Source: Candidatus Iainarchaeum sp.
GTDB lineage: Archaea; Iainarchaeota; Iainarchaeia; Iainarchaeales; 1-14-0-10-31-34
Direction of reading: 5' to 3'
Length of the DNA: 64,000 bases
NCBI GenBank assembly: GCA_040755695.1
Contig: JBFMAK010000001.1
Location: 384,637 to 448,636, forward strand
Part shown: positions 1-64,000 of the stretch, one piece after another
Numbering within the stretch: position 1 is the first letter of the stretch
Layout: each line of letters starts with the position of its first letter
The notes under the pieces: generated by a model
Databases searched by the model: none
What the model saw: only the letters and a program-made list of their open reading frames with translations
What the model was told of the DNA's origin: nothing
Position numbers and translations under genes: made by a program

Positions 1-473
1 TTTGTAATTCCGTCTCTCAAACTCAAGCCTAATTTCTTTGCTGTCTCCTGAATGCCTTTCTGCTTTCCCTCGATTTCAAGGTAATAGCCTAAGAAAGGCA
101 GTTTGTCTAACTCAATTCTTGTTTCGCGGAAAACAAATGACTCTCTTATCTTCTCGTATCTGTGCTTTACCTTGAATCCCATTGCTTCAAGCAATGCTTT
201 CATTTCACTGAAATCCGAAACTTTGACTTCAATTTCTTTTCTCACCTTGAATTTCCTGCTGGCATTCCTTGAAGGAATTTTGAGTGTGAGCAGGTTGTAT
301 TCTCTTTTCCTCAGCCTTAAGAGAATTCCCCTTGCTTTTAGTGAATCTTTTTGGTCATCAAAAATAAACCCCTGCTCCAGCCTTTTTCCCACTCTCTTTG
401 CTCTAATCCCTTTCAGTTTCTTTCTCATTTTTGCAGGGCTTCCTACCTTGAATTTTATTTCTGTTTCAAGCAT
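1..473 (-). CDS. CYTH-domain protein (class IV adenylyl cyclase / triphosphate tunnel metalloenzyme-like), 3'-truncated by window edge
   Basis: Minus-strand ORF running off the window start. It begins MLETEIKFKV...GFKVKHRYEKIRESF...ETRIELDKLPFLGYYLEIEG, typical of a CYTH N-terminus with the EIKF motif. The listed + ORF 103..492 is its antisense shadow. Confidence 0.5.
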   Translation of the reverse strand, partial: MLETEIKFKVGSPAKMRKKLKGIRAKRVGKRLEQGFIFDDQKDSLKARGILLRLRKREYNLLTLKIPSRNASRKFKVRKEIEVKVSDFSEMKALLEAMGFKVKHRYEKIRESFVFRETRIELDKLPFLGYYLEIEGKQKGIQETAKKLGLSLRDGIT

Positions 474-536
474 TGCTATCCCAAAAAAATAATTGCAGTC
501 TTTATTTTAAACTGATGTCTTATTTTTGACCGTTCG

Positions 537-624
537 CGCTGGAGGCGGGATTTGAACCCGCGAGACCCACGACGGTCTTCTGGGTCTTAAGCCCAGCGTC
601 TTAAAGCGCTCGACCACTCCAGCA
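537..624 (-). tRNA. tRNA-Leu(TAA), class II with long variable arm, no intron
   Basis: The reverse complement folds as a cloverleaf. Acceptor is GCTGGAG/CTCCAGC. Anticodon stem is CTGGG/CCCAG with loop CTTAAGA. Variable arm is about 17 nt. T-arm is GCGGG-TTCAAAT-CCCGC. Confidence 0.7.
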
Positions 625-815
625 TTACGATAAGTTTAAATAAATTTTATCTTTATAATTTCTTACCACGACGGTCTATTGGGTTTTTAAGCAGGGTGAA
701 TTAATCCGCTCACCCTCTTTTTCTTTATCAGATTTTTTGTTTTGAACTAATTTTAAACTCTTTTGGAAGCATTTTGCCGGTGAAATAAAAAGCTTTTTCT
801 CTTAAAAAATATAAG

Positions 816-1691
816 ATGAAACTCAAGGAAGAGTGCTTTAATCTTTTAGGGCCTGAATTTGTTTTTTCTGGAGTGAATTTCCCTGAAGAGCAGGTTAAAG
901 TAATAATTTACGGTGCCCCACTGGATGCCACAACCTGCGCAAAGCCGGGGGCAAGATATGGACCTAATTCAATCAGGGAGGTTTCAGCAGATTTAGGATC
1001 TTTTGTTTTAAGCAGGAAAATTGACTACTTCGAGAAAACAAAAACACACGACTTGGGAAACATTAGAGTAGAGCATGGCGACGTGCAGGAGACAATTGAA
1101 AGAATAGAGAAAATGAATAAGGCGGTAACTGAAAGAGGGAAAGTGCCTTTCATGCTTGGAGGCGAACACTCAATTTCTTTCGGCGCAGTAAAAGCCTTTG
1201 CTGAAGAAAAGCCTTTGATTGTGGTGTTTGACTCCCATCCTGATTTAATGGAGGACAAGAGGCTTCATCACGGCAGCTGGCTGAGGAAGGCGCTGCAATT
1301 CATCCCGAAAGAGAACGTAATAATACTAGGAATTTTAGGCCCTGCAAAATCAGACTGGCAGTTCATCCAAAAAAATAAAATAAAGTTTTTCACTGCAAGG
1401 GAAGTCAAAAGCAATTTAGAGAAAACAAAAAAGGAATTGGGTTCTTTCACTCAAGGGAAAAAATTTTATTTGAGCCTTGACATTGATGTGCTTGAAGCAG
1501 GGCTTGTTCCTGGAACAGGCTGCCTTGAGCCCGGAGGCCTCTCTTATTTTGAGCTCCTTAAATTGATTGAATCCATTGAAGGAAAAGCTGTTGGAATGGA
1601 TTTAGTGGAAACTGCCCCTGACGCAGAACAGGTAACACAGAGGACAGCAGCAAAACTGTGCTATGAACTATTAGTGCAGGATTTCTTGTGA
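816..1691 (+). CDS. speB: agmatinase / arginase-family ureohydrolase
   Basis: Ureohydrolase Mn-binding motifs are present: GGEHSIS, DSHPD and SLDIDVLEAG...GTG..EPGG. Length 291 aa. Confidence 0.7.
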   Translation: MKLKEECFNLLGPEFVFSGVNFPEEQVKVIIYGAPLDATTCAKPGARYGPNSIREVSADLGSFVLSRKIDYFEKTKTHDLGNIRVEHGDVQETIERIEKMNKAVTERGKVPFMLGGEHSISFGAVKAFAEEKPLIVVFDSHPDLMEDKRLHHGSWLRKALQFIPKENVIILGILGPAKSDWQFIQKNKIKFFTAREVKSNLEKTKKELGSFTQGKKFYLSLDIDVLEAGLVPGTGCLEPGGLSYFELLKLIESIEGKAVGMDLVETAPDAEQVTQRTAAKLCYELLVQDFL

Positions 1692-1765
1692 ATTAATTTC
1701 GTTTTTTGTCGTTGAATTAAATTTTTAATTATTTGTTTTTCTCATCTTTTTAGAGAGTTGGTTGA

Positions 1766-2080
1766 ATGTCTTATTACTTTGAAGTTATTTCTGTTTTAGG
1801 GAAGAGAATTTATACAACTGAATTCTACTGGCAATTGATTTCTAGGTTCAAACACCCGATAATTAAAGATTATGAAGAAGAAGTGAAAGAAACTTTAAGA
1901 AATGCAGACGAAATAAGACAAAGTAAAACTGACAGCTCAGTGCACTTGTATTATAAAAAGTTCGGCAAGTATTTTTTATGTGTACTAATAAAGAATTTAA
2001 ATGATGAAGGATTCATTGTCACAGCTTATCTTTCAAACAATGTTAAAAAAGGAGAAATAATATGGAAAAAGAAATTTTAA
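1766..2080 (+). CDS. DUF4258-like small protein (putative toxin of a two-gene module)
   Basis: 104-aa ORF whose stop overlaps the start of the next small ORF. C-terminus ...GFIVTAYLSN resembles the DUF4258 family. Confidence 0.4.
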   Translation: MSYYFEVISVLGKRIYTTEFYWQLISRFKHPIIKDYEEEVKETLRNADEIRQSKTDSSVHLYYKKFGKYFLCVLIKNLNDEGFIVTAYLSNNVKKGEIIWKKKF

Positions 2081-2277
2081 TGGTACTAGACAGAAAGGGG
2101 AATACCTTGGATGTATGGTTTGGAAAACCAAGAAAAGCAATATGCGATGAAGTAACTGAAGGATTCTTGATTAAAAAAGACATGAAAACAAATGAAGTAA
2201 TCGGCTTTGAGAAAATGAATTTTGTTTTAAAAGGAAAAAAGCCAGAAATAAAACTATTGGTTAAATCAAAAAATTGA
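2062..2277 (+). CDS. DUF2283-like small protein (putative antitoxin partner)
   Basis: 71 aa, MEKEILMVLDRKGNTLDVWFGKP...VIGFE. Start overlaps the upstream gene by 19 nt, which is typical toxin-antitoxin architecture. Confidence 0.4.
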   Translation: MEKEILMVLDRKGNTLDVWFGKPRKAICDEVTEGFLIKKDMKTNEVIGFEKMNFVLKGKKPEIKLLVKSKN

Positions 2278-3636
2278 TTAAAGCCCTTCAACATCAAATC
2301 CTTCGATGCTTGTGCAAGGAGTAATTTCTCCGCGCAAATTCTTTCCTATCAATTCTTTTGCTTCTTCTTTGGGATAATTGCCTAAAAGCCATGCCAGTTT
2401 GATGAAGGCTGTTTCTGGAGTCATATCTTCCCCTGGAAGAACGCCTGCTGCGAGAAGATCCTTTCCATTGCTGTACACACTCATTTGAATTCTCCCGTAA
2501 ATTGTCTGCGATGCCATTACAACAACGCAGCCTTTGTTCACCAGCTTTTTTATTTCTTCAAGGATTTTTGAGTGCAGTTCAGTGCCCTCAGCCTTTGTTC
2601 CGATGGGGGCATGGCCTAATCCTGTTCCCTCAATGACAAGCCCTTTGTAGTTGTGTTTCTCATAGAATTCAAATTCTTCAGGGAACATGTTGGGGTGCAC
2701 TTTAATTAATCCAACCTTTTCTTCCATTGAATCCCTTAATTTTAACTGCCTTCCTTCCTCCTTTTTCGTGAAGTTCTTTTCAATAAATTCAATTTTTCGT
2801 GTATTATAATCAATTGAAGCTATTGGCTTTACGTTAATGGGCTTGAATGCGTCCCTCCTCGAAGAATGCATTTTTCTTGCCTTGCATCCATTCAAAATCA
2901 AACAGCTTTTGTTGTCAGGCTTTTCGTGCATGCAAATGCCTACACCTGCATAATCGCTTTGGGCAATGAATTCTGCTGCGCAAACCAAATTCATTGCTGC
3001 ATCAGAACTTCCACGGTCTGAACTTCTCTGTGCTCCAACAAGAATTATTGGAGCATTCAGGCCTTCAAGAATGAATGAAAGCGCAGCAGAAGTATAATGC
3101 AGGGTGTCAGTACCATGCCCTACTATTACCCCCTTTGCCCCATTCCTTAATTCTTCTTCTATTGCCCTTGCAATCTTCCTGTAATGAATAAAACGAATAT
3201 CTTCAGAGAAAAGATTTGAAATAAATTTTGATTCAATGTTCGCAATTCTTGCCAGTTCAGGCACTTGCTCTAATAATTGCTCTGGCTCAATTGAAGCGCT
3301 TACAGCTCCTGTTCTATAATCAATCCTTGAGGCAATAGTGCCTCCTGTGTGAAGTATTGCAATCTTCGGCAGCATTGCATTGAATTCAACTCTCTTCTCC
3401 TCTTTCTTTTCTTTCACTATCTCAATTCTTGCTTCACCTTTCTTTTCAATCCTTGTAATCCTCTCTGTCTTTATTCCAATGTTATAACCATTCTTTAATT
3501 TCAGCACGAGAATTTGAGGGTTGTTGGATTCCATTATTGTCCCGGAGAACTCTTCGTCCTGGGTGGACACTTCAACTTCATCCAGTTCCGAGACATTGAA
3601 CTTAGAGTACAATTCCTTCAAGTGCATTTCTTTCAC
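2278..3636 (-). CDS. gatD: Glu-tRNA(Gln) amidotransferase subunit D (L-asparaginase-like)
   Basis: Asparaginase-type motif ILHTGGTIAS, later GHGTDT...HYTSAALS. An N-terminal ~90-aa extra domain and 452-aa length are typical of archaeal GatD. Confidence 0.8.
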   Translation of the reverse strand: MKEMHLKELYSKFNVSELDEVEVSTQDEEFSGTIMESNNPQILVLKLKNGYNIGIKTERITRIEKKGEARIEIVKEKKEEKRVEFNAMLPKIAILHTGGTIASRIDYRTGAVSASIEPEQLLEQVPELARIANIESKFISNLFSEDIRFIHYRKIARAIEEELRNGAKGVIVGHGTDTLHYTSAALSFILEGLNAPIILVGAQRSSDRGSSDAAMNLVCAAEFIAQSDYAGVGICMHEKPDNKSCLILNGCKARKMHSSRRDAFKPINVKPIASIDYNTRKIEFIEKNFTKKEEGRQLKLRDSMEEKVGLIKVHPNMFPEEFEFYEKHNYKGLVIEGTGLGHAPIGTKAEGTELHSKILEEIKKLVNKGCVVVMASQTIYGRIQMSVYSNGKDLLAAGVLPGEDMTPETAFIKLAWLLGNYPKEEAKELIGKNLRGEITPCTSIEGFDVEGL

Positions 3637-3669
3637 TATATAAAAAACTTATGCAATTGTATAAAAAAC

Positions 3670-4395
3670 TTATACGCTTGAGAGTTCGAAAGAAATTCTC
3701 TCTTTGTCTTTGCCTTTTGAGTCCTTGCCTAAAATTTTAATGAAACCTATTTCAACAGTATTTTTCACGTGTGTTCCAGCGCAAGGGCATTTATCGTAAT
3801 CTTCAATTTCCACAACCCTGATGTCTTTCACGCTTTCAGGAAGCGAAGCAAAAAGCCTTCTTCTTTTTTCTTCCACCTCCTCTAAAACTTTCTCTCTTGT
3901 GCTCCAGTAAATCCTGATTTCCTTTTCTTGCCTTACTGCTTCATCAAATTTCTGCTTTAATTTTTCAAGCATTTCCTGCGAGAATTTGATTGGATGGAAG
4001 TCCATTCTCGAGACTTTCTCGTGAATCTGGTTGCCTGCAGTAGAAGCACCATAAAGGTCTAATATGATAGCTGAAAGCAAGTGCTGGGCTGAATGCATTC
4101 TCATCATTGAATGCCTTCTCTCCCAATCCAGAAATAATTTAACTTCAGCGCCTTTTTCTGGAAGCAAACCTTCAATGAAGTGCTTTATTCTTCCTGCCTC
4201 TTTTTTTGCTGCTTTCACTCTGGATTTAATTCTTTTGAATTCAATGGACCCTGAATCCGATTCCTGGCCTCCACCTTCTGGGTAGAAGATCGTTGCATCC
4301 AATTCAATCCATTTCTCTCCTGCATTCACTTCAATTACTTTTGCTTTTGCTTCTTTCAAATAAGAGTCTTCAAGGAACAATTGCTTTGTTGCCAT
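3670..4395 (-). CDS. alaX: alanyl-tRNA editing protein AlaX-M
   Basis: Zinc-binding editing-domain motifs HSAQHLL (HxxxH) and CPCAGTHV (CxxxH). Likely start is MATKQ at 4395; the listed ORF is extended upstream. Confidence 0.7.
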   Translation of the reverse strand: MATKQLFLEDSYLKEAKAKVIEVNAGEKWIELDATIFYPEGGGQESDSGSIEFKRIKSRVKAAKKEAGRIKHFIEGLLPEKGAEVKLFLDWERRHSMMRMHSAQHLLSAIILDLYGASTAGNQIHEKVSRMDFHPIKFSQEMLEKLKQKFDEAVRQEKEIRIYWSTREKVLEEVEEKRRRLFASLPESVKDIRVVEIEDYDKCPCAGTHVKNTVEIGFIKILGKDSKGKDKERISFELSSV

Positions 4396-4397
4396 GT

Positions 4398-4664
4398 TTA
4401 CCTTCTTTTCCTTTTTTTTCCTACGAGCCCGCGCGTCTCCCACACTAATAGTTTTCTCAGGATGTATCCAATGCCTAGAACGAAAATAAGGATGAGTGCT
4501 GCCTGCCAGTAATTGCCTGCCCTGAAGAAGTAGTCCCTGAATTCGCCCAAGTAATTGCCGAAAGCCACTGAAGCATATACAACCAGAAAGAATGCCATCA
4601 GAAAGAAAAGCAATTTAATTGCAAAATTCAATTCCTTTAATAGAACGCTGCTCATTTTTCTCAC
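4398..4664 (-). CDS. small hydrophobic membrane protein
   Basis: 88 aa with two hydrophobic helices and a basic C-terminus. Confidence 0.3.
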   Translation of the reverse strand: MRKMSSVLLKELNFAIKLLFFLMAFFLVVYASVAFGNYLGEFRDYFFRAGNYWQAALILIFVLGIGYILRKLLVWETRGLVGKKRKRR

Positions 4665-5005
4665 ACAATTCTTCTAAGCCTTAATTTGCGTTTTTTCGCT
4701 TTTGTGGAACCTTTTATATTTTTTGATCCGAGATGACCTTCCCATAGTGCCATGTCAGCCATATTAAAAGATTTTTTTGTAATTTCCCTTAATATTGTTT
4801 GATTTATTTTTAGTTGTTTTCCTTCGTTTCTGGCTGCACAGAAGTCATGGAAAAGCCACTTAAAAACTTGCTTTATTACCTTTTCTTTTTTTATAAGGCT
4901 TTTTTGAGTAAGTTCGTCGGCGTAACTTGTGATTTCTTTTAGATTAGGCTTTCCTAAACTATTAAGCCATATCTTGAATTCTTTTCTCATTTCTTTCGGG
5001 CTCAT
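4661..5005 (-). CDS. hypothetical protein
   Basis: 114-aa ORF overlapping neighbours by 4 nt at both ends, which suggests an operon arrangement. Confidence 0.3.
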   Translation of the reverse strand: MSPKEMRKEFKIWLNSLGKPNLKEITSYADELTQKSLIKKEKVIKQVFKWLFHDFCAARNEGKQLKINQTILREITKKSFNMADMALWEGHLGSKNIKGSTKAKKRKLRLRRIV

Positions 5006-5031
5006 TTTAATTCCTCTTCATATTTAATAAT

Positions 5032-6894
5032 TTAGAGTTCCTCCCTTATTTCTGTTGTTTGCACGTGCTTCTGTTGTTCGTACATTTTAATTATTTCTTT
5101 TTCTGTTGTGGCTTCCTCGGGCTTCCTGTCAACCCTAATCGAAATCATTCTCGGAAACCTCAAGGCGAAGCCTAATTCTTTTGTCTTGCCTGCAGTGTGA
5201 ACAGGGCTTTTAGTAATCTCGTCTGCTCTCACTTCAATGACATACTTTGGTTCAACCCAGAAGTCTGGCTCCAGTTCAGAATTAACTCTCGCAGGCTTGT
5301 GCGAAGCCTTTATTTTGCTCAGTATTTTCTCTAATTCAATCATTTTTTCTTCTGTCATTCCTGTTCCAATCTTTGCAATGCTCTTGAACTCGTCTTTTTT
5401 GTCATCGTACACTGCAGTGAGCAATGCGCCTAGGCCGAATTGGGTTCTCTTTCCTCTTCCCTTGTAGTATCCAATAATTACTGCGTCCACTGTGTCGCTT
5501 AATTCCCCTTTATAGGAACGCTTTAGTTTAATCCAGGCGAATTTTCTTGCTCCAGCAATGTATTTTGCGTTCAGGTCTTTTGCTATGATGCCTTCAAGGC
5601 CTCTCTGCACGCATTCCTCGAAAAAGGCATTGATTTTTTTTGGGTCGTCTGTTACAATTGATTCTGTAAGCTCTATTGTTTCGCCTTTCTTTATTATTTC
5701 TTCCAACAGCTTTCTTCTTTCTTTGAATGGCTCGTTCATGAAATTCTTTCCGTTAAGCATCATTACATCGAACACGAAAAGTTTTAATGGGAACTCCTTT
5801 GCCTTCTCCCCTATCTCGTATTTTCTTTTCCTTTGGATTGTCACCTGGAACGGAAAGAATTCTCCTGTCTCCTCGTTTACTGCAAGGGCTTCACCTTCTA
5901 TTACTGCGGCCTCTGCCTTCAACTGCTTTTTCACTCCTTCAACTATTTCAGGGAACATTTCTGTCATGTTCTCCTGCTGCCTTGAAAAAATAATTATTTT
6001 GTCTTTGTTTTTGTGCACAGCCAACCTAAATCCATCGTATTTTGCTTCTACAGCACATTTCCCTATTTTCTCCAAGATCTCTTCTGCTGAAGGCAGCCTT
6101 TCTGCTAAGGTCGGCCTTATTGGAATTCCAGGCTCAATTGAAATCTTCTCCAATCCACCTAACCCCTTTTCTTTTAGAATGCGTGCTATTTCGCCTAAAT
6201 CAGAATAAATATTGTATTTCTCTTCTATCCTTTCTCTTAAGGCAACCTTTATTCTCCTGTTCAATTCTTCATTCCATTCCTTTTCCTTTATTTTTTTGTC
6301 TTTCATTTGGGCTTCAATCCTTTTCACTAATTCCTTTTCCTTTTTTCCTTCCTCCACCAAGCTCAAGGCAAAGGAATCCATTATTGTTGGATCGCCAATC
6401 CCAAGCCTTAAATTTTCCAAGGGAATTCGCGCAATGAATTTTGCTTCCAGTGGAAGAGCAGAATTCAATAGTTCTGCCATAAGCTTCAATTTGAGTTCCT
6501 GACTTCCTGGGCCTTCTGCTTTAGCAATTTTCAATAAATTATCAAAAACTTTTTTCACGCTCAATTTCTCTTGAAATAAAGAAGACTGCTTTTTCTTTGC
6601 AACAAGGGCTTCTGCCACAAGGCCCAGATCGCCTTTCTCTTTGAACTGCTTTTCTATTTCATGCCTTGTGTAGCCTGAAGCCTTTGCAAGGGCATCCATC
6701 AACAGTTTTTCTCCTAAACCTGCCTCAACCTTTGCATAATTAGGCCCAAGCTGGCCTTGAGAAAGATAGACAACATTCTTTATGTTCTCCGAGTCAGTTT
6801 TACTGAATAATTCTGCAAGCAGGTCAGTCATCTTCAAGCGCTCTGAAGCCCTTTCAATCTTGTCAAAGTATTCAGCCAGCAATTCAAAATGCAT
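5032..6894 (-). CDS. lig: ATP-dependent DNA ligase
   Basis: Adenylation motif I KYDGFR is present. 620 aa. Domain order matches archaeal/eukaryotic ATP-dependent ligases. Confidence 0.9.
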   Translation of the reverse strand: MHFELLAEYFDKIERASERLKMTDLLAELFSKTDSENIKNVVYLSQGQLGPNYAKVEAGLGEKLLMDALAKASGYTRHEIEKQFKEKGDLGLVAEALVAKKKQSSLFQEKLSVKKVFDNLLKIAKAEGPGSQELKLKLMAELLNSALPLEAKFIARIPLENLRLGIGDPTIMDSFALSLVEEGKKEKELVKRIEAQMKDKKIKEKEWNEELNRRIKVALRERIEEKYNIYSDLGEIARILKEKGLGGLEKISIEPGIPIRPTLAERLPSAEEILEKIGKCAVEAKYDGFRLAVHKNKDKIIIFSRQQENMTEMFPEIVEGVKKQLKAEAAVIEGEALAVNEETGEFFPFQVTIQRKRKYEIGEKAKEFPLKLFVFDVMMLNGKNFMNEPFKERRKLLEEIIKKGETIELTESIVTDDPKKINAFFEECVQRGLEGIIAKDLNAKYIAGARKFAWIKLKRSYKGELSDTVDAVIIGYYKGRGKRTQFGLGALLTAVYDDKKDEFKSIAKIGTGMTEEKMIELEKILSKIKASHKPARVNSELEPDFWVEPKYVIEVRADEITKSPVHTAGKTKELGFALRFPRMISIRVDRKPEEATTEKEIIKMYEQQKHVQTTEIREEL

Positions 6895-6961
6895 AATAAA
6901 ATTACGCTTCTCTGATTTAAAACAGTTAGCTTTAAATTAAAGAAAAACCCTATTCTAATTT

Positions 6962-7684
6962 ATGGCGAAAATAATTCTGGTCGTGAATGTTCATCCATCC
7001 GAAACAGCATTCACAGTGCCTTTGGCTACTTACTTAAAATCAAATCTAAAAAGAAGAGGGCACGAAGTAGAAATTATTGGGGTGCCGCCAAAAAAGACTA
7101 TTTTGTATCAAGTGCAGGAAGCCGCAAAAGCAGGAACTAAAATTCCTTATCATTCCATGTTTGAACCTTCAGATGAATTTATTGTGAAGTTAGCGTCACA
7201 AAATCCTAAGTCATATATTTTTGACATTCATTGTGGCCCTCATTATTATTTAAACAGAAATAACAAAAAAATCAAAAGAGTATCAGCTGGCCTTTTAGAT
7301 CCTAATAGTCCTGGTTATCCTCCTTTAAATAGGGACAAAAAAAATATTGAAATAACCCCTTACAGCTTTTATCCTCCAAATTATTTTTGTGTTGAGGCTA
7401 TCGCCGTATTTAAAGAAGCTCCAGAAAAACTAAAAGCATTATTAAAAAGCATTAAGTGTCAGGGTTTGATATTTAAAGACCCCGAACTTTGGTTTGGAAA
7501 AATTGTAGACTTGAAAACTACCAGAAAAGCAGGCTATTTGTCTGACACAATTGTCAGAAAAGTTGCACACCAAATAGACAGTTTAGTTCAGACAAGAGAA
7601 GGAAGATACAGGAAAATTAATCTGAGATTAAGAAGACTGCGCGATAAAAGAAAAATTAAGCGCCAGAAAAAATTCAGAATTTAA
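6962..7684 (+). CDS. hypothetical protein, possible zinc hydrolase (AstE/AspA/M14-like HxxE...H)
   Basis: Motifs NVHPSE (HxxE) and DIHCGPH. Highly basic C-terminus. Confidence 0.3.
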   Translation: MAKIILVVNVHPSETAFTVPLATYLKSNLKRRGHEVEIIGVPPKKTILYQVQEAAKAGTKIPYHSMFEPSDEFIVKLASQNPKSYIFDIHCGPHYYLNRNNKKIKRVSAGLLDPNSPGYPPLNRDKKNIEITPYSFYPPNYFCVEAIAVFKEAPEKLKALLKSIKCQGLIFKDPELWFGKIVDLKTTRKAGYLSDTIVRKVAHQIDSLVQTREGRYRKINLRLRRLRDKRKIKRQKKFRI

Positions 7685-8899
7685 TTGTCTTTAAGAAGCC
7701 ATTTCCACGCAGGCTTTACTGTTATTTTTTTGTTTTCTATTCTTAATTCATCTTCTTGGTCGTATGCCAGTATTAAGCCCTCCTTTAACTTGAATTTTTC
7801 CATTGCTTCCATTATTCCATTAATCTCTCTTTCTTTGTTGTCTTCATCAACTTTAAAGCACACCTGAATTGCCTTTGTAATTTTTTCTTTTTCTTTTACA
7901 AGGAAATTGCATTCGTTTTTTTCCTTAAAATAAAAAATATCATTATATTTTTTTCTTAATTGAATAAAAACCAAATTTTCAAGCATTCTTCCATTGTCTG
8001 CCGAGAAAGAAGCTGAATTAACAGTGGATAATCCATTGTCTATGGAGTAAACTTTTTTTGCACTGACTAATTGTTTTTTAAGTGAGTAATCAAATCTTGG
8101 AACTGTAAATAAAAGATAGCTGTCTTCAAAATAGGAAATAAATGAGATGGCAGTGTTTACTGAACCTAAGTTAAAGGTCTTTTTTAGGCTGTTGTAAGAA
8201 AATTCTTTGCCGACATTTGTAAGCAGGTATATAGCCATTTCCTTTACTGTTTTTAGGTTCTTTAATTTATATCTTACCATAATGTCTCTTGCAATTATAT
8301 CATTCAATAATTCTTGCAATATTTCAGATTTGTCGTATTTGAGATATTCAGGAAAGCCTCCTTTAATGAGATAACCTTCAAAAGAACTTAAATCAGCTTT
8401 TTTGCCAGTAAACGTCAAGAATTCCTTAAAAGAAAATGGAAAAAGTTCACAACGCAAATGTCTCCCGGTAAGTCTTGTTCCCAATTCTTTGCTAAGAAGA
8501 GATGCATTAGAACCAGTAATGACAACATATTTTTTTTTTATCTAGAATTGCCCTTACAAAAAGCTCCCATTTACCAACATTTTGAATCTCATCAAAAAAA
8601 TAATAATTACTTTTGCCGAATTCTTCCACAAAAACTTCATTAAGTTTTTGAAAATCTCTTACATCAAAATCAACAGTTCTAGGATCCTCAAAATTAAAAT
8701 AATATGACTTCTTTATTTTTTTCATTAACTGCCTTAATAAAGTGCTTTTCCCGCATCTTCTGGCCCCAGACATGACTAACGCAAAGGAGGCCCTTAAATC
8801 TATTTGTTTGAGTTTTTCTCGTTCTATTCCATAATCACTTTTCAAAATCTCGGTATTCTGTGTTTTAACTATGCTTCTTAAGGTTTCTTTCAACATCAT
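7681..8899 (-). pseudogene. AAA ATPase (AAA_14 + DUF4143 family) disrupted by homopolymer frameshift
   Basis: The N-terminal ORF (8507..8899) carries Walker A GARRCGKST and ..DEIQ. The C-terminal ORF (7681..8484) continues the family (GTRLTGR...ELFPFSFKEF). Frames differ at an A10 tract (T run 8530..8539). Removing one A gives ...DKKKYVVITGSNASLLSKELGTRLTG, matching the intact paralog at 53724..55025. Confidence 0.6.
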
Positions 8900-9320
8900 A
8901 ATAATATATGTTCAATATCAGTATATAAATCTTTTCATTACTAATGAAAACTTATGTTCATTTTAAATGAACAACTTTGCCGCACGTAAAAAATTAGCTT
9001 TTTTGCCTTTTACAAACAGTTATGTTATTCCCAACAATTACTTTAAAATGGGTTCGCATTAAATAATTCTATTGATTTAAAATGCAAAGTGAGCTACTTC
9101 CACTGCCAAAAACATGCTAATTCTCTTAATCCAAGCCTTTTCTCTTTTAAAAAAAGAGAAAAGTCTACGGTCTATCCAAAAGAGAAAAATAAATTTGTAA
9201 TTAATAATTCAATTATCAATAAAAACAATTGCAACGAATTAATTCTTACTTCAAAAGCGAAGCAAGTACTACCAAGCAAAGCGCAGGTAGTACACCGGCG
9301 TCAACTGACTGAACGGTTGA

Positions 9321-9502
9321 GGGGTTGTAGTCTAGCCTGGTCAGGACTCTGGCTTTGGGACGGACCCTTTTCTTTTTTAGAAAAAAAGAAAAGTGTTACG
9401 TTATCCCAAAAGAAAAAAGGGGTTAGTTACCCCAAAAAAGAAAGGGATTGTTTTTTGTCCGCAAGAAAGCCAGTAACGGGGGTTCAAATCCTCCCAACCC
9501 CA
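9321..9502 (+). tRNA. tRNA-Pro(TGG) with 108-nt intron at canonical 37/38 position (intron 9360..9467)
   Basis: Acceptor GGGGTTG/CAACCCC+A. D-arm GTCT-AGCCTGGTCA-GGAC. Anticodon stem CTGGC...GCCAG. Loop TT-TGG-G|intron|A. T-arm GGGGG-TTCAAAT-CCTCC. Intron ends are complementary (CGGAC/GTCCG), consistent with a BHB splice motif. Confidence 0.65.
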
Positions 9503-9576
9503 CTCGAACCATTAAATGGTTCAATATTACAGCAATTCAATAATGCACGTAGTGCCAGCTGCCAATAGCAGCTGTA

Positions 9577-9604
9577 GGAGGTATCGGAACCGCAAGGTTC
9601 TGAT
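9577..9604 (+). promoter_or_regulatory. Conserved 28-nt hairpin motif GGAGGTATCGGAACC-GCAA-GGTTCTGAT (copy 1 of 3)
   Basis: Palindrome GGAACC/GGTTCT with a GCAA loop, immediately upstream of tRNA-Ser. Near-identical copies at 17544 and 26338(-). Confidence 0.5.
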
Positions 9605-9606
9605 TT

Positions 9607-9776
9607 GCGGAGGTGGCGGAGTGGTCCAACGCACCAGCTTGGAGCCTGCCCCTTTTTCTTTTTAAAAAAAAGAAAAAGCGGCAAGTTGCCGGAAAAAGAA
9701 AAAGGTTTTGGTGGCCGGATAGCTGGCGAGCGCAAGCTCACGCGAGTTCGAATCTCGTCCTCCGCGTCCGCCCTTT
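9607..9776 (+). tRNA. tRNA-Ser(GGA), class II, with 76-nt intron (9645..9720)
   Basis: Acceptor GCGGAGG/CCTCCGC+G. Anticodon stem CCAGC...GCTGG. Loop TT-GGA-G|intron|A. Long variable arm CGAGCGCAAGCTCAC. T-arm GCGAG-TTCGAAT-CTCGT. The intron contains a palindrome plus mini-repeat copy. Confidence 0.6.
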
Positions 9777-9869
9777 TTCTTTCTTTCCAAAAGAAAGAAA
9801 AAGTGCAGGTTGCCCAAAAAGAAAGAAAGCGGCAAGTTGCCCAAAAGAAAAAAAATAAAGTTGCAGTTG

Positions 9870-10022
9870 GGGGGGGTAGTCTAGCTTGGTTAGGATTTCA
9901 GCTTGGGGTAAGCCCCTTTTCTTTTTTCCAAAAAGAAAAGGCCTTTGGGTTCAAAAGAAAAAACCTAAAAAAGGAAGGCTTCCAATATGCTGACGACCCG
10001 AGTTCGAATCTCGGCCCTCCCA
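9870..10022 (+). tRNA. tRNA-Pro(GGG) with 79-nt intron (9909..9987)
   Basis: Acceptor GGGGGGG/CCCTCCC+A (one G-U pair). D-arm GTCT-AGCTTGGTTA-GGAT. Anticodon stem TCAGC...GCTGA. Loop TT-GGG-G|intron|T. T-arm CCGAG-TTCGAAT-CTCGG. Intron ends pair as AAGCC/GGCTT. Confidence 0.6.
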
Positions 10023-10266
10023 CTCTGCCCCTTTCTTTCTTTTAAAAAAAGAAAGAAAGTGGTAAGTTGCCCCAAAGAAAGAAAAGAAAAGTGCAGGTTG
10101 CCCAAAAGAAAAATGGTGAAAGTTTACAGTCCATCCAAAAGAGAAAAAGCATAGGTTGCAATTTAATTCCAAAAGGAATTAAATGCACATTAAAACCGAA
10201 AGGTTTTAATCGTACCCCAAAGAAAGAAAATACAATTAAATATAAGTTTCAATTAAGGTTTTAATC

Positions 10267-11748
10267 ATGAAAGAAAAAGGCAGTGAAAAGGAAGAGAAGG
10301 TTACTTTCAATATTGACAAGGAAAAGAATTTCTCTGAGTGGTTCACTGAAATAATAAAGAGGGCTGAACTGGCTGACTTAAGGTATAACGTGAAAGGCTT
10401 TATTGTATTCCAGCCTTGGAGTGTTATTTCAATGGAATTAATGTATGCTGAATTGGAAAGGATTCTGAGAATGAAAGGCCATAAGCCTTACTGGTATCCT
10501 GCAGTAATACCTGAAAGCAATTTCAAATTAGAGAAAGAGCACGTTGAAGGATTTGCCCCTCAAGTTTTCTGGGTTACAGAGACAGGCGCAGGAGAAAAAT
10601 TGGAGGAAAGGCTTGCTTTAAGGCCTACTTCAGAAACTGCATTCTACCAAATGTTTGCTTTATGGATTAGGAGTTACAAAGACCTGCCTTTCAAGTCATA
10701 CCAGAGAGCCCAGGTCTTCAGGTACGAGACAAAAGCCACAAGGCCTTTCCTTAGGAGCAGGGAAATTTATTGGATTGAAAGCCATAATGCTTTTGCCTCA
10801 AGAGAGGATTCAATTAAACAAGTGAAAGAAGACATGCAGTCAACAAAGGAATTATTGTATGATTTCCTCTGTGTGCCATTCATTTTCTTTGAGAGGCCTC
10901 AGTGGGACAAGTTTGCAGGGGCAGAATCAACTTATGCTGCTGATTCCTTAATGCCTGACGGAAGGGTAGTGCAATTGCCTTCAACCCATTTGTTGGGGCA
11001 GAACTTCTCCAAGCCATTCAATATTACTTTCAAGGACGAGAAAGGTTCTGATCAGTACGTGTGGAATACGTGCTATGGGCCTGCTGTGAGCAGGATTTTT
11101 GCTGTAATGATGGCAATACACGGAGACAATAACGGCTTGGTTTTTCCTTTTACTGTTTCTCCAGTGCAGGTAATAATAATTCCAATTTTTGATGAAAAGA
11201 ATAAAGAAAAAGTTTTGGCTGAAGCAGAAAAGGGCAGGAAGGAATTGAGTGAATTGGATTTGAGGGCTGAAATAGATGCAGGAGAAGAAAGGCTGGGGGA
11301 CAAGCTTTACTTCTGGGAGATGAAAGGCATTCCCCTGAGAATTGAATTAGGGGAAAAGGAATTAAAGGGGAAGAAGGCCCTCTTGTTCAGGAGAGATACA
11401 AAAAAGAAGGAATTGGTTGCATTGAATGAATTGAAGAAAAAGATTCTGGCTGAAGGAAGGAATTTGAATGAAAGCCTTAGAAAGAAAGCAGAGAAATTCT
11501 TACAGGAATCAATTGTTGAAGCAAAAAGTATTGAAGAAGCAAAGAAACTTGTGCAGAAAGGAAAGATTGCAAGAGTGGAATTCTGCTCTATTGGGTTGGA
11601 TGCAGTTAAATGTGCTGAAGCAATAGAAAAGGAAGCGCAGGCCTCAGTTAGAGGGAAAAGAATTGACTTGGAAGAGAAAACCAAAGGCAATTGCATTGTG
11701 TGCGGCAAAAAGGCTTCTGTTATAGTGTACATTGCAAGGTCTTATTAA
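10267..11748 (+). CDS. proS: prolyl-tRNA synthetase, archaeal/eukaryotic type
   Basis: Class II aaRS motifs are present (FRYETKATRPFLRSREIYWIESH..., GxG motif 3). 493 aa with a C-terminal zinc-binding CxxC...CxxC. Lies directly downstream of two tRNA-Pro genes. Confidence 0.85.
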   Translation: MKEKGSEKEEKVTFNIDKEKNFSEWFTEIIKRAELADLRYNVKGFIVFQPWSVISMELMYAELERILRMKGHKPYWYPAVIPESNFKLEKEHVEGFAPQVFWVTETGAGEKLEERLALRPTSETAFYQMFALWIRSYKDLPFKSYQRAQVFRYETKATRPFLRSREIYWIESHNAFASREDSIKQVKEDMQSTKELLYDFLCVPFIFFERPQWDKFAGAESTYAADSLMPDGRVVQLPSTHLLGQNFSKPFNITFKDEKGSDQYVWNTCYGPAVSRIFAVMMAIHGDNNGLVFPFTVSPVQVIIIPIFDEKNKEKVLAEAEKGRKELSELDLRAEIDAGEERLGDKLYFWEMKGIPLRIELGEKELKGKKALLFRRDTKKKELVALNELKKKILAEGRNLNESLRKKAEKFLQESIVEAKSIEEAKKLVQKGKIARVEFCSIGLDAVKCAEAIEKEAQASVRGKRIDLEEKTKGNCIVCGKKASVIVYIARSY

Positions 11749-11837
11749 GCCAAAAAAGCTTTTTTTGGGATAAAATTAAATAAATCTTTCTCTAATTATG
11801 TTAGGAACCAAATTAATTTATTGTACGGTGCATTTTA

Positions 11838-13151
11838 ATGCCTGAAAAAGACGGCTTGGACCCATTGGTTAGAATGAAGAAGATGAACGCAATGTTCGGA
11901 GGCAAGGCAAAGCTTGCCGAGGTAAGAAAAAAATTAGGCCAGGACTATGAATTGATTGGCCCGAAAAAAACAATCAGGGAGCCAATTTCAGATGAAGAAG
12001 CAAAAAAGAAAATGGAGGAAGAATTAGGCGTAATAAAAGAAGAGGAAAAGAAAGAGCCATGGCAGGAGATAAATGAAATAAAAAAAGAATTAAAAAAACA
12101 GTTAACAGAAAAAGAAGAAAAGAAAGAAGAATTAGAAGAAGAAGTAAAACCAGAGGAATTGGAAGACAAAGGAATTGAATTTGATTTAAGGAAAGAATTA
12201 GAAAGCAAAAAAGCCCCTGCAGAAGAAGAAAAAGAATTAAGAGGCAAATTTGCATTCAAAAAGGAGTTCGCTCCAAAAGAAAAAGAGAAGCCTTTAACCT
12301 CCCAACAGCAGATGATTAAACCTTTTGAAATGGAGGCAAAGCAGAAAAAACCTGAGCCCTGGATTGAACTGGAAAAAGAAAAAAAGCCATTAATTGAAGA
12401 GAAACCGAAAAAGGCGTTCGCACTAGAAAAATTTGAAGTCAGAGAAGAACCAAAAAAAGAAGAGCAAAAAAGGCCTTTTGCAAAGCCCTCGCCTGACTGG
12501 CTGAAAGAGATAGACAAAAAGTTCTCTGAAACAGAAGAGCCAAAAGAATTAGTGTTCAACAGCATAATAACAGAGAAAGCTGAAAGCACGGGCCCCCCAA
12601 AAAAAGAGAAAATAGAAACAGAGGGAATAAGAATTGAGCCAATAAAAACAAAAAAACAGACAGAAGAAGAAAACATGCTCAAAGGATTTGTTTTTGGGGA
12701 AGAAGGGCAAATTCAGCCTGGCGCTGAATCAAGCAAAGAAGAATTGCTTGAAAAGCTTAAGGAAGGCATTGAAACAAAGAAACCTGAAGAAAAAATGCCT
12801 GTGGACAACATAATAAAATTGACAAAAATAATACCGAAAAATGTAGAAGAGGAATTCAGGGAGAAAGAGCCCGAAGAAAAAGAGGGTTCTGACTCATTAG
12901 GAAAACAGCTCGGGAGCATCACCAGCTTCTTTTCCTCAAACATAACCAAATCAATGGGAGGCAAGCCTATCAGCGGAGAAGAACTTGAAGGCCTCACAAA
13001 CGAAGAAAAAAAAGAGATAAAAAAGCTTGTTTCTACTTTGGGCCCTGCAACAAAAAAATACACTAAAGAAGAAATCTACGAATCAATGATCCTTGAAAAC
13101 AAATCAAAAAAGGTTGCAGAAAAAGTTATTTCAATATTATACCAGGAATGA
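11838..13151 (+). CDS. Lys/Glu-rich low-complexity protein (charged, probable coiled coil/disordered)
   Basis: 437 aa dominated by KE repeats. No recognisable enzymatic motif. The antisense ORF 11945..12682 is a shadow. Confidence 0.4.
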   Translation: MPEKDGLDPLVRMKKMNAMFGGKAKLAEVRKKLGQDYELIGPKKTIREPISDEEAKKKMEEELGVIKEEEKKEPWQEINEIKKELKKQLTEKEEKKEELEEEVKPEELEDKGIEFDLRKELESKKAPAEEEKELRGKFAFKKEFAPKEKEKPLTSQQQMIKPFEMEAKQKKPEPWIELEKEKKPLIEEKPKKAFALEKFEVREEPKKEEQKRPFAKPSPDWLKEIDKKFSETEEPKELVFNSIITEKAESTGPPKKEKIETEGIRIEPIKTKKQTEEENMLKGFVFGEEGQIQPGAESSKEELLEKLKEGIETKKPEEKMPVDNIIKLTKIIPKNVEEEFREKEPEEKEGSDSLGKQLGSITSFFSSNITKSMGGKPISGEELEGLTNEEKKEIKKLVSTLGPATKKYTKEEIYESMILENKSKKVAEKVISILYQE

Positions 13152-13161
13152 TTTCAGGCTT

Positions 13162-13635
13162 TCAGCTCACGCTTTGCGTTGTCCTGCCTTTTCTTGGAAG
13201 AAGCAATTCAAACAATGCTATCTTCCTTCCTTTTATTTTTTTTGTTTTTCCCCTGTTCTCAATGAATCCGTGCTTCCTGTAAAGTTTTATTGCATTCCTA
13301 TTAGAGCAGTAAACCGAAAGAAGCGCAATAGAAAAATTTTTTTTCTTAAGAAAATTTATTGAATGCCTCAAGAGTTTTGAGCCTATGCCTTTTCCCCTGA
13401 ATTTTTCTTTTACTGCAAAGCCGTCAATCCCTGCAGTTTCACCCCTTAATTTCAGGAAAATAAATCCTGCCAGAGCCCTGCCCTGCTTTGCAGCAAAAAC
13501 AATTGAATTCCCTTCCTTGAGTTTTTGCGTTATTTTCTCTTTTGGCTCTTTAATGTAATCAAATTCCTTTTTTATCATTGAAGAAATTTCGTTTAAGTAC
13601 TTTTCATTAGGCTTTAAGGTGATTGTAATCCTCAT
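13162..13635 (-). CDS. GNAT family N-acetyltransferase
   Basis: Acetyl-CoA binding motif RGKGIGSKLL. 157 aa. Confidence 0.65.
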   Translation of the reverse strand: MRITITLKPNEKYLNEISSMIKKEFDYIKEPKEKITQKLKEGNSIVFAAKQGRALAGFIFLKLRGETAGIDGFAVKEKFRGKGIGSKLLRHSINFLKKKNFSIALLSVYCSNRNAIKLYRKHGFIENRGKTKKIKGRKIALFELLLPRKGRTTQSVS

Positions 13636-14312
13636 TAAATCTCAGTCTCTTTGATGTAGGATTCAATTTCATTTAATGATACAGCGCAGCCCTTGTACTT
13701 CAAAGCGTAGAGTGATGCCTTAAGGGATTCAATTGAATTGCCTAATTCTTTCTCAAGAAGCCCTAAATCAAAGGCTTCAGCCATCAATTCAACGCTCCTC
13801 ACAATCCTCACTTGACCGCAGAATTCCTTTAATTCCTTGAGCTTTCCCTTATTCATTTTAATTGAAGCATTAAAATTGAGTGAAATGCTTTTCTTCAAAG
13901 AAAGAGGGTATTCAAGCATGGACCTTGCAGTCCTCTCATCTATGACCACAACAGAGGCATTGATTATTTTGTTTAATGCAAGGGCTTCTGCTTCACCGTA
14001 ATGAATGAGCTCAAGAGGCCTTCCGTCATGAAAGAAGCAGTTGTTTGCAATGCCTTCAATCCTTTGAGCGAATTCTCCGATTTTTTCATGCCTGAATACT
14101 TTAATCCAGCCATTCTCTAAGGCCTGCTTTATCCTTATTGCATTCAATTCAAATTTGTCAATCGAGAGAGGAACATTAACTGTCTCTCGTGCTATTGCCT
14201 CGCTGATGTAAAAATTCCCTATTGCTTTTTGTGATAATTCGCCTAACACCTTCATTAAGCAGTTCTCTGAAATTGAAATCAAGGCGCTTGAATCAAAAAC
14301 AAGGTCATTCAT
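13635..14312 (-). CDS. PIN-like domain protein with C-terminal extension
   Basis: N-terminus LVFDSSALISI and later GEAEALALNKIINASVVVIDERTAR resemble PIN-fold acidic residues. 225 aa. Confidence 0.35.
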   Translation of the reverse strand: MNDLVFDSSALISISENCLMKVLGELSQKAIGNFYISEAIARETVNVPLSIDKFELNAIRIKQALENGWIKVFRHEKIGEFAQRIEGIANNCFFHDGRPLELIHYGEAEALALNKIINASVVVIDERTARSMLEYPLSLKKSISLNFNASIKMNKGKLKELKEFCGQVRIVRSVELMAEAFDLGLLEKELGNSIESLKASLYALKYKGCAVSLNEIESYIKETEI

Positions 14313-14868
14313 CCCTGAACAATCCCCCCAGTAATTCTTTTCTTTCTTTTATGCCCAGCTGCTTTTCTTCTGCGTCATGAATTTTTGTTGCGCCGATATA
14401 TGAAAGGAGCTCCTTCTTGCTTGCGCCTGTCAAGTCAGCTGACTGGCTCAAGCTCAAGCCTAAAGCATAAGCCCTTGAAGCCTGCTTCACCTTTGCTTTC
14501 TCGAACACGTTCTGGATGAAGTTGCCGTACTCTTTGTCGACAGCAGAAACCTTTCTTGACAATTCATTCAATTCTTTTTTGAATGAATCAAAATCCTTTC
14601 TCTTCAGGCGCTCTATTGACTCATCCAATGAACCAATTATTTTTGATTTCACGTTCTCCCATTTAACTGAATCAATTATGTGCGGCTTTGAAAGAATTTT
14701 CTGCAGTGAATAAGCAATCAAGGACATTTCAGCCAGAACCTTGTCTGAGTGCAGTGCAGCCAATTCAATCAATTCATTGCTCTCATTCCTTAATCTAACC
14801 AATTCTTTTTTGCAGAAGCTGTCTTTTATTGACTTCATCCTGGAAATAAGGTCTTTAAGCATTTTCAT
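14305..14868 (-). CDS. hypothetical helical protein, translationally coupled to downstream PIN-like gene
   Basis: 187 aa. ATGAATGA overlap with the 13635..14312 gene. Confidence 0.35.
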   Translation of the reverse strand: MKMLKDLISRMKSIKDSFCKKELVRLRNESNELIELAALHSDKVLAEMSLIAYSLQKILSKPHIIDSVKWENVKSKIIGSLDESIERLKRKDFDSFKKELNELSRKVSAVDKEYGNFIQNVFEKAKVKQASRAYALGLSLSQSADLTGASKKELLSYIGATKIHDAEEKQLGIKERKELLGGLFRDE

Positions 14869-14948
14869 AAATTAAAAGCGCGAAAAGATTAAATAATTGT
14901 TATGGCCTAATAGTTTAAGCAAGCCAAATAAGGACTGGGTTGAATTAA

Positions 14949-15581
14949 ATGCCGGCAAAAACAAACTATCCGTTAACCATAATAATAATACTTGTATTTG
15001 CCGTAATTGTATTAGGGGCATTGTATATATTCCTCCCAAAAGAAACTCCAGTAAATAAAGAAAACGAATTCATTCACTCTGATTTAAATGAAGAGCCAGC
15101 ACTTGATATTAGTGACCCGAGAAATTATGACATCAACTACACTCCAGGCCTTCCAAGGATGTCCAAGCCATTGAACTTGATGTACACTGTCAGCAATTGC
15201 CGGGGGGAAATAAAAGACAATACTTTTGTCCAGACAGCTGAAACGCCTCCGCAAGAAGACTGGAATGCCCCAGCAAAAGTTGTAATTAAAGGGACAACAA
15301 TTGACATAAGCCATTACTGGTTTACACTCTGCAGGAATGAAAAGCCCATGGAAGGAAAAGACTTCAATGTCATTGCAGTATTTGAAGACGAAAGATTCTT
15401 TGTGGAAGAAAAAGAGGACTTGGATGTGGTAACACCCCTGTACAATTCAAATGGAGACCCCTGCTTCTGCCCGATAAAAATCCACGTAATCCTGAACGAT
15501 GTAATAAAAGGCACAAGGCTTCTTGATGTAAGGAACCCAGACATGTGGGCAGCCTTCTCCCAGGTAATAGAAGTGAAGTAG
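14949..15581 (+). CDS. hypothetical membrane-anchored/secreted protein
   Basis: N-terminal TM helix LTIIIILVFAVIVLGALYIF. 210 aa. Confidence 0.4.
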   Translation: MPAKTNYPLTIIIILVFAVIVLGALYIFLPKETPVNKENEFIHSDLNEEPALDISDPRNYDINYTPGLPRMSKPLNLMYTVSNCRGEIKDNTFVQTAETPPQEDWNAPAKVVIKGTTIDISHYWFTLCRNEKPMEGKDFNVIAVFEDERFFVEEKEDLDVVTPLYNSNGDPCFCPIKIHVILNDVIKGTRLLDVRNPDMWAAFSQVIEVK

Positions 15582-15589
15582 AAATCAAA

Positions 15590-16168
15590 TTAAAATTTTA
15601 AAAAACCTTTCCTTTTCATTAACAGGTAAGGGAAGCCTTTTTTGTCAATTTTTGAAATATCAATTTCAAGATTTCCAGCAAATTCAAAAAGTTTTTCTCT
15701 TGCTTTTTTCACATTTCCAAAATCTTTTATTGTTTCAATTTCTATAAAATTACCCAATTCCCTGACCTTGTCTAAAGCAATTTCAAATTCATTTTTGTAG
15801 AGGTAAACTTCTCTTTGTTTTTCGACTTTAACCAGTTTTTTTAAATCAAGGGCAGAAAAAATTTTTTTCAATTGATTCGGGTTACTGATTTCGGTTTCAA
15901 ATTCATCACAGTGAGTGCCAGAATCAGAATTTTTAGGGTAATACCAGTGTTTGTAATTTAGAATGGCCTTATTGCCTCTTTTTCTGATGCTCAGCCATTC
16001 AAAAGGATTTTTTGGTTTCACAAAATTTCTGTGGGAAGGAGTGAAATATTCATCTATTTGATGAGACTTTTTCACAAACTTTGCGGTTTTCTTCAATTTA
16101 TTTTTTATTTTAAAGAAAGTGTTTTTATTAATAGGAAATCTAATTTCAATTTCCACATTTTTTGCCAT
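15590..16168 (-). CDS. CYTH-domain protein (class IV adenylyl cyclase/thiamine-triphosphatase-like)
   Basis: Begins MAKNVEIEIRF (ExEIK/R motif). About 190 aa, consistent with CYTH. Paralogous to the truncated gene at 1..473. The listed ORF extends through the tRNA upstream, so the start was trimmed to the ATG at 16168. Confidence 0.5.
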   Translation of the reverse strand: MAKNVEIEIRFPINKNTFFKIKNKLKKTAKFVKKSHQIDEYFTPSHRNFVKPKNPFEWLSIRKRGNKAILNYKHWYYPKNSDSGTHCDEFETEISNPNQLKKIFSALDLKKLVKVEKQREVYLYKNEFEIALDKVRELGNFIEIETIKDFGNVKKAREKLFEFAGNLEIDISKIDKKGFPYLLMKRKGFLKF

Positions 16169-16171
16169 GAA

Positions 16172-16245
16172 TGGGGTTGCAGGGATTTGAACCCTGACAT
16201 CTTGGTCTGGAGCCAAGCGCGCTACCAGGTTAACGCCACAACCCC
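16172..16245 (-). tRNA. tRNA-Trp(CCA)
   Basis: Reverse complement is GGGGTTGTGGCG...CTTGG-CTCCAGA-CCAAG...GGGTTCAAATCCCTGCAACCCCA. 74 nt, no intron. Confidence 0.75.
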
Positions 16246-16273
16246 TTAAAATAAATCTTAAAAGAAATAGATT

Positions 16274-17338
16274 TTAAACCGATTTGAATTTTTTTAGTTT
16301 CTTCACTGGCCTTCTGAGCTCGCAGCAGTCAATGCCTTCCTTCATGGAGGCAAGAACGCCTACAGCCTCCCAGTAATTGTTTACAGGAATGACATTCCTG
16401 AATCCCATTTTCTCTGGCGTTGCCTTCATTACAGTCCTGTTCTCTTTCACTGCAATTAATGGAATCCCAAACTTCTGTGCTGCAAGGGCAGGAACGCCTC
16501 CCATGCAGGAATAAGGCAGCACAATAGCATTCAATTCATCTATTGTAATGTCTTCCTTAATGCATTCATGGCTTTTAATTAAATGAGGGGCATTGCTTAA
16601 TCCTTGAAGCACGCACCCAAGATATGCTGGGCCAATTGCTTCTGCTGCAGCCCTCGGGTCAACTACACCTGAATTCATTTCCTTCTTTATTTCTTTATGA
16701 GAAAGAAGGGGCGCATGAGCGCAGGGAATGCCAAACTCCTTTGAAATTAAATGAGATATAATTGCCTCTGTGCCACCGTAAGGGTTTGCTGACTTGCCTT
16801 TAAAGTAGGCGTTCAAGTCCTTGAAATCTATTTTTATTGCAAGGGAAATTGCAATTGCCTCTGCGCCTTTTTCAATCAAAGACCTGCAGGAATCAATCAA
16901 TGCCTCCTCATTATGGATTTCCCCCAAGAAAGCGCCTTCCCTTGTCTTGACTGCGCGCGCATCAACAACTTCATTTGTTATTTCATAGCCTATTACATTC
17001 ACTCCCTTTACAGTCCTTATTGCATCAATTGAATTCAATGCAAGGTCATAGCTTTCCTTTTCCATTCCTTTATCTAATACTACCCCCACCTTGTTTGAAT
17101 GCACTTTCCTTAATCCTATTTCTCCCCTGAAAAACTTGTCCAGAGAAAATCCTTCAACGTACAATACATTGCCTCGCGCTAAATCCATTGAGACAGCATT
17201 AACCACATTAGGATGGGCAATCAAGTAATCGCACACTGAAGCCATTGCATTTGTTGCAGGGGTTGCGTCACCCACATAGCCTCCAATGCTTGCCTTCACT
17301 CCTGTGGGCACAATGTGCGCTGCAATAAACTTCTCCAT
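16274..17338 (-). CDS. conserved hypothetical protein (DUF-type; N-terminal IVPTGVKASIGGYVGDA motif)
   Basis: 354-aa ORF with good coding character. I do not recognise the family with confidence. Confidence 0.45.
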   Translation of the reverse strand: MEKFIAAHIVPTGVKASIGGYVGDATPATNAMASVCDYLIAHPNVVNAVSMDLARGNVLYVEGFSLDKFFRGEIGLRKVHSNKVGVVLDKGMEKESYDLALNSIDAIRTVKGVNVIGYEITNEVVDARAVKTREGAFLGEIHNEEALIDSCRSLIEKGAEAIAISLAIKIDFKDLNAYFKGKSANPYGGTEAIISHLISKEFGIPCAHAPLLSHKEIKKEMNSGVVDPRAAAEAIGPAYLGCVLQGLSNAPHLIKSHECIKEDITIDELNAIVLPYSCMGGVPALAAQKFGIPLIAVKENRTVMKATPEKMGFRNVIPVNNYWEAVGVLASMKEGIDCCELRRPVKKLKKFKSV

Positions 17339-17343
17339 TCAAT

Positions 17344-17529
17344 TCACTTCCTTATGCTCGCATTAATTATTAGCTTCCTGCCTTTCTTTTCCTCTACAGC
17401 AAACCTTAATGTATCAATTCCTTTGGTCTCAAAATAAGAGTCAAGGAAATCCAGCAGCTCTTGAGGCTTTCCAGAATAATTCAATTGAATCCTCGCATTC
17501 TTTACTGTCATGCCAATAACATACAACAA
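17344..17529 (-). CDS. small hypothetical protein
   Basis: 61 aa, 5 nt upstream of the 16274..17338 gene. Confidence 0.3.
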   Translation of the reverse strand: MLYVIGMTVKNARIQLNYSGKPQELLDFLDSYFETKGIDTLRFAVEEKKGRKLIINASIRK

Positions 17530-17543
17530 AAAATTATTTAAAA

Positions 17544-17570
17544 GGAGGTATCGGAACCACAGGTTCTGAT
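17544..17570 (+). promoter_or_regulatory. Conserved hairpin motif GGAGGTATCGGAACC-ACA-GGTTCTGAT (copy 2 of 3)
   Basis: Lies in the divergent intergenic region between 17344..17529(-) and 17628..18941(+). Confidence 0.5.
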
Positions 17571-17627
17571 TTTTAGGATAGAAAAACAGAAAATATTAAA
17601 TTGAGTAATGGCGTTATTTAATGCAAT

Positions 17628-18941
17628 ATGAAGGTTCTTTCAATAATTTTGTTTCTGTGTTTCATGCTGGGCCTTGCGGGAGCCATCTCCTCCCAGGAGG
17701 CAAAGGATTTCCTTACAAGCGAAAGCCATTTCCTGGAGGAAGGGCAGAGCATTGAAATCCTGCCCAATTTTCCAGTGCAATACAATAAAGAGAAGTTCTG
17801 GGTTGCAGTCATAATTACAGAAGAGAGCCCTAGCGGCTTCCTTGCAGTGAAATACTCTGCAAAAGAGATTTCGCTTAATAAGACAGCAAACACAGAATTA
17901 TTCAAGACAGTCTATGTTTTAAGGTCACTGAAAGACTACAAGGAAAAAAATTCTGCTGTCTGGGTTTTTGCGAGCTCAAACAAGACCTTCTTCCAGACCC
18001 TCAATTCTGTCACCTCAGGCTCAGGTTCAGTTTATTATACTCTGGGAAACATTTCAGACGAATTAAATACTTCTGATGCCAGAACCCTCACAAACGAAAT
18101 GAGTGCAATCCTCTCCGAGATGAGCTCAAGGGCTTTCACCTTAGAAGAAAAAACAGACGAAATAATCAAGGTAGAAAACGATTTTGTTAATTCAACCAAT
18201 ACAAGCCAAACAAATGCATTGAAAGAAAAATATGATGAATTCTTTCCCTTGCTTGAAGAAATAAACAGCTTAAGGCAGGACTACGAAAACAAGACTGTTG
18301 AGTTAAAGACCTTAATCTCCAAATCAGACAAGACGGCAGGAGAAAAACAGCAGTTGATTGCGCTGGCGAGTTCTCCTCAGGAATTCCAGAAACTTGACTC
18401 AATAGCAAAAAATTCTTCTGACTTGTATCAAGGCATCCAGTCCATTTACGCTAAAGCCATTTCAAATGTCTCGACATGGGTTGACAACGTTGACTCAATG
18501 AAGAAAAGGAATGATGCCTACAACCTGCTTTACTCTGATGACCCTGATTTGTACAAGAAAACAAAAAACTATTTCTCCAAGCTTAACGATTTAGTGAAGT
18601 TTATTCTGGATGAAAACAACAAGCCTTACTGGAAAGAATATGAAAAAATTGACTCAATGCAGTCCAACTGGAATAAGGCAGAATTGAACTTCAAGCAGAA
18701 AAAATACGAGAACGTGCAAACTTATGCCTTGAAGGCAAAGAATGACGCAGTAACCATATTCCAGGGAGGCTTTGTGCAGCAGGGAAGCGACATGCAAAAT
18801 CTGATTATTTACATTGCGGTAGGATTAATTGTACTGCTTGTTGCGCTCATGCTCTTCAAGAACAGGAACAAGCTCTTCCCGTCTCCAACGCAAGCGCAAA
18901 AAGAACAGGAAATAATCCCTTACGGCTGGCAGAAAAGCTGA
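17628..18941 (+). CDS. hypothetical secreted protein with N-terminal signal peptide and C-terminal TM anchor
   Basis: N-terminus MKVLSIILFLCFMLGLAGA. C-terminus LIIYIAVGLIVLLVALMLF followed by basic residues. Confidence 0.45.
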   Translation: MKVLSIILFLCFMLGLAGAISSQEAKDFLTSESHFLEEGQSIEILPNFPVQYNKEKFWVAVIITEESPSGFLAVKYSAKEISLNKTANTELFKTVYVLRSLKDYKEKNSAVWVFASSNKTFFQTLNSVTSGSGSVYYTLGNISDELNTSDARTLTNEMSAILSEMSSRAFTLEEKTDEIIKVENDFVNSTNTSQTNALKEKYDEFFPLLEEINSLRQDYENKTVELKTLISKSDKTAGEKQQLIALASSPQEFQKLDSIAKNSSDLYQGIQSIYAKAISNVSTWVDNVDSMKKRNDAYNLLYSDDPDLYKKTKNYFSKLNDLVKFILDENNKPYWKEYEKIDSMQSNWNKAELNFKQKKYENVQTYALKAKNDAVTIFQGGFVQQGSDMQNLIIYIAVGLIVLLVALMLFKNRNKLFPSPTQAQKEQEIIPYGWQKS

Positions 18942-18958
18942 GAATTAGAATCTTTAAT

Positions 18959-20101
18959 TCACGAGTAGATTTCTATTATGTCCCTGTCTTTAAGAACATA
19001 GTCTTTGCTGACCCTCTGGCCTGAGAATTTGCTTGAGCCCCATAATTTCACATACCTTAAATTCTGGGCGAGCTCTTTGTGCAACCTTTTCGCGACAACT
19101 TCAACAGTAGAATTTTTTTCCAGTACCAAAGGGTCCTTGAAGTCTGCTGGCTGCCCAGGCTTTTTTGTGAAAACAATTATTTTGTCTAAAAGCAGGAAAA
19201 TCTTTTCTTTTAATTTGCCTAATTCTTTTTCGTTGAAGAAAAGGAAATCAATTTTTTTTCCCTCCAGGTCAAGCAATTGCAATGGCTTTTCTTTTTCTGC
19301 TTTAGAGATTACTGCAAGAAGCTTCTTGTACACGTTCCTTGAATCCAGAACCTCAGCAACTTTCTTTAAATCAGCCCCTTCCCCTAAGGAAATGCTTGCA
19401 TTGGCATAGCCTGCATCTCTGAGAAATAACTTTAATTGCTCTTTAGGAACTCTAAGGAAGTTTTCTCCTGAAATGCTCAAGCCAAAGAATTCCGAGTGCT
19501 TCACCTCAATCAATGGTCTTTCCCTGTTCACTTTAATGAAGGCTTTGTCCAATTCACTGAGAAGCAAATTCAATTGCTCTAATGCATTCCTTTCTTCTAA
19601 AACAAAGACAATTGCGTCAGCATTCCTTACAGCAGAAAGGATAAGGTTTCCATTGGCTTTTCCTTCAGAAGAGCCTTCAACCAATGCAGGCATTTCAACT
19701 AATTGAACTCTTGCGCCAGAGAAATCCATTACCCCAACCTGAGGCTCTTTTGTGGTGAAAGCATAAGGTGCAATTTCAACCTGAACATTAGTGAGCTTGT
19801 TCAAAAGAAAGCTTTTACCTGAATTCGGGACTCCAAGCAGTGCAACCTGGCCTGCACCCTCTTTTTTTACGTTGAAAGAAATTCCCGATCCTTTCTTTGC
19901 TTTTACGCGCTGCTGCTTTTCAATGTCCTTTTTTGTGAGGGCAATCTTCTTGCTTATTTCAGCCCTTAATTTTTCTCCGCCTTTATGGGAGGGAGCAAAA
20001 GAACGCATCTCCTGTAGTGCAGCTAACTTCTCTAATGGGCTTCTTGCCTCCTCGAATTTCCTTTTGGCTCTCTCGAATTCAACTGAAACATTTGCAGGCA
20101 T
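18959..20101 (-). CDS. GTP-binding protein, DRG/Obg family with C-terminal TGS domain
   Basis: G1 motif GVPNSGKSFLLNKLT. C-terminal TGS-like segment ...VLKDRDIIEIYS. Confidence 0.65.
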   Translation of the reverse strand: MPANVSVEFERAKRKFEEARSPLEKLAALQEMRSFAPSHKGGEKLRAEISKKIALTKKDIEKQQRVKAKKGSGISFNVKKEGAGQVALLGVPNSGKSFLLNKLTNVQVEIAPYAFTTKEPQVGVMDFSGARVQLVEMPALVEGSSEGKANGNLILSAVRNADAIVFVLEERNALEQLNLLLSELDKAFIKVNRERPLIEVKHSEFFGLSISGENFLRVPKEQLKLFLRDAGYANASISLGEGADLKKVAEVLDSRNVYKKLLAVISKAEKEKPLQLLDLEGKKIDFLFFNEKELGKLKEKIFLLLDKIIVFTKKPGQPADFKDPLVLEKNSTVEVVAKRLHKELAQNLRYVKLWGSSKFSGQRVSKDYVLKDRDIIEIYS

Positions 20102-20108
20102 AAGAAAA

Positions 20109-21161
20109 CTAATTAAAGGAAGGAGTTAAAATTTTTCCCTTGCAGTAACGCATTCTGCTACTACAGGAATCAGGCAGGCCTGCATAATAAAACATTGAAG
20201 GCATCAGGTCAAAGGTGTTTGCACTTGTTTCAATTGCCCCAAAATCTTTTCCGTCGTAAATAATTAAGGGGATATCCATTACTTCAGGACTCAAAGAATA
20301 AGGGGGCTCTGCATGATGACCTTTGCATTCAGGGCACTCAAAAGCCATTCCGTGGTCTGCAGTAAAAGCAGCAACCAATCCATTTGAATCAAGGACTGTT
20401 TGGATTAACTGGCCTGAATCCTTGTCCAAAATGGAAATGCATTGAGTGAAGGCAGTTTCATTGAAGTCATGGCCACAGAAATCGTTTCCCTTAATATTGC
20501 TGAACAAAAGAAACTTTCTTCCATTTAATTCTTCCTCAAAAAATTTTATCAGGGCATTATCAACATCAATAATATATTTAGAGTAAAAAGCATATTTTTG
20601 AATTCCGCTTTCGCTCCTGTATTCTCCTGTTTTATTCTCCCATCCCTCAAAGAAATCCTTCAACAGGCTTGTGTCTTCATTGAATGAATTTACTTCAATT
20701 CGGAAATCAAAAAAGCCTGAATCATAGAAAGCAATGTCGAATTCGCTTCTTGCCTGCTTGAAGTCTCCTGCCTCTGAAGCCATGACGCACAGCATTCCGT
20801 GCAGTCTGGCGTAATCGCACAAGCTTGTCATCCCTGCATTGTCAACGCAGTTTTGGGCTTTCCCTGCATTCCCGCAGTCGCCTGCAATGTACATGATAGA
20901 ATGGCTTTCTGTGGTTGAAGGGATTACTGGATGAAAGGATTCTGCAGTCAAAGATTTTTCTGATAATTTTTCCAAGTTTGGTGTAATAGATTTTGTGATT
21001 TTGGATGCTGGGGTTCCGTCCAAGACAAAGACTGCAATGCTTTTCTGCGCTGGAATTCCATTGTAAGAGTTCTGTGAAACTGATGGAATCAAAATCCAGA
21101 GAACAAAAAAAATTAGAACAAAAAAAATCAGTACTGAAACAAAAATTCTGCTTAATTTCAT
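20109..21161 (-). CDS. membrane-anchored alkaline-phosphatase-superfamily metalloenzyme (phosphoglycerate mutase/sulfatase-like)
   Basis: N-terminal TM helix. Motifs VLDGTP and TADHGM are typical of the AlkP-like metalloenzyme fold. Confidence 0.45.
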   Translation of the reverse strand: MKLSRIFVSVLIFFVLIFFVLWILIPSVSQNSYNGIPAQKSIAVFVLDGTPASKITKSITPNLEKLSEKSLTAESFHPVIPSTTESHSIMYIAGDCGNAGKAQNCVDNAGMTSLCDYARLHGMLCVMASEAGDFKQARSEFDIAFYDSGFFDFRIEVNSFNEDTSLLKDFFEGWENKTGEYRSESGIQKYAFYSKYIIDVDNALIKFFEEELNGRKFLLFSNIKGNDFCGHDFNETAFTQCISILDKDSGQLIQTVLDSNGLVAAFTADHGMAFECPECKGHHAEPPYSLSPEVMDIPLIIYDGKDFGAIETSANTFDLMPSMFYYAGLPDSCSSRMRYCKGKILTPSFN

Positions 21162-21167
21162 TCAAAA

Positions 21168-22184
21168 TCATTCTTGCTTGCAGGCGTCAAGGCCTGGGTG
21201 CAACATGCATATTGCAGTTTTAAGGTTTTCATATCCAACCAACACATACTTGCAGTCAATTACAAAGGCTGGAGCATACTCCAGCCAGTAAGATTCTGCT
21301 ACCTTGTTGTCTTCTTCTATAATGCTTAAAGTATTGGCATCATCCAGGCATTGCTCGAAAGCTGCCTGCTGGTCAAAAGTAAGCTGGAGGCCTAAGCCTC
21401 CTTGCACGAAAGTCCACCTGTCATCAAACAAATTCATCTTGTTTGCATCAATATTGCCATTGGCGTCAGAGAAAATTTGCTTGTACAAGTATTGCTGGTA
21501 ATCATTGAATTCTAATTGGCCTTGAAGCCTAACGCACTCTGCTGCAATTTGTGCATACAGGGAGTACTGCCCCATTAAACTGAAGTTCTTGAATTTGTAC
21601 TGCAATTGTGGAGTGAATTTTCTTTTTAATTGGTCTACTGCGTCCAATGACTTCCAGCAGGGATAACAGTAATAGTCTGCGAACTCTTCCACTTTCACTT
21701 TATTTTGGTCTGCACTGCATTTTGCTTCAAAGAACATCAAGTTTTTTGGCTTGCTGTCCAAGTAGCTTTCAGGCACAACGTAAAAACCATTCACTAAAGC
21801 ATAGTTCTGCCTCATTAAAGGGCTTATTGCCGCATAGCTCCTTATTGTTTTTTCTTCTACTAATGCAGAAGGAACCATGAATAAATTGAAGTCTGAAATA
21901 TAATGCTTGTTCTCCTCTTTTGAGAGGTCAATCAATTCTTCTTCAAAGTCAACCTTTTTTACAGTGAAGGACCTTTTAATTGAATTCTCTGTGTCGCAGA
22001 AAGGGCATTCAGAAGCATAAAAGAGAATCAATTTCACTTTAGGCAAAGGCTCAATTACTGGCCCTGTTTGAGAGTTCTCATTCATAAGTGAAATAAGCTT
22101 GAATCCTGCAAAACCTAAAGCAATGCCTAATATGACAATCAGCGCAATTACATATGGAGGGAAACCAAGCTTTTTTTTTGCCAT
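21168..22184 (-). CDS. membrane-anchored thiol-disulfide oxidoreductase with two thioredoxin-like CxxC motifs
   Basis: N-terminal TM helix. CPFC at about residue 60 and CYPC at about residue 175. Confidence 0.45.
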   Translation of the reverse strand: MAKKKLGFPPYVIALIVILGIALGFAGFKLISLMNENSQTGPVIEPLPKVKLILFYASECPFCDTENSIKRSFTVKKVDFEEELIDLSKEENKHYISDFNLFMVPSALVEEKTIRSYAAISPLMRQNYALVNGFYVVPESYLDSKPKNLMFFEAKCSADQNKVKVEEFADYYCYPCWKSLDAVDQLKRKFTPQLQYKFKNFSLMGQYSLYAQIAAECVRLQGQLEFNDYQQYLYKQIFSDANGNIDANKMNLFDDRWTFVQGGLGLQLTFDQQAAFEQCLDDANTLSIIEEDNKVAESYWLEYAPAFVIDCKYVLVGYENLKTAICMLHPGLDACKQE

Positions 22185-22287
22185 TCATGCCACCGTTCAT
22201 TAATTAAGATTTTTGCCTCAAAATGGTTTAAAAACCTTTTCGGTTTTTAAATTTTTAAAAAATAAAATATTTTTTAAATTGATTTAA

Positions 22288-23031
22288 ATGCTTATTGACG
22301 CTCACTGCCATTTATACGAATTTTCTGATGCAGAAAAAATAATAAAGGAAGCTGAATTGAAAGGCGTCAAACTAATTATATCTAATTCAGTTGACTTGAA
22401 TTCAATGAAAAAGAATCTGGAACTCCAGAAAAGCTTTCCTTCAGTGAAAGCATGCCTTGGCCTGCATCCCTCAAACATTCTGGGAATGAAAGAAAAAGAA
22501 ATAGAGGAATCAGTCCAATTCATTGAAGGCCATGCAAGAGAATGCATTGGAATAGGAGAAACAGGCCTTGACTTCAAGCACGCAACAACAAGAGAACAGA
22601 AAGAATTCCAGAAAAAAGTTTTTGGTGAAATGCTTTCAATTGCACAGAAAGAGGGGAAGGCAGTTGAAGTGCATTCAAGGGAAGCACAAAATGAAGCAAT
22701 TGAAATGCTGAAGGAAAGAAAACAGGAGAAAGTCTTGTTGCACTGGCTTTCAGGCGGAAAAGAAGTATTCGAAAAGGCAATTGAATGCAATTACTTCATT
22801 TCTTTTGGCCCCAGCGTGCTCTACTATTCTTCAACCCAAAAGATGGCAGGGCTTACGCCATTAGAATTAATATTGCTTGAAACAGATGCACCAGTAGAAT
22901 TCAATGGAATTAAAGCAGAGCCTTCAGTGGTGAAAAAAGTTGCAGTAAAGATTGCAGAAATAAAAGGGCTTTCCTTTGAAGAGGTTGAAAGGGCAACATA
23001 TTTAAATGCAAGGAAGCTTTTCAATTTATAA
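22288..23031 (+). CDS. tatD: TatD-family metal-dependent deoxyribonuclease/hydrolase
   Basis: MLIDAHCHL N-terminus and a GETGLD-like motif. 247 aa. Confidence 0.8.
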   Translation: MLIDAHCHLYEFSDAEKIIKEAELKGVKLIISNSVDLNSMKKNLELQKSFPSVKACLGLHPSNILGMKEKEIEESVQFIEGHARECIGIGETGLDFKHATTREQKEFQKKVFGEMLSIAQKEGKAVEVHSREAQNEAIEMLKERKQEKVLLHWLSGGKEVFEKAIECNYFISFGPSVLYYSSTQKMAGLTPLELILLETDAPVEFNGIKAEPSVVKKVAVKIAEIKGLSFEEVERATYLNARKLFNL

Positions 23032-23067
23032 ATTTTTTTAAACATAATTTAGTGTGGTGGAAGGAAA

Positions 23068-23601
23068 ATGGTTGCAGTTGAATTAATTGTATTGGTAGTA
23101 GGCCTTGCAGTAGGCAACGGCCTTCTTTTCTTTACTCAGCCAAAAGGCTACAGCTTCAAGGAACTAGAAAAGATAAGAGCTCAAATAAACGAGGACTCAA
23201 TGATGAGAAATGGAATCCAGAAAAGCAGTTTATACTACGATGATGTTTATGCCCTTCAATCCAGCGTCAGGGCAGCAGGCCATAAAATTGAAATGGCGCA
23301 CAGCAGGCTTGGGGAAGTAGAGAAAGCATTAAAGAACTTGAATTACGGAATGATGGAATTAAGCAAGAAAATTGAAGCAAAAGAAAAAGAGCTGAAGATC
23401 CCTTACGAAATAGAAGAGAAAATAAAGAGATTAGACGAATTCAGGAGAGATACAAGAATTGAGATACAGGCATTAAAAGATGCATTGGAAGAAATAAAGC
23501 CTAAAAGCAAAGGACAGCAGGAAAAAAAGAAGAAAGAAAAAAAAGAATTAAGGAAGTTAAACAAAAGAATCCACGAGATAGTCTTCCACAAGGGAAGCTG
23601 A
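23068..23601 (+). CDS. hypothetical coiled-coil protein with N-terminal TM helix
   Basis: 177 aa with a charged heptad-like C-terminus. Confidence 0.35.
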   Translation: MVAVELIVLVVGLAVGNGLLFFTQPKGYSFKELEKIRAQINEDSMMRNGIQKSSLYYDDVYALQSSVRAAGHKIEMAHSRLGEVEKALKNLNYGMMELSKKIEAKEKELKIPYEIEEKIKRLDEFRRDTRIEIQALKDALEEIKPKSKGQQEKKKKEKKELRKLNKRIHEIVFHKGS

Positions 23602-23632
23602 AGTTTTTATTTTTAGGGAAAAAGATAAAAAA

Positions 23633-24094
23633 ATGAAAAAGAAATTATTAGGTTTGGTTACTGTTGCAATTATTTTGTTGTTCTTTTCCTCTAAGTTTTA
23701 TGCACTTCTTGATTCAACTGAATCAGAGTTTATAGAATCATTCAAATGTGGCGATGCAAATGGCGATGGCGTGGTGTCAGTAACAGATATTGTTTGGCTG
23801 GTAAATTTTTTGTTTAAGGGCGGCACTGCCCCAGTGGATATGGATGGAGCAGATGCAAATAATGATGGAAAGGTGTCAGTAACAGATATTGTTTGGCTGG
23901 TAAATTTTTTGTTTAAGGGAGGTCCAACCCCAAACTGTGGTCCTGAGCCCCAGCCTAAAATAATTAGTCCTTCAAATTATGAAATAATTGGTGGTCCTGC
24001 TCTGGTTTCTGTGATAGATGACTCAAATCTTTCTCCTTCAAAAATAAAAAAAATGAAGTTAGAATATTCTTATGATAATGTTAATTGGACTTAA
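23633..24094 (+). CDS. secreted protein with two dockerin type-I repeats
   Basis: Signal peptide followed by GDANGDGVVSVTDIVWLVNFLFKGG and ADANNDGKVSVTDIVWLVNFLFKGG (DxNxDGxxxxxD Ca-binding loops). The two repeats are about 95% identical at DNA level. Confidence 0.55.
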   Translation: MKKKLLGLVTVAIILLFFSSKFYALLDSTESEFIESFKCGDANGDGVVSVTDIVWLVNFLFKGGTAPVDMDGADANNDGKVSVTDIVWLVNFLFKGGPTPNCGPEPQPKIISPSNYEIIGGPALVSVIDDSNLSPSKIKKMKLEYSYDNVNWT

Positions 24095-25087
24095 ATAGCA
24101 GAGTATGGTGCCGCAGGAAGCAGTGCCTGGGATACAATATTTGATACTTCAATTATATCTTCTGGTCCTCTTTATGTTAAGACAACAGAATACTCTTATT
24201 CTGGAACAGTGTCCAATACCGTTCAAGTGACAGTAAACAAACTGCCAGTAGCTCACGCTACAACAATGTACAACCCTTATAATAATGAATGGTTTTTTGA
24301 CGCAGGCACTTCATATGATTCTGACGGCTCAATTACAGGCTATGAATGGGATTTTGGCGACGGCAATACAGGCACTGGGTCAATAGCATCACACAAGTAT
24401 TCTCCGCCCGGATTTTATAATGCGAGTTTGACTGTTACTGATGATTTGGGTTTTAATGGAACTTATTTTTTTGTTCCGGGCTACGATGCTAACTGCGGCT
24501 GCAAGAAAATGACAATAAGAAGCACAGGAGAATTTGACAGAAATGATTACAAGTTAGAAAAAACACTTATAAAGAATAATATTTCGTCAGACTATAATAA
24601 GCTTGGTGGCTTTGATGACATTAATTGGCTTGATTCAAAAAAAATATTTTTTATTGGAACCTTTTTTGAGGTTCAAGCAGAACTAACTGATAATACAACT
24701 GACCCAAAGCTCTGCGATGAACGGCAGAAAACAAAAGCTACACGTCATTACAAAAACAAAGACTTTAACTACGAGTTTTTGGGCGTAAAGTGTGGTTTCC
24801 TTTCACCTAATTGGTGTAATGACGATTACATGGAAAAAAATGACACTTACAAGAAAAAGCATTATCCAAAATTAATTAAATGGATTGACGCCCCAGGCAC
24901 TAGATTAAGGAAGGGCGACATGAATGTTGATGGATATACCCACAAATCAAAATTCTGGGCTGTAGTAGAAGGGTCAGCAGGAAAATGCGAGTGCTTTTTT
25001 GAACAAGAAGCAATTTATAATGTAAACGGAATCAAAATCTCAAATACAATAAAAAATTTCAATGGAACAAATTGTTTTGCAGGCTAA
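24095..25087 (+). CDS. PKD-domain protein; in the same frame as the upstream dockerin gene, separated only by one TAA
   Basis: WDFGDGNTGTGSIASHKYSPPGFYNASLTVTDDLG matches the PKD consensus. The frame is open from 24095. The first canonical start is GTG at 24209. Confidence 0.45.
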   Translation: MAEYGAAGSSAWDTIFDTSIISSGPLYVKTTEYSYSGTVSNTVQVTVNKLPVAHATTMYNPYNNEWFFDAGTSYDSDGSITGYEWDFGDGNTGTGSIASHKYSPPGFYNASLTVTDDLGFNGTYFFVPGYDANCGCKKMTIRSTGEFDRNDYKLEKTLIKNNISSDYNKLGGFDDINWLDSKKIFFIGTFFEVQAELTDNTTDPKLCDERQKTKATRHYKNKDFNYEFLGVKCGFLSPNWCNDDYMEKNDTYKKKHYPKLIKWIDAPGTRLRKGDMNVDGYTHKSKFWAVVEGSAGKCECFFEQEAIYNVNGIKISNTIKNFNGTNCFAG

Positions 25088-25127
25088 AAAAATAATTTAT
25101 TAATTTGATCGAATCACTTTTTTTCTT

Positions 25128-25649
25128 ATGAAGACTTATTCAATGAAAGTGCCGTGCCCTGTCTGTTCTGGAAATGCCTTGATGACTTATTCTTTTCATT
25201 CAGTCCCCCATTACGGTAAAACCCTGTTCTCTAATCTGCACTGCAGGAAATGCAACTTCAATTTGAATGACGTGCAAAGCGCTCAAGCAAGAAAGCCTGC
25301 GAAATATGAAATAAAGATTGATTCAAAAAAAGATTTAAGGACAAAAATTGTGAGGTCAAGCTCTTCCCTTCTTAAAATAAAAGAATTGGGCATTGAAGTA
25401 AAGCCAGGGCCTTACAGCGAAGGCTATATCACCAACATTGAAGGCGTCCTTGAAAGAGTGCAGGAAGCCTTATCCTCCCTTGCAGGCCTTGAAGGCCAGA
25501 AAACCCAGAAACAAAAAGTAAACAAAATGCTCGAAAAAATAAGCAAAGCCAAAAACGCAGAAATAAAATTCACAGTAGAATTAATTGACCTTCAGGGCAA
25601 CGGAGCCATACCCGGAAAAAAAGCAGTAAAAAAAGAATTAAAGAAATAA
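25128..25649 (+). CDS. ZPR1-type zinc-finger protein
   Basis: CPVCSGN...(17 aa)...CRKCNF arrangement. Length and downstream hydrophobic pattern fit archaeal ZPR1-like proteins. Confidence 0.5.
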   Translation: MKTYSMKVPCPVCSGNALMTYSFHSVPHYGKTLFSNLHCRKCNFNLNDVQSAQARKPAKYEIKIDSKKDLRTKIVRSSSSLLKIKELGIEVKPGPYSEGYITNIEGVLERVQEALSSLAGLEGQKTQKQKVNKMLEKISKAKNAEIKFTVELIDLQGNGAIPGKKAVKKELKK

Positions 25650-25650
25650 T

Positions 25651-26337
25651 TTATTTCTCTTTCACGTTCCAGCTCTTCCTGTGCTCTCTGTCTTTGGATT
25701 CTTCTCGGGCCAGCTTTGCAATAACGCTTGCAGCGCCTATTACTGGCTCTAAGTCGTCGCCTTTCACTATGAATTCAACGTGCTTTAATGTCCCATTCAG
25801 TCTGCTGCCGTCAGCCTTAACCTTTGCCTTTACCCCTAATTCATCAAAGAGCAGTACAAGATTGTTTATTATTCTGACTTCAATTTCATTCAAGTTCAGT
25901 CCATTATTCCTTAACTGGTCTATGAGCCGGGAATTCAAAGAAACAGTTGCTACTGCAAGGGCGTTCCCTGAAACAATTTCAGCTTTCTCTTTTAGGTTGC
26001 CTGTCTTCTTGCTGTCCCTCAACTCTCTTAACTTATTGCTGTCGCCCAAAACAAAGCTTACAACAAAAGAGCCAAAGCTTTCCCCTCTTCCAGCCTCATC
26101 AATGCCTAAAACCAGTTCTTCTTCCAAACCCATCCTCTGCAAGATTTCCTCAGTGACCTTCTTGCAGTCATTGCCCTGTACTACAAGCTTTCCTGAAGAG
26201 TACAAGGTTACAGTGCAATTGCCTGCCTTGCACCTCAATTCCTCGAAGGCATTCTTTGTCTCCACCTGAGGGAATTCCCTGAGGATTTCAATCAATTGCC
26301 TTTTCTGCTTTGAACCAAAGTTAAGAACCTTCTCCAT
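25651..26337 (-). CDS. rnhB: ribonuclease HII-family protein with ~75-aa N-terminal extension
   Basis: GIDEAGRG catalytic motif, DSK, and GDD...VIGAASVIAK C-terminal motif. Confidence 0.55.
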   Translation of the reverse strand: MEKVLNFGSKQKRQLIEILREFPQVETKNAFEELRCKAGNCTVTLYSSGKLVVQGNDCKKVTEEILQRMGLEEELVLGIDEAGRGESFGSFVVSFVLGDSNKLRELRDSKKTGNLKEKAEIVSGNALAVATVSLNSRLIDQLRNNGLNLNEIEVRIINNLVLLFDELGVKAKVKADGSRLNGTLKHVEFIVKGDDLEPVIGAASVIAKLAREESKDREHRKSWNVKEK

Positions 26338-26364
26338 ATCAGAACCTGCGGTTCCGATACCTCC
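26338..26364 (-). promoter_or_regulatory. Conserved hairpin motif GGAGGTATCGGAACC-GCA-GGTTCTGAT (copy 3 of 3), abutting the rnhB start codon
   Basis: The minus-strand sequence reads ...GGGAGGTATCGGAACCGCAGGTTCTGAT-ATG. A degenerate partial copy (GGAGGCTCGGAACCATACTTCC) lies about 17 nt further upstream at 26381..26403. Confidence 0.5.
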
Positions 26365-26480
26365 CTTAATTTTATTTTATGGGAAGTATGGTTCCGAGCC
26401 TCCTTTTTCCATTTTAATAGCATATTTATTATTAAAGAAAATGGTTATATATTGTACTGAAAAAAAAATTAATTCTTTAG

Positions 26481-26663
26481 GTGGAGGAAAAAATTTTTAT
26501 GACGAACTGCAAGATATGCTCTGTAACCTTTAAAGACAATCCTGACAAGATAGTGCTCTGCGAAAACTACAAGGGGGCAGTCCATTTAGGCTGCTGCTGC
26601 GACAGGTGCAGCTGGGACCGCAAGCCCTGCTACCATGCATTAGGGGTCTACAAGAAAGAATAA
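26481..26663 (+). CDS. small Cys-rich hypothetical protein (possible zinc ribbon)
   Basis: 60 aa with 8 Cys (CKIC...C...CCCDRC). Weak support. Confidence 0.2.
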   Translation: MEEKIFMTNCKICSVTFKDNPDKIVLCENYKGAVHLGCCCDRCSWDRKPCYHALGVYKKE

Positions 26664-26690
26664 AAGCAATCAAAGGGAAACCAGGAAACT

Positions 26691-26834
26691 ATGGAGCAAA
26701 AAGCGCAAGGCGCATTAGAATACCTGCTTTTATTAGGCTCTGCAGTGCTCATAGCAGCAGTTGTTGTAGTAGTATTAACGCAATTGACTGACTTAACAAA
26801 AGGCAAGGCACAAAACCCCTCCCAAACGCACTAA
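26691..26834 (+). CDS. short archaeal pilin-like protein with class III (type IV pilin-like) signal peptide
   Basis: MEQKAQG|ALEYLLLLGSAVLIAAVVVVL is a classic DUF361/class-III signal (KxQG then A/EY hydrophobic). 47 aa. Not in the ORF track because it is under 60 aa. Confidence 0.45.
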   Translation: MEQKAQGALEYLLLLGSAVLIAAVVVVVLTQLTDLTKGKAQNPSQTH

Positions 26835-26855
26835 ACCCTTAATTTAATTCTTGAT

Positions 26856-28274
26856 TCACATGAACAGAGGAATTGCATTCAGTATAATTAAAATTAATAC
26901 TATGAATATAAAGAATTTTTCAATGATTTTCTCCCTCTCGGCTTCTTTAATTGAGGCAGGCATATAAGAAGAATAAATGATTTTTGCAATCTTTCCTCCA
27001 TCAAAGGGCTCAACAGGCAGGAAATTAACTATTGCAACCAGAAGGCTTACAATGACAAGCCAGTAAAAGAATTCAGAGAAGAACTGCAATAAAGTAGAAT
27101 AAACAGTAAAACTTAATGGTTCAGTGAAAGCAGGATTGGGAATTTCCTCTGAAGTAAAGCCGAACTTCCCCATCTTGTTTTTAGTCAAGGTTTTCTCTAT
27201 TGTTTCTCCCTTTTCTGTTTCAAGCACAAAAGTGTAAGACTTGTTATTGTCAAGCAATGCCTTAGTCAGATCATTCATGGCGAGAATTTTTTTTCCGTTA
27301 ACTTCTTTAATTGTCATTTCCTTTTCTAATACTCCATAGGCAGGCGAAGGATAAAGATCACCACAAAAGCCTGTGTTCTTGTCAACGCCTGAAATTTTCA
27401 CTCCAAGAACAGCCTGGTCGTGAATGCCTTCAGCCCAGCCTGAAAAAGGGGCAAAGAAAACAAGAGCAATAATTGAACCTATCAACAGGAAAACAGGGAT
27501 TGAAGCAAGGTTTGCAAGAGGCCCTGCAGCAAAGATTTTGAGGGCGCTCTTCTTGTATGCTTTTTTTAATTGAATTTCATCAGGCTCAACAAAAGCGCCT
27601 ATTGGAAGGAAGCCCAAAAGCAAGAGCCCGGAAGAATTAATTTTAATCTTCTCTTTTCTTGCAGTGATTCCGTGAAAGCCTTCATGCACTACAAGAATAA
27701 TGAACAGTACAAGCCAGACATGAATTGGAACTTTAATTGGGACATTAGGAATGTCCACGCCAGGAATGAGAGGGGCAACACCAGGGCAGGCCTGCACCTT
27801 CCAGAAAAAGGTTTTAACAATAATTTCTGCTGAACTGAAAATCAAGGTGATTAAAACAAATCCTGCAAATCCTGCAAGGCCGAAAACAAGGCTGAACAAG
27901 TTAAGGAAACCAAAGATCTGGGAGAAAGGCTTCATGAAAGGGCTTGAAGTGAAAGCCCAGCCCAAGAGCAACTCAAAGAAAACGTAAAGGGCAAGAGTAG
28001 AAAAAAGGAATAAGAGAAGCCTTCTTGCAGTGCTCTCGCCTTTGCCGTGAAGGTAATCAACTGCAATTGCCCCAAAGCCTAACACAAGCCCTAATTCTGA
28101 CAGGAAATTGATTGTCCTTTCATGCCTTGAGAATTTGTCAAAGTACTTGTTTGCCTTTTTTGTTTTTATGAGAGAGGCAAAGTAATAGGTTTGAGCGCCC
28201 AGGAACCTCTTGAAAAGATAGGTTACAATAACTGAAACCAGAATAAAAATTATGAGAACATAAAACCAGTCCAT
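26856..28274 (-). CDS. site-2 protease (M50 family zinc metalloprotease) with PDZ domain
   Basis: HExxH motif VVHEGFHGI. Second motif NFLPVEPFDGGKI (LDG-like). Multiple TM helices. Confidence 0.7.
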   Translation of the reverse strand: MDWFYVLIIFILVSVIVTYLFKRFLGAQTYYFASLIKTKKANKYFDKFSRHERTINFLSELGLVLGFGAIAVDYLHGKGESTARRLLLFLFSTLALYVFFELLLGWAFTSSPFMKPFSQIFGFLNLFSLVFGLAGFAGFVLITLIFSSAEIIVKTFFWKVQACPGVAPLIPGVDIPNVPIKVPIHVWLVLFIILVVHEGFHGITARKEKIKINSSGLLLLGFLPIGAFVEPDEIQLKKAYKKSALKIFAAGPLANLASIPVFLLIGSIIALVFFAPFSGWAEGIHDQAVLGVKISGVDKNTGFCGDLYPSPAYGVLEKEMTIKEVNGKKILAMNDLTKALLDNNKSYTFVLETEKGETIEKTLTKNKMGKFGFTSEEIPNPAFTEPLSFTVYSTLLQFFSEFFYWLVIVSLLVAIVNFLPVEPFDGGKIAKIIYSSYMPASIKEAEREKIIEKFFIFIVLILIILNAIPLFM

Positions 28275-28276
28275 TT

Positions 28277-28684
28277 TTATTCCTCTTTCAATTTCTCCTT
28301 TAATTTTATGCCAAAAAAGCTTTCAATTTTTCTTGTTAATTTGTCTCCGGGCTTGAATTCATTCCTTTCAACCCTGTGGATTACAGACTCCTTCTCGAAG
28401 AGCTTCTGCGCGAACTCCTTTACTGTAAGGCCTTTCTTTTCTCTGGCCTTCCTGACTGCAGAGCCGTAATTGTCAATTAAAAATTCATCTGTTTTGAATA
28501 AGTCCCTTTCGCTCCTTTCATTAAATTGCCTCAAAGAAGGCTTTTCAATCTTTGCTTTTGGCAAGGAGGGAACCTCAATTTTTGTTCCGTATTTAGAGCA
28601 GGCCTCACATACATCAAAAATTGTTCCGTCAATATTTACCGAAACCCTTTTTCCCGCCTCTTTCCCGCAGATCTCGCAATTCAT
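28277..28684 (-). CDS. archaeal MBF1-like transcription factor (N-terminal zinc ribbon + Xre-type HTH)
   Basis: CEICGK...CEACSKYG zinc ribbon. C-terminal segment GLTVKEFAQKLFEKESVIHRVE is HTH_3-like. Confidence 0.6.
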   Translation of the reverse strand: MNCEICGKEAGKRVSVNIDGTIFDVCEACSKYGTKIEVPSLPKAKIEKPSLRQFNERSERDLFKTDEFLIDNYGSAVRKAREKKGLTVKEFAQKLFEKESVIHRVERNEFKPGDKLTRKIESFFGIKLKEKLKEE

Positions 28685-28733
28685 ATAACCGCCCTAATTA
28701 CTAAATTGAAAAAAGAAAAGTAATTTATAGTTA

Positions 28734-29196
28734 ATGCAAAGAACAGTTTTTATGAGATTATACCTTGACTCTAATGTGCTGATTTCTTATCTGCGAAGCG
28801 AAATAGACAAAGCATTTAATGTGAGGTTTCAGTCAAGTGAAAAATTTTTTGCTGCATGCGGCCTGCTTAAAACTGAGTTAGTTATTTCACAACTTTTTCT
28901 GGTTGAAATAAAGAAAAAAGTGTTTTCAGAGGAAAAAGGTATTAAACAATTATTTGAAGATTTTGGAATAAAAACAACTATAATAAATAATGTTGAAAAA
29001 GATAAAGTTCTAAAAATAATGAAAGAAACCGAAATACATTTTGCGGATGCAACACATATCGCAAATGCGGTAGAGTACAACTGTGAGTATATTAGTACAA
29101 CTGTGAGTATATTATAACATGGAACAAGAAAGACTTTGAAAAAGCAGGAAAAATAATTCCTTGCAAAAACCCGGAAGAGTTTATACAAGGCTTCTA
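28734..29196 (+). pseudogene. vapC: PIN-domain toxin (VapC-like) truncated by a 20-nt tandem duplication
   Basis: N-terminal LYLDSNVLISYL and HFADATHIANA motifs. The unit gtacaactgtgagtatatta occurs twice in tandem (29075..29094 and 29095..29114). The current ORF stops at 29117 as ...EYISTTVSIL. Removing one copy restores ...EYIITWNKKDFEKAGKIIPCKNPEEFIQGF with the stop at 29196. Confidence 0.6.
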
Positions 29197-29477
29197 GCTA
29201 ATTCATCCTTTTCTTTTGCAGTAAGTTCTTTGATTTTCAAACCTTTGAGATTATGCTTTTCTACAAATTTTCTGAGTATTGCTCTATTCTTTTTTATTTC
29301 TTCTTCAAAATCGAGTTTGCTTAAGACACCCTTTAAAGGCCTGACTTCCAAATGGTCCTTAAATGCAAGCAAAGCAACTTTTTGGCCGCTGTGAAAGCCT
29401 TCACTAGCCCTTAATTCGCTTGGGATTACTATTTGCCCTTTCAAAGTAATTGTTGATGTTCTAATTCCATTCAACAT
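29181..29477 (-). CDS. AbrB/SpoVT-family (swapped-hairpin) DNA-binding protein, antitoxin-like
   Basis: TITLKGQIVIPSELR motif. 98 aa. Confidence 0.45.
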   Translation of the reverse strand: MLNGIRTSTITLKGQIVIPSELRASEGFHSGQKVALLAFKDHLEVRPLKGVLSKLDFEEEIKKNRAILRKFVEKHNLKGLKIKELTAKEKDELARSLV

Positions 29478-29797
29478 AACAAAACCTTAGTATTACAAGT
29501 AATACAAGTAAGAAAACATATTTAAATATAATTATGCTGAAAGCAATAGAAATTATAGGGAATTAGGAGGAAAGAATGTTGGACATTCTTTCCCCAATTC
29601 TAAGAGAGTTGGTTGAACTTAGAATAGAATCGGGATAGGCTCACCTTAAACTAAGTTCAATGCTTATATAATTGTTGCTTAAGAAATATATAAATATATC
29701 GCGATTTTTAAGGCTTCTGACGATTTTCTTCGCTGTTGGTTCTACATAATTAGGTTTTGTTTTTATTGTTTTTCAAAGTAATTTTTTATTGATTTGG

Positions 29798-30823
29798 ATG
29801 GGCACTGCAATAGGCGACCTCTTGGAGAAAAAGGAAATCGAATTAGAAGAGCTTTCAGGCAAGAAATTGGGCATAGACTCATTCAATATTATTTACCAGT
29901 TTCTTTCCACTATACGCTCGCAGGAAGGCGAACCATTAATGGACTCGCAGGGCAGGATTACCTCGCACCTCACAGGCTTATTCTACAGGACAGCCAATTT
30001 GCTGCAGAAGGAAATAAAGCCTGTCTTTGTATTTGATGGAGAGCCCCACGAGCTCAAGGCAAGCACAAGAGAGGAAAGAAAGAAAGTGAAAGATGAAGCC
30101 AAAAAAAAATTAGAGCAAGCAAAAAAGGAAGGCAGAAAAGAAGACATAAAGAAGTACGCACAGCAGACCTCAGTCCTCTCAGAGGAAATGATTGGAGAAG
30201 CAAAAAAGCTGATAAAAGCATTAGGCCTTCCAACCATTGACGCTCCAATGGACGGAGAAGCACAGGTTGCAGTAATGGTGGAGAAAGGAGAATGCTTTGG
30301 CTGTGTCTCCCAGGATTATGACGCCCTGCTTTATGGGGCTCCATTGCTCTTGCGCAATATTACAGTAACAGGGAGAAGAAAGCTTCCAGGAAAAAACATT
30401 TACATTGATGTACTCCCAGAAAAAATTTATTTGAAAGAAACACTGGAGAAGCTGGGCATTGACAGAAGGAAATTAATATGGATTGGAATCCTTGTTGGAA
30501 CAGACTTCAACGAAAAGTTCCCTAAGATTGGACCGAAAACTGCCTTGGGGTTAGTGAAGAAGTTTGATTCATTTGAAGAAATAATAAAAGAATCAAAGCA
30601 CGAGCCGGAATTCGATTACAGGGAGATGGAAGAAATTTTCCTGAAGCCTGCTTATTCCCCTGATTTCAGGATTGAATTCAGGCAGCCTGACAGGCAGAAG
30701 ATAATTGAACTCCTTGTAGAAGAACACAACTTCAGCAGGGAGAGAGTGGAAAACACAATAAACAAGATTTCAGAAAAAATAGAACAGGAAGGAGAACAGT
30801 CTTCGCTCAAGAAATGGTTTTAA
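29798..30823 (+). CDS. fen: flap endonuclease 1
   Basis: MGTAIGDLL...GIDSFNIIYQF N-terminal XPG-N. Later GEAQVA...GTDFN (XPG-I). Start trimmed to the second ATG. Confidence 0.85.
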   Translation: MGTAIGDLLEKKEIELEELSGKKLGIDSFNIIYQFLSTIRSQEGEPLMDSQGRITSHLTGLFYRTANLLQKEIKPVFVFDGEPHELKASTREERKKVKDEAKKKLEQAKKEGRKEDIKKYAQQTSVLSEEMIGEAKKLIKALGLPTIDAPMDGEAQVAVMVEKGECFGCVSQDYDALLYGAPLLLRNITVTGRRKLPGKNIYIDVLPEKIYLKETLEKLGIDRRKLIWIGILVGTDFNEKFPKIGPKTALGLVKKFDSFEEIIKESKHEPEFDYREMEEIFLKPAYSPDFRIEFRQPDRQKIIELLVEEHNFSRERVENTINKISEKIEQEGEQSSLKKWF

Positions 30824-30838
30824 TAAGGGGGGAATTAA

Positions 30839-32188
30839 ATGGCAGAAAATAAAAGAAAAAAAGTAATAATAATGGGCGCAGCAGGAAGGGACTTCCATGA
30901 CTTCAACATGCACTTCAAGGACAACAAAGAATTTGAAGTAAAAGCATTCACCCAGAACGCAAAGCAGAACTTAGGCGTCCTCTCAAAAAAACCTCACAGG
31001 TATTACCCGAAAGAACTTGCCGGAAAGCTCTACAAGAAAGGCATTCCAATTTATTCAGAGAAAATACTGCCAGAACTAATAAAAAAATTTGATATAGAAG
31101 AAGTTGTATTCTCTTATTCCGACAACAGCCACGAGCATGTAATGCATAAAGCCTCCCAGGCTCTTGCAGCAGGAGCAAATTTTGTCTTATTAGGAGCAAA
31201 AGCAATAATGATTAAATCAAAGAAACCAGTAATTGCAGTGTGCGCTGTAAGGACAGGCTGCGGTAAAAGCCAGACCTCAAGAAGGATTTGCGAGATACTC
31301 AAAAAATTGGGGAAGAAGACAGTTGCAATAAGAGAGCCAATGCCTTATGGAGACCTGAGAAAGCAGGTGAGCATCCGCTTTGCGTCCTATAAAGACTTGG
31401 AGGAGAATAATTGTACTATAGAGGAAAGAGAGGAATACGAGCCTTACATTGAAGAAGGATTTGTGATTTATGCTGGAGTGGATTACAAAAAAATTTTGCG
31501 TTCAGCAGAAAAAGAGGCTCAGGTAATAGTGTGGGACGGAGGCAATAACGAGCTTTCATTCTATAAACCGGATTTGCTGGTTGTAGTAACAGACCCTTTT
31601 CGTTTAGGCCATGAAACATTATATCACCCAGGAGAAACAAACCTGTTAATGGCAGATGTTGTTTTAATAAACAAGGTTAATTCTGCCCCGGCAAATTCAG
31701 TGAAAAAGCTTGAAGAGAATATTTCCAGGGCAAACCCTAAAGCAAAAATTTTAAAGGCAAGCTCAGTAATTTCCTTGAACCAAAAAATTGAATTGAAGGG
31801 AAAAAAGGTTTTATGCGTTGAGGATGGCCCTACTGTCACGCACGGGGGCATGGGCTTTGGGGCAGCATTCACTTTTGCTGAAAACCATAAAGCCAAAATA
31901 GTTGACCCAAAGCCTTATGCTGTGGGCAGCATTAAAAATGTTTTTTCTGAGTTCGCTCAATTGGAGAAAGTTCTCCCTGCAATGGGCTACAGCAAAGGGC
32001 AATTAAAAGAATTAGAAAAAACAATTAATGCAGTGCCCTGCGATTTAGTGCTTGCAGGCACCCCAATAGACCTGGCGAAAATTGTAAAGACAAACAAGAG
32101 GGTCATCCGAGTGAAATACGCCCTAGGAAAAGAGGTTGACTTAGAATTAAAAAAATTAATCCAGGAAACATTAAAGAAGAAAAAATAA
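30839..32188 (+). CDS. COG2403-type P-loop protein (cyclic 2,3-diphosphoglycerate synthetase-like)
   Basis: N-terminus VIIMGAAGRDFHDFN and internal CAVRTGCGKSQTSRR P-loop. 449 aa. Assignment from memory of the family, moderate-low. Confidence 0.4.
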   Translation: MAENKRKKVIIMGAAGRDFHDFNMHFKDNKEFEVKAFTQNAKQNLGVLSKKPHRYYPKELAGKLYKKGIPIYSEKILPELIKKFDIEEVVFSYSDNSHEHVMHKASQALAAGANFVLLGAKAIMIKSKKPVIAVCAVRTGCGKSQTSRRICEILKKLGKKTVAIREPMPYGDLRKQVSIRFASYKDLEENNCTIEEREEYEPYIEEGFVIYAGVDYKKILRSAEKEAQVIVWDGGNNELSFYKPDLLVVVTDPFRLGHETLYHPGETNLLMADVVLINKVNSAPANSVKKLEENISRANPKAKILKASSVISLNQKIELKGKKVLCVEDGPTVTHGGMGFGAAFTFAENHKAKIVDPKPYAVGSIKNVFSEFAQLEKVLPAMGYSKGQLKELEKTINAVPCDLVLAGTPIDLAKIVKTNKRVIRVKYALGKEVDLELKKLIQETLKKKK

Positions 32189-32319
32189 AATTAAAAGAAA
32201 ACCTTTATAAAGAGGAAAGGCGTTAATTATAATTGGTTTTTGGGATAAAAAAACCAAAACATATTTAAACAATTAATTATACATTAATAGGTAAGGGAGA
32301 AAAAAAGGAGCAAGATACA

Positions 32320-33171
32320 ATGGCTTACGCAGAAGAAGCAGGAGCAGAAGCAATGCCTCCTGAATACTACAGCGGGGGAGGCGGAGTCACCTCAAAAATA
32401 AAAAATAACCTTGAAGGCATTGTGCCGCTAATTCTGATAATAATAATTGTTGCATTTATAGGAGACGCTTTAGGCTTCTGGGAGATCCCATTCATAAGCT
32501 CGCAGAAGCCAGTAAGCATGCTGATTATAGGAGCGCCATCTTACGATACTCAAGTTACATTAAACAACATCAAAAACATTGTAAGATACCAGCAGAGAGA
32601 CCCAGCGCAATTCACAGTAAACCCTGAAGAGGTATTAGCCCAATACGATATAGTAATGCTAGACCAGCACACCCAGGCAAACAAAGAAATATCAATACAA
32701 TTAGGGGACGCAATAAAAAAGTATGTCAACAAGGGCGGAAAATTCATTCTAGTAATGGACTCAGGCATAAGAGAGAAAGGAGCATACGAGGTAATAGGCT
32801 GGGGGGCCACAATAGGAGACATAGTGCCAGTGGCATGCACTCCCACAGGAGAAACAAATGAACCATCATGCACCCAGCTCATAAGAGTATTAGGCGTCCT
32901 TAAAAGAGACAAGTTCGACCACCCTATAATGAAATACATAGAGCAAGCTCCACCTCAAGGAGAAGGCCAGGTATTGTTTGAGACATTCCCAGTGGAAATA
33001 ACAGGAGACCAACTGGCTTACATTGAAAGAACAGGGGTCAGCGGAGACTGGTATCCGGGAATAGTGGAAAAAAAGTTATACATAGGGAAAAGCATTTACT
33101 TTAATTACGATCCAGGAAAGACTCCAGGAATATTCGAGAGGACAATAAAATACCTTGTAGGCAAAAGCTAA
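32320..33171 (+). CDS. hypothetical membrane-anchored protein
   Basis: TM helix IVPLILIIIIVAFIG after an acidic N-terminus. Confidence 0.35.
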   Translation: MAYAEEAGAEAMPPEYYSGGGGVTSKIKNNLEGIVPLILIIIIVAFIGDALGFWEIPFISSQKPVSMLIIGAPSYDTQVTLNNIKNIVRYQQRDPAQFTVNPEEVLAQYDIVMLDQHTQANKEISIQLGDAIKKYVNKGGKFILVMDSGIREKGAYEVIGWGATIGDIVPVACTPTGETNEPSCTQLIRVLGVLKRDKFDHPIMKYIEQAPPQGEGQVLFETFPVEITGDQLAYIERTGVSGDWYPGIVEKKLYIGKSIYFNYDPGKTPGIFERTIKYLVGKS

Positions 33172-33238
33172 AGCAAAAAGAACAGAAATGCTCAACAATT
33201 AAAATCAAAATTACAATCAATTGGAGGTGTAATTTAAG

Positions 33239-33520
33239 ATGGCAACAAACGCAGACGAAAACACAATCTTCATAGGAAAAAAAGGAACAATGGCATATGT
33301 TCTTGCAGTGGTAACACAAATAAACAACGGAGCAAAAGAAATTCTCATAAAAGCAAGGGGAAAAGCAATAAGCAGGGCAGTGGACGTAGCAGAAATAGTC
33401 AAAAACAAGTTTGTGACAGACCTCAAGATTGCAAGAATAGGCATTTCCACAGAAGAGATACACTCAGAGGAAGGCAACCCACTCAAGGTGTCAGCCATAG
33501 AAATATCCATGAAAAAATGA
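33239..33520 (+). CDS. albA: DNA/RNA-binding protein Alba
   Basis: NTIFIGKKGTMAYVLAVVTQ...ILIKARGKAISRAVDVAEIV matches Alba throughout. Confidence 0.8.
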   Translation: MATNADENTIFIGKKGTMAYVLAVVTQINNGAKEILIKARGKAISRAVDVAEIVKNKFVTDLKIARIGISTEEIHSEEGNPLKVSAIEISMKK

Positions 33521-33532
33521 GTTATATAGAAG

Positions 33533-33566
33533 AGAACCCTTTCGGGTTCTTGCCTTTAATTTTTTA
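33533..33566 (+). terminator. hairpin (GAACCC-TTTC-GGGTTC) followed by T-rich tract downstream of albA
   Basis: A perfect 6-bp stem, then ttgcctttaatttttt. Confidence 0.4.
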
Positions 33567-33642
33567 AACTAATTCTGGCTTTGGGCCTTCATAGCCCGAA
33601 AACGATAGGTTTTTAAATATCATGATACTATCATGATACAGC

Positions 33643-34146
33643 ATGAATGCTCATGATGAATTCATTGAGTTATTAAAAAGCAAGGAGCTTATTGAGAAGG
33701 TAAGCCCTAAATTCAATGAACTCACCCTTGACATTCAGCAAGTGTTTGAGCACAGCAAAAACCCTTTGCTTTTTGGGGCACTGCTCTTCAAGTTGGCTGA
33801 AGAGAGAGACAAGACAAACAAGCTCTTAGAGCAACTGAACGACAAGTACGACAAAATAATGTTTGAATTAAAAACCAAGACTTTGGGTGAATCTGTTGAT
33901 CAAACTCCTCGAATAGAGCAAAAATTAGCAGTAGGGGCAAATAAAATTGTTTTACTGCCTGAACAGGACCAGAAAATTTTAAGGTTGATAGAAGAAAAAG
34001 GGCCTTCAAGCGCTGAAGCAGTCCAGTCAATGCTTTCCTATAAAGGAAAGAATGCTGCGTGCCAGCGCCTAAATAAATTGTCCAGAGAAGGATTGCTCAG
34101 GAAAATACAGTCAGGAAAAAAAGTCCTGTTTTTCGTGCAGAAGTAA
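33643..34146 (+). CDS. hypothetical protein with C-terminal winged-helix-like segment
   Basis: ...ACQRLNKLSREGLLRKIQSGKKVLFFVQK. Confidence 0.35.
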   Translation: MNAHDEFIELLKSKELIEKVSPKFNELTLDIQQVFEHSKNPLLFGALLFKLAEERDKTNKLLEQLNDKYDKIMFELKTKTLGESVDQTPRIEQKLAVGANKIVLLPEQDQKILRLIEEKGPSSAEAVQSMLSYKGKNAACQRLNKLSREGLLRKIQSGKKVLFFVQK

Positions 34147-34437
34147 TGCTTTCAAAATTACAGCCTTGCAGGAAATAAAGCCTCCTTACACAACGGGCCG
34201 CCATTAAGCTTGCTTTTTTTTTCCCCCACCAAATCCAATGCTTGGTGGCCGGCCTATAATTTTTATTGACGGCAAAAAATTGCCTCCTTTGCCTCAATAC
34301 CCAAAACGCAGAATTCGTTCAAGAGCGCTTTGGTTTGCAAAAACCAAGGCCTGCTCTTCTAATTTTTTGTTTTTTGTCTTTTACCCATTGTCTGAAAAGC
34401 AAAATATTTAAAAAGTGGTATGTAAATTATAATAATT

Positions 34438-35820
34438 ATGCTACCACAATTTGTAAATAGAGAAGAAGAATTAAAATTTCTAGAAAGGCTTCATAAGAAA
34501 AGAGGCTTCAAACTATTTGTCCTTTATGGGAGAAGAAGAATTGGAAAAACGGACTTATTAAAACATTTTTTGGAGAACAAAAAAGGGGTTTATATTCTTG
34601 CCACAGAAGAAAATTTGACGGAGAATATAAAAGAATTCAAAAACAAATTTTACGAGTTGACAGGCAAGGATTATTTTCTGAAAATTGAAGAAAAAAGCTT
34701 CTATGATTTGTTCAAGTATTTAGCAGAGGAAATTAAAAACAAGAAGGCTGTTATAGTTATAGACGAATTCCCTTATATGCTAAATTTAAATAAAGGCTTG
34801 CTTTCGACATTTCAGAAAATCACAGATGAATTATTCAGAAACAGCGAGATAATGTTAGTCTTGTGCGGTTCTTCTTTATCGATAATGGAAAATGATGTTT
34901 TGGGTTACAGGAGCCCTCTTTATGGGAGGGATATTAATTACTGGAAGCTTCTGCCTTTTGATTTCAGGGTAGTTTATGATTTAGTTGGCAGAATAGAAAA
35001 GGCCATGAAGGTTTATTTCGTTTTTGGAAATGTTCCATATTACCTTAAGTTCTACAACAAAAAAGAAGATTTGTTTGGGAACATAAAAAATAATTTTTTG
35101 GTAAAGGGATTAAATTTGTATGATGAGCCTTTAGTCCTGCTAAGACAAGAGTTTAAGGAGTCTAGGACATACAGGCTGATTTTGAAATACATCTCTTTAG
35201 GATATAAGACTATAGGCAAGTTATGTTCTGTTACAGGAATGGATAAAAGCAATATTATGAAATATCTTTCGACCCTTGAAGAAACAAATATTATAAAGCA
35301 CATTCTACCTTTCGGCATGAAGAGAAAAGGCTATTATGAGATTATTGATCCTTTCTTTAGGTTTTGGTTTAAGTTTGTTTATCCAAATAAAGACAAGCTT
35401 GAAATAGGGAATATTAAAGACGTTGAAGAACCCATAAAGAAAGAGATAAATTCTATTTTTGGGATATCTTTTGAATACTTAATTGAAGATTTAATCAATC
35501 ATAAATTTTTTGTAGAGTTTTCTGTGTTTTCAAAGGTTTATAAATGGTGGCATAAAGACATAGAAATTGACATTATTGCTCTAAATGAGCAAAGCAAAGA
35601 AATAATTTTTGTGGAATGCAAATGGCAGGAAAAAGTTAATGCGGAAAAGATTGTAAAAGAATTGGCTGAAAAGTCAATGCATGTTAACTGGCATAACAAT
35701 GAAAGAAAGGAATGCTATGCAGTATTTGCAAAAAGCTTCAGTAAAAAAATCAGAAATCATGAAAACAAAAAAGTTTATTGCTTTGGCTTAAAGGACATTG
35801 AAAGGATTCTCAAGAGATAG
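34438..35820 (+). CDS. archaeal ATPase family protein (PF01637-like AAA + DUF234)
   Basis: FVNREEELKFLE...LYGRRRIGKTDLLKHF (Walker A). DExx box VIVIDEFPYM. Confidence 0.55.
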   Translation: MLPQFVNREEELKFLERLHKKRGFKLFVLYGRRRIGKTDLLKHFLENKKGVYILATEENLTENIKEFKNKFYELTGKDYFLKIEEKSFYDLFKYLAEEIKNKKAVIVIDEFPYMLNLNKGLLSTFQKITDELFRNSEIMLVLCGSSLSIMENDVLGYRSPLYGRDINYWKLLPFDFRVVYDLVGRIEKAMKVYFVFGNVPYYLKFYNKKEDLFGNIKNNFLVKGLNLYDEPLVLLRQEFKESRTYRLILKYISLGYKTIGKLCSVTGMDKSNIMKYLSTLEETNIIKHILPFGMKRKGYYEIIDPFFRFWFKFVYPNKDKLEIGNIKDVEEPIKKEINSIFGISFEYLIEDLINHKFFVEFSVFSKVYKWWHKDIEIDIIALNEQSKEIIFVECKWQEKVNAEKIVKELAEKSMHVNWHNNERKECYAVFAKSFSKKIRNHENKKVYCFGLKDIERILKR

Positions 35821-35842
35821 GAAAGCCGCCTTTCTAATTCTT

Positions 35843-36280
35843 TTAATTTTTCGGGTATAAAACTAATAGATATGCGCTTGAACCCAGAACATTGTTGAAC
35901 CAAGCAAACATTAAATCGTCTTCTTTAATTTTATGATGCTTTCCGTCTTTCGGGTCATTATACCAGAACCTTCCTTTCTCGTGTTTTTTCAGGAATTTTA
36001 TTATGTCAAACTTTGCAGGCTTCCTGATTTCTGCTTTTCCTTTTGCTAGTTTTTTATTGTAAGAATAACATTCTACTCTGAATCCTAAACTTCGAGCAAA
36101 ATCAGCCAGCTTTATTGTTCTAATGCCATAACTCTTGATGCCCCCAATTTTTCTAATGATTTCACTTGAAGAAACATCCTTGCCAAAATACTGGAGAACC
36201 ATCCTTAAAGCAGTAACCCCACAAGTCAATTTATCCTGTTTTAATAAAGGAACAGAAAGCTTTCTCATAAAATTTCTCAT
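35843..36280 (-). CDS. hypothetical protein, possible papain-like/C39-like peptidase domain
   Basis: LKQDKLTCGVTALRMVLQYFG resembles the Q...CG...L catalytic segment of C39 peptidases, with a later His. Weak. Confidence 0.3.
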   Translation of the reverse strand: MRNFMRKLSVPLLKQDKLTCGVTALRMVLQYFGKDVSSSEIIRKIGGIKSYGIRTIKLADFARSLGFRVECYSYNKKLAKGKAEIRKPAKFDIIKFLKKHEKGRFWYNDPKDGKHHKIKEDDLMFAWFNNVLGSSAYLLVLYPKN

Positions 36281-36288
36281 CTTACAAT

Positions 36289-36984
36289 TTAAACTGGTTT
36301 ATAACCCAAAATCTTTTTTGCTTTGGAGAGGTCTGCATCTTTTGATGCATCTAAAATTGTGAATGATTCGTACCATAATTTTTTGTTTGTTGTTATTGAT
36401 GCTTCAATGGCTTGCAGTACATTTTCTATTTTTACTTGAATTCCCAGAAATGGCTTGTATTCTCCCCTCTTCCTTGTAGGGCCAATCCTTAGAATTATTA
36501 CCTCAAATTTTTTCATCATACCGTAATTTGCAAGAATCTGTTCCGCAATAACCTTGCTCGTTGAATAAGCAATATCACAGTCCCTGCAATTCAAGTCTTC
36601 GGCTTTAACGTGCTGGGTTACAATTGGGTTTGATTCCTTTATTGGCTTCACGAAAGGGATTCCTTTTTCTATGCCATAATAAGTCGTTGAACTCGTAAAA
36701 ATTAAGCGTTTTATTTTATTTTCCAATGCAGCTTGGGCAACATTAAATGTTCCTTGGCAGTTCACCTGAAAATAATCAGAAAAGGTTTTATCTTCAAATG
36801 GACCCCTTATTGCCGCAAGATGTACAACAATATCACAGCCTTTCATTACCTCATTTAATTCATTATGATTTAAAATGTCTTTTCCTTCAGCCAAATCATA
36901 TTTTACGATTTCATGCTTTCCAGACAAATGATTGACTAATTCGCTTCCAATGAAGCCAGAACTTCCAGTTATAAGGATTTTCAT
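36289..36984 (-). CDS. NAD-dependent epimerase/dehydratase (extended SDR)
   Basis: ILITGSSGFIGSEL Rossmann motif and YSTSK (YxxxK). Confidence 0.65.
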   Translation of the reverse strand: MKILITGSSGFIGSELVNHLSGKHEIVKYDLAEGKDILNHNELNEVMKGCDIVVHLAAIRGPFEDKTFSDYFQVNCQGTFNVAQAALENKIKRLIFTSSTTYYGIEKGIPFVKPIKESNPIVTQHVKAEDLNCRDCDIAYSTSKVIAEQILANYGMMKKFEVIILRIGPTRKRGEYKPFLGIQVKIENVLQAIEASITTNKKLWYESFTILDASKDADLSKAKKILGYKPV

Positions 36985-37037
36985 AGCATCATTTTAATTT
37001 TTTAACAAAACCATTTTTAATTTCTTTCTCGCATTTT

Positions 37038-38348
37038 GTGTGTGGATTTAAAATGGCTATTGAGATAAGCGAGAGAAGCGCAGTAATCGGAAGGAATTTA
37101 GGAGACATAGAGAAGTACGGAGAGAAAGGAACAGCATACATTGGAAAGGTTGTAATGAGTTCAGGCGAAAGGCCTGTTTTAGGAAGAAAAGTTTTGATGG
37201 ATCTTGCAAGGCCTCATGTGATTTTGATTTGCGGAAAACGCGGTTCGGGAAAATCGTTCAGCATGGCTGTAGTGGTAGAAGAGTTCGCCCGCCAGCCAGA
37301 ACACATAAAAAAGAGAATTTCATGCATTGTGATTGATACTGTGGGAATATTCTGGACTTTAAAGATTGCTAACAGGGAGGACAAAGGCGAATTGTTCAAT
37401 TGGAATTTGGAGCCGCAAGGAACTGAATGCAGGGTTTTAGTTCCTGAGGGAAGGATTTCTTTCTATAAAGAGAAAGGCATTCCTGTTGACGGAAGCTTCA
37501 AGTTAAAGGCCTCAGAATTAGAGGAAGAGGAATGGCTTGCATTATTCAATTTGACGTGGAAGGAAGAGGAAGGAATTCTGCTTTCCCGCGCAGTGAATTT
37601 AATGAAGGAAAAGAAAGGTTCAATGTACGACCTCAAGGATTTAATTGAATTGATTGAAAAGGACACTGAGGCAGAAAAGAAGACAAGGCAGGCAGTAATT
37701 GGAAGAATCAAAGTAGCAAAATCCTGGGGCCTCTTTGATAAGGAAGGCTCAAAAATAAAGGAATTGGCTGAACCCGGAAAAGTAACAGTAATTGATGTGA
37801 GCTCTTACAGGCAGGCTATTGGCTCAGAGGGGGTGAAAGACATTATTGTTGCATTGCTTGCAAAAAAATTGTTTGAGGAGAGAATGCTTTACAGGAAAGA
37901 AGAGGAAGTGAAACTCATAAAAGGAATGAAGAGGGAGTCAGCAATGCCTATTGTGTGGCTCATGATAGATGAAGCCCACATGTTCATGCCCAAAGACGAG
38001 GGCAGCATTGCATTGAAGGCACTGCTTGAATGGGTGAGGGTTGGAAGGCAGCCAGGCCTTTCTCTTTTGCTTGCAACACAAAGGCCTAACAAACTTCACC
38101 CTGACTGCATAAGCCAGTGCGATTTGTTTTTAAGCCATAGATTGACTTCTCAGCCTGACATTGAGGCTGTAAGCCAGCTCAGGCCTTCCTACATGCATCA
38201 GGCCTTCGATAGGTACTTTGAGGAAATGCCGAGGAGCACAGGCTTTGCGTTAATTTTGGATGACAATACAGAGAACCTGTGGATGATTAAAATGAGGCCA
38301 AGGATGTCTTGGGACGGGGGAGTGACAGCAACTGCCTTCACTGAATAA
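37038..38348 (+). CDS. HerA/DUF87-family P-loop ATPase (COG0433-like)
   Basis: Walker A ICGKRGSGKS. Walker B WLMIDEAHMF. Also LLLATQRP. Confidence 0.55.
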   Translation: MCGFKMAIEISERSAVIGRNLGDIEKYGEKGTAYIGKVVMSSGERPVLGRKVLMDLARPHVILICGKRGSGKSFSMAVVVEEFARQPEHIKKRISCIVIDTVGIFWTLKIANREDKGELFNWNLEPQGTECRVLVPEGRISFYKEKGIPVDGSFKLKASELEEEEWLALFNLTWKEEEGILLSRAVNLMKEKKGSMYDLKDLIELIEKDTEAEKKTRQAVIGRIKVAKSWGLFDKEGSKIKELAEPGKVTVIDVSSYRQAIGSEGVKDIIVALLAKKLFEERMLYRKEEEVKLIKGMKRESAMPIVWLMIDEAHMFMPKDEGSIALKALLEWVRVGRQPGLSLLLATQRPNKLHPDCISQCDLFLSHRLTSQPDIEAVSQLRPSYMHQAFDRYFEEMPRSTGFALILDDNTENLWMIKMRPRMSWDGGVTATAFTE

Positions 38349-38353
38349 AAAAA

Positions 38354-38638
38354 TTATTTTTTTACAGAATATTTTCCCATTATATATTTTGCTCCAAATT
38401 CACTTACAGAAGCTACTTTTAATGATTTTCCATGGTCTTCAATAAAACCTTTATTTTTTAAGTATTTTAAAATTTTTTTGAATTCAATCTTTTTGTTGTA
38501 TTGTTTCTGCAGCTCTTCAAACCTTATCTTATTTTTAATCAAGTAAATGTTTTTGTAAGAATTCTTTATTATTGATTTGCTGTACATTTCAACTAGAACT
38601 CTGTCTTCAATAGGAATTATCTTATCTTTATTCAACAT
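38354..38638 (-). CDS. small hypothetical protein
   Basis: 94-aa ORF. Confidence 0.3.
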   Translation of the reverse strand: MLNKDKIIPIEDRVLVEMYSKSIIKNSYKNIYLIKNKIRFEELQKQYNKKIEFKKILKYLKNKGFIEDHGKSLKVASVSEFGAKYIMGKYSVKK

Positions 38639-38787
38639 TAGAAACCAACTCTCTTCAAAAAGAACAAGATTAACAAAAATTAATTAAATCTTTTTAACAG
38701 GCAATAAACGAATAAAAAATTAAATAATATTTAATTATACAGCAATTAATATATGTTTATATATCTTTTGCTGTATATTTTCTTTTT

Positions 38788-39264
38788 ATGCGGAGAAGAC
38801 CTATTACAATTGTCTCTTCAATCACTAAATGCCTGGAGGATAATACAGGAGTTGCTTTGCCTCCAACCAAGATTGCACAGCTTAGCGGATTGAATTATCA
38901 GGCATGCAATGCCTATCTGGGCTTAATTAAAAAGATTCAGGAAATGCCAAGAATGGAATCAATAAAAACACACAAAGGGGAAATGTTCAAAATAGAAATG
39001 ACTGCCCTCCCTCTAAAAGAGCAGAAAGCAATATTGAAAGAAGAATTCAATATGAACTATTCAAAAACAGACGAAATATACATTGCATTGCTGGAAGAAA
39101 ATGCGTTTAGCCCCAAAACAGCTGTTAAAGCAAAAATGAACCCAATAATAAAGAAGGGATTAAAATTCAAGCACTTGAAGCAAACAAAAGACAAAAAAGT
39201 TTACTTGACTAAAACAGGAAGGATAATTGCAAAGGGAGCAAAGGAATTGTTTTCTGAAAATTAA
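38788..39264 (+). CDS. hypothetical protein
   Basis: 158-aa ORF. Confidence 0.3.
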   Translation: MRRRPITIVSSITKCLEDNTGVALPPTKIAQLSGLNYQACNAYLGLIKKIQEMPRMESIKTHKGEMFKIEMTALPLKEQKAILKEEFNMNYSKTDEIYIALLEENAFSPKTAVKAKMNPIIKKGLKFKHLKQTKDKKVYLTKTGRIIAKGAKELFSEN

Positions 39265-39287
39265 TTTTCTGGAATCTTTTTTGAAGC

Positions 39288-40007
39288 TTATTCTTCGCTG
39301 TAGTTGCCGTCCATTTGTTTTGCCAGCCTGTCTAGGCGCCTGATGACTGCATTGTCTGCTTCAATCTGCAGTTCCTTCTCCGAGCGCATTGTGATTTTCA
39401 GGACCTCACTTTCAAGCCTGAAATTCCTCTGGTTTGTCTTTGAATCCAGGTAATTAAAAAGCTGCCTGACCTTTGCCTGGGGAACCAAAATGCTTTGAGC
39501 GCTCTTGTCCAAGCCAACCTCTCTTGCAATGTCCTCCAATTTTATTACTCCAACGAATTCAGGCTTAAATGAAATGGAATTAATTGAAAATAAAGGTAGG
39601 GCAGCTTCAATGAAGTCAATTGAATGGTCTAAATTCTTGAATAAATAATTCCTTGAGTTCCTGAAGTTCTCAATGAAGAGGTTTGCCCTCAAGGCTTTCT
39701 CGTCATTAGCCTTCATTGAATCCATTATCTTTGAATAACTGGATTCAAGCTTCTTGTAGAGAGAAAGAATTTTCCTTTCATTTATTTCTTTTATTAGAAC
39801 CTTGCTTAAGGCAGGATTGTCTTCTGCTGATTTCTCCAGTGAAAGCATTTTCTCGTACAAGGAAGAAAGATTCCTGTTCAATTCCTCTGCTGCCCCAAAA
39901 GCATTCAAAACCCTGTGCAGTTCGAGCTCTAACTGCTTTACCTCATTAATTGCCTTTGTTTTATTCTCTTCAGCCATTATGCCCCACCAATAAAAAGAGG
40001 AGAGCAA
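39288..40007 (-). CDS. hypothetical coiled-coil protein
   Basis: 239 aa. Confidence 0.35.
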   Translation of the reverse strand: MLSSFYWWGIMAEENKTKAINEVKQLELELHRVLNAFGAAEELNRNLSSLYEKMLSLEKSAEDNPALSKVLIKEINERKILSLYKKLESSYSKIMDSMKANDEKALRANLFIENFRNSRNYLFKNLDHSIDFIEAALPLFSINSISFKPEFVGVIKLEDIAREVGLDKSAQSILVPQAKVRQLFNYLDSKTNQRNFRLESEVLKITMRSEKELQIEADNAVIRRLDRLAKQMDGNYSEE

Positions 40008-40032
40008 AAAAATTTAATCCTTCGCTTTTTTT

Positions 40033-42357
40033 TCAGTTTTGGGCCCAGTGAATGTAAATCTTGTTGTCAGCAGAGTAAACCTTATCCAGCCCATAGAATT
40101 CTATTGCCTTCTCTGAAGGCTTGTTGTCCAGAATCTTCTCGTAAATTATGTCAGAATAATTTATCACAAAATCAATCTTGTATTTCTTCAGCACATTGTA
40201 ATCAGAATTCTTGAGGAAATAATAGGCGTCAGCGAGCTTTCCTTCATCTGCGTACTCCACCCATAAATCAGCTAAAACCTTTCTCTGCGAAAAGAATGTA
40301 ACAGAATGCCCAAGCCAGGGGTCTGAAAGAATCCGTGCGTCAGTGGAAGAATTCTCTTTCAAGTAATTGAATGCGCCCAATTCCCTTGAAGATAAAACAA
40401 AATTTGGAATTAAAAGCAGAGAAAGGAATGCGCCGATCAGCATTACTGTAAGGAAAATTCTCCGGTCGAAAATTTTATCTTTTTCTATTACTGCAATTAA
40501 AAAGAAGGCAATTACCACGGCAACAGGCACATCAAATCGCGAGGTAAGAAGGGCCTGCAGAATGAAGCCAACAATAATTCCCAAAAACAATTTGCTCTTA
40601 TAAGAAAAAATGAATTCAGGCTTCCTGTAAAAGGCTATTGCCCCAGAAATAAAAAACACTGCAAAGAAAAAGAGAAGTATTCCGTGAGAGGACAAAACAA
40701 CATTGATTGGATAATTAATCATATAACCCCAGTCCGAAGGCCTTATCTCCACAGGCAGGCCGAAGGCCAGAAGATTCTCAAAGAAGAGCAGGAACACAAT
40801 AATAAAGCCAATAACAAAGGCTTGAATGAGGGGCTTCCACTCGATTTTCCTTGCAAGGAAAACGTAAAGGAAGAAGAAAATTAAAAGCAGAGGGAACTGA
40901 ATGAAAGAGGCAAAGCCCAGGAAGAATCCTGAAAGAAGGAAACTGCGCTTTTTGACCAAACAGGCGAGAGCCACGAAAAGCATTGCCAATGCAATCATGT
41001 GCCTTGGGGTTATGACAGCAAAAGAAAAAATAATTGAACTAGACCAAATCAAAAAGAGTGCAATTGACGCAAGCTTTCTATCAAATTTCAGTGCACTGCA
41101 CAGATAGAAAACAGAAAAAACAAAGAAAATGTTCGAGAGGGCAATAATCAAGGCAAACAAGGGCTGCCCCTGCAGTCCAGTGAGCCAGGACATTCCAGCG
41201 TTTGCCAGGAAATAGCCTGGAATAAAAGCAAAGCCCCTTCCAAGATAACTCAATTCATCAATCTTTGGGATTGAAAAATTTTCTGCTATTGCAGCTGACT
41301 CTCTTTCATAGTAATTGTTATAAAAAGTGAAATGGCTTGGAGTGAAGAAATGGAACATCAAAGAGAAAAAAACCAGGAAGAGGATTGCAAAAACCTCAAC
41401 CAGGTTTAATGAGAAGAATCTCATTTTCCTGCCAAAAGAAAAATTCTTCCTGAAAAAGAATGCAATCAATAAAAGTTCAATTAAAAACAAGACAACAAAA
41501 GAGGTCAGGTTCAGGAAGCCTATTGCATTCAGCGCAAAACCATTGAAGATGAGCAAGATGAGAAAAAAAGCAATTGAAAGAGAAATTTTTTCTGCAAAAT
41601 GAGTCTTGGAGAAAACAAAAAAAGAGAAGACAAACAAAGCAAGCACAATTATAAGCACGCCTGCAACCAAATTCATTGAGGGCTTTGGCTGGAATTCAAT
41701 AGATTTTTCTGCTGTAATGCCATCATAAGAAATTTTAACTGAATTGAGGCCTTCGAAGAGAGCAATTTTCTCCTTAAACTCATTTTTTCCTTCAGGAGGA
41801 ATGAACTGGTGGTCTAAAATCCCATTAACAAAAATCTTTACAGGCATTGCCTGCGTTGAATACTGAGTTAAAGAGAATTCAATTGAATCCTCATTCAAGG
41901 AAATGATTTTTATTTCAGGCGCAAGGCTTCCTGGCAATTCCTTCTTTTCAAGGTGGAAAAAGAGTTTTTCCTGGCCTGCATTGATTTCAATTAGGTTCAT
42001 CCCCTCGTTCAATTCGCCTGAACTGAAGCAGTACTGCATTGATTCTTTTTCCTTGTACAATTCTATTTTGTCTTTTACCATTGTTTTGCTGCCATTAAAG
42101 GCATTCACTTCGATTGTTTTCTTGTTCGGGAAAAACAATGGGTTGAATTCCAAGGCAAAGCAGGCCTGTGAATCTGGAGAGACAATTTTGGTGTAAGAAT
42201 CCAGTGAAACTGACAGCGAAGCTTCCTGGACTGCAAGGGTGTGCCAGTGCTGGGAGGCAATTACTGCCATGAGAAAAAACAGGAAAAGCAGCACAAAGAA
42301 TTTCAGCTCACTGGGCATTCTCATAATAGAAATTGCATTCGAGCAGTTTAAAAGCAA
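40033..42357 (-). CDS. large polytopic membrane protein with extracytoplasmic N-terminal domain (possible GT-C-type glycosyltransferase-like)
   Basis: 774 aa. Signal/TM helix, then a ~200-aa soluble domain, then more than 12 TM helices and a C-terminal soluble domain. No WWDYG motif, so not AglB. The true start is probably at the internal MRMPSEL (about 42324). Confidence 0.45.
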   Translation of the reverse strand: MLLNCSNAISIMRMPSELKFFVLLFLFFLMAVIASQHWHTLAVQEASLSVSLDSYTKIVSPDSQACFALEFNPLFFPNKKTIEVNAFNGSKTMVKDKIELYKEKESMQYCFSSGELNEGMNLIEINAGQEKLFFHLEKKELPGSLAPEIKIISLNEDSIEFSLTQYSTQAMPVKIFVNGILDHQFIPPEGKNEFKEKIALFEGLNSVKISYDGITAEKSIEFQPKPSMNLVAGVLIIVLALFVFSFFVFSKTHFAEKISLSIAFFLILLIFNGFALNAIGFLNLTSFVVLFLIELLLIAFFFRKNFSFGRKMRFFSLNLVEVFAILFLVFFSLMFHFFTPSHFTFYNNYYERESAAIAENFSIPKIDELSYLGRGFAFIPGYFLANAGMSWLTGLQGQPLFALIIALSNIFFVFSVFYLCSALKFDRKLASIALFLIWSSSIIFSFAVITPRHMIALAMLFVALACLVKKRSFLLSGFFLGFASFIQFPLLLIFFFLYVFLARKIEWKPLIQAFVIGFIIVFLLFFENLLAFGLPVEIRPSDWGYMINYPINVVLSSHGILLFFFAVFFISGAIAFYRKPEFIFSYKSKLFLGIIVGFILQALLTSRFDVPVAVVIAFFLIAVIEKDKIFDRRIFLTVMLIGAFLSLLLIPNFVLSSRELGAFNYLKENSSTDARILSDPWLGHSVTFFSQRKVLADLWVEYADEGKLADAYYFLKNSDYNVLKKYKIDFVINYSDIIYEKILDNKPSEKAIEFYGLDKVYSADNKIYIHWAQN

Positions 42358-42377
42358 TACTGGCAGGAAATTATTTA

Positions 42378-43874
42378 ATGGAAACCAAAATAAAAAATTT
42401 GCTGCTGTTAAGCCCGGCTTTCATTGCCCTTCTCCTTATTTCTTTTTCTTTCAGTCCAATCCTTAATCTCGTGTACGGCATTATAAGGGACTTGTACGGG
42501 GGCATTTCCTTGGGCAAAACAATTTTAATATTCCTCTTTTTTATGGTAAACCCAATTATTAGCATTGCATTCATAAAGTCAGGATTGAGCAGGAAAATTC
42601 AAAGAAAAGACAAGATTTTCTTGTGCGTTTTCATCTTGATTGCAGTCATAGGCTTCTGGGCAGGCCTCCAAATGTTCAATGACTTCTCAGTCCAATTCAA
42701 GTCAAAAGGCCCTTTCGCCACAATACTGCCTAATCCAGTTGTAAACTGGGAGGCCTCAAGGCTTACCCACAACCATTTCCCTAAAATTTCAATTTACTAC
42801 CTTGAAAATATTACAGGAATAAATTTAGGCAATAAATTTGATGACGGAAAACCATGGTATGAGCTCTTCCCGAACGCAGATGCCTGGGCAGCATTTTTTT
42901 CTGCAGTGCTTGCACTGCTCTTAATTTTTGGAACCCTGCACTTGAATTCCAGGGCGCATAAAATCAAGGCCTTTGATTACCTTTTGTTTCTGGCTGCAGA
43001 AATAGGATTCATAATTCACATAATAGACGGGGGCATTGCCTCAGGGCTTGATACAATTACAGCCTTCTTTTTCCTGCTCTACATTTCAAGGACTGCAATC
43101 AAATTCAAGGACAAGAGAATTGAATTCATTTTCCCCCTTCTTTCACTCTCCTTCCTTATTTACCCCGCAATTCTTTTCGGTTTTGAGCTGGAGGCTAACG
43201 TAATTGCAACCCCAGTAATTTTAAGCCTGGGCCTCCTTTACTATTTCTTTAAGTCCATCAAGGCAGGCATACTGGAATTCAAGTGGTTTAATGCACTGCT
43301 TTTCCTGCTTTTACTGCTGTCCTTGTATTTAACCCAAATAAATGTAATAAACTTCGGTTACGGCAGGAGCGTATCAGACCTTTCCAAGGAACAGCTGCCT
43401 TCAAGCGCTGCAGAAGGAGGAGGCCTTTATGTTTACGGCCTTCCAAGGGAAATGACATTGCAGGAATTTAATTCAGCAATAAAAAATTACGGTGAAATAA
43501 TTGAATCAGACAAGGTTGGCTGGGTTGCTTATGCAAGAATAAAGCCTTTCAGGCCTTTCAGGACAGGAGAACTGCAAGATTACTTCAACAAAAAATTCCC
43601 TTCGGAAACCTACCTGTACGTTGAAGAAAACATTCCCTTAAACCAGGTTAATTCTTTTACGATTTACTGGTTTGAAGACGTTAATTCACAAAAATTTTTA
43701 GGCAACCAGTTCCTGGGCATAAGCGTTGAAAGCATTAAAGACAACCTTAAAGACAAGACAACAGACATAATAATAAAAGCAAAAACAGACCAGACATGGC
43801 AGATGCTCTCCATCCTCACAGAAATAAGAGAGAAAGGCTTTAACGGCAAAATCCTCCTAGCAAAAAAATCTTAG
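42378..43874 (+). CDS. polytopic membrane protein, hypothetical
   Basis: Multiple TM helices. Start trimmed to METKIK to avoid overlap with the divergent gene. Confidence 0.4.
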   Translation: METKIKNLLLLSPAFIALLLISFSFSPILNLVYGIIRDLYGGISLGKTILIFLFFMVNPIISIAFIKSGLSRKIQRKDKIFLCVFILIAVIGFWAGLQMFNDFSVQFKSKGPFATILPNPVVNWEASRLTHNHFPKISIYYLENITGINLGNKFDDGKPWYELFPNADAWAAFFSAVLALLLIFGTLHLNSRAHKIKAFDYLLFLAAEIGFIIHIIDGGIASGLDTITAFFFLLYISRTAIKFKDKRIEFIFPLLSLSFLIYPAILFGFELEANVIATPVILSLGLLYYFFKSIKAGILEFKWFNALLFLLLLLSLYLTQINVINFGYGRSVSDLSKEQLPSSAAEGGGLYVYGLPREMTLQEFNSAIKNYGEIIESDKVGWVAYARIKPFRPFRTGELQDYFNKKFPSETYLYVEENIPLNQVNSFTIYWFEDVNSQKFLGNQFLGISVESIKDNLKDKTTDIIIKAKTDQTWQMLSILTEIREKGFNGKILLAKKS

Positions 43875-43885
43875 AAAAAAATAGT

Positions 43886-43957
43886 TGGGCCCGGCGAGAA
43901 TCGAACTCGCTGCCTACACCGTGTGAAGGTGTCGTCATACCAATAGACCACGGGCCC
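43886..43957 (-). tRNA. tRNA-Val(CAC)
   Basis: Reverse complement is GGGCCCGTGGTCTATTGGTATGACGACACC-TTCACAC-GGTGTAGGCAGCGAGTTCGATTCTCGCCGGGCCCA. 72 nt. Confidence 0.7.
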
Positions 43958-43996
43958 CTTCAAGGTAAAATAATTTAAATAAGAAAAATTATTATT

Positions 43997-44584
43997 ATGT
44001 TAAGATTGAATCAAAGGATTGAAATGCACAAAACAAAATATTACACAATAAAACCCAAAAATTTTTTCAGAGAAGCAGAAAAAAGAATCTTGAGATTAGA
44101 AAAAAGGTATACCTCAAGATCAAGACCGCTTGACATTGAAAAAGCTTGGATGAACCCAAAGATTGGGCAAAGAATTTACGCACATTTTGAGAGAAGATTT
44201 TTTGCTGGAGTGCCAGAAAGGAAACTTTTGATTGGATTGCTGGGCAATTATGCTTCAGCACGAATAGAAAACAAGAGAAAAATAATAAAAAACTGCATAA
44301 TAAAACTGTCCGAAACAAAAAGAATTCCTTTAGGAAAGGCAGCAGGGGAATTAATAAGATTATTTAACTTAATTGAAAAAAAACGCCACGAATATGATTC
44401 CTTTCACAAAAACTTAGAGGTAAAAGGAACAAAACCATTAATTGAACCTTCGCTTGGAGATTCTTACGCTCACTGGTCTTTCGGGTTATTTGCAAGAAAC
44501 GGATTAATTTTAATAGAACTTAAAAAAGAATTGGCTAGAATAAAATTCAACGAAGAATTCAGTCGTCGCCGATCATCTTCTTGA
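43997..44584 (+). CDS. hypothetical basic protein
   Basis: 195 aa, adjacent to tRNA-Val. No recombinase motifs seen. Confidence 0.3.
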   Translation: MLRLNQRIEMHKTKYYTIKPKNFFREAEKRILRLEKRYTSRSRPLDIEKAWMNPKIGQRIYAHFERRFFAGVPERKLLIGLLGNYASARIENKRKIIKNCIIKLSETKRIPLGKAAGELIRLFNLIEKKRHEYDSFHKNLEVKGTKPLIEPSLGDSYAHWSFGLFARNGLILIELKKELARIKFNEEFSRRRSSS

Positions 44585-44940
44585 AGTCAGGCAGCCTTGC
44601 TGTTATTACAACTTCCCCTGAGGCTATGCCTGAAAGCAGGGTGCCATTGATTGTCTCATTGCCTCCGCCGAAGAGGAGCACGTGAAAGTCGCCAGTGAAT
44701 TCCTCTTCTTTTCTCACAAACTTTCCTGAAGCGCCATTCAATGAATACTCTCTCTCAATGTGCTTGCCCCTGTACTCTGAGCCAAGAAAATAGTTTATCT
44801 CAAAGTCTTTTATTTTCCCCTGAGCTCCAATTAATAGGGCGTAATTCACCTTGTTCTCCCCCAAGGCCTTTCCTGAGGCCTGAGACTATTTCCTCTCCGT
44901 CCTCGAAAATTAATTTCAGTTGATTGATTTTCTCCCTCAT
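44559..44940 (-). pseudogene. small hypothetical protein split by a frameshift at a G5 homopolymer
   Basis: ATG at 44940 opens MREKINQLKLIFEDGEEIVSGLRKGLG. The C-terminal part (ENKVNYALLIGAQGK...) continues in another frame after ggccttggggg (C run 44858..44862 on plus). Confidence 0.3.
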
Positions 44941-45007
44941 CGTTTATTGCCCCCCTTAAATTAATAATAAAAGCAAAACAAAAATAAATATTGCGAAAAA
45001 AGCTCTA

Positions 45008-46243
45008 TCAAAGCATGGACAAGATTAGTGAAACAGAGGCAATTATCAGGCCGCCTGAAATGATCCAACACATTATATTCATTTTTGTTCCGTTAACATA
45101 AGGTCCCATCAATTTCTTGTTGTTGATGAGATAGAGCATTAAAATCAATACAATTGGAAGCAGGATTCCGTTCAATACCTGAGACCAGTACATTATTGAA
45201 ATCAAGGGAATGTTTGGAATTAATATCAACCCAGCTCCAACCAAAATCATTGCAGTGAACAAGGAATAGAATTGTGGGGCCTCCCTGATTTTCTTGTTCA
45301 CCCCTGACTCAAAGCCGAAGCCCTCGCAAACATAATAAGCTGTGGCCAAAGGAAGGATTGCAGCAGCAAAAACTGAGGCAGCAAGAAGGCCTAAAGCAAA
45401 CAGGGAAGAAGCATAATTGCCTGCAAGAGGCCCTAAAGCCTTTGCTGCATTCTCTGCTGAATCAATCCTTATTCCATGAGGATGCAGTACAGTTGCAGTC
45501 GTCACAATAATGAAAAGCATTATAATGACAGTAACAATTGAACCCAAAATTACGTCCATTCTAGAGAAATGCAATTCCTCTGGCTTAATGCCTTTCTCTG
45601 CGATTGAGGCCTGAAGATAGAACTGCATCCAAGGCGCAATAGTTGCCCCAATCAATCCTACAATAATCATCAAATAAGAGGAATCAATTTGAATTGATGG
45701 GTTTACTACAGCCTTTCCAACTTCAAGCCAGTCAGGCTGAATCATCAGCCCTGCAATAATATAAGCAAAATAGAATAATACAGCAAAAAGAAATGCCTTC
45801 TCAACATTCTTGTATGTTCCCCTTACAATCAAAAGCCAGACAAATAATGCCCCCAAAGGAACCGCAATAAATTTTGTTATTCCAAACAATTCCGAGGCAG
45901 CAGCAATCCCAGCGAATTCAGCTACAGTATTAGTAAGATTAGTGAAAAACAATGCTGCCATAACAAAAAAAGTTATTCTTAAGCCGAAGTTCTCCCTTAT
46001 CAAATCAGCAAGGCCTTTCCCTGTGACAATGCCCATCCTTGCATTCATTTCCTGGACCACAACAAGAATTACCGCAATAGGAATCATTGTCCACAACAAG
46101 GAGTAACCGAAATGCGCTCCGGCAATGCTGTAAGTCGCAATGCCCCCAGCATCATTGTCCACAGCGCTTGTAATAATTCCAGGGCCCAAAACACCAAAAA
46201 AAATCAGCAATTGAATTTTAAACTTCCTAATTTTTTCAAGCAA
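45008..46243 (-). CDS. mntH: NRAMP-family divalent metal (Mn2+/Fe2+) transporter
   Basis: GPGIITSAVDNDAGGIATYS (DPGN-type motif) and 11-12 TM helices. 411 aa. Confidence 0.8.
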   Translation of the reverse strand: MLEKIRKFKIQLLIFFGVLGPGIITSAVDNDAGGIATYSIAGAHFGYSLLWTMIPIAVILVVVQEMNARMGIVTGKGLADLIRENFGLRITFFVMAALFFTNLTNTVAEFAGIAAASELFGITKFIAVPLGALFVWLLIVRGTYKNVEKAFLFAVLFYFAYIIAGLMIQPDWLEVGKAVVNPSIQIDSSYLMIIVGLIGATIAPWMQFYLQASIAEKGIKPEELHFSRMDVILGSIVTVIIMLFIIVTTATVLHPHGIRIDSAENAAKALGPLAGNYASSLFALGLLAASVFAAAILPLATAYYVCEGFGFESGVNKKIREAPQFYSLFTAMILVGAGLILIPNIPLISIMYWSQVLNGILLPIVLILMLYLINNKKLMGPYVNGTKMNIMCWIISGGLIIASVSLILSML

Positions 46244-47537
46244 TCTGCTCTCCCCCTCTCTTTGCCTGCTTAATCCTTCTCCTAATCTTTTGCTTCCTAA
46301 ACTTGTGCGGAATCATTTTATTGAATACGTCATCTATTGTAATTACCCCGGCAAGTTTTCCTTCAGCATCAGTTACAGGCAGGGAAAGCAGCCTGTACTT
46401 GCTGAAAATCTTTGCAACTTCTTCAAATTTTGAATTAGTGTGAACGCTGATAATTTTGTCGTTCATCAATTCAAATGCCTTCCTTGAAGGCTTTGCAATG
46501 ACAAGATTCCTTAAAGGCAGAACGCCAAGCAATTTCTCCCTTTCATCCACAACATAAATATGGGAGAACTCCTGGGGCTCACGGACAGTCCTCCTGACGT
46601 GGTCTAACACCTCTTTTACACTAAAATTCTTGGGCACAACAACAAAATTGAAGGTCATAATTTTTCCTGCAGACTTTCTGGGCATTTCAAGCATTTTCCT
46701 TATTTCCCTTTGTGAGCCCTCATCAAGCATGCCGAGAATTTCATTCCCTTTCTCCCTTGAAACAAAGCCGAAGAACTGGACTATTTCATCAGCCTCCATT
46801 TCCTGCACAATCTTTGCAATATTATGAGGCTTCATTTCATGGACAACAGATTTCAACACCTCAGGCTTTGACTCTGCAAGAGTGTCTGCTGCAATGCTTT
46901 CATCCAGAGAATTAAAAACCAAAGCCCTTTCCCTGTGGGACAGTTCAGTAAGAAAATCAGCGATGTCTGCAGGATGGCTCTTTGAAATCTTCGCCCTAGA
47001 AATATTCAATTGAAGGTTCTGTGAAGGAGTAACATTCAAAGGCTGGACATTGCCCCAAGGCAGAATTTTTTCACTCATCCTGTAAGTTAAAGGCAAAAAC
47101 AGTTTCTCCAAACCAAGGCGCCTCAAGATCGCCCTGTTGCCTATGTCAACGCTTGAAACGCAAAGCTTCCCCCCGACCTTGGAAAGGATTACATCATTCA
47201 CCCTCACAACCTTTAAGCCGTCAACATCAATTAATTGCTTGTCCAAAAGAATCTCAGAAACCAGAAGGTCTGAGTCATTCAGAGCCTCAAAGTCTATTTC
47301 ATTCAATGGCTTGTTCAAATAAATGCAGTACTCTATTGATTCAATGAATCTCCAGTTAACCTTCATTTTTTTGCCGTTTGTCTTTACAGCAAGCGCAATC
47401 ACCTCAGCCAATTCCTGCCCGTCAGCAATAACCAGGTCATTTAATACTCCAAGCTTTTTTTCATTGCAGTCAAAAACAGTCTTTCCCTGCAGGTGACTGA
47501 AATAAATCGCTTTAGGCATTCCCATCACAAAAAACAA
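46236..47537 (-). CDS. soluble MgtE-N domain + CBS-pair protein with N-terminal PRC-barrel-like domain (no transmembrane MgtE domain)
   Basis: MgtE_N-like acidic helical region (ADIADFLTELSHRERALVFNSLD...) and two CBS motifs. Ends in a basic tail with no TM segment. Overlaps the mntH start by 8 nt. Confidence 0.55.
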   Translation of the reverse strand: MFFVMGMPKAIYFSHLQGKTVFDCNEKKLGVLNDLVIADGQELAEVIALAVKTNGKKMKVNWRFIESIEYCIYLNKPLNEIDFEALNDSDLLVSEILLDKQLIDVDGLKVVRVNDVILSKVGGKLCVSSVDIGNRAILRRLGLEKLFLPLTYRMSEKILPWGNVQPLNVTPSQNLQLNISRAKISKSHPADIADFLTELSHRERALVFNSLDESIAADTLAESKPEVLKSVVHEMKPHNIAKIVQEMEADEIVQFFGFVSREKGNEILGMLDEGSQREIRKMLEMPRKSAGKIMTFNFVVVPKNFSVKEVLDHVRRTVREPQEFSHIYVVDEREKLLGVLPLRNLVIAKPSRKAFELMNDKIISVHTNSKFEEVAKIFSKYRLLSLPVTDAEGKLAGVITIDDVFNKMIPHKFRKQKIRRRIKQAKRGGEQIA

Positions 47538-47581
47538 AAAACTTGAACCAAAAAAATAAGGTGGAAGAATTATTTAATGCT

Positions 47582-47652
47582 TTCCCTCTGCCCCTTTCTC
47601 TTTTTAAAAAAAAGAGAAAGTGGTAAGTTGCCCCAAAGAGAAAAAGAAAGGT
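47582..47652 (+). repeat. Solo copy of the palindrome + mini-repeat element seen in the tRNA cluster
   Basis: ctctgcccctttctctttttaaaaaaaagagaaagtggtaagttgccccaaagagaaaaagaaagg is nearly identical to 10016..10088, including the CTCTGCCCC tRNA-trailer-like left end. Confidence 0.65.
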
Positions 47653-47690
47653 TTAAATTTAAAGCAAAACACATATATCATAAATTAAAA

Positions 47691-48257
47691 ATGGATAAAA
47701 GGTTTTCTTATAAACATAGAAAAAAAGGAAATGTTGTAAGGCCCATAATCCCGATTAAAGTTGCCGGAAAGGGATTTAGGCCGGAATGGCTTATAGGGCA
47801 AGGGAGAATTGATTTAGGGAGGAGAAAATGGAAAAACCAAAGAATTAGGCTTGGACTTAAGAGAAGGAGCTTCGACCCCAAAGAAAGAATTATTATAAGT
47901 AGGGGTAGAAGAATAACCACGACAAGAAGGCTCCTCGGGCACATGGAAAGAATCGAAAGAATTCAGGCTGAAATAGCAGAAGCAAACAGAAAACATTTTT
48001 TTGAAAAGTTTGACCTCACAGTGGATGACTTGAAAACGAGAAAAAATAAAATTCCTAATTTTTCATTAAATGATGCAATTGAGGAATCAAAAAAATGCAT
48101 AGGGCTTTCAGAGAAAGCCTTAATAGTTGCAAAAGCAAAAAACGACAAAATATTAAAGAGGGACGCCAAAATCAGGTTAAGGCAAGCAAAGAAAGCCCTC
48201 AAGCATGCCATGAAAATATTAAATCAGAGAAAAGGGCAGGCAAAGAAAGCGGGCTGA
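47691..48257 (+). CDS. highly basic protein, possibly ribosomal protein L13e-like
   Basis: MDKRFSYKHRKKGNVVRPIIPIKVAGKGFRPEW..RRKWKN... Weak resemblance to eL13 (RPIVR...GRGFSLEEL). K/R-rich throughout. Confidence 0.3.
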   Translation: MDKRFSYKHRKKGNVVRPIIPIKVAGKGFRPEWLIGQGRIDLGRRKWKNQRIRLGLKRRSFDPKERIIISRGRRITTTRRLLGHMERIERIQAEIAEANRKHFFEKFDLTVDDLKTRKNKIPNFSLNDAIEESKKCIGLSEKALIVAKAKNDKILKRDAKIRLRQAKKALKHAMKILNQRKGQAKKAG

Positions 48258-48363
48258 TTTTCGTATACATTCATGCCCATCAAAAAGGTTTATAAACATT
48301 TATATCCATCAATAAATATACTGTTTTTATTTTAAACAAAAAAATTAATTGAGATAAAATTAA

Positions 48364-48369
48364 GGAGGT
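48364..48369 (+). promoter_or_regulatory. Shine-Dalgarno GGAGGT 7 nt upstream of the thermosome start
   Basis: taaGGAGGTataaattATG. Confidence 0.5.
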
Positions 48370-48376
48370 ATAAATT

Positions 48377-50035
48377 ATGGCTCAGGCAGACCAGATGGCG
48401 CAACAGCCGGTAATCTTCTTAACAGAAGGAACAAAGAGGACAAGAGGCAGGGACGCGCAAAGAATAAACATTCTAATTGCAAAGGCAGTAGCCAATGCAG
48501 TTAAATCCACTTTAGGCCCAAAAGGAATGGACAAAATGATTGTGGACGAATTAGGTGATGTCACAATCTCCAATGACGGGGCAACTATATTGGATGAAAT
48601 GAGCATCGACCATCCAGTAGGAAAAATGCTTGTTGAGGTAGCAAAAACACAAGACAACGAAGTAGGAGACGGAACAACTACTGTGGTGGTAATAGCAGGA
48701 GGCTTACTGCAGAAGGCAGAAAGAATGCTTGATGATGACATCCACCCAAGCATTATAATTAATGGATACAGGATGGCAGCAAAGAAAGCAAAAGAATTAT
48801 TCGAACAAGTTGCTGACCCTGTAACGTTCAAAGACTTTAAGACTTTGAAGGATATTGCAATGACTTCAATGACAGGCAAGGCAGCAGAAGCCTGCGCTGA
48901 ATTGGCTGATTTAGTCATAGATGCAATAAAGACTGTTGCAACAGAAGAGAACGGCAAGACAGTTATAGACAGGGACTCAATAAAACTAGAGAAAAAAGAA
49001 GGCGGAAGCTTGGCTGAATCACAATTAATTAAAGGACTAGTAATAGATAAGGAGGTTGTCTCTGAATCAATGCCACAAAAAACAGAGAACGCAAAAATTG
49101 CATTAATTGACGCAGCATTAGAAATAAAAGAAACAGAGACAGAGGCAAAAATTCAGATTACCTCCCCAGACCAATTGCAGGCATTCCTAGACCAAGAGGA
49201 AGGAATGCTGAAAGGAATGGTAGAAAAAATAAAGAAGTCAGGCGCAAATGTTGTGTTATGCCAGAAAGGAATAGATGACTTGGCACAGCATTTCCTTGCA
49301 AAAGAAGGCATTCTTGCAGCAAGAAGAGTGAAGAAATCTGACATGGACTTATTGGCTAAAGCAACAGGCGGAAAGGTTATCTCAAGAATTGACGACATAA
49401 GCAAAGCAGACCTAGGCTTTGCTGAAAGGGTTGTAAGCAAAAAGATTGCAACAGAAGACATGCTCTTCATTGAAGGATGCAAGAACCCCAAAGCAGTCAC
49501 AATATTCATCAGGGGAGGCTCAGAGCATGTAATAGACGAAGCAGAAAGGGCAGTAAATGACGCATTAGGATCAGTAATTGCCTCAATAAAGAACGGAAAA
49601 GTTGTTTCAGGAGGAGGCTCTTCAGACATTGACGTTGCAATAAAGCTCAGAGAATACAGCAAGACAATTGGAGGCAGAGAGCAGTTGGCAATAGAAGCAT
49701 TCGCTGACACTTTAGAGATAATCCCAAGAACTTTAGCTGAAACAGCAGGAATGGACCCAATTGATACATTAGTGAGTTTGAGGGCAGCCCACGCAAAAAA
49801 GGACGGCAAATACATTGGAGTTAACGTCTACAAGGCGCAGTTGACCAACATGAAGGAAGGCAAAGTAATAGAGCCTTTGAGCGTGAAAACACAGGCAATA
49901 ACCTCAGCCTCAGAGGTAACAGAAATGATCCTGAGAATAGACGACATAATTGCAGGCCAAAGCAAAGGCCCTTCAATGCCACCAGGCGGAGGAATGCCGC
50001 CAGGCATGGGCGGAATGGGCGGAGAAGAATACTAA
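48377..50035 (+). CDS. thsA: thermosome subunit (group II chaperonin)
   Basis: [14 protein letters not shown] and VVSGGG motifs. C-terminal [13 protein letters not shown] tail. 552 aa. Confidence 0.9.
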
Positions 50036-50065
50036 AATTCTTCTCTTCTTTTTTTATTTTTTTTA

Positions 50066-51178
50066 TTAGACCCTGCACGTCTTGCATTTCTTTCTTACTC
50101 TTTTTCTGGCGATTTGCATTGCAATGTCTCTGGGTTTCTTTCCCTCTTTCTTTGAGTGCTTTAGGATGATGGAGACATTCTTTTTTATCTTTTTTTCAAC
50201 CATTCTGAACATTTTATGTTCATTTCCGTCAACGAATTCAGCGTAAGAGCTTATTACGCCCCCGGCATTAGCAATAATGTCAGGCACTACAAGCACATTC
50301 CTTTCATGCAATACCTGTTCTGTTTCAGGTGCAATAGGAATGTTTGAGCCTTCAACAATCAGTTTGACTTTTACAGCATCCACATTATTGAAGTTTATTA
50401 CATTAGGCACTGCAGCAGTAATTATGACGTCAACAGGCAGCTCAAATAATTCGTAATTGTACAGTTTTTTTGTTGTTGGGCCGGAATAATGCACTACAGA
50501 GCATTTCTCTTTTACTGCATTCATTAATCCTTCAAATGAAAGCCCTTGAGGGTTATAAACGCAACCTTCAATGTCTGACACTGCAACAATTCTTGCCCCA
50601 TGCTCTGAAAGAAATTTTGCAGTAAAAGAGCCTACATTACCGAATCCTTCGACTGCAATCCTTGCATTCCTTAAATTCAATCCAATGGATTTTGCTGCAA
50701 CTACTGTTGCATGAAAGACTCCAAATCCTGTACTTCCCAATTCGTGCGGCAGCCCTCCAAGCTTTCTTGATTTTCCTGTTGCTGCCTTCATTGAACCAAT
50801 TGTTTTTGCAATTAAGTCCATTTCTTTTTCGCCAGTATTCATGTCAGGTGCAGGAACATATTTTTGGGGAACAAATTCCCTTATTGCTTGGGCAAAAGCC
50901 TTGGTGAATTCGCTTTTTTTTTCGCAGGACATTTTCCTCGGGTCTGCCTTTATCCCGGCTTTTGCTCCGCCAAAAGGAAGGTCTGCCAAAGCGCACTTCC
51001 AGGTCATTGTCCTTGCGAGCTTAAATACTTCCTCCAAGGAAACATCTGGCGTCATCCTTATCCCGCCTTTTCCTGGCCCCAAGGCAGTATTGTCTATTAC
51101 AATGAAGCCGTGCATTCCGAGTTTTGGGTGGTATACTTCAATGACCTTTTCAGGGCCGAATTCATCAAACTCAATCAT
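50066..51178 (-). CDS. gdhA: Glu/Leu/Phe/Val amino-acid dehydrogenase family protein (glutamate dehydrogenase-like)
   Basis: LPFGGAKAGIKADP substrate motif and GFGNVG Rossmann motif. At 370 aa it is shorter than typical GDH, so Leu/Val DH cannot be excluded. Confidence 0.65.
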   Translation of the reverse strand: MIEFDEFGPEKVIEVYHPKLGMHGFIVIDNTALGPGKGGIRMTPDVSLEEVFKLARTMTWKCALADLPFGGAKAGIKADPRKMSCEKKSEFTKAFAQAIREFVPQKYVPAPDMNTGEKEMDLIAKTIGSMKAATGKSRKLGGLPHELGSTGFGVFHATVVAAKSIGLNLRNARIAVEGFGNVGSFTAKFLSEHGARIVAVSDIEGCVYNPQGLSFEGLMNAVKEKCSVVHYSGPTTKKLYNYELFELPVDVIITAAVPNVINFNNVDAVKVKLIVEGSNIPIAPETEQVLHERNVLVVPDIIANAGGVISSYAEFVDGNEHKMFRMVEKKIKKNVSIILKHSKKEGKKPRDIAMQIARKRVRKKCKTCRV

Positions 51179-51184
51179 TTTTTT

Positions 51185-52096
51185 TTACCTCTTTGAGAGA
51201 AAATCAAAAGCGCTTAAGGCTGCCTTGCAGCCTTCTGCTGCAGCAATAATTATTTGTTTTCTTCTGACACTGGTTACATCGCCTGCAGCGAAGATTCCTT
51301 CAATATTAGTCCTTCCCTCTGAGTCCACAATTATTTCCTTGAATTCGTTCTTCTTCAATTCAGTTCCTTGAACTTCAATGTCAGAATTTGGCTCTGATCC
51401 TATTTCAATGAATGCCCCTTGAACTGCAATCCTTTTCTCTGAGTTTTTTATTTTGACCTTTATTCCTTCAAGGAAATCTTTGCCTAAAAATTCTGTTGTC
51501 TTGGCTTCATACAGTATTTCAACATTTTTTTCTTTCCTTAATTTTTCAATTAATACCTGTTCTCCCTGCAATTCCTTGTTTATTGTTATAATAAAGATTT
51601 TTTTTGCAATGTTAAGCAATTGCATTGTTGCATGCAAGGCTCCATTGCCGCCCCCAATTACTGCAACAGCCTTGCCTGAAAACAAGGGGGCATCACAGGT
51701 AGCACAATAAGTGACACCTTTGTGAATGAATTTTTCTTCTCCAGGAACATTCAATTTTCTCGGAGTCCTACCTGAAGCAATTATTATAATCTTTCCTTCA
51801 TGGGAGCCTGAATTGGTTGAAATTACAAAGTTTTTTTGCTTTCTTTCAATTTTGCTTGCTGTTTCGCCCAGCTTTATTTCCACTCCCCTGTTATGTACTT
51901 GGTCGAAGAATTTCTGCAGTAACTCAATTCCAAATACTGCCTCATAGCCCAAATAGTTTTCAATCATGTAGCTTTTGCCCATCTGTCCTCCCATCTCTGA
52001 AGCCAGAATCAATGTCTTCAAGTTCTGCCTTGAAGAATAAAGGCCTGCGTTAAGGCCTGCAGGCCCAGAACCAATAATTATAATGTCATAAATCAT
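51185..52096 (-). CDS. trxB: thioredoxin-disulfide reductase
   Basis: FAD motif IIIIGSGPAGLNAG. Redox-active CATCDA. NADPH motif GGGNGA. Start trimmed to MIYDII. Confidence 0.8.
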   Translation of the reverse strand: MIYDIIIIGSGPAGLNAGLYSSRQNLKTLILASEMGGQMGKSYMIENYLGYEAVFGIELLQKFFDQVHNRGVEIKLGETASKIERKQKNFVISTNSGSHEGKIIIIASGRTPRKLNVPGEEKFIHKGVTYCATCDAPLFSGKAVAVIGGGNGALHATMQLLNIAKKIFIITINKELQGEQVLIEKLRKEKNVEILYEAKTTEFLGKDFLEGIKVKIKNSEKRIAVQGAFIEIGSEPNSDIEVQGTELKKNEFKEIIVDSEGRTNIEGIFAAGDVTSVRRKQIIIAAAEGCKAALSAFDFLSKR

Positions 52097-52256
52097 AAAA
52101 TTCACTTTAATTAAGCCAAAAAATGCTTTTCCTAAAGGCAAATACCTATTAATTTACGTAATGTTTTTAAACACTTTTAAAGCCAATTAATATAACAAAA
52201 ATGATTAATTATACATAATTTCGTTTTATTTTTGTCAATTGAAGAGGAGGAATAAA

Positions 52257-52991
52257 ATGGACAACATCAAACTTCTTTCAATAACATTGATAGTAGCAAG
52301 CCTAATTCTAGCAGGAACAATGCTTTACGTTGGAAACAACCTGAACACAAAGCTCACAGGACTTGCAGCACTTTCAGCCCAGCCTCAAAACACAGACCAA
52401 ACACAGCCACAACAGCAACAGCCTACACAAGTGCAGCCAACCCAGCCAACGCAAAACAATAACGGGAAAATCACATTAAAGAACTCCAACCCGCCAACAA
52501 CAGGCCAGGCAAACGCTAAAGTCACAATAATTGAGTTCTCTGATTTTCAGTGCCCTTACTGCGCAAGATTCGTGACAGACACTTATCCTCAAATCAAACA
52601 GCAGTACATTGACACAGGGAAGGCGAAGTTAATATTCATGCAGTTTCCTTTGAGCTTCCACCAGTATGCCCAAAAGGCAGCAGAGGCAGCATACTGCGCT
52701 TTCGAGCAAGGAAAATTCTGGGAATACCATGACAAATTGTTTGCAAACCAGTCAAATCTTGATGTTACCTCGCTGAAGAAATATGCTACAGACCTAAAGC
52801 TTGACACAGCAAAATTCAATTCATGCCTTGACACCTCAAAGTATGCCAGCCAAGTGCAGTCAGACCTAACAGAAGGAACTTCTTTAGGGGTGAATGGAAC
52901 GCCCGCCTTCTTCGTGAACGGCAAGCTCATAAGCGGGGCACAGCCTTTCTCAGTCTTCCAGCAGGCAATAGACGCAGCACTAGCAAGCTGA
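52257..52991 (+). CDS. DsbA-like thiol:disulfide oxidoreductase, membrane-anchored with Gln/Pro-rich linker
   Basis: TM helix, QPTQ-rich linker, FSDFQCPYCARF (CPYC active site). GGAGG lies 8 nt upstream of the ATG at 52257. Confidence 0.6.
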   Translation: MDNIKLLSITLIVASLILAGTMLYVGNNLNTKLTGLAALSAQPQNTDQTQPQQQQPTQVQPTQPTQNNNGKITLKNSNPPTTGQANAKVTIIEFSDFQCPYCARFVTDTYPQIKQQYIDTGKAKLIFMQFPLSFHQYAQKAAEAAYCAFEQGKFWEYHDKLFANQSNLDVTSLKKYATDLKLDTAKFNSCLDTSKYASQVQSDLTEGTSLGVNGTPAFFVNGKLISGAQPFSVFQQAIDAALAS

Positions 52992-53106
52992 ATTTTTCCT
53001 TCTAATTCTTTTTTTTCTTTTATTTTTTGATTTTTCCTCTATTTTTCCAACCAAAAAATTAATAATACAATGCACTGCATTAAATTTGTTTTGAAGGTGC
53101 AATCAA

Positions 53107-53613
53107 ATGAAAGAAGAATTGAATGAATTCAAGTACAAGCTGAATAAAGCCAAAGGCCTGCCTGAAGTGTTTGATTTAGTGAAGGAAAGCGTTGAAAAAT
53201 TCCTTGGAAAAAGCAGGACAGGCTTAATGTTAGGATTGAGTGAAATGCCTGCAGACAGATTCCAGCTTCTAGGGGGCTTTTTTGTTTCAGGCACAAACCT
53301 TATTGTATTAAACAAGGCTCCATTGAATAAAATAAAGGAATCAAAGCCTGAATTATTCAACCCTTACTGCTATCACCTTTTGCTTCACGAGTACTTGCAT
53401 TCATTAGGCTTTGAGGGCGAGGAAATAGTTAGAAGGCTGTGCTATGAGATTTCAAGCAAAAGCTTTGGCGAAGGCCATTTAGCAACCCAGCTCTCAAAAG
53501 ACTGGAGCAAATTCTTCCCCAACCTAATTTACACTCACAACATCAGAGCAAACGCAGGCGAAATCGAATTAGTGGAAGGATTCGACGCAAACAGCATAAA
53601 TTATGTCACTTGA
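53107..53613 (+). CDS. hypothetical protein
   Basis: 168 aa. HEYLHSLGF could be a degenerate HExxH, very weak. Confidence 0.3.
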   Translation: MKEELNEFKYKLNKAKGLPEVFDLVKESVEKFLGKSRTGLMLGLSEMPADRFQLLGGFFVSGTNLIVLNKAPLNKIKESKPELFNPYCYHLLLHEYLHSLGFEGEEIVRRLCYEISSKSFGEGHLATQLSKDWSKFFPNLIYTHNIRANAGEIELVEGFDANSINYVT

Positions 53614-53723
53614 ATTTTCTCGATTTATGTTCTCTTTTGAATTCCTTGGCTTTAACTGAACAGAACATTTTGTCAATAAGCTCTTTACTGTTTTTGTTTT
53701 TAATTGAATCCATAAAATTGCCC

Positions 53724-55025
53724 TTACAATAAAAGCCATTTCCACAAAGGCGTAAATTTAATTTTTTTTCCTTTTATTTTTTCTTCTGCTTCATAGTCTT
53801 TGGTTATGCACAGAAGATTATTGCATTTCAATTCTTTACTTGCTTTAATTAAAGTTCTAATTTCTCTTTTTTTAACGTCGGTATCTCCAAGATCGTAACA
53901 AACCTGAATTAACTGTTTAATTTTTATATTTTCTTTAACCACAAAATCTATTTCTTCATGCAGGTCGTTTTTCCAATAATAAATTTCCAACAACGGGTTT
54001 TTGGCTTTCTTTCTCATAAGTTCAATTGCAACCTGATTTTCATAAAGCCTCCCGTAATCTTTTGAAAACCTTAAAGAAATATTTGTTATGAAAGAATTAT
54101 CTGCAAAATAAACTTTTTTGGGATACCTCATTTGTTCTTTAATTTTATAAGAAAATATGGGAAGAAAAAAACAGAAATAGCTTTCTTCAGCATATTTTGT
54201 ATAATTAATTATTGTTCCCTTCCCTGCTTTTCTTCCTTGTGAACGCAGTACGTTTACTGTTTTGTTTATTGAAAACTCTTTCGTGTTAAGCAAAAACCTC
54301 AAAAAATCGTGAAGGAGGTAAGGTTTCTTAATCCCGTGCCTTTCTGCTATGTCCCTACTTATAATGGTTTTAAAATATTCTTGAACTAATTTTTTCTTAT
54401 TCAAAGTTGATTCTTCTAAAATAACTTCGGGAAATCCACCGCCTTCTAGGTATTCTGCCAATAAATTTTTTAAGATGCTTAATTTTCTTTCATTGTACTC
54501 AAAATTTTTCTCAAATTCTGTTCCTTTGAATCTAATGAATTCTTGAAAGCTGGCGGGGTGTATTTCATAGGTAAGCGCCCTTCCCCTCAGTTCTGTCGGA
54601 ATTTCCCAGCTTGATAATTTTGAGCTTGAACCAGAAACAAAAAAAGCAATATTCCTGTAAGTGTCATATACTCTTCTCAGCCACCTGCCCCACTCAGGCA
54701 TTATTTGTATTTCATCTAAAAAAAGAAAATATTTTTTGTTGCCATTGCCATAAAGCTTAATTAAAGTTGGAATCAAATCTGTGAGATTTTCTTTTATTTT
54801 CTCTATTCTTTCATCTTCAAAATTAATATAGAATATTCTTTCTTTCGAAATTTCTTTTGAAAGCTGCTTTATTAACTGGAACATTATGTAAGTTTTGCCT
54901 GCCCGCCTAATTCCCGTAAAGGTTATTATTTTCCTTATTTTCTTTGGCAGTATTTTTAGGTCTATGTTCCTTTCTTTTAATTTGGGTACCCAAATATCTT
55001 GCCACTCTTTAAATAAAAACTCCAT
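53724..55025 (-). CDS. AAA ATPase (AAA_14 + DUF4143 family), intact paralog
   Basis: Walker A GIRRAGKTY. FLDEIQ. ...SGSSSKLSS.EIPTELRGR... 433 aa. Confidence 0.6.
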   Translation of the reverse strand: MEFLFKEWQDIWVPKLKERNIDLKILPKKIRKIITFTGIRRAGKTYIMFQLIKQLSKEISKERIFYINFEDERIEKIKENLTDLIPTLIKLYGNGNKKYFLFLDEIQIMPEWGRWLRRVYDTYRNIAFFVSGSSSKLSSWEIPTELRGRALTYEIHPASFQEFIRFKGTEFEKNFEYNERKLSILKNLLAEYLEGGGFPEVILEESTLNKKKLVQEYFKTIISRDIAERHGIKKPYLLHDFLRFLLNTKEFSINKTVNVLRSQGRKAGKGTIINYTKYAEESYFCFFLPIFSYKIKEQMRYPKKVYFADNSFITNISLRFSKDYGRLYENQVAIELMRKKAKNPLLEIYYWKNDLHEEIDFVVKENIKIKQLIQVCYDLGDTDVKKREIRTLIKASKELKCNNLLCITKDYEAEEKIKGKKIKFTPLWKWLLL

Positions 55026-55209
55026 ATAATACTATTAACTGACCGTATTTATATGCTTTTCGGTCAGTTTATGGTTAAAGTCATCAAACAAAGTATTATG
55101 AAAATTGTTCTATTTTAATAGAACATTTTACACCAAAATGTTTCGTTTAAGTAGAACATTTTTTTTACCCAAGCAAAGTTTTTTATATTAGAAAACACTA
55201 TACTTAGAC

Positions 55210-55503
55210 ATGGGAATAAAATTAATAATATTTGTGTTGGTAGTGCTTGTGGTAATAACATTAGGTATATTCATCTATTATAATGATATAACTGCTGGTT
55301 TGTTTATAACAAAATTATGTGGTGAGAAAGGCTATTCAACAGTTGACAAATGTACTGATAAAGATGGCAAAGTTTATTATGAATTTTGGAATACTTATAA
55401 CCAAACTGCAAAACATCAATATTATGGCCCACAAGGAAATCTTGTTTTAGATTGCAGCAAAGATGTTAGTATGTATAAAAAAACTGATCCTGAAGTTGTA
55501 TAA
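55210..55503 (+). CDS. small membrane-anchored protein
   Basis: N-terminal TM helix, 97 aa, several Cys. Confidence 0.3.
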   Translation: MGIKLIIFVLVVLVVITLGIFIYYNDITAGLFITKLCGEKGYSTVDKCTDKDGKVYYEFWNTYNQTAKHQYYGPQGNLVLDCSKDVSMYKKTDPEVV

Positions 55504-55580
55504 TAAATGCAACAAGTTTAGATTAGATGCAGAATTAAATTGTGACATTAATCCATTATGTGTAAATTTTAACAAGTAAT

Positions 55581-57971
55581 TTAAGAAAATTCCACTCTGA
55601 ATTCTTTTCCTTTCCTTATTTCTTTGGCGTTGCAGACTGCTTTGATGTCTTCCAGCGCAGGCTTTAATTCTTCAAGGAGTTTTTCCTCCACTGAAAGGAT
55701 TACTTCTGCCTTCATTGACTTCTGGTTTCTGGCTTTCTCCTGCCTTACCTTTCCTATGAGTTCAACTGCTTTCTCTCCTAAAGAAAAATTTTTTTCATCC
55801 AAAAATTCTTTTCTGAATTCAGGGAAAGAAGATAAGTGAATGCTTTTTTTGCCCTCTTTTTTCGCGTAATACATTTGGTAGATTTCCTCTGAAATGAAAG
55901 GCATGAAAGGCGCAAAGCATTTCAGGACTGAAAGAAGGGCTTCATTCAAGGCATACTGCGCTGAAATCTTTCCTTCCTTCCCTTTTTTCCCTGAATTGTA
56001 AAGCCTGTCCTTTATTATTTCAAGGTAATAGTCGCAAAAGGAATGCCAGAAGAAGTTCTCAAGGATTGCCTTTGCTTTGCCGTATTCATAGGCATCAAAG
56101 TGTTCTGTGATTTCTTTCACAACCAAATTGAGGTTATGTATAAGCCATGCATCTATTGCCTCAAGCTTTTTTGGCTTTTCTCCCTTGTAATCTGAAAGAT
56201 TCTGCAAGGAGAATTTTGAGGCATTCCATAGTTTTGTCACAAACTTTTGGCCTGTTGCAACATCCTTTTCCATGAATGGAGCGTCCTGGCCTAAATTGAT
56301 GGATGAAGCCCAGAACCTTAATGCGTCAGCAGAATATTTTTCAATTATCTCTGTTGGTGTAATGGCATTGCCTTTGCTTTTGCTCATCTTTTTTCCTTTT
56401 GGGTCTAGGCACCAGCCCGAAATCATTATGTCTTTCCAAGGCACTTTTCCTGTGTGCAATAAGCTTTTCACTATTGTATTGAACGCCCAGAAGGTAATGA
56501 TGTCGTGTGCCTGAGGCCTTAAGGTATTAGGAAACAGTTTCTTGAACTTCTTCTCGTCTCTCTGCCATTCCGAAATAATTAATGGAGTAAGGGAGGATGT
56601 AGCCCATGTGTCCAGGACATCTTTTTCTGGTTCGAATTTTGTGCCATTGCATTTAGGGCAGGGCTTTTTAGGCTTATCAATAAGAGGGTCTACTGGAAGG
56701 CTTTTTTTGTCTGCCAGAATTATTTCATTGCATTTCTTGCAGTACCATACTGGGAAGGGCACTCCATAGTATCTCTGCCTTGAAATGCACCAGTCCCACT
56801 GCAGGCCTTTAATCCAGTTGTCATACCTGTGCTTCATGTGCTCTGGAAACCATCTTATTTTCTTTCCTGCTTCAAGGAATTCCTGCTTCAAATCCAAGTA
56901 TTTTATGAACCACTGCTTTGACACAAGGAATTCTATTTCTGTTCCGCACCTGTCGTGGACATTAACTGTGTGGCTTATGCTTTTCTGTTCTTTTAGCAGG
57001 CCTTCTTTTTTTAATTCCTGGAGTATTGCTTCTCTTGCTTCGTTTAATTTCTTTCCTGCAAATCTTCCTGCTTTTTCGTTCAGTTTTCCGTCAGGGTTAA
57101 TTACAATTTTTAATGGGAGGCCGTACGCCTTCCACCATTCAATGTCCACTGTGTCCCCGAAAGTGCAGCACATAACAATCCCTGAGCCTTTCTTCGGGTC
57201 TACCCTTTGGTCTGCAATAATTGGAACTAAGTAATTGAATAATGGCACCAAAGCTTTTTTTCCAATAAGTTTCTTTGTTTTCGGCTCATCAGGGTGCACT
57301 AATACTGCAACGCATGCTGAAAGAAGTTCAGGCCTTGTGGTTGAAATAATTATTTTTTCTTTTGTTCCTTCAATTCCAAACAAAACATCATTGAATTTAG
57401 AGCTTAATTCCTTGTCCTCCAATTCCACTTGGGATATTGCTGTCCTGCACTCAGGGCACCATAAGGTTACTGCCTCCTTCCTGTATTCTCTTCCTTTCTC
57501 GTACAATTCAATGAATGAATGCTGGCTCAGCCTCTGCACTTCAGGGCTTATTGTGGAATAGAACTGGCTCCAGTCGCATGAAATCCCAATTGAATTCCAC
57601 GTCTTCCTGAATTCTTTTTCTGCTTTTGCTGTTTCCTCCAAGCATAATTTCACGAAATCTTTTCTGGGCATTTCTGTTGCCTTTATCTTCCTTTCCCTTT
57701 CAACGAATTTTTCTGTTGGAAGGCCGTTATCATCAAATCCGAACGGATAGAATACATTGAAGCCTTTCATTCTCTTGTATCTTGCAATGAATTCGGCTTG
57801 CGCGTAAGAGAAGGCATGGCCTACATGAATCAATCCTGATACAGTAGGAGGGGGGGTGTCAATTACATATAATGGCTTTTCTGAATTCAAGTCAAACTTG
57901 AAGATTTGCTCTTTCTCCCAGTATTGAGCCCACTTCTTTTCTGATTCCTTGGGATTATAATTCGCTTGCAT
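55581..57971 (-). CDS. valS: class I aminoacyl-tRNA synthetase, most likely valyl-tRNA synthetase
   Basis: PPPTVSGLIHVGHA (tri-proline HIGH region typical of ValRS) and KMSKSKGN. GFDDNGLPTE. About 796 aa. LeuRS is not fully excluded. Confidence 0.6.
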   Translation of the reverse strand: MQANYNPKESEKKWAQYWEKEQIFKFDLNSEKPLYVIDTPPPTVSGLIHVGHAFSYAQAEFIARYKRMKGFNVFYPFGFDDNGLPTEKFVERERKIKATEMPRKDFVKLCLEETAKAEKEFRKTWNSIGISCDWSQFYSTISPEVQRLSQHSFIELYEKGREYRKEAVTLWCPECRTAISQVELEDKELSSKFNDVLFGIEGTKEKIIISTTRPELLSACVAVLVHPDEPKTKKLIGKKALVPLFNYLVPIIADQRVDPKKGSGIVMCCTFGDTVDIEWWKAYGLPLKIVINPDGKLNEKAGRFAGKKLNEAREAILQELKKEGLLKEQKSISHTVNVHDRCGTEIEFLVSKQWFIKYLDLKQEFLEAGKKIRWFPEHMKHRYDNWIKGLQWDWCISRQRYYGVPFPVWYCKKCNEIILADKKSLPVDPLIDKPKKPCPKCNGTKFEPEKDVLDTWATSSLTPLIISEWQRDEKKFKKLFPNTLRPQAHDIITFWAFNTIVKSLLHTGKVPWKDIMISGWCLDPKGKKMSKSKGNAITPTEIIEKYSADALRFWASSINLGQDAPFMEKDVATGQKFVTKLWNASKFSLQNLSDYKGEKPKKLEAIDAWLIHNLNLVVKEITEHFDAYEYGKAKAILENFFWHSFCDYYLEIIKDRLYNSGKKGKEGKISAQYALNEALLSVLKCFAPFMPFISEEIYQMYYAKKEGKKSIHLSSFPEFRKEFLDEKNFSLGEKAVELIGKVRQEKARNQKSMKAEVILSVEEKLLEELKPALEDIKAVCNAKEIRKGKEFRVEFS

Positions 57972-58107
57972 GCCCATAAGCATTTTTTTCCTTTAATTAA
58001 TTAACTGATTAATTAATCTTCCTTGAGAAGCTTTTTTTTATTATGCTTTTTTCCTGCCTTTTTACAGCAGGTATTAAAATAAATTTGAGTTAATTTCTTT
58101 TATAGTT

Positions 58108-59873
58108 ATGAAAAAGAAATTTTTTATTGCATTGATTTTATTGTGCTTTCTCTTCTCTTCTGCCCTTGTTTCAGCCAAATCCTATTACCTTCCCAAGACT
58201 GAAGTGTACATGAAGATTAATCCTGATGCATTGATTAACGTTGAAGAAAAGATTAGCTTTAATTTTTTGGGTGACTTCTCTTTCGCTTACAGGGACATAC
58301 CAAAAGGGCAGGGCAGTTGAGCAATATCCAGGTGCTTGAAGGCTCTCAGCCACTAAAATTTGAGTTAATTGACTTTGGCAGCAACACAAGAATTAAATGG
58401 TATTACACTGCTTCAGACGAGCAAAAGATTTTCACTTTAAAATACAATTTAAGCAAGGCTGTTACAGCTTACTCTGATGTAGCTGAATTGAACTGGAAGG
58501 TGTGGGGCGATAACTGGGCTGTCCCATTGAATGAATTGTACGGCTGGATTGAGCTTCCTTCCGATGTAAATAATCCAAAGGATGTTTACACCTGGGGGCA
58601 TCCTGCAGTGAACGGGAGGATTGGCTTGATTGAAGGAAACAAGATCCTGTTCCAGACATTCAATGTTCCTGCAAACCAGTGGGTTGAAATCAGGGTTGCA
58701 TTTCCCGTTTCCCTGCTTTCCTCCACAGAGAACGCAATTGCCCGCAATAGAGCCGGACTGCAGGGGATAATTGAAGAGGAGAAGAATTATCAGGCTGCTT
58801 CAAAATTAAATTTGATTCCTAAAGACTTTGAATTGCTTTTAGTGCTTTTCTTGTCGATTCAAATGGCCTTTTTCGGTTTTGTCTGGCATTACTTCGGCAG
58901 GGAACCAAAAATTGAATATGAAGCATATTATGAAAGGGAAGTGCCTTACGATTACAGCCCTGCAGTAGTAAGCGTTTTAATGCACCCATTAACAAAGACG
59001 CCTCAATTGAACCAGATAGTTGGGGAGATATTAAATTTATGCTTGAAAGGGAAATTAAGGCTTGAACAAATAAAAAAGTCAGGTTTCCTTGATAAGGGAG
59101 AATACAAAATTCATATAATTAATTCTTCAGCAGAAAACCTGCCTGAAAGCGAAAGGCTTCTCCTCAATTTGATTTTAGATGCAGCAAAAGGAAGATTTGA
59201 AGGATTAATCCTAAAAAAATTCAAGGAAGACAAAACGCCAAAGGAATTGCTTTTATCAGAGCTTGAAAGCTATTTAAGGAACAAGCCTTCCAGAGCCCAA
59301 TCTTTTGCAGAAGACTGGAAGAAAAGCGTAAAAGAAGAAGCTGAAAAACTTGGTTTCTTTTCAAAAAAGAACGGAATAATTCATTACATTGCTGGCTCAA
59401 TAATTATATTAATAATTTCCTTTATTGTTTCTCCTGTAATAACAATTGCAGTATTAATTGGTGCAGTGCTTCTCCAGTTAATTTTTCCTGAATCTCTCCC
59501 CAACAGGACAAAAGAAGGTGCATTGCATTACGCTAAATGGATGAACTTGAAGAAGTTCTTGGAGGACTTCAGCAAACTCAAAGAAATGCCTCCGACTGCG
59601 CTGCCTTTATGGGAGAAGTATTTGGTTTACTCAATTCCTTTAGGGGTGGCAAAAAAGGTGCAGGACGCAATGGATTACGTGTTCAAGGATTACAGAGGCG
59701 CATATAATTCCTCAATCTTTGTTGGTTCATATACGGCCTTCTCTGTCTCAGGCTTTGGCTCTGCTGTTTCAGGCTTCTCTTCTGCTTTTGCTTCTGCTGC
59801 AACCGCTGGGAGCGGAGGCTTTGGCGGCGGAGGCGGCGGAGGAGGGGGAGGCGGCGGAGGCGGAGCAGGCTGA
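58108..59873 (+). pseudogene. DUF2207-family membrane protein split by a -1 frameshift near 58300..58320
   Basis: The 58108..58320 ORF has a signal peptide plus the start of the N-domain (...YRDIPKGQGS*). The 58317..59873 ORF (TTG start artefact) continues in the -1 frame with the typical C-terminal TM helices and GGFGGGGGGGGGGGGGG tail. The junction lies in the direct repeat gggcagggcag. Confidence 0.5.
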
Positions 59874-59923
59874 AGCTTAAAATACTTTACTGCACTTTAA
59901 AATTATTGTCAAGGTGAAAGATT

Positions 59924-60193
59924 GTGAGAAAACTTGCTTTTGGTGGAGGGCACAGAGAAGGGAAAAGAGGCGGAGTGAAAAGAAGAAGGCCAAGGCGTTC
60001 AAGCAATGGTTTTTATATTCCTGAATTGCCACACCAATCAGTCCAAATTGGAAAATATAAATATGGAATTACTCATATCGGAAGACGACTTACAGTAATG
60101 CGCTATTATAAAGGCGGAAAAGAAACAGTTCATGATAAAGAGCTTATCAAAAAAGTGTTAATTGCTCTAAAAATATTAAAGAAAAGAAAATGA
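59924..60193 (+). CDS. small basic protein, paralog 1 of a tandem family
   Basis: GTG start preceded by AAGGTGAAAG. FGGGHREGKRGG N-terminus and KKVLIALKILKKRK C-terminus. Confidence 0.4.
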   Translation: MRKLAFGGGHREGKRGGVKRRRPRRSSNGFYIPELPHQSVQIGKYKYGITHIGRRLTVMRYYKGGKETVHDKELIKKVLIALKILKKRK

Positions 60194-60205
60194 ATTAATT
60201 TTTAG

Positions 60206-60508
60206 GTGAAAAAAATGCATAGGGGTATTTCGTTTGGAGGAACCCGTCACACAATAACAAGAAGAGGCAAGCGAACAGTAGCATTTAAGAGAGGGGAATT
60301 TTCTATTTCGCCTTCAAAGTCTATATCAAATACTATTACATTAGCCGATAAAAAATATTATGTTTTAGATTTTAAGGGACGGCCGCCAATAGTAATGTGC
60401 CGTAATGGAGTAAAAAAAGAAAAGGTAAATGACCCTAAACTCAAAAAGAAAATAATTCATTTATTAAAAGAAAAAAGACTAAAGAGAAGACTAAGCAAAA
60501 ATAGGTGA
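60206..60508 (+). CDS. small basic protein, paralog 2
   Basis: AGGTGAAAAAA-ATG. FGGTRHTITRRGKR N-terminus. ...VMCRNGVKKEKVNDPKLKKKIIHLLKEKRLKRR parallels paralog 1. Confidence 0.4.
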   Translation: MKKMHRGISFGGTRHTITRRGKRTVAFKRGEFSISPSKSISNTITLADKKYYVLDFKGRPPIVMCRNGVKKEKVNDPKLKKKIIHLLKEKRLKRRLSKNR

Positions 60509-60711
60509 AAAAAATGTGTGCCACTCATAAAGGAAAGACGGTGTCCTTAAGAGGAAAGCACGGGATAAAAGGAAGAAATAATAAAATTGCAAGGCTTCCC
60601 TTAGGTTTAAGAGGAAAAGGTACGCTCCCAAAAAATGTTTTTGCTATATGCGAACTAAAATGCTGGAGGAGCGGCTTGGGCAAGGGGCAGCACAGAAACA
60701 TAATGTACTGA
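60505..60711 (+). CDS. small basic protein, paralog 3 (shorter)
   Basis: AGGTGAAAAAA-ATG again. Starts MKKM like paralog 2. Rich in K/R/G. Confidence 0.35.
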   Translation: MKKMCATHKGKTVSLRGKHGIKGRNNKIARLPLGLRGKGTLPKNVFAICELKCWRSGLGKGQHRNIMY

Positions 60712-60819
60712 AACAAAGAAAAAAAGAGGGCGGAAACCTTAAGAAGCCCAATCCTGATTAAAATGTTCAAAGAAGCAGAACAAAAAAGAAAAGAAGAAAA
60801 GAAAGAGAGGAGAAAATAA

Positions 60820-63681
60820 TTATTTCTTTAACTCAAAAAAGAATTCTTTTTCCAGTATTTTGTTCATTGCGCCTTTTCCTTGGGTGATTTTTGTGTTGGT
60901 TTCTGCTTCGATTTCTTTCTTGTGCTTTTTAATGAATTTCTTGTCATTGCAGTTAAACTTCATTTCAATTAATTCGTTTGGATTGAATTTCAGCTCTTTT
61001 CTCTTGTCTTGGATTCTTCTAACAAGTTCAGCTAGCTCCCATTCTTCTTTGAGCTCTTTATCTGCTTCAAGGTTTAAATGCAATGAAATTTTTTCGTTGA
61101 ATTCCTTGCTCGCATAATTTCCTTTTGGTTTCTGTTTTGAAATAACTGCTTTCTTTACATTCACTGAGCTTGCAAGAATGCCTAATGTTTCTTTTAATGC
61201 TTCTTCCTTTGATTCTATAATCAATTCCTTTAAAGGCCACCTAAGCCTTAGCTTCTGCTCTTCCCTCATTGCAAGAACGCTTTGGGCCAATTCTTTTGTT
61301 AATTCAAATTCTTTTTCTAATTCTTTGTTGATTAATTCTTCTTTTACTTCAGGGAATTCAAATAAATGAATGGATTCAGGCAATCCCTTTTCTTTCAGGT
61401 TCTGGTACAAGTATTCTGTAATGTGGGGGGTAATTGGCGCCAAGACTTTAAGGAAGTTCACCATGACATAATTCATTGTGTTGCTGACTGCCTTCTCTTT
61501 TGCTCTGTCCCTTATCAGTTTGATGTAAGTCCTGCTGAAGTCTTCAACCAAAAACTCGTTAATTAATGCTGCTGCCTTGGTGTAATAATACTTGTTGAAT
61601 GCTTCTATTGCTTCTCTTGCAGTTGAATTGAATTTTGATACAATCCATTTGTCTTCTGTCCTCAATTCCTTTAATTCAATTTTATTTGAATTCAGGGCAT
61701 CAGTTTTCAAGTAAAGTTTAATGAAATTAAAGGAATTCCATAATGTGTTGAAGAACCTGTTGATGTCGTTGAATGAATTCCAGTCAAAGGCAATGTCTTC
61801 GCCTTTTGAAACAGAACAAAAGTAGAACCTCATGTAGTCCCTGTTATACTTTTCAATTACTTCTTTTGGCTGGATGGTATTGCCTGTGCTCTTGCTCATC
61901 TTCTTTTTCTCTAATCCTAAAACCATTCCGTGAACCGCAATTGCCTTGAATGGAACTTTATCAAAGCATATTGTGGAGGTAATTATCTGTGAATTCCACC
62001 ATCCCCTCACCTGCTCTGTTGCCTCAATGTTCAAGTCAGCAGGCCAAAATCTTTCAAACAAGTCTTTTCTTTTAGGGTAATTTAATGCGCCCCAGCTTGA
62101 GACGCCTGCATCAAACCAGACATCCATTACTTCAGGCACCCTCTTCATTTTGCCTTTCCTGCACTTAGGGCAATCAAACACAATTTCATCTATTTCAGGC
62201 TTATGCAAATCCAAGCCCTTCTTTAATTTTGCATATCTTCCAAGCTCTTCCACTGAACCAAAAACAATTCTTTCACTGCATTTATCGCAGACCCAGATAG
62301 GCAATGGAGTGCCCCAATATCTTGCCCTGCTTATAGGCCAGTCCCCTATTCCTTCAAGCCAGTTCTTCATCCTGTCCTTCATCCAGAAAGGAACCCAATT
62401 CACTTTCTCGTTCAATTCAATAAGCCTTGCCTGAATTCCTGAAATCCTGAAAAACCATTGAGGCACAGAAATCATAAGCAATGGGGTCTTGCATCTCCAG
62501 CACAAAGGATAATCGTGGGTGAAAGGATGCCTGAAAACAAGGGCATTCATTTTCTCTAAGTCCTCAATTATCTCTTTGTCTACAATCCTTGCCTTCTTTC
62601 CTGCATACTTTCCTGTTTCCTCTGTAAGCTCTCCATTCAATCTCACTGGCGATATTGCAGGAAGCCCTTTTTCTTTTCCCACTTCAAAGTCTTCCCTTCC
62701 ATGGCCTGGAGCGCAGTGCACTAAGCCAGTGCCTGACTCTAAGTCAACATATCTCTCTGAAAGCACAATCCTGTAAGCATTCTTTAATTTCCCTAACTTC
62801 AAATTCTTTTCCAATGGATTGAAATACTCCATTCCCTCAAGCTCTTTTCCTTTGAATTCTTTTATCACCCTGTAACCGTAGCCTATTGTTTCCATTATTT
62901 TGGGCATTAATTCTTTTGCTAGAACCCATTTCTCTCCATTGCTTAATTCAACCTCACTGTACTCGAATTCAGGGTGAACCATTATTCCTGTATTCCCTGG
63001 GAGCGTCCAAGGAGTAGTAGTCCAAATAATGAAAAACAAATTCTTTTCTTTTCTTGCAGGAAACTTCACGTAAATGCTTTCATCTGAAAGTTTGGTGTAC
63101 TCAATTTCATTATAGCTTACTGCTGTCTCGCAGCGAGGGCATACATGAACAGAATACTTATCCAAGTAAAGAAGACCTTTCTCTTCTGCTTTCTTGAAAG
63201 TCCACCATATTGCCTCAATGTAATCATTTGAAAGCGTAATGTAAGGCTGCTTCCAGTCCATCCATACCCCCAAGTCTTCAAACTCCCTGTTCTGCGCGTC
63301 AATAAACCTTGTGGCGTAATCCCTGCATTTTTCAATGAACTTCTTTATTCCATAAACTTCAATGTCTTTCTTGTTTTTTACTCCAATCTCTTTTTCCACC
63401 TGGAATTCAATTGGAGTTCCGTGCGTGTCATAGCCTGGCCTGTCAAAGACATTAAAGCCCTGCATCCTCTTTACCCTGATTGAAACATCCTTTAAAATTT
63501 TGTTCAATGCAGTTCCCATGTGGATGTGTCCAGTAGCATAAGGGGGCCCGTCCATGAAATAATAATTCTTGGAGGAAGAAGCATTCTTCGCCCTAACCTT
63601 TTCAGGCACTCTCTGCTTCTTCCAGAGCTCTTTTACTTCCTCTTCTTTCTTCAAAGAATAAGGCTCAATCATTCCGCTCAT
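60820..63681 (-). CDS. ileS: isoleucyl-tRNA synthetase
   Basis: PPYATGHIHMGTALNKILKD and GYDTHGTPIE match the IleRS HIGH region. KMSKSTGN. Zn-binding CPRCE...CDKC/CPKC. 953 aa. Confidence 0.8.
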   Translation of the reverse strand: MSGMIEPYSLKKEEEVKELWKKQRVPEKVRAKNASSSKNYYFMDGPPYATGHIHMGTALNKILKDVSIRVKRMQGFNVFDRPGYDTHGTPIEFQVEKEIGVKNKKDIEVYGIKKFIEKCRDYATRFIDAQNREFEDLGVWMDWKQPYITLSNDYIEAIWWTFKKAEEKGLLYLDKYSVHVCPRCETAVSYNEIEYTKLSDESIYVKFPARKEKNLFFIIWTTTPWTLPGNTGIMVHPEFEYSEVELSNGEKWVLAKELMPKIMETIGYGYRVIKEFKGKELEGMEYFNPLEKNLKLGKLKNAYRIVLSERYVDLESGTGLVHCAPGHGREDFEVGKEKGLPAISPVRLNGELTEETGKYAGKKARIVDKEIIEDLEKMNALVFRHPFTHDYPLCWRCKTPLLMISVPQWFFRISGIQARLIELNEKVNWVPFWMKDRMKNWLEGIGDWPISRARYWGTPLPIWVCDKCSERIVFGSVEELGRYAKLKKGLDLHKPEIDEIVFDCPKCRKGKMKRVPEVMDVWFDAGVSSWGALNYPKRKDLFERFWPADLNIEATEQVRGWWNSQIITSTICFDKVPFKAIAVHGMVLGLEKKKMSKSTGNTIQPKEVIEKYNRDYMRFYFCSVSKGEDIAFDWNSFNDINRFFNTLWNSFNFIKLYLKTDALNSNKIELKELRTEDKWIVSKFNSTAREAIEAFNKYYYTKAAALINEFLVEDFSRTYIKLIRDRAKEKAVSNTMNYVMVNFLKVLAPITPHITEYLYQNLKEKGLPESIHLFEFPEVKEELINKELEKEFELTKELAQSVLAMREEQKLRLRWPLKELIIESKEEALKETLGILASSVNVKKAVISKQKPKGNYASKEFNEKISLHLNLEADKELKEEWELAELVRRIQDKRKELKFNPNELIEMKFNCNDKKFIKKHKKEIEAETNTKITQGKGAMNKILEKEFFFELKK

Positions 63682-63693
63682 TTTGCCCGCACT

Positions 63694-63987
63694 TCACTTA
63701 ATGTATTTTTTTGAGTAATTTTCAGTGAAAATCTTTGCTGTATTGTCATCGAACACTTTTATTACCTCATAGCTTCCTTTTGTTTCACTTGAATTTGTAA
63801 CGAAATCCTTTACTTTTATTACGCCTGCAATATTCCAGTCCCTGTCAGCCAAAAGCATTGGAACGTCTATTGGGTAAATTCTGCTCCCGCTCTTCTGAAA
63901 CCTTAATGTCTTTCCTGCAACAAAATCCTTCCTGTCCAATTCATCCTTTAACTTCAACACGAAATTGAATTCAACCATTGCACCCAT
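63694..63987 (-). CDS. hypothetical small protein
   Basis: 97 aa, 12 nt upstream of ileS, so probably co-transcribed. Confidence 0.3.
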   Translation of the reverse strand: MGAMVEFNFVLKLKDELDRKDFVAGKTLRFQKSGSRIYPIDVPMLLADRDWNIAGVIKVKDFVTNSSETKGSYEVIKVFDDNTAKIFTENYSKKYIK

Positions 63988-64000
63988 TCAAATTACCTCC

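Follow-up and report, generated by a model that had tools for sequence, protein, structure and literature searches.

Archaea of diverse groups, Archaeoglobus among them, are known to encode dockerins and cohesins that are not part of cellulosomes (PMC9012536; Bayer 1999 and the survey by Peer et al. 2009, both as cited there), and ANME archaea encode many dockerin and cohesin proteins (PMC9012536). The proteins of Archaeoglobus fulgidus and ANME carry type I-like dockerins with two duplicated segments, each a Ca loop followed by a helix, and these dockerins are fused to non-enzymatic extracellular domains of the Ig/PKD type with no link to cellulose degradation. The first-pass annotation of the locus analysed here had called dockerins rare in archaea, which overstates the case. 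For genes with an apparent interruption, PMC8037382 gives archaeal recoding as established only for UGA-Sec, UAG-Pyl and the −1 frameshift of Saccharolobus fucA1, and a review of archaeal recoding (PMC8211752) leaves UAA unmentioned.

Here we describe a gene of this known kind, archaeal non-cellulosomal dockerin surface proteins, that adds to it a nonsense codon. The gene lies in a 64,000-nucleotide stretch (the window) of a metagenome-assembled genome (MAG) of a DPANN archaeon (Diapherotrites), and shares with the Archaeoglobus and ANME proteins the duplicated dockerin segments and the non-enzymatic Ig/PKD-type cargo. Unlike those proteins, it has its dockerin at the N terminus, right after the signal peptide, carries an undescribed C-terminal β module as cargo and is interrupted by a stop in the copy at hand, with no cohesin found in the window. 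We conclude, with a probability of about 0.9, that positions 23633..25087 are one gene interrupted by one codon, and consider the stop most likely to be of an ordinary kind, a recent nonsense mutation or an error of assembly, rather than a recoding signal. As a finding about stop codons this is minor, a routine split gene; the sole new element is the C-terminal module, which represents a small undescribed family.

The upstream open reading frame (plus strand, 153 amino acids) runs from an ATG at 23633 to a TAA at 24092-24094, after which the frame continues unchanged through 330 stop-free codons to a second TAA at 25085-25087. On base composition, 330 open codons would arise by chance with P ~1e-10, and over 24095..25084 the two alternative frames are closed by 19 and 39 stops. 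The first-pass annotation had the open frame and the joined length of 484 amino acids right; the residues on either side of the stop (x) read NVNWT-x-IAEYGAAGSSAW, or, over a longer stretch, LEYSYDNVNWT-x-IAEYGAAGSSAWDTIFDTSIISSGPLYVK. A six-frame scan of the window found this to be the only place where a single stop separates two long open stretches of which the second has no start codon at the junction. GenBank annotates two coding sequences, with no pseudogene flag: MEW6295122.1 ('dockerin type I repeat-containing protein') and MEW6295123.1 ('PKD domain-containing protein'; 24227..25087, plus strand, GTG start, 286 amino acids). The latter (P0001) is 100% identical to the downstream part of our translation and its record is that of a Candidatus Diapherotrites archaeon MAG.

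Ahead of the ATG, by 18-29 nt, the T/A-rich element TTTTTATTTTTA (23604..23615, plus strand) is, as read from the sequence, a possible TATA-like archaeal promoter box, in which case the mRNA would be leaderless or have a short leader. Residues 1-24 (23633..23704, plus strand) follow the pattern of a Sec-type signal peptide (MKKK, a hydrophobic core, then ..KFYA), and the closest homolog, P0121, begins in a similar way, as do most other homologs. The type I dockerin module comes next (residues 40-99; 23750..23929, plus strand), where the match to Dockerin_1 (PF00404), at 42.5 bits (E 7.6e-11; residues 40-93, profile positions 2-56 of 57), clears the cut-off of 22.9. Its Ca loops, DANGDGVVSVTD (23753-23788) and DANNDGKVSVTD (23852-23887), are each followed by IVWLVNFLFKGG, so that a 12-residue EF-hand-like Ca loop (D-x-N/D-x-D-G-x-x-x-x-x-D) and a helix occur twice in succession, the duplication by which dockerins are recognized. 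Weak Pfam matches to EF hands cover the same residues, and a model of P0121 places helices, with low pLDDT, at positions equivalent to the dockerin helices. The first-pass annotation had named both features in 23633..24094; the sequence pattern agrees for the signal peptide and the profile score for the dockerin.

Between the dockerin and the PKD domain is an Ig-like β-sandwich (joined residues ~108-205; 23954..24247, plus strand), defined by alignment to residues 93-186 of P0121, and the in-frame TAA that interrupts the gene (24092..24094, plus strand; context TAA-A) falls inside it. AF2, given the family alignment, models P0121 with a mean pLDDT of 81 and folds residues 93-186 into a nine-strand β-sandwich (pLDDT 79-96), and across 13 homologs the motif FEYSxDGxxWxxI...WDTxxLxxGxY extends over the stop position. 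No Pfam family matches the Ig-like domain of the window protein, that of one homolog gives a weak Big_7 match, and the Foldseek matches to the complete P0121 model are adhesins, S-layer proteins and arrays of Ig/FN3 domains in tandem. The PKD domain (joined residues 202-275; 24236..24457, plus strand) passes the thresholds of both PKD_4 (PF18911; 65.4 bits, E 4.8e-18, threshold 27) and PF00801 (39.8 bits, threshold 23.5), and in the P0121 model it superposes on the PKD domain of collagenase ColG with a target TM score of 0.83-0.87 and an rmsd of 1.6-1.8 Å. The product ends in an all-β module of about 200 residues with six conserved Cys (24479..25084, plus strand), delimited by family search and AF2. 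A PKD domain and a C-terminal module had been expected downstream of the stop, and both are there; what that description overlooked is the Ig-like domain that precedes them, with the stop inside it, and the small undescribed family to which the module belongs.

P0121, an uninterrupted archaeal metagenome protein of 473 amino acids, is the best family match (44% identity in the C-terminal module) and has the same domain order as the window protein: a signal peptide, two dockerin repeats, an Ig-like domain of about 95 residues, PKD and the Cys-containing C-terminal β module. With X at the stop, the joined 484 residues align to it by BLASTP over 451 amino acids at 38% identity (E 5e-114), collinear and without a gap at the stop. 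The P0121 gene is uninterrupted on three independently assembled contigs (L001-L003, from JGI and ENA metagenomes) with archaeal-type neighbours; these neighbour genes differ from those in the window, and no synteny is seen. At 38% identity and in a non-syntenic position, P0121 counts as a homolog of like layout rather than as a proven ortholog. Searches with the joined sequence and with a profile returned mostly multi-PKD proteins, and the former missed P0121.

The stop column corresponds to N138 of P0121, within a predicted strand (residues 137-143), and is a sense codon in 13 of 13 aligned homologs, encoding N, T, S, P, E, L or K. These 13 comprise P0121 and 12 others, most of them without a dockerin, which have the Ig-like domain, PKD and C-terminal module as their common core. 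Since the stop sits in a high-confidence strand of the Ig-like sandwich, the TAA cuts the fold mid-way. Both halves thus align collinearly to uninterrupted homologs across a stop inside a conserved domain, the pattern of a disrupted gene, and the proposal that the two frames are halves of one secreted dockerin-PKD protein is upheld by a closest homolog that is a single open reading frame. Orthologs split into two genes with their own starts were not encountered, nor did the repeats fail against the dockerin model. A fusion origin for P0121 was considered and rejected, as every homolog has the domain that the stop interrupts.

P0121 differs from the window protein in having no stop, in its neighbours and in its dockerin helix, LVYLAQYMFQDG in place of IVWLVNFLFKGG. 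Its contigs also carry the MEP-pathway genes for DXP synthase, IspD, IspF and DXP reductoisomerase (L001:15846-18975; L002:10159-15735), beside an archaeal-type PF04414 D-Tyr-tRNA deacylase, HVO_A0114 and DUF7090. Archaea normally use the mevalonate route, so the MEP genes are unusual if the contig is archaeal.

Taken at face value, the public annotation describes two genuine genes, one for a short secreted protein with a dockerin (MEW6295122.1) and one for a PKD protein whose translation starts independently at GTG 24227 (MEW6295123.1), and in-frame GTG codons do occur at 24209 and 24227. We find this hardly credible. The boundary would divide a single β-sandwich that is conserved in every homolog, even in those without a dockerin; the second product would be a Cys-containing protein of extracellular type that lacks a signal peptide; and its GTG start falls in the VNKxPVA linker, a conserved stretch that connects the Ig-like domain to PKD and at which no complete homolog begins. 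Neither GTG is preceded by an evident ribosome-binding site or TATA-like box, and inspection of the sequence before GTG 24209 and GTG 24227 revealed nothing comparable to TTTTTATTTTTA. Reinitiation close to the stop was likewise rejected: the one ATG in the vicinity (24105) is in a different frame, and in the frame of the gene no start precedes GTG 24209 after the stop. MEW6295123.1 is an annotation artefact of the split, and in the public record MEW6295122.1 and MEW6295123.1 should stand as one interrupted coding sequence.

A single gene could still be expressed in full if the TAA were real and subject to leaky or programmed readthrough, yielding both a 153-residue secreted dockerin stub and the 484-residue protein. 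The intact frame and a downstream part that appears fully functional are compatible with this idea, which has no other support, and we regard it as improbable. The stop is not conserved, with sense codons in P0121 and 12 further homologs, and it lies within a β strand, such that the short product would carry an unfoldable half domain. Its TAA-A context is that of the ordinary terminators of the window, where TAA ends 41 of 70 open reading frames and TAA-A is the commonest terminator context. No stimulatory RNA structure was detected: the 130 nt from the stop onward (24086-24215) fold no better than shuffled sequences (z = −0.92). Thus neither a conserved stop nor a leaky context or downstream structure, the usual marks of readthrough, was found.

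The tRNAs of the window, Leu (UAA anticodon, which reads UUA), Trp, Val and Ser(GGA), include no suppressor. An unannotated tRNA at 9607..9766 (plus strand), found by Rfam and missed by ARAGORN, was considered for this role and rejected, as we read it as a class II tRNA-Ser(GGA) interrupted by an intron of about 79 nt; the hairpin of that intron (TGCCCCTTTTTCTTTTTAAAAAAAAGAAAAAGCGGCAAGTTGCC) has a near copy at intergenic positions 47589..47650. Genome-wide reassignment of TAA was rejected as well, given the 41 of 70 window frames that end in TAA and the absence from the window of any other gene split by an in-frame TAA. Like the established archaeal recoding sites, the locus would encode one protein across an apparent interruption; unlike them, it has UAA as its codon, an unconserved stop and no SECIS-like, PYLIS-like or other structure, and unlike fucA1 it keeps its frame and hence needs no slippery site. 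Were occasional readthrough nevertheless to take place, one DPANN gene would supply a short secreted dockerin 'plug' together with a full-length dockerin-tethered binding protein, and archaea would have their first described case of UAA readthrough.

For an interrupted gene, what remains to be weighed is whether the lesion exists in the organism. The first-pass annotation had offered a very recent nonsense mutation, a sequencing error or stop-codon readthrough; we retain the first two and find the third without support. The locus has the appearance of the nonsense pseudogenes and split-gene artefacts of MAGs, with the same single in-frame stop against intact homologs and two coding sequences called, of which the latter begins at an alternative start codon inside the gene. 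It departs from ordinary MAG nonsense pseudogenes only in that its downstream part shows no further decay: 50 of 57 family-conserved positions (at least 80% conserved) are kept in the downstream half, including every conserved Cys. The absence of decay implies that the lesion is very young, or absent from the organism, or that the stop is bypassed.

That the stop is a genuine, very recent nonsense mutation or a population variant, making this a young pseudogene, is a reading to which we give even odds. Young single-lesion pseudogenes are common in surface proteins. AAA (K), GAA (E), TCA (S) and TTA (L) are each one base from TAA and each encode a residue found in the homolog column, so a single substitution is enough; the absence of further downstream lesions suits an intact gene equally well. 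If the TAA arose in assembly or base calling, or is a minority allele taken as the consensus, the organism would have an intact gene of 484 amino acids, and this we hold to be possible though distinctly less probable. The sequence comes from a MAG with a single 581-kb contig; the 330 downstream codons are flawless, and the C-terminal module that they encode is predicted at pLDDT 90.5; and one substitution restores a residue of the homolog type. Against an error stands the nature of the change, for the stop is outside any homopolymer run longer than 3, and frame-preserving substitutions are atypical of long-read assembly errors and very rare in short-read consensus.

A second gene of the window bears on the same question. 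A DUF2207 membrane-protein gene (58108..59873, plus strand) is split into open reading frames of 70 and 518 amino acids by a 1-nt frame change, with the junction at about 58299-58320 within CCAAAAGGGCAGGGCAG, whose short homopolymers are a typical setting for indel errors. The 70-residue frame holds a signal peptide and N-domain profile positions 3-41, and the 518-residue frame holds N-domain positions 48-172 and the C domain. The split is a real frameshift or else an assembly error of the homopolymer type. Being the second disrupted envelope gene of the window, it fits a genome or an assembly with a few lesions, and it favours an error or a segregating variant at the dockerin gene.

No second assembly of this population turned up in the metagenome and genome collections searched by exact-DNA and protein scans. 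A metagenome scan for exact copies of the DNA on both sides of the stop, the codon itself being masked as NNN, gave no match; the protein-based metagenome scan gave only P0121's own contig and two PKD matches; and of two scans of genome contigs one was empty and the other gave only a PKD match in a Saprospiraceae MAG, nothing closer than P0121. In a database of 5.8 billion proteins, a word-indexed search with the C-terminal module found only the protein itself, and a search with the joined sequence nothing closer than P0121.

The two dockerin repeats had been put at about 95% DNA identity. We measure 86% over 81 nt and, for the full period of 99 nt, 75%; an exact 48-nt core is common to both (23773-23820 = 23872-23919). 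The helix-encoding DNA is identical between the repeats over this ~48-nt core and the Ca-loop codons differ, a pattern seen within each gene, this one and that of P0121, whose repeats (L001:10072-10267) also have a long exact DNA core, of a sequence unlike that of the window gene. An exact core shared within a gene and different between the two genes suggests intragenic gene conversion, which may keep both dockerin halves alike in the two genes examined. As for a partner, no cohesin was found among 20 window frames scanned with Pfam, including all those with hydrophobic N termini, or by phmmer of the window with a cohesin-bearing protein as the query.

The C-terminal module was traced further by an exhaustive HMMER search with its 202 residues (24479..25084) against 1.84 billion cluster representatives, of which 38 belong to its family. 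AF2 folds the module confidently (pLDDT 90.5, pTM 0.87), and its motifs can be written CGC..M, LC.E.Q, C.F...WC.DDY, W.D.PG and C.C, or, in another form, CGCxxM, LCxEGQ, WCDDDY, WxDxPG and CxCxW. It has no match in Pfam or NCBIfam, and no sequence in the PDB matches the protein outside its PKD domain. Foldseek gives no significant match to the module (best E 0.018 in the PDB, with TM ≤0.30; best E 2e-3 in BFVD), its weak top matches being generic Ig-like or E-set sandwiches. An Ig-like domain always lies upstream of the module, and PKD does so too in 18 of the 22 members scanned; a long-insert subgroup has an SSDPRYDS...DDPY insertion. This defines a rare family that combines an Ig-like domain, PKD and a confidently folding Cys-containing C-terminal β module. 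Fusion to a dockerin occurs in the window protein, in P0121, which has an archaeal context, and in P0141, making the dockerin form a candidate surface-attachment protein in archaea that carry the family.

Two DsbA/Thioredoxin_4-like proteins, membrane-anchored or secreted, are encoded in the window at 21168..22184 (minus strand) and 52239..52991 (plus strand), a pair implying that this DPANN archaeon forms disulfide bonds outside the cell. Such bond formation would fit with the C-terminal module, which has six conserved Cys and three predicted disulfides.

We propose that the intact protein would be a secreted, non-cellulosomal protein consisting of a Sec signal peptide, a dockerin, an Ig-like sandwich, PKD and a Cys-containing β 'head'. 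It would be exported by way of its Sec-like N terminus and anchored, in a Ca-dependent manner, through its dockerin in a cohesin of a surface or anchoring protein. A stalk would be made up of the Ig-like and PKD domains, and the C-terminal module, judging by its position in the protein, may be a head that binds a ligand or partner. Such an arrangement suits a role in cell-surface adhesion or binding in a DPANN archaeon. The TAA, which a single-base substitution would have made, falls in strand 5 of the Ig-like domain, and under standard decoding only the 153-residue stub would be made, with the signal peptide, the dockerin and half a sandwich, leaving the part that encodes PKD and the head with neither a signal peptide nor a start of its own.

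Other putative secreted or surface proteins are encoded nearby. A 437-residue open reading frame at 17628..18941 (plus strand), 5 kb upstream of the dockerin gene, has a signal-peptide-like N terminus and may be secreted; it has no Pfam match at E <0.01. At 26691..26834 (plus strand), a 47-residue frame beginning MEQKAQGALEYLLLLGSAVLIAAVVVVVL resembles, by its sequence, archaeal proteins with a class III (type IV pilin-like) signal peptide. In its other content the window looks archaeal, with an intron-containing tRNA, genes for RNase HII and a ZPR1-type zinc finger, and ATPase families of archaeal kind.

Follow-up and report, generated by a model that had tools for sequence, protein, structure and literature searches.

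A VapC-like PIN gene probably disrupted by a young 20-nt tandem duplication beside an intact convergent AbrB-type gene in a Candidatus Diapherotrites archaeon

VapBC modules, the toxin-antitoxin (TA) systems to which the locus analyzed here can best be compared, are co-directional operons in which the antitoxin gene usually comes first. They combine a PIN-domain toxin, VapC, with an antitoxin, VapB, of AbrB/SpoVT, RHH, PHD/YefM or HTH type. Tail-to-tail genes with overlapping 3′ ends are found in type I TA systems, such as txpA/RatA and yonT/SR6 of B. subtilis, whose antitoxins are antisense RNAs. In the searchable literature, convergent TA layouts concern only such type I (RNA antitoxin) systems, an absence that is in itself no proof of novelty. 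Chromosomal TA modules may decay toxin first, by small indels or point mutations that frameshift the toxin gene beside an intact antitoxin gene. The present work deals with a 64-kb window (the whole stretch of DNA that was analyzed) from a MAG of Candidatus Diapherotrites (Iainarchaeia, DPANN). It reveals a VapC-like PIN gene (28752-29196) that has probably been knocked out by a young 20-nt duplication and, opposite to it, an intact gene encoding an AbrB-type protein (Table 1). This locus is a variant of the VapBC theme and no standard member of it, because its convergent, 3′-overlapping layout with a modular AbrB/RHH partner is conserved.

Table 1. Coordinates of the features of the PIN/partner locus in the window
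Feature	Position	Strand	Description or evidence
PIN promoter region (putative)	28696..28729	+	inverted repeat AATTACT/AGTAATT (28696-28702, 28719-28725) overlapping TATA-like TTTATA (28724-28729)
Truncated PIN (VapC-like) CDS	28752..29117	+	121 aa, identical to NCBI MEW6295130.1; PF01850 match
GTACAACTGTGAGTATATTA copy 1	29075..29094	+	sequence inspection, repeat search
GTACAACTGTGAGTATATTA copy 2	29095..29114	+	extra 20 nt relative to ortholog L001 (20-nt alignment gap)
Orphaned PIN remnant	29115..29196	+	27 codons ITWNKKDFEKAGKIIPCKNPEEFIQGF and TAG, out of frame; holds TWNKKDF with D121
Partner gene (presumed antitoxin)	29181..29477	-	98 aa, intact; AbrB/SpoVT-type N-domain; C-terminal tail ...ELTAKEKDELARSLV; NCBI MEW6295131.1
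Operator-like repeats (putative)	29489..29512	-	directly before the start codon of the partner; 9-nt period

A first-pass annotation of this DNA had described a perfect 20-nt tandem inside the PIN gene, and both copies of the unit GTACAACTGTGAGTATATTA were indeed found, adjacent and 100% identical, at exactly the positions that it gave. Tandem Repeats Finder reports the segment 29074-29114 (period 20, 100% matches, score 82) as the best perfect repeat of the window. Identity at this period extends over 21 nt, the A at 29074 being also the last base of the unit, and the microhomology at the junction of the duplication amounts to 1 nt (this single A). No further occurrence of GTACAACTGTGAGTATATTA was found on either strand of the whole 64-kb window, and no other perfect tandem duplication whose unit reaches 12 nt exists in these 64 kb. 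Given the composition, about 2e-7 perfect 20+20 tandems are expected by chance, and the duplication cannot be attributed to chance. Which of the two copies is the newer one cannot be told, and Table 1 lists the second copy as the extra 20 nt relative to the ortholog. A transposon footprint or a target-site duplication was rejected, since there are neither mobile-element remnants nor terminal inverted repeats nearby and the gap in the alignment with the ortholog is a clean 20 nt. A duplication driven by a hairpin was also rejected, as no significant inverted repeat lies within the unit.

The consequences on the reading frame are those announced by the first-pass annotation. The open reading frame 28734-29117 ends in ...AVEYNCEYISTTVSIL, that is in ...EYISTTVSIL, with its stop codon at 29115-29117. 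In silico deletion of one GTACAACTGTGAGTATATTA copy yields ...AVEYNCEYIITWNKKDFEKAGKIIPCKNPEEFIQGF (...EYIITWNKKDFEKAGKIIPCKNPEEFIQGF) and restores a canonical PIN C-terminus up to a TAG at 29194-29196. Since 20 is not a multiple of three, translation would depart from the original frame after Ile114, read seven foreign residues (STTVSIL) and stop, and the remaining 27 PIN codons would go untranslated. A programmed frameshift or an internal restart was rejected, since the C-terminal frame contains a TGA and a TAG within and at the end of copy 1 and no slippery motif occurs in the shift window; furthermore, the C-terminal frame of the PIN remnant does not include any start codon.

If the coordinates of this open reading frame hold, the use of position 28734 as the start of the gene probably does not. 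The start is most likely the ATG at 28752 (MRLYLD...), 18 nt downstream, because all homologs begin there (with the shared N-terminus M(R/K)xYLDSNV), NCBI lists a protein of 121 aa and, in the ortholog, a 1-nt indel seen in the DNA alignment puts the upstream ATG into another frame. The six additional residues that a start at 28734 would give are probably not translated. NCBI entitles MEW6295130.1 (28752-29117), which is located on a 581-kb contig, ‘MAG: PIN domain-containing protein [Candidatus Diapherotrites archaeon]’, so that the frameshifted 121-aa fragment is publicly listed as an ordinary PIN protein, with no pseudogene flag. This entry deserves either a flag as frameshifted pseudogene or a check of the reads. 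The TATA-like box of the putative promoter is located about 23 nt upstream of ATG 28752, a spacing that suggests a leaderless PIN mRNA, and the promoter region of the ortholog is identical except for one indel. No motif common to the PIN promoters was seen across the loci. A scan for bacterial promoters and terminators gave nothing useful, its models being bacterial and the host an archaeon.

The closest ortholog of the PIN protein (P0002; 141 aa, 78% identical) is encoded by an 87-kb contig that was assembled independently by ENA (L001) and JGI (L043). The gene order is the same in the window and in these two assemblies: M50 peptidase, MBF1-like HTH protein, PIN, convergent 98-aa gene and FEN1. 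A comparison with the orthologous locus, one of the checks advised by the first-pass annotation, shows full synteny, a 141-aa PIN protein and a single copy of GTACAACTGTGAGTATATTA, the gap in the DNA alignment being exactly 20 nt long. The single copy in the ortholog indicates that the ancestral state is single-copy and that the lesion of the window is of insertion type. Two segments of the window are missing from the syntenic ortholog contig and appear to be strain-variable accessory genes: 23633-25087, encoding dockerin-repeat and PKD-like secreted proteins, and 34438-36984, encoding an archaeal-type ATPase, a small protein and an NAD-dependent epimerase-like protein.

The synonymous divergence between the window and the ortholog ranges from 0.34 to 0.64. 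The dN/dS ratios are 0.07 for the M50 peptidase, 0.14 for the MBF1-like protein, 0.12 for the 98-aa partner and 0.07 for FEN1, compared to 0.24 for the whole PIN gene. The excess of the latter is limited to residues 33-88 (0.50), which are variable family-wide, residues 1-32 having a ratio of 0.02. Residues 89-141, whose codons include those put out of frame by the duplication, are still conserved, with a dN/dS of 0.075, a value that is based on few sites, 16 nt of the PIN tail being also constrained by the overlapping partner gene. A relative-rate test with ten outgroups gave 13 substitutions specific to the window versus 13 specific to the ortholog. Among 20 orthologous genes compared over about 16 kb, the PIN gene is the only one whose frame is broken. 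Because of the low ratio of the tail, the equal rates and this single frame break, the PIN gene is, as far as its sequence can tell, one that was under purifying selection until very recently, with a lesion that would be either young or not real. A long-standing pseudogene is ruled out by the dN/dS of the tail and by the relative rates. The first-pass annotation had spoken of a recent slippage event: the adjective is supported by these data, but slippage is not established, given the microhomology of 1 nt. The most likely origin of the duplication would be a replication error, by template switch or by slippage, this microhomology being weak for classic slippage, and the lack of visible secondary decay would make the event a young one. 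The loss may have been favoured because it neutralises the toxin, as the first-pass annotation proposed, or it may have arisen by neutral drift.

The fast-evolving part of the PIN gene (28848-29015, residues 33-88) is an observation in its own right. Its dN/dS suggests a fast-evolving surface, possibly a region involved in substrate or partner specificity.

A lesion without any decay around it could also be an artefact of assembly or curation, in which overlapping pieces were joined untrimmed or a duplicate was introduced by gap closing or polishing, the gene being intact in the organism. We consider this explanation unlikely. The absence of divergence between the two copies and the fully functional appearance of the out-of-frame codons would fit with it, as would the fact that the truncated protein is found in one NCBI record alone, no independent assembly reproducing the duplication. 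The length of the unit deserves attention too: 20 nt correspond to k-1 at k=21, the lowest k-mer size that common assemblers use by default, and an untrimmed graph join would look identical. However, the neighbourhood is clean, with a lone broken frame, and no second duplication of this kind was found within the 64 kb. Related MAGs obtained in other studies with other assemblers contain short tandem duplications, also perfect, about as often per kilobase (eight in 334 kb), and one of the related loci (L010) carries an apparently genuine 15-nt in-frame duplication inside a 557-codon ORF. Furthermore, the PIN family has been broken repeatedly elsewhere. A generally error-prone assembly was rejected, as 19 of the 20 orthologous genes, all but PIN, are frame-intact.

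Other copies of the locus itself were searched in several ways. Exact-protein look-ups with the truncated PIN, the partner, the MBF1-like protein and the M50 peptidase led to no other contig. A scan of metagenome contigs for the junction pattern, allowing one or two copies of GTACAACTGTGAGTATATTA, gave no match. Protein-based scans of GTDB representative genomes and JGI metagenomes retrieved just the 78% identical ortholog and remoter relatives, the strain itself being absent from both collections, and no intact allele of the PIN protein of the window was found among 5.8 billion protein clusters.

A real and young duplication, which we regard as the probable explanation, would have deprived the PIN protein of an essential part of its fold. 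The VapC-like identity put forward for this protein by the first-pass annotation is supported by both profile and structural comparisons. With PF01850 (PIN; cutoff 23.6), the truncated protein scores 29.5 bits and the restored one 31.9 bits, the latter reaching position 118 of the 120 positions of the profile. With PF13470 (PIN_3; cutoff 27), the comparison with and without the duplication is more discriminating: the truncated protein falls below the cutoff (21.0 bits), whereas the restored one scores 31.7 bits over the full profile (1-115/115). No solved structure was found to be related to the family in a sequence-profile search of the PDB, and the protein is not recognized by NCBIfam or PADLOC models. 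An AlphaFold2 model was built for the intact ortholog P0002, not for the truncated product, using 22 family sequences (pLDDT 91.2, pTM 0.85). When this model was compared with the PDB by Foldseek, the best matches came from solved VapBC complexes, as VapC chains (5x3t_B, E 7.7e-6, followed by 7by3_B, 7vwo_A, 4chg_A and 6a7v) and archaeal PIN proteins (2fe1, 1y82). Housekeeping PIN proteins (HARP/RNase P, Nob1/Fcf1-like) were rejected, since they are longer proteins giving weaker structural matches only and the family is multi-copy and non-syntenic.

Among the 5.8 billion protein clusters, 23 family members were found, including the truncated protein of the window (P0001; 121 aa, from Met7). 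The other 22 are mostly 137-148 aa long, one reaching 181 aa. D6, E52 and D99 are invariant in the family and D121 is near-invariant. Among the 22 relatives, conservation reaches at least 90% at T116, W117, N118, K120, D121 and F122, and the near-invariant TWNKKDF motif, kept by all of them, is exactly what the frameshift deletes. We take D121 to be the fourth active-site acid because of its place in this motif. The restored sequence has the four acidic residues; the actual product lacks D121 and carries a foreign tail after I114. According to the model of P0002, the frameshift falls inside strand beta4 (residues 113-115) and deletes helix 119-125, strand 131-132 and helix 134-139. The product would thus lack the end of beta4, the motif and all that is C-terminal to it, and would be, as judged from this model, catalytically dead and probably misfolded. 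The claim of a truncating and inactivating lesion therefore agrees with the loss of TWNKKDF and D121 and with the drop of the PIN_3 score.

It is very unlikely that the 121-aa protein is still useful, with a function that would be changed rather than lost, by titrating the partner or by acting as a regulatory or dominant-negative subunit. It does keep residues 1-114 with D6, E52 and D99, its Pfam PIN score passes the cutoff and NCBI annotates it as a protein; however, the cut interrupts a beta strand of the core and costs the compact single-domain fold two helices and one strand, and no relative as short as 121 aa was found among the 22 homologs and 46 loci. The position of the cut in the fold makes a residual function improbable, and the loss of the PIN protein through a young duplication is still the reading that we prefer.

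The convergent gene would have stayed intact through this event. It was described by the first-pass annotation as an AbrB-type gene located right at the restored PIN stop, and it is encoded by the opposite strand, shares 16 nt with the restored PIN frame and scores above the cutoff of the AbrB model TIGR01439 (31 bits for a cutoff of 28.3). With PF04014, its score is just under the cutoff (21.7 bits for 24.7), and NCBI names the protein as a member of the AbrB/MazE/SpoVT family. Its C-terminal tail ELTAKEKDELARSLV is common to this AbrB-type partner and to the RHH-type partners of paralogs. Upstream of the partner gene, a palindrome (GTATTAC-AA-GTAATAC, 29490-29505) is included in the 9-nt-period repeats, and a TATA-like sequence, TATTTAAATA, is found at about 29519-29528. 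The repeats, (G/T)ATTAC-TTGTA, are kept in five non-syntenic loci with AbrB-type partners (L002, L003, L004, L044 and L050), a distribution that fits with a putative autoregulatory operator of the partner gene. They are placed between a TATA-like box and the first codon of the partner, at about 4715-4760 in L002, 4735-4775 in L003, 4720-4750 in L004 and 4715-4746 in L044.

The spacer between the partner gene and FEN1 (29478-29788) is 96% identical to that of the ortholog, the dS of the flanking genes being 0.4-0.6. It includes a segment (29548-29672) with two stable hairpins, the MFE being -36 kcal/mol (z = -3.7) for the + strand and -31.8 kcal/mol (z = -4.5) for the - strand. In the ortholog, its 11-bp stem at 29569-29593 shows a compensatory T-A to A-T change and an altered loop. 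A 20-codon ORF (29577-29639) preceded by AGGAGG is not conserved. The hairpin region has no Rfam match and is a candidate small structured RNA. Elsewhere in the window, Rfam detects a tRNA spanning 160 nt (9607-9766, + strand) that was not reported by ARAGORN, presumably because of an intron. Imperfect A-rich tandem repeats of 26-31 nt with GTGCAAGTTGC flank this tRNA (9383-9446, 9787-9855 and 10044-10111).

The VapC-like family is largely confined to Iainarchaeia/Diapherotrites. It is multi-copy per genome in Iainarchaeia MAGs, and its members are non-syntenic with the sole exception of the ortholog. Of the 46 related loci, 41 come from GTDB genomes and the others from metagenomes, and in all 46 a convergent partner follows the PIN gene. 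The partners are 77-123 aa long and the median 3′ overlap with PIN is 20 nt (range -50 to +59) in these 46 loci; the loci that were examined did not show any conserved small gene upstream of PIN in the same direction. Of 41 partners, 32 match RHH_1 and seven MazE/AbrB. The N-terminus of the partner is of AbrB type in the closest subfamily and of ribbon-helix-helix type in remoter paralogs, both types sharing a C-terminal tail with the consensus L(S/T)xxE(K/R)DxLAxx(Y/F)L. Because the family is multi-copy, non-syntenic and always paired with a small AbrB/RHH protein, the pair has, gene orientation excepted, the hallmarks of a type II TA system with a modular antitoxin. By family resemblance, the intact PIN protein would be toxic and would be neutralized by the partner.

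Among about 48 copies of the family, PIN is broken and the partner intact in four, both are broken in one and the partner alone is broken in none, a tally of small numbers to which MAG errors may contribute. Broken PIN genes beside intact partners are what is expected of a TA pair, since a toxin can be lost safely but an antitoxin cannot. In L037 (4001-4410), L041 (4001-4404) and L050 (1642-2060), PIN is broken by simple frame switches and the partner is intact. In the second copy of L015 (262-1007), PIN and partner are both split between frames. A tandem duplication is the lesion in the window only, all the other broken copies resulting from simple frame switches.

Taken as a whole, the conserved layout could correspond to an undescribed VapBC-like class of Iainarchaeia, in which a toxin and a modular AbrB/RHH antitoxin would be arranged tail-to-tail, with a shared tail, and would be controlled from two separate promoters, possibly with antisense pairing between the ends of both transcripts, instead of from a single autoregulated operon; we put this forward tentatively, as a possible but rather doubtful generalization. 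Within such a class, the 20-nt duplication would, with the same reserve, be a natural toxin knock-out. The most extreme version, in which the duplication would be a slippage-revertible off-switch maintained as a standing on/off polymorphism, the loss of one copy restoring the toxin and the population toggling between both states, is highly improbable: excision of either copy does give back the ancestral frame exactly, and neither the codons downstream nor the partner gene have suffered damage, but nothing points to heterogeneity, no other family member shows a repeat-based lesion or a duplication at this site, and a merely recent mutation accounts for the same facts.

As a recent mutation, the lesion alone is a textbook case of ordinary loss of function. 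The conserved convergent, 3′-overlapping association of a PIN gene with a modular AbrB/RHH partner is a more interesting result. Tools that search for TA systems would miss such modules, since they generally expect co-directional pairs. Should the pair work as a TA system, operon coupling would be dispensable, and the window would provide a natural toxin-null allele for comparison.

The comparison with known systems brings out both resemblances and differences. Like VapC toxins, the members of the family are single-domain PIN proteins of about 140 aa with a D-E-D-D acidic set, and the best structural matches of the ortholog model belong to solved VapBC complexes. Furthermore, as in VapBC, an adjoining small partner combines an AbrB or RHH DNA-binding N-domain with a C-terminal tail, the family is multi-copy and patchy over genomes, and putative operator-like repeats are located in the promoter of the partner of the window. 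However, in all 46 loci the two genes face each other and overlap at their 3′ ends instead of forming a co-directional operon with the antitoxin first, and the PIN family has no sequence-level match to solved VapC, NCBIfam or PADLOC models. The RHH-type partners of the paralogs resemble the ParD/CopG ‘addiction module antidotes’ (5ceg, 8c24): they align with 5ceg over positions 3-84, that is, over the RHH domain and its helical C-terminal extension almost end to end, with weak E-values (1e-4 to 1e-3). In contrast, the partner of the window itself is of AbrB and not RHH type, and its cognate is a PIN protein, not ParE. Type I TA systems have in common with this locus their tail-to-tail organization and overlapping 3′ ends but use an antisense RNA as antitoxin, whereas the partner is here a 98-aa protein with a DNA-binding-type domain; an antisense effect of the 3′ overlap (about 16-60 nt) of the PIN/partner pair is speculation. 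Finally, a frameshifted toxin gene beside an intact antitoxin-like gene, in the window as in L037, L041 and L050, is reminiscent of the toxin-first decay of chromosomal TA modules, from which the window differs by a lesion that is a perfect 20-nt tandem duplication instead of a small indel or point mutation.

Follow-up and report, generated by a model that had tools for sequence, protein, structure and literature searches.

PC4-like domains share no sequence conservation, and their type II form is a dimer of two beta4-alpha chains (PMC7549692). According to a 2020 review, only homodimers of this two-chain type have been reported (PMC7549692). In the nucleic-acid-binding domains of PC4-like, Pur-alpha and Whirly type alike, four strands are followed by a helix. 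The Sul7d proteins of Sulfolobales (Sso7d/Sac7d) are small archaeal proteins, Lys-rich and restricted to their lineage, in which a beta-sheet is followed by a C-terminal helix.

Here we describe a locus in the MAG of a Candidatus Diapherotrites (DPANN) archaeon, situated on a 581-kb contig, where the spacer between the 3' ends of a DUF2207 gene and ileS is fully occupied by three small ORFs. For the products of the first two, ORF1 and ORF2, the topology of four antiparallel strands and a helix is also predicted, over about 55-60 residues and following a basic disordered region. We tentatively favour the reading that ORF1 and ORF2 are real, Diapherotrites-lineage-restricted genes for small basic proteins, which were duplicated in tandem and then diverged fast, and whose products are candidate nucleic-acid binders. 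All positions below refer to the window, i.e., the whole stretch of 64,000 nucleotides that was analysed, unless a contig is named.

The spacer between DUF2207 and ileS and its three ORFs

The upstream border of the spacer is formed by a DUF2207 membrane-protein gene (58108-59873, + strand), which is co-oriented with the three ORFs and whose product has both DUF2207 domains of Pfam, N- and C-terminal, and a poly-Gly tail. Owing to a frameshift of 1 nt near 58317, the gene is divided into two frames, 58108-58320 and 58317-59873. Its ortholog on the related metagenomic contig L081 is intact and encodes 589 aa; relative to it, the window has a 1-nt deletion, GGCAGT-TGAGC versus TGGGGTATAAGC, which could reflect either a genuine pseudogene or an error in the MAG assembly. 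The poly-Gly C-terminal tail (…GSGGFGGGGGGGGGGGGGGAG) is encoded by a 9-nt tandem repeat of the GGCGGCGGA type at 59805-59876 (+ strand). The GFGG motif of this tail is also present in L81b, a small ORF of the related contig, and N-terminally in both ORF1 and ORF2; the motif is of low complexity, and a common origin of its copies in the DUF2207 tail, the ORFs and L81b is conjectural.

Between the DUF2207 gene and ORF1 lies a leader of 50 nt (59874-59923, + strand), which contains the TATA-like A/T-rich stretches TTAAAATA (59878-59885) and TTTAAAA (59897-59903), followed by the first copy of AGGTGAAA. From their composition, these A/T-rich stretches can be read as a candidate promoter. On the other side of the spacer, ileS (60820-63681, - strand) runs convergent to the ORFs and forms the conserved right-hand edge of a variable interval. 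An earlier sequence-only reading of this DNA had drawn attention to the adjacency of the small genes to ileS, a link that their arrangement does not bear out, since ileS merely borders the spacer and the ORFs are co-oriented with DUF2207. The unit of DUF2207 and small ORFs as a whole is flanked by genes of class I aminoacyl-tRNA synthetases, one of Val/Leu type at 55581-57983 (- strand) and the other ileS itself. Far from this locus, an Rfam tRNA match of 160 nt and 43.5 bits at 9607-9766 (+ strand), uncalled by ARAGORN, is probably an intron-containing archaeal tRNA, and the 146-aa ORF that overlaps it (9605-10045) is likely spurious.

As the sequence-only reading had stated, the three ORFs follow one another and encode extremely basic proteins; they lie on the + strand, and their products have pI values of 11.1-11.5, net charges of +14 to +23 and a Lys plus Arg content of 23-30%. 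ORF1 (59924-60193; MEW6295161.1, a singleton) starts with GTG and encodes 89 aa with a pI of 11.3. ORF2, the paralog of ORF1, spans 60215-60508 and encodes 97 aa from ATG with a pI of 11.5 (in GenBank, 100 aa from GTG at 60206), and ORF3 spans 60514-60711, encodes 65 aa from ATG with a pI of 11.1 (68 aa from GTG at 60505) and has the lowest coding score of the three. The GenBank entries, AB1467_02590, AB1467_02595 and AB1467_02600, are all labelled 'hypothetical protein'.

Each ORF is accompanied by a + strand copy of AGGTGAAA, and these three copies are the only ones on that strand in the window. The first (59912-59919) stands 4 nt ahead of the GTG of ORF1, the distance from GGTGA to this start being 6 nt. 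The second (60204-60211) is Shine-Dalgarno-like and leaves 5 nt between GGTGA and the ATG at 60215, and the third (60503-60510) includes the last Arg codon and the TGA stop of ORF2. Window-wide, AGGTGAAA occurs five times against 4.0 expected, which is not above chance; what is non-random is its clustering and its position ahead of start codons. Only at these three GGTGA sites of the window does a start codon that opens an un-nested ORF of 65-97 aa come within the next 3-12 nt, and the upstream contexts of other window genes are weaker or different. Furthermore, ORF2 and ORF3 have the identical 15-mer TAGGTGAAAAAAATG in common.

The shared motif had already been recognised in the sequence-only reading, together with lengths of 100 and 68 aa for the second and third proteins and a 4-nt overlap of their genes. 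Copies of AGGTGAAA are indeed present at 59912, 60204 and 60503, but the GTG starts of ORF2 and ORF3 on which these lengths depend fall within the AGGTGA motif itself. With AGGTGA as the ribosome-binding site, translation would start at ATG 60215 (97 aa) and ATG 60514 (65 aa), and ORF2 and ORF3 would not overlap. In this layout the TGA stop of ORF2 (60506-60508) lies inside the AGGTGA of ORF3, AGG-TGA reading as Arg-stop, and ORF3 is probably translated in coupling with ORF2. Because the 3' end of the 16S rRNA lies outside the window, we infer from the sequences ahead of genes, including AAGGAGGTGAAA, which precedes genes in relatives, that ribosomes of this group do bind at AGGTGA. As a near-perfect Shine-Dalgarno sequence, it would drive the start of each ORF. 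A scan of 676 kb of related loci for basic small ORFs led by a Shine-Dalgarno sequence returned none of this type.

Coding potential and paralogy of ORF1 and ORF2

The spacer comprises 926 nt, 43% A and 22% T, and we compared its ORFs with those expected from such a composition. Over 5000 dinucleotide-preserving shuffles of the spacer, the joint presence of ORFs of at least 97 and at least 89 codons had a probability of P = 0.0002, and three such ORFs arose in none of the 5000. For all three ORFs the annotated frame obtained the top score among the six frames, the strand skews fit the + strand as the coding strand, and the purine fraction at codon position 1 was 0.67-0.68, versus 0.67 in window genes. 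The codon-usage scores were low: ranked among real-gene windows, ORF1 and ORF2 stood at about the 5th percentile and ORF3 between the 1st and the 5th. GC3 was 0.22-0.24 in ORF1 and ORF2, which is atypical versus the 0.41 +/- 0.04 of window genes, and 0.42 in ORF3, which is typical of them.

ORF1 and ORF2 can be aligned end to end with 27-29% identity. BLASTP reported 27% identity over 83 aa with E = 0.004, and Smith-Waterman shuffles gave z values of 4.3-4.7 with p of 0.0007-0.0025, or p = 0.013 with window-preserving shuffles. At the nucleotide level, identity rises furthest above expectation at the second codon position (53% vs 26% expected). Both ORFs are in one frame, with two stop codons between them. 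By sequence comparison the two are demonstrably paralogous, and the tandem amplification noted in the sequence-only reading holds for this pair. The C-terminal segments that the sequence-only reading quoted for this pair were correct as well.

That reading had counted ORF3 as a third paralog, and here the claim holds for the pair and not for the trio. The similarity of ORF3 to ORF1 and ORF2 was not significant (BLASTP E 9-33; shuffle p 0.12-0.92), the FGG motif is absent from it, and it shares with them only its charge and the 15-nt start cassette. Past its TGA, ORF3 continues in frame as NKEKKRAETLRSPILIKMFKEAEQKRKEEKKERRK* (60712-60819, + strand) and ends 1 nt before the ileS stop. This tail (…ILIKMFKEAEQKRKEEKKERRK) is collinear with the C-terminal helix of each of the other two proteins, and the read-through unit has about 100 codons, as theirs do. 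With the tail included, BLASTP against ORF1 and ORF2 gave no significant match (E 0.56-11), and hhalign against the ORF1/ORF2 profile gave a collinear alignment that was not significant either (P = 0.077). From the layout of this tail, we put at about even the chance that ORF3 is a decayed third copy, cut by an in-frame TGA and deprived of its C-terminal helix.

Relatives of the locus and competing explanations

Among about 15 billion proteins, none of the three ORFs has a recognisable relative. Word-seeded searches of 5.8 billion clusters with all three ORFs returned the query proteins only, and when 1.84 billion representatives were searched exhaustively with an HMMER profile, only ORF1 and ORF2 themselves were retrieved. 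At E <= 10, the three ORFs matched no family of Pfam or NCBIfam, the archaeal chromatin, ribosomal and RNA-binding families included, except for a spurious Profilin hit (14.5 bits; cut-off 25), and Pfam scans of ORF3 with its tail and of the L081 ORFs gave no match. PHROGs yielded no match (E >= 0.23), PADLOC no family at E <= 10 for the three ORFs and the 101-aa L081 ORF, and sequence searches of the PDB were empty for the single proteins as well as for the ORF1+ORF2 profile. The same profile found no relatives in IMG/VR or the JGI metagenomes, and blastn found no match in GenBank phages. At the nucleotide level, Rfam gave nothing at gathering scores over 59700-60950, and a sensitive scan gave a chance match of 20 bits (E = 0.73). 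The sequence-only reading did not recognise the family, in agreement with what we found: all three are hypothetical singletons in GenBank and match no library.

We then compared the locus with related genomes. In tblastn searches of about 35 Iainarchaeia ileS loci, whose ileS is 45-74% identical, the ORFs left no trace (best E 0.088). At these loci, the DUF2207 neighbour is absent, and downstream of ileS lie deoxyhypusine synthase, Sec61-beta or other genes. In L001, the closest GTDB relative, whose ileS is 74% identical, a gene of 176 codons (4663-5193, - strand) runs convergent to ileS; its product is acidic and Lys/Glu-rich at the N-terminus, and its C-terminal part looks by eye like a histone fold.

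One syntenic close relative was found, the metagenomic contig L081 (Ga0315289_10000240), whose ileS protein is 91% identical. In blastn, window 57001-59891 is 86.6% and window 60818-64000 88.2% identical to this contig, and the borders of homology at 59891 and 60818 are sharp. The spacer between them, 926 nt here versus 496 nt in L081, is not alignable apart from one residual patch of 43 nt with about 77% identity (z of about 2.7-3 and p of about 0.02), which encodes RRGKRTVAFKRGEF in the window versus KKKRTVVFKGREF in L081. L081 nevertheless has its own pair of small basic ORFs (5915-6405 of that contig, - strand), in the same position and orientation as in the window. The first, L81a, is a 101-aa ORF that starts 49 nt after the L081 DUF2207 stop, versus 50 nt in the window, and its 101 codons exceed chance length (P = 0.0004). 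The second, L81b, is a 58-aa ORF that follows an AGG-TGA junction, as between ORF2 and ORF3, and shares the final 22 nt of ileS in opposite orientation. The similarity of L81a to ORF1 (z 2.8, p 0.015) and to ORF2 (p 0.05) is marginal, and hhalign of L81a against ORF1/ORF2 gave a collinear alignment with P = 0.083. Within L081 itself a motif is duplicated, RKRGNMLKINR in L81a versus RKRGTMLKIDR in L81b (z = 7). An absence of conservation in relatives, which the sequence-only reading regarded as telling against the genes, is therefore nearly what we observed: about 35 Iainarchaeia loci are without the ORFs, and the counterparts in L081 are marginally similar.

The matching offset of the first ORF from the DUF2207 stop and the 43-nt residual homology argue for divergence in place and not for replacement. 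The simplest reading of the two spacers is that their ORFs are positional orthologs, which would have diverged faster than the flanks and undergone local duplication while ORFs of about 100 codons were kept open.

Taken together, we consider ORF1 and ORF2 likely to be real genes. This is suggested by ORF lengths beyond chance, the best-scoring frame, the purine content at codon position 1, the identity at position 2, the strand skews and the concordant predicted folds described below, and further by AGGTGA at a spacing of 5-6 nt, the homology of ORF1 and ORF2 and the positional counterparts in L081. Counted against it are the lack of homologs, the low codon scores, the GC3 of ORF1 and ORF2, the spacer that cannot be aligned with L081, the marginal similarity of the L081 proteins, structure models based on two sequences, and the frameshift in the upstream DUF2207 gene. 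What the data show directly are the ORFs and their motifs, the paralogy of the first two, the upkeep of open frames, the lack of relatives and the hypervariable nature of the locus; from these features we infer the expression, fold and function of the ORFs.

The alternative that survives best, which we consider possible though rather unlikely, is that the ORFs are proto-genes or decaying ORFs, yielded by a near-neutral purine-rich spacer that duplicates short segments and gives rise to K/R/G-rich ORFs, maybe translated but without an established function. Such an origin would be consistent with the orphan status of all three ORFs, with a spacer that is unalignable despite flanks 87-88% identical, with the low GC3 of ORF1 and ORF2 and the low codon scores of all three, with the in-frame TGA that seems to truncate ORF3, and with local duplications that occurred independently in both genomes (L81a/L81b, z = 7); Lys and Arg codons, moreover, are favoured by an A-rich composition alone. 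Yet the ORFs of about 100 codons in both genomes go far beyond what composition would give (P = 2e-4 and 4e-4), the ribosome-binding sites are near-perfect and correctly spaced, sequences with 27-29% identity yield concordant, confident folds, and the excess of identity peaks at codon position 2. If the ORFs are non-functional, they are a warning for MAG annotation, in that a purine-rich spacer equipped with good ribosome-binding sites yields 'basic protein' entries that look convincing.

Cargo of a virus or mobile element, inserted between DUF2207 and ileS and replaced by different cargo in the same slot of the relative, appears improbable to us. Close relatives do differ in spacer content, homology breaks off sharply at 59891 and 60818, the GC3 of ORF1 and ORF2 is atypical, and small basic proteins are frequent in viruses. 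However, no positive evidence for the viral or mobile remnant considered in the sequence-only reading came from IMG/VR, PHROGs, GenBank phages or the BFVD structures (E >= 0.26, not significant), and the locus has no flanking direct, inverted or att-like repeats, no integrase or transposase nearby and no adjacent tRNA. The same offset of the first ORF from the DUF2207 stop in both genomes and the persistence of the 43-nt homology patch also speak against an insertion.

To the same low degree, we credit the possibility that the ORFs encode fast-evolving partners or effectors of DUF2207, e.g., cationic cell-surface or host-interaction proteins diversified by an arms race. In both genomes the ORFs lie downstream of DUF2207 and are co-oriented with it, their divergence is extreme beside conserved flanks, and GFGGG in the DUF2207 tail is matched by FGG in ORF1, ORF2 and L81b. 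This likeness is of low complexity, however, the association is seen in two genomes only, the ORF sequences show neither a signal peptide nor a hydrophobic segment, and a PADLOC match is absent. Finally, a breakdown of a single known, larger gene into the three ORFs through stops and frameshifts is very improbable despite the common frame of ORF1 and ORF2, the two stop codons between them and the frameshifted neighbouring DUF2207 gene, as profile searches did not show such fragments, no family or longer protein was matched in Pfam, NCBIfam, the PDB or the 15-billion-protein collection, and ORF1 and ORF2 align with each other over their full length, as repeats do and consecutive parts do not.

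Predicted fold, possible function and known systems

We modelled ORF1 and ORF2 with AlphaFold in separate runs for each target, both on one two-sequence ORF1+ORF2 alignment. The ORF1 model consists of strands at residues 39-42, 45-52, 55-62 and 65-68 and a helix at 72-88 (domain 39-88), and the ORF2 model of strands at 39-43, 46-51, 59-64 and 67-70 and a helix at 74-95 (core 39-95). On this two-sequence alignment, the beta4-alpha core was predicted at pLDDT 82-91 for both proteins. It is preceded by a low-confidence, disordered R/K/G-rich arm of about 30-37 residues (residues 1-32 in ORF1). Foldseek comparison of both models with the PDB and BFVD returned nothing significant, the best E values being 0.26-1.7. 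Of the structural check that the sequence-only reading had proposed, the prediction accordingly gave a core at pLDDT 82-91 and the comparison gave no significant match.

On the preferred reading of ORF1 and ORF2 as duplicated, fast-diverged genes, each would encode a protein of about 90-100 aa with a flexible Arg/Lys/Gly-rich arm in the first 30 or so residues, and the remainder would form a small globular domain in which four antiparallel strands are followed by a C-terminal helix, amphipathic and rich in Lys. The most likely activity would be RNA or DNA binding, independent of sequence, by way of the basic arm and the sheet, and dimers of one or both proteins may be the active form, as in small nucleoid or RNA-chaperone proteins. 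A nucleic-acid-binding function is suggested by how basic the proteins are, by their disordered R/K/G arm and by the small domain of sheet plus helix, and on the strength of these models non-specific binding seems plausible to us, if short of probable. If the proteins are functional, DPANN archaea, of whose chromatin and RNA-handling proteins little is known, gain a sequence-orphan family of small basic proteins, and the locus offers a gene slot with near-complete turnover beside flanks 87-88% identical, a natural case of small-protein origin, duplication and decay.

A bolder reading, which we consider a long shot, takes the DUF2207-ileS spacer as a hotspot where a family of beta4-alpha 'half-domain' binders would have been born, duplicated and remodelled within one DPANN genus, with ORF1 and ORF2 forming a helix-swapped PC4-like heterodimer. 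If true, it would capture an archaeal protein fold in the course of very rapid or de novo evolution, and would also provide a new lineage-specific chromatin or RNA-chaperone protein.

As for the PC4-like class, Pur-alpha repeat III, PC4, MoSub1 and SsgA/B occupy ranks 3-24 of the Foldseek list of the ORF1 model, with E of 2-5 and TM of about 0.26-0.3, and the class does not recur in the list of the ORF2 model. Local motif echoes are found between VQIGKYKYGITHI and YYVLDFKGR in the ORFs and the strand motif FQIGKMRYVSVRDFKGK of PC4, the PC4 sequence used for this comparison having been confirmed against the PDB. We do not assign the ORFs to the PC4 family (Pfam PF02229) or its fold class, with no Pfam PC4 match at E <= 10 and hhalign probabilities of 2.5% for human PC4 and 1.6% for PC4+MoSub1. 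Judged from the models, a PC4-like fold for ORF1 and ORF2 is unlikely though conceivable, and the likeness to PC4 and Pur-alpha serves as a lead only.

The ORFs resemble Sul7d in being small, Lys-rich and lineage-restricted in Archaea, with a beta-sheet before a C-terminal helix, and differ from it in their long disordered arm. The Sso7d motif VSEKDAPKELLQMLEKQKK resembles TVHDKELIKKVLIALKILKKRK of the ORFs and serves as a lead only. Assignment of the ORFs to Sso7d was rejected, hhalign giving a probability of 0.1% and Foldseek E values of 4.8-6.4 with an rmsd of 9-16 A.

The locus can also be set beside orphan, taxonomically restricted genes, with which the ORFs share the lack of outside homologs, a low GC3 (ORF1 and ORF2), an intergenic slot that varies, and duplication and decay on a local scale. 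Unlike typical orphan genes, however, the ORFs have optimal ribosome-binding sites, and ORF1 and ORF2 have confident fold predictions, which argues for established genes rather than noise.
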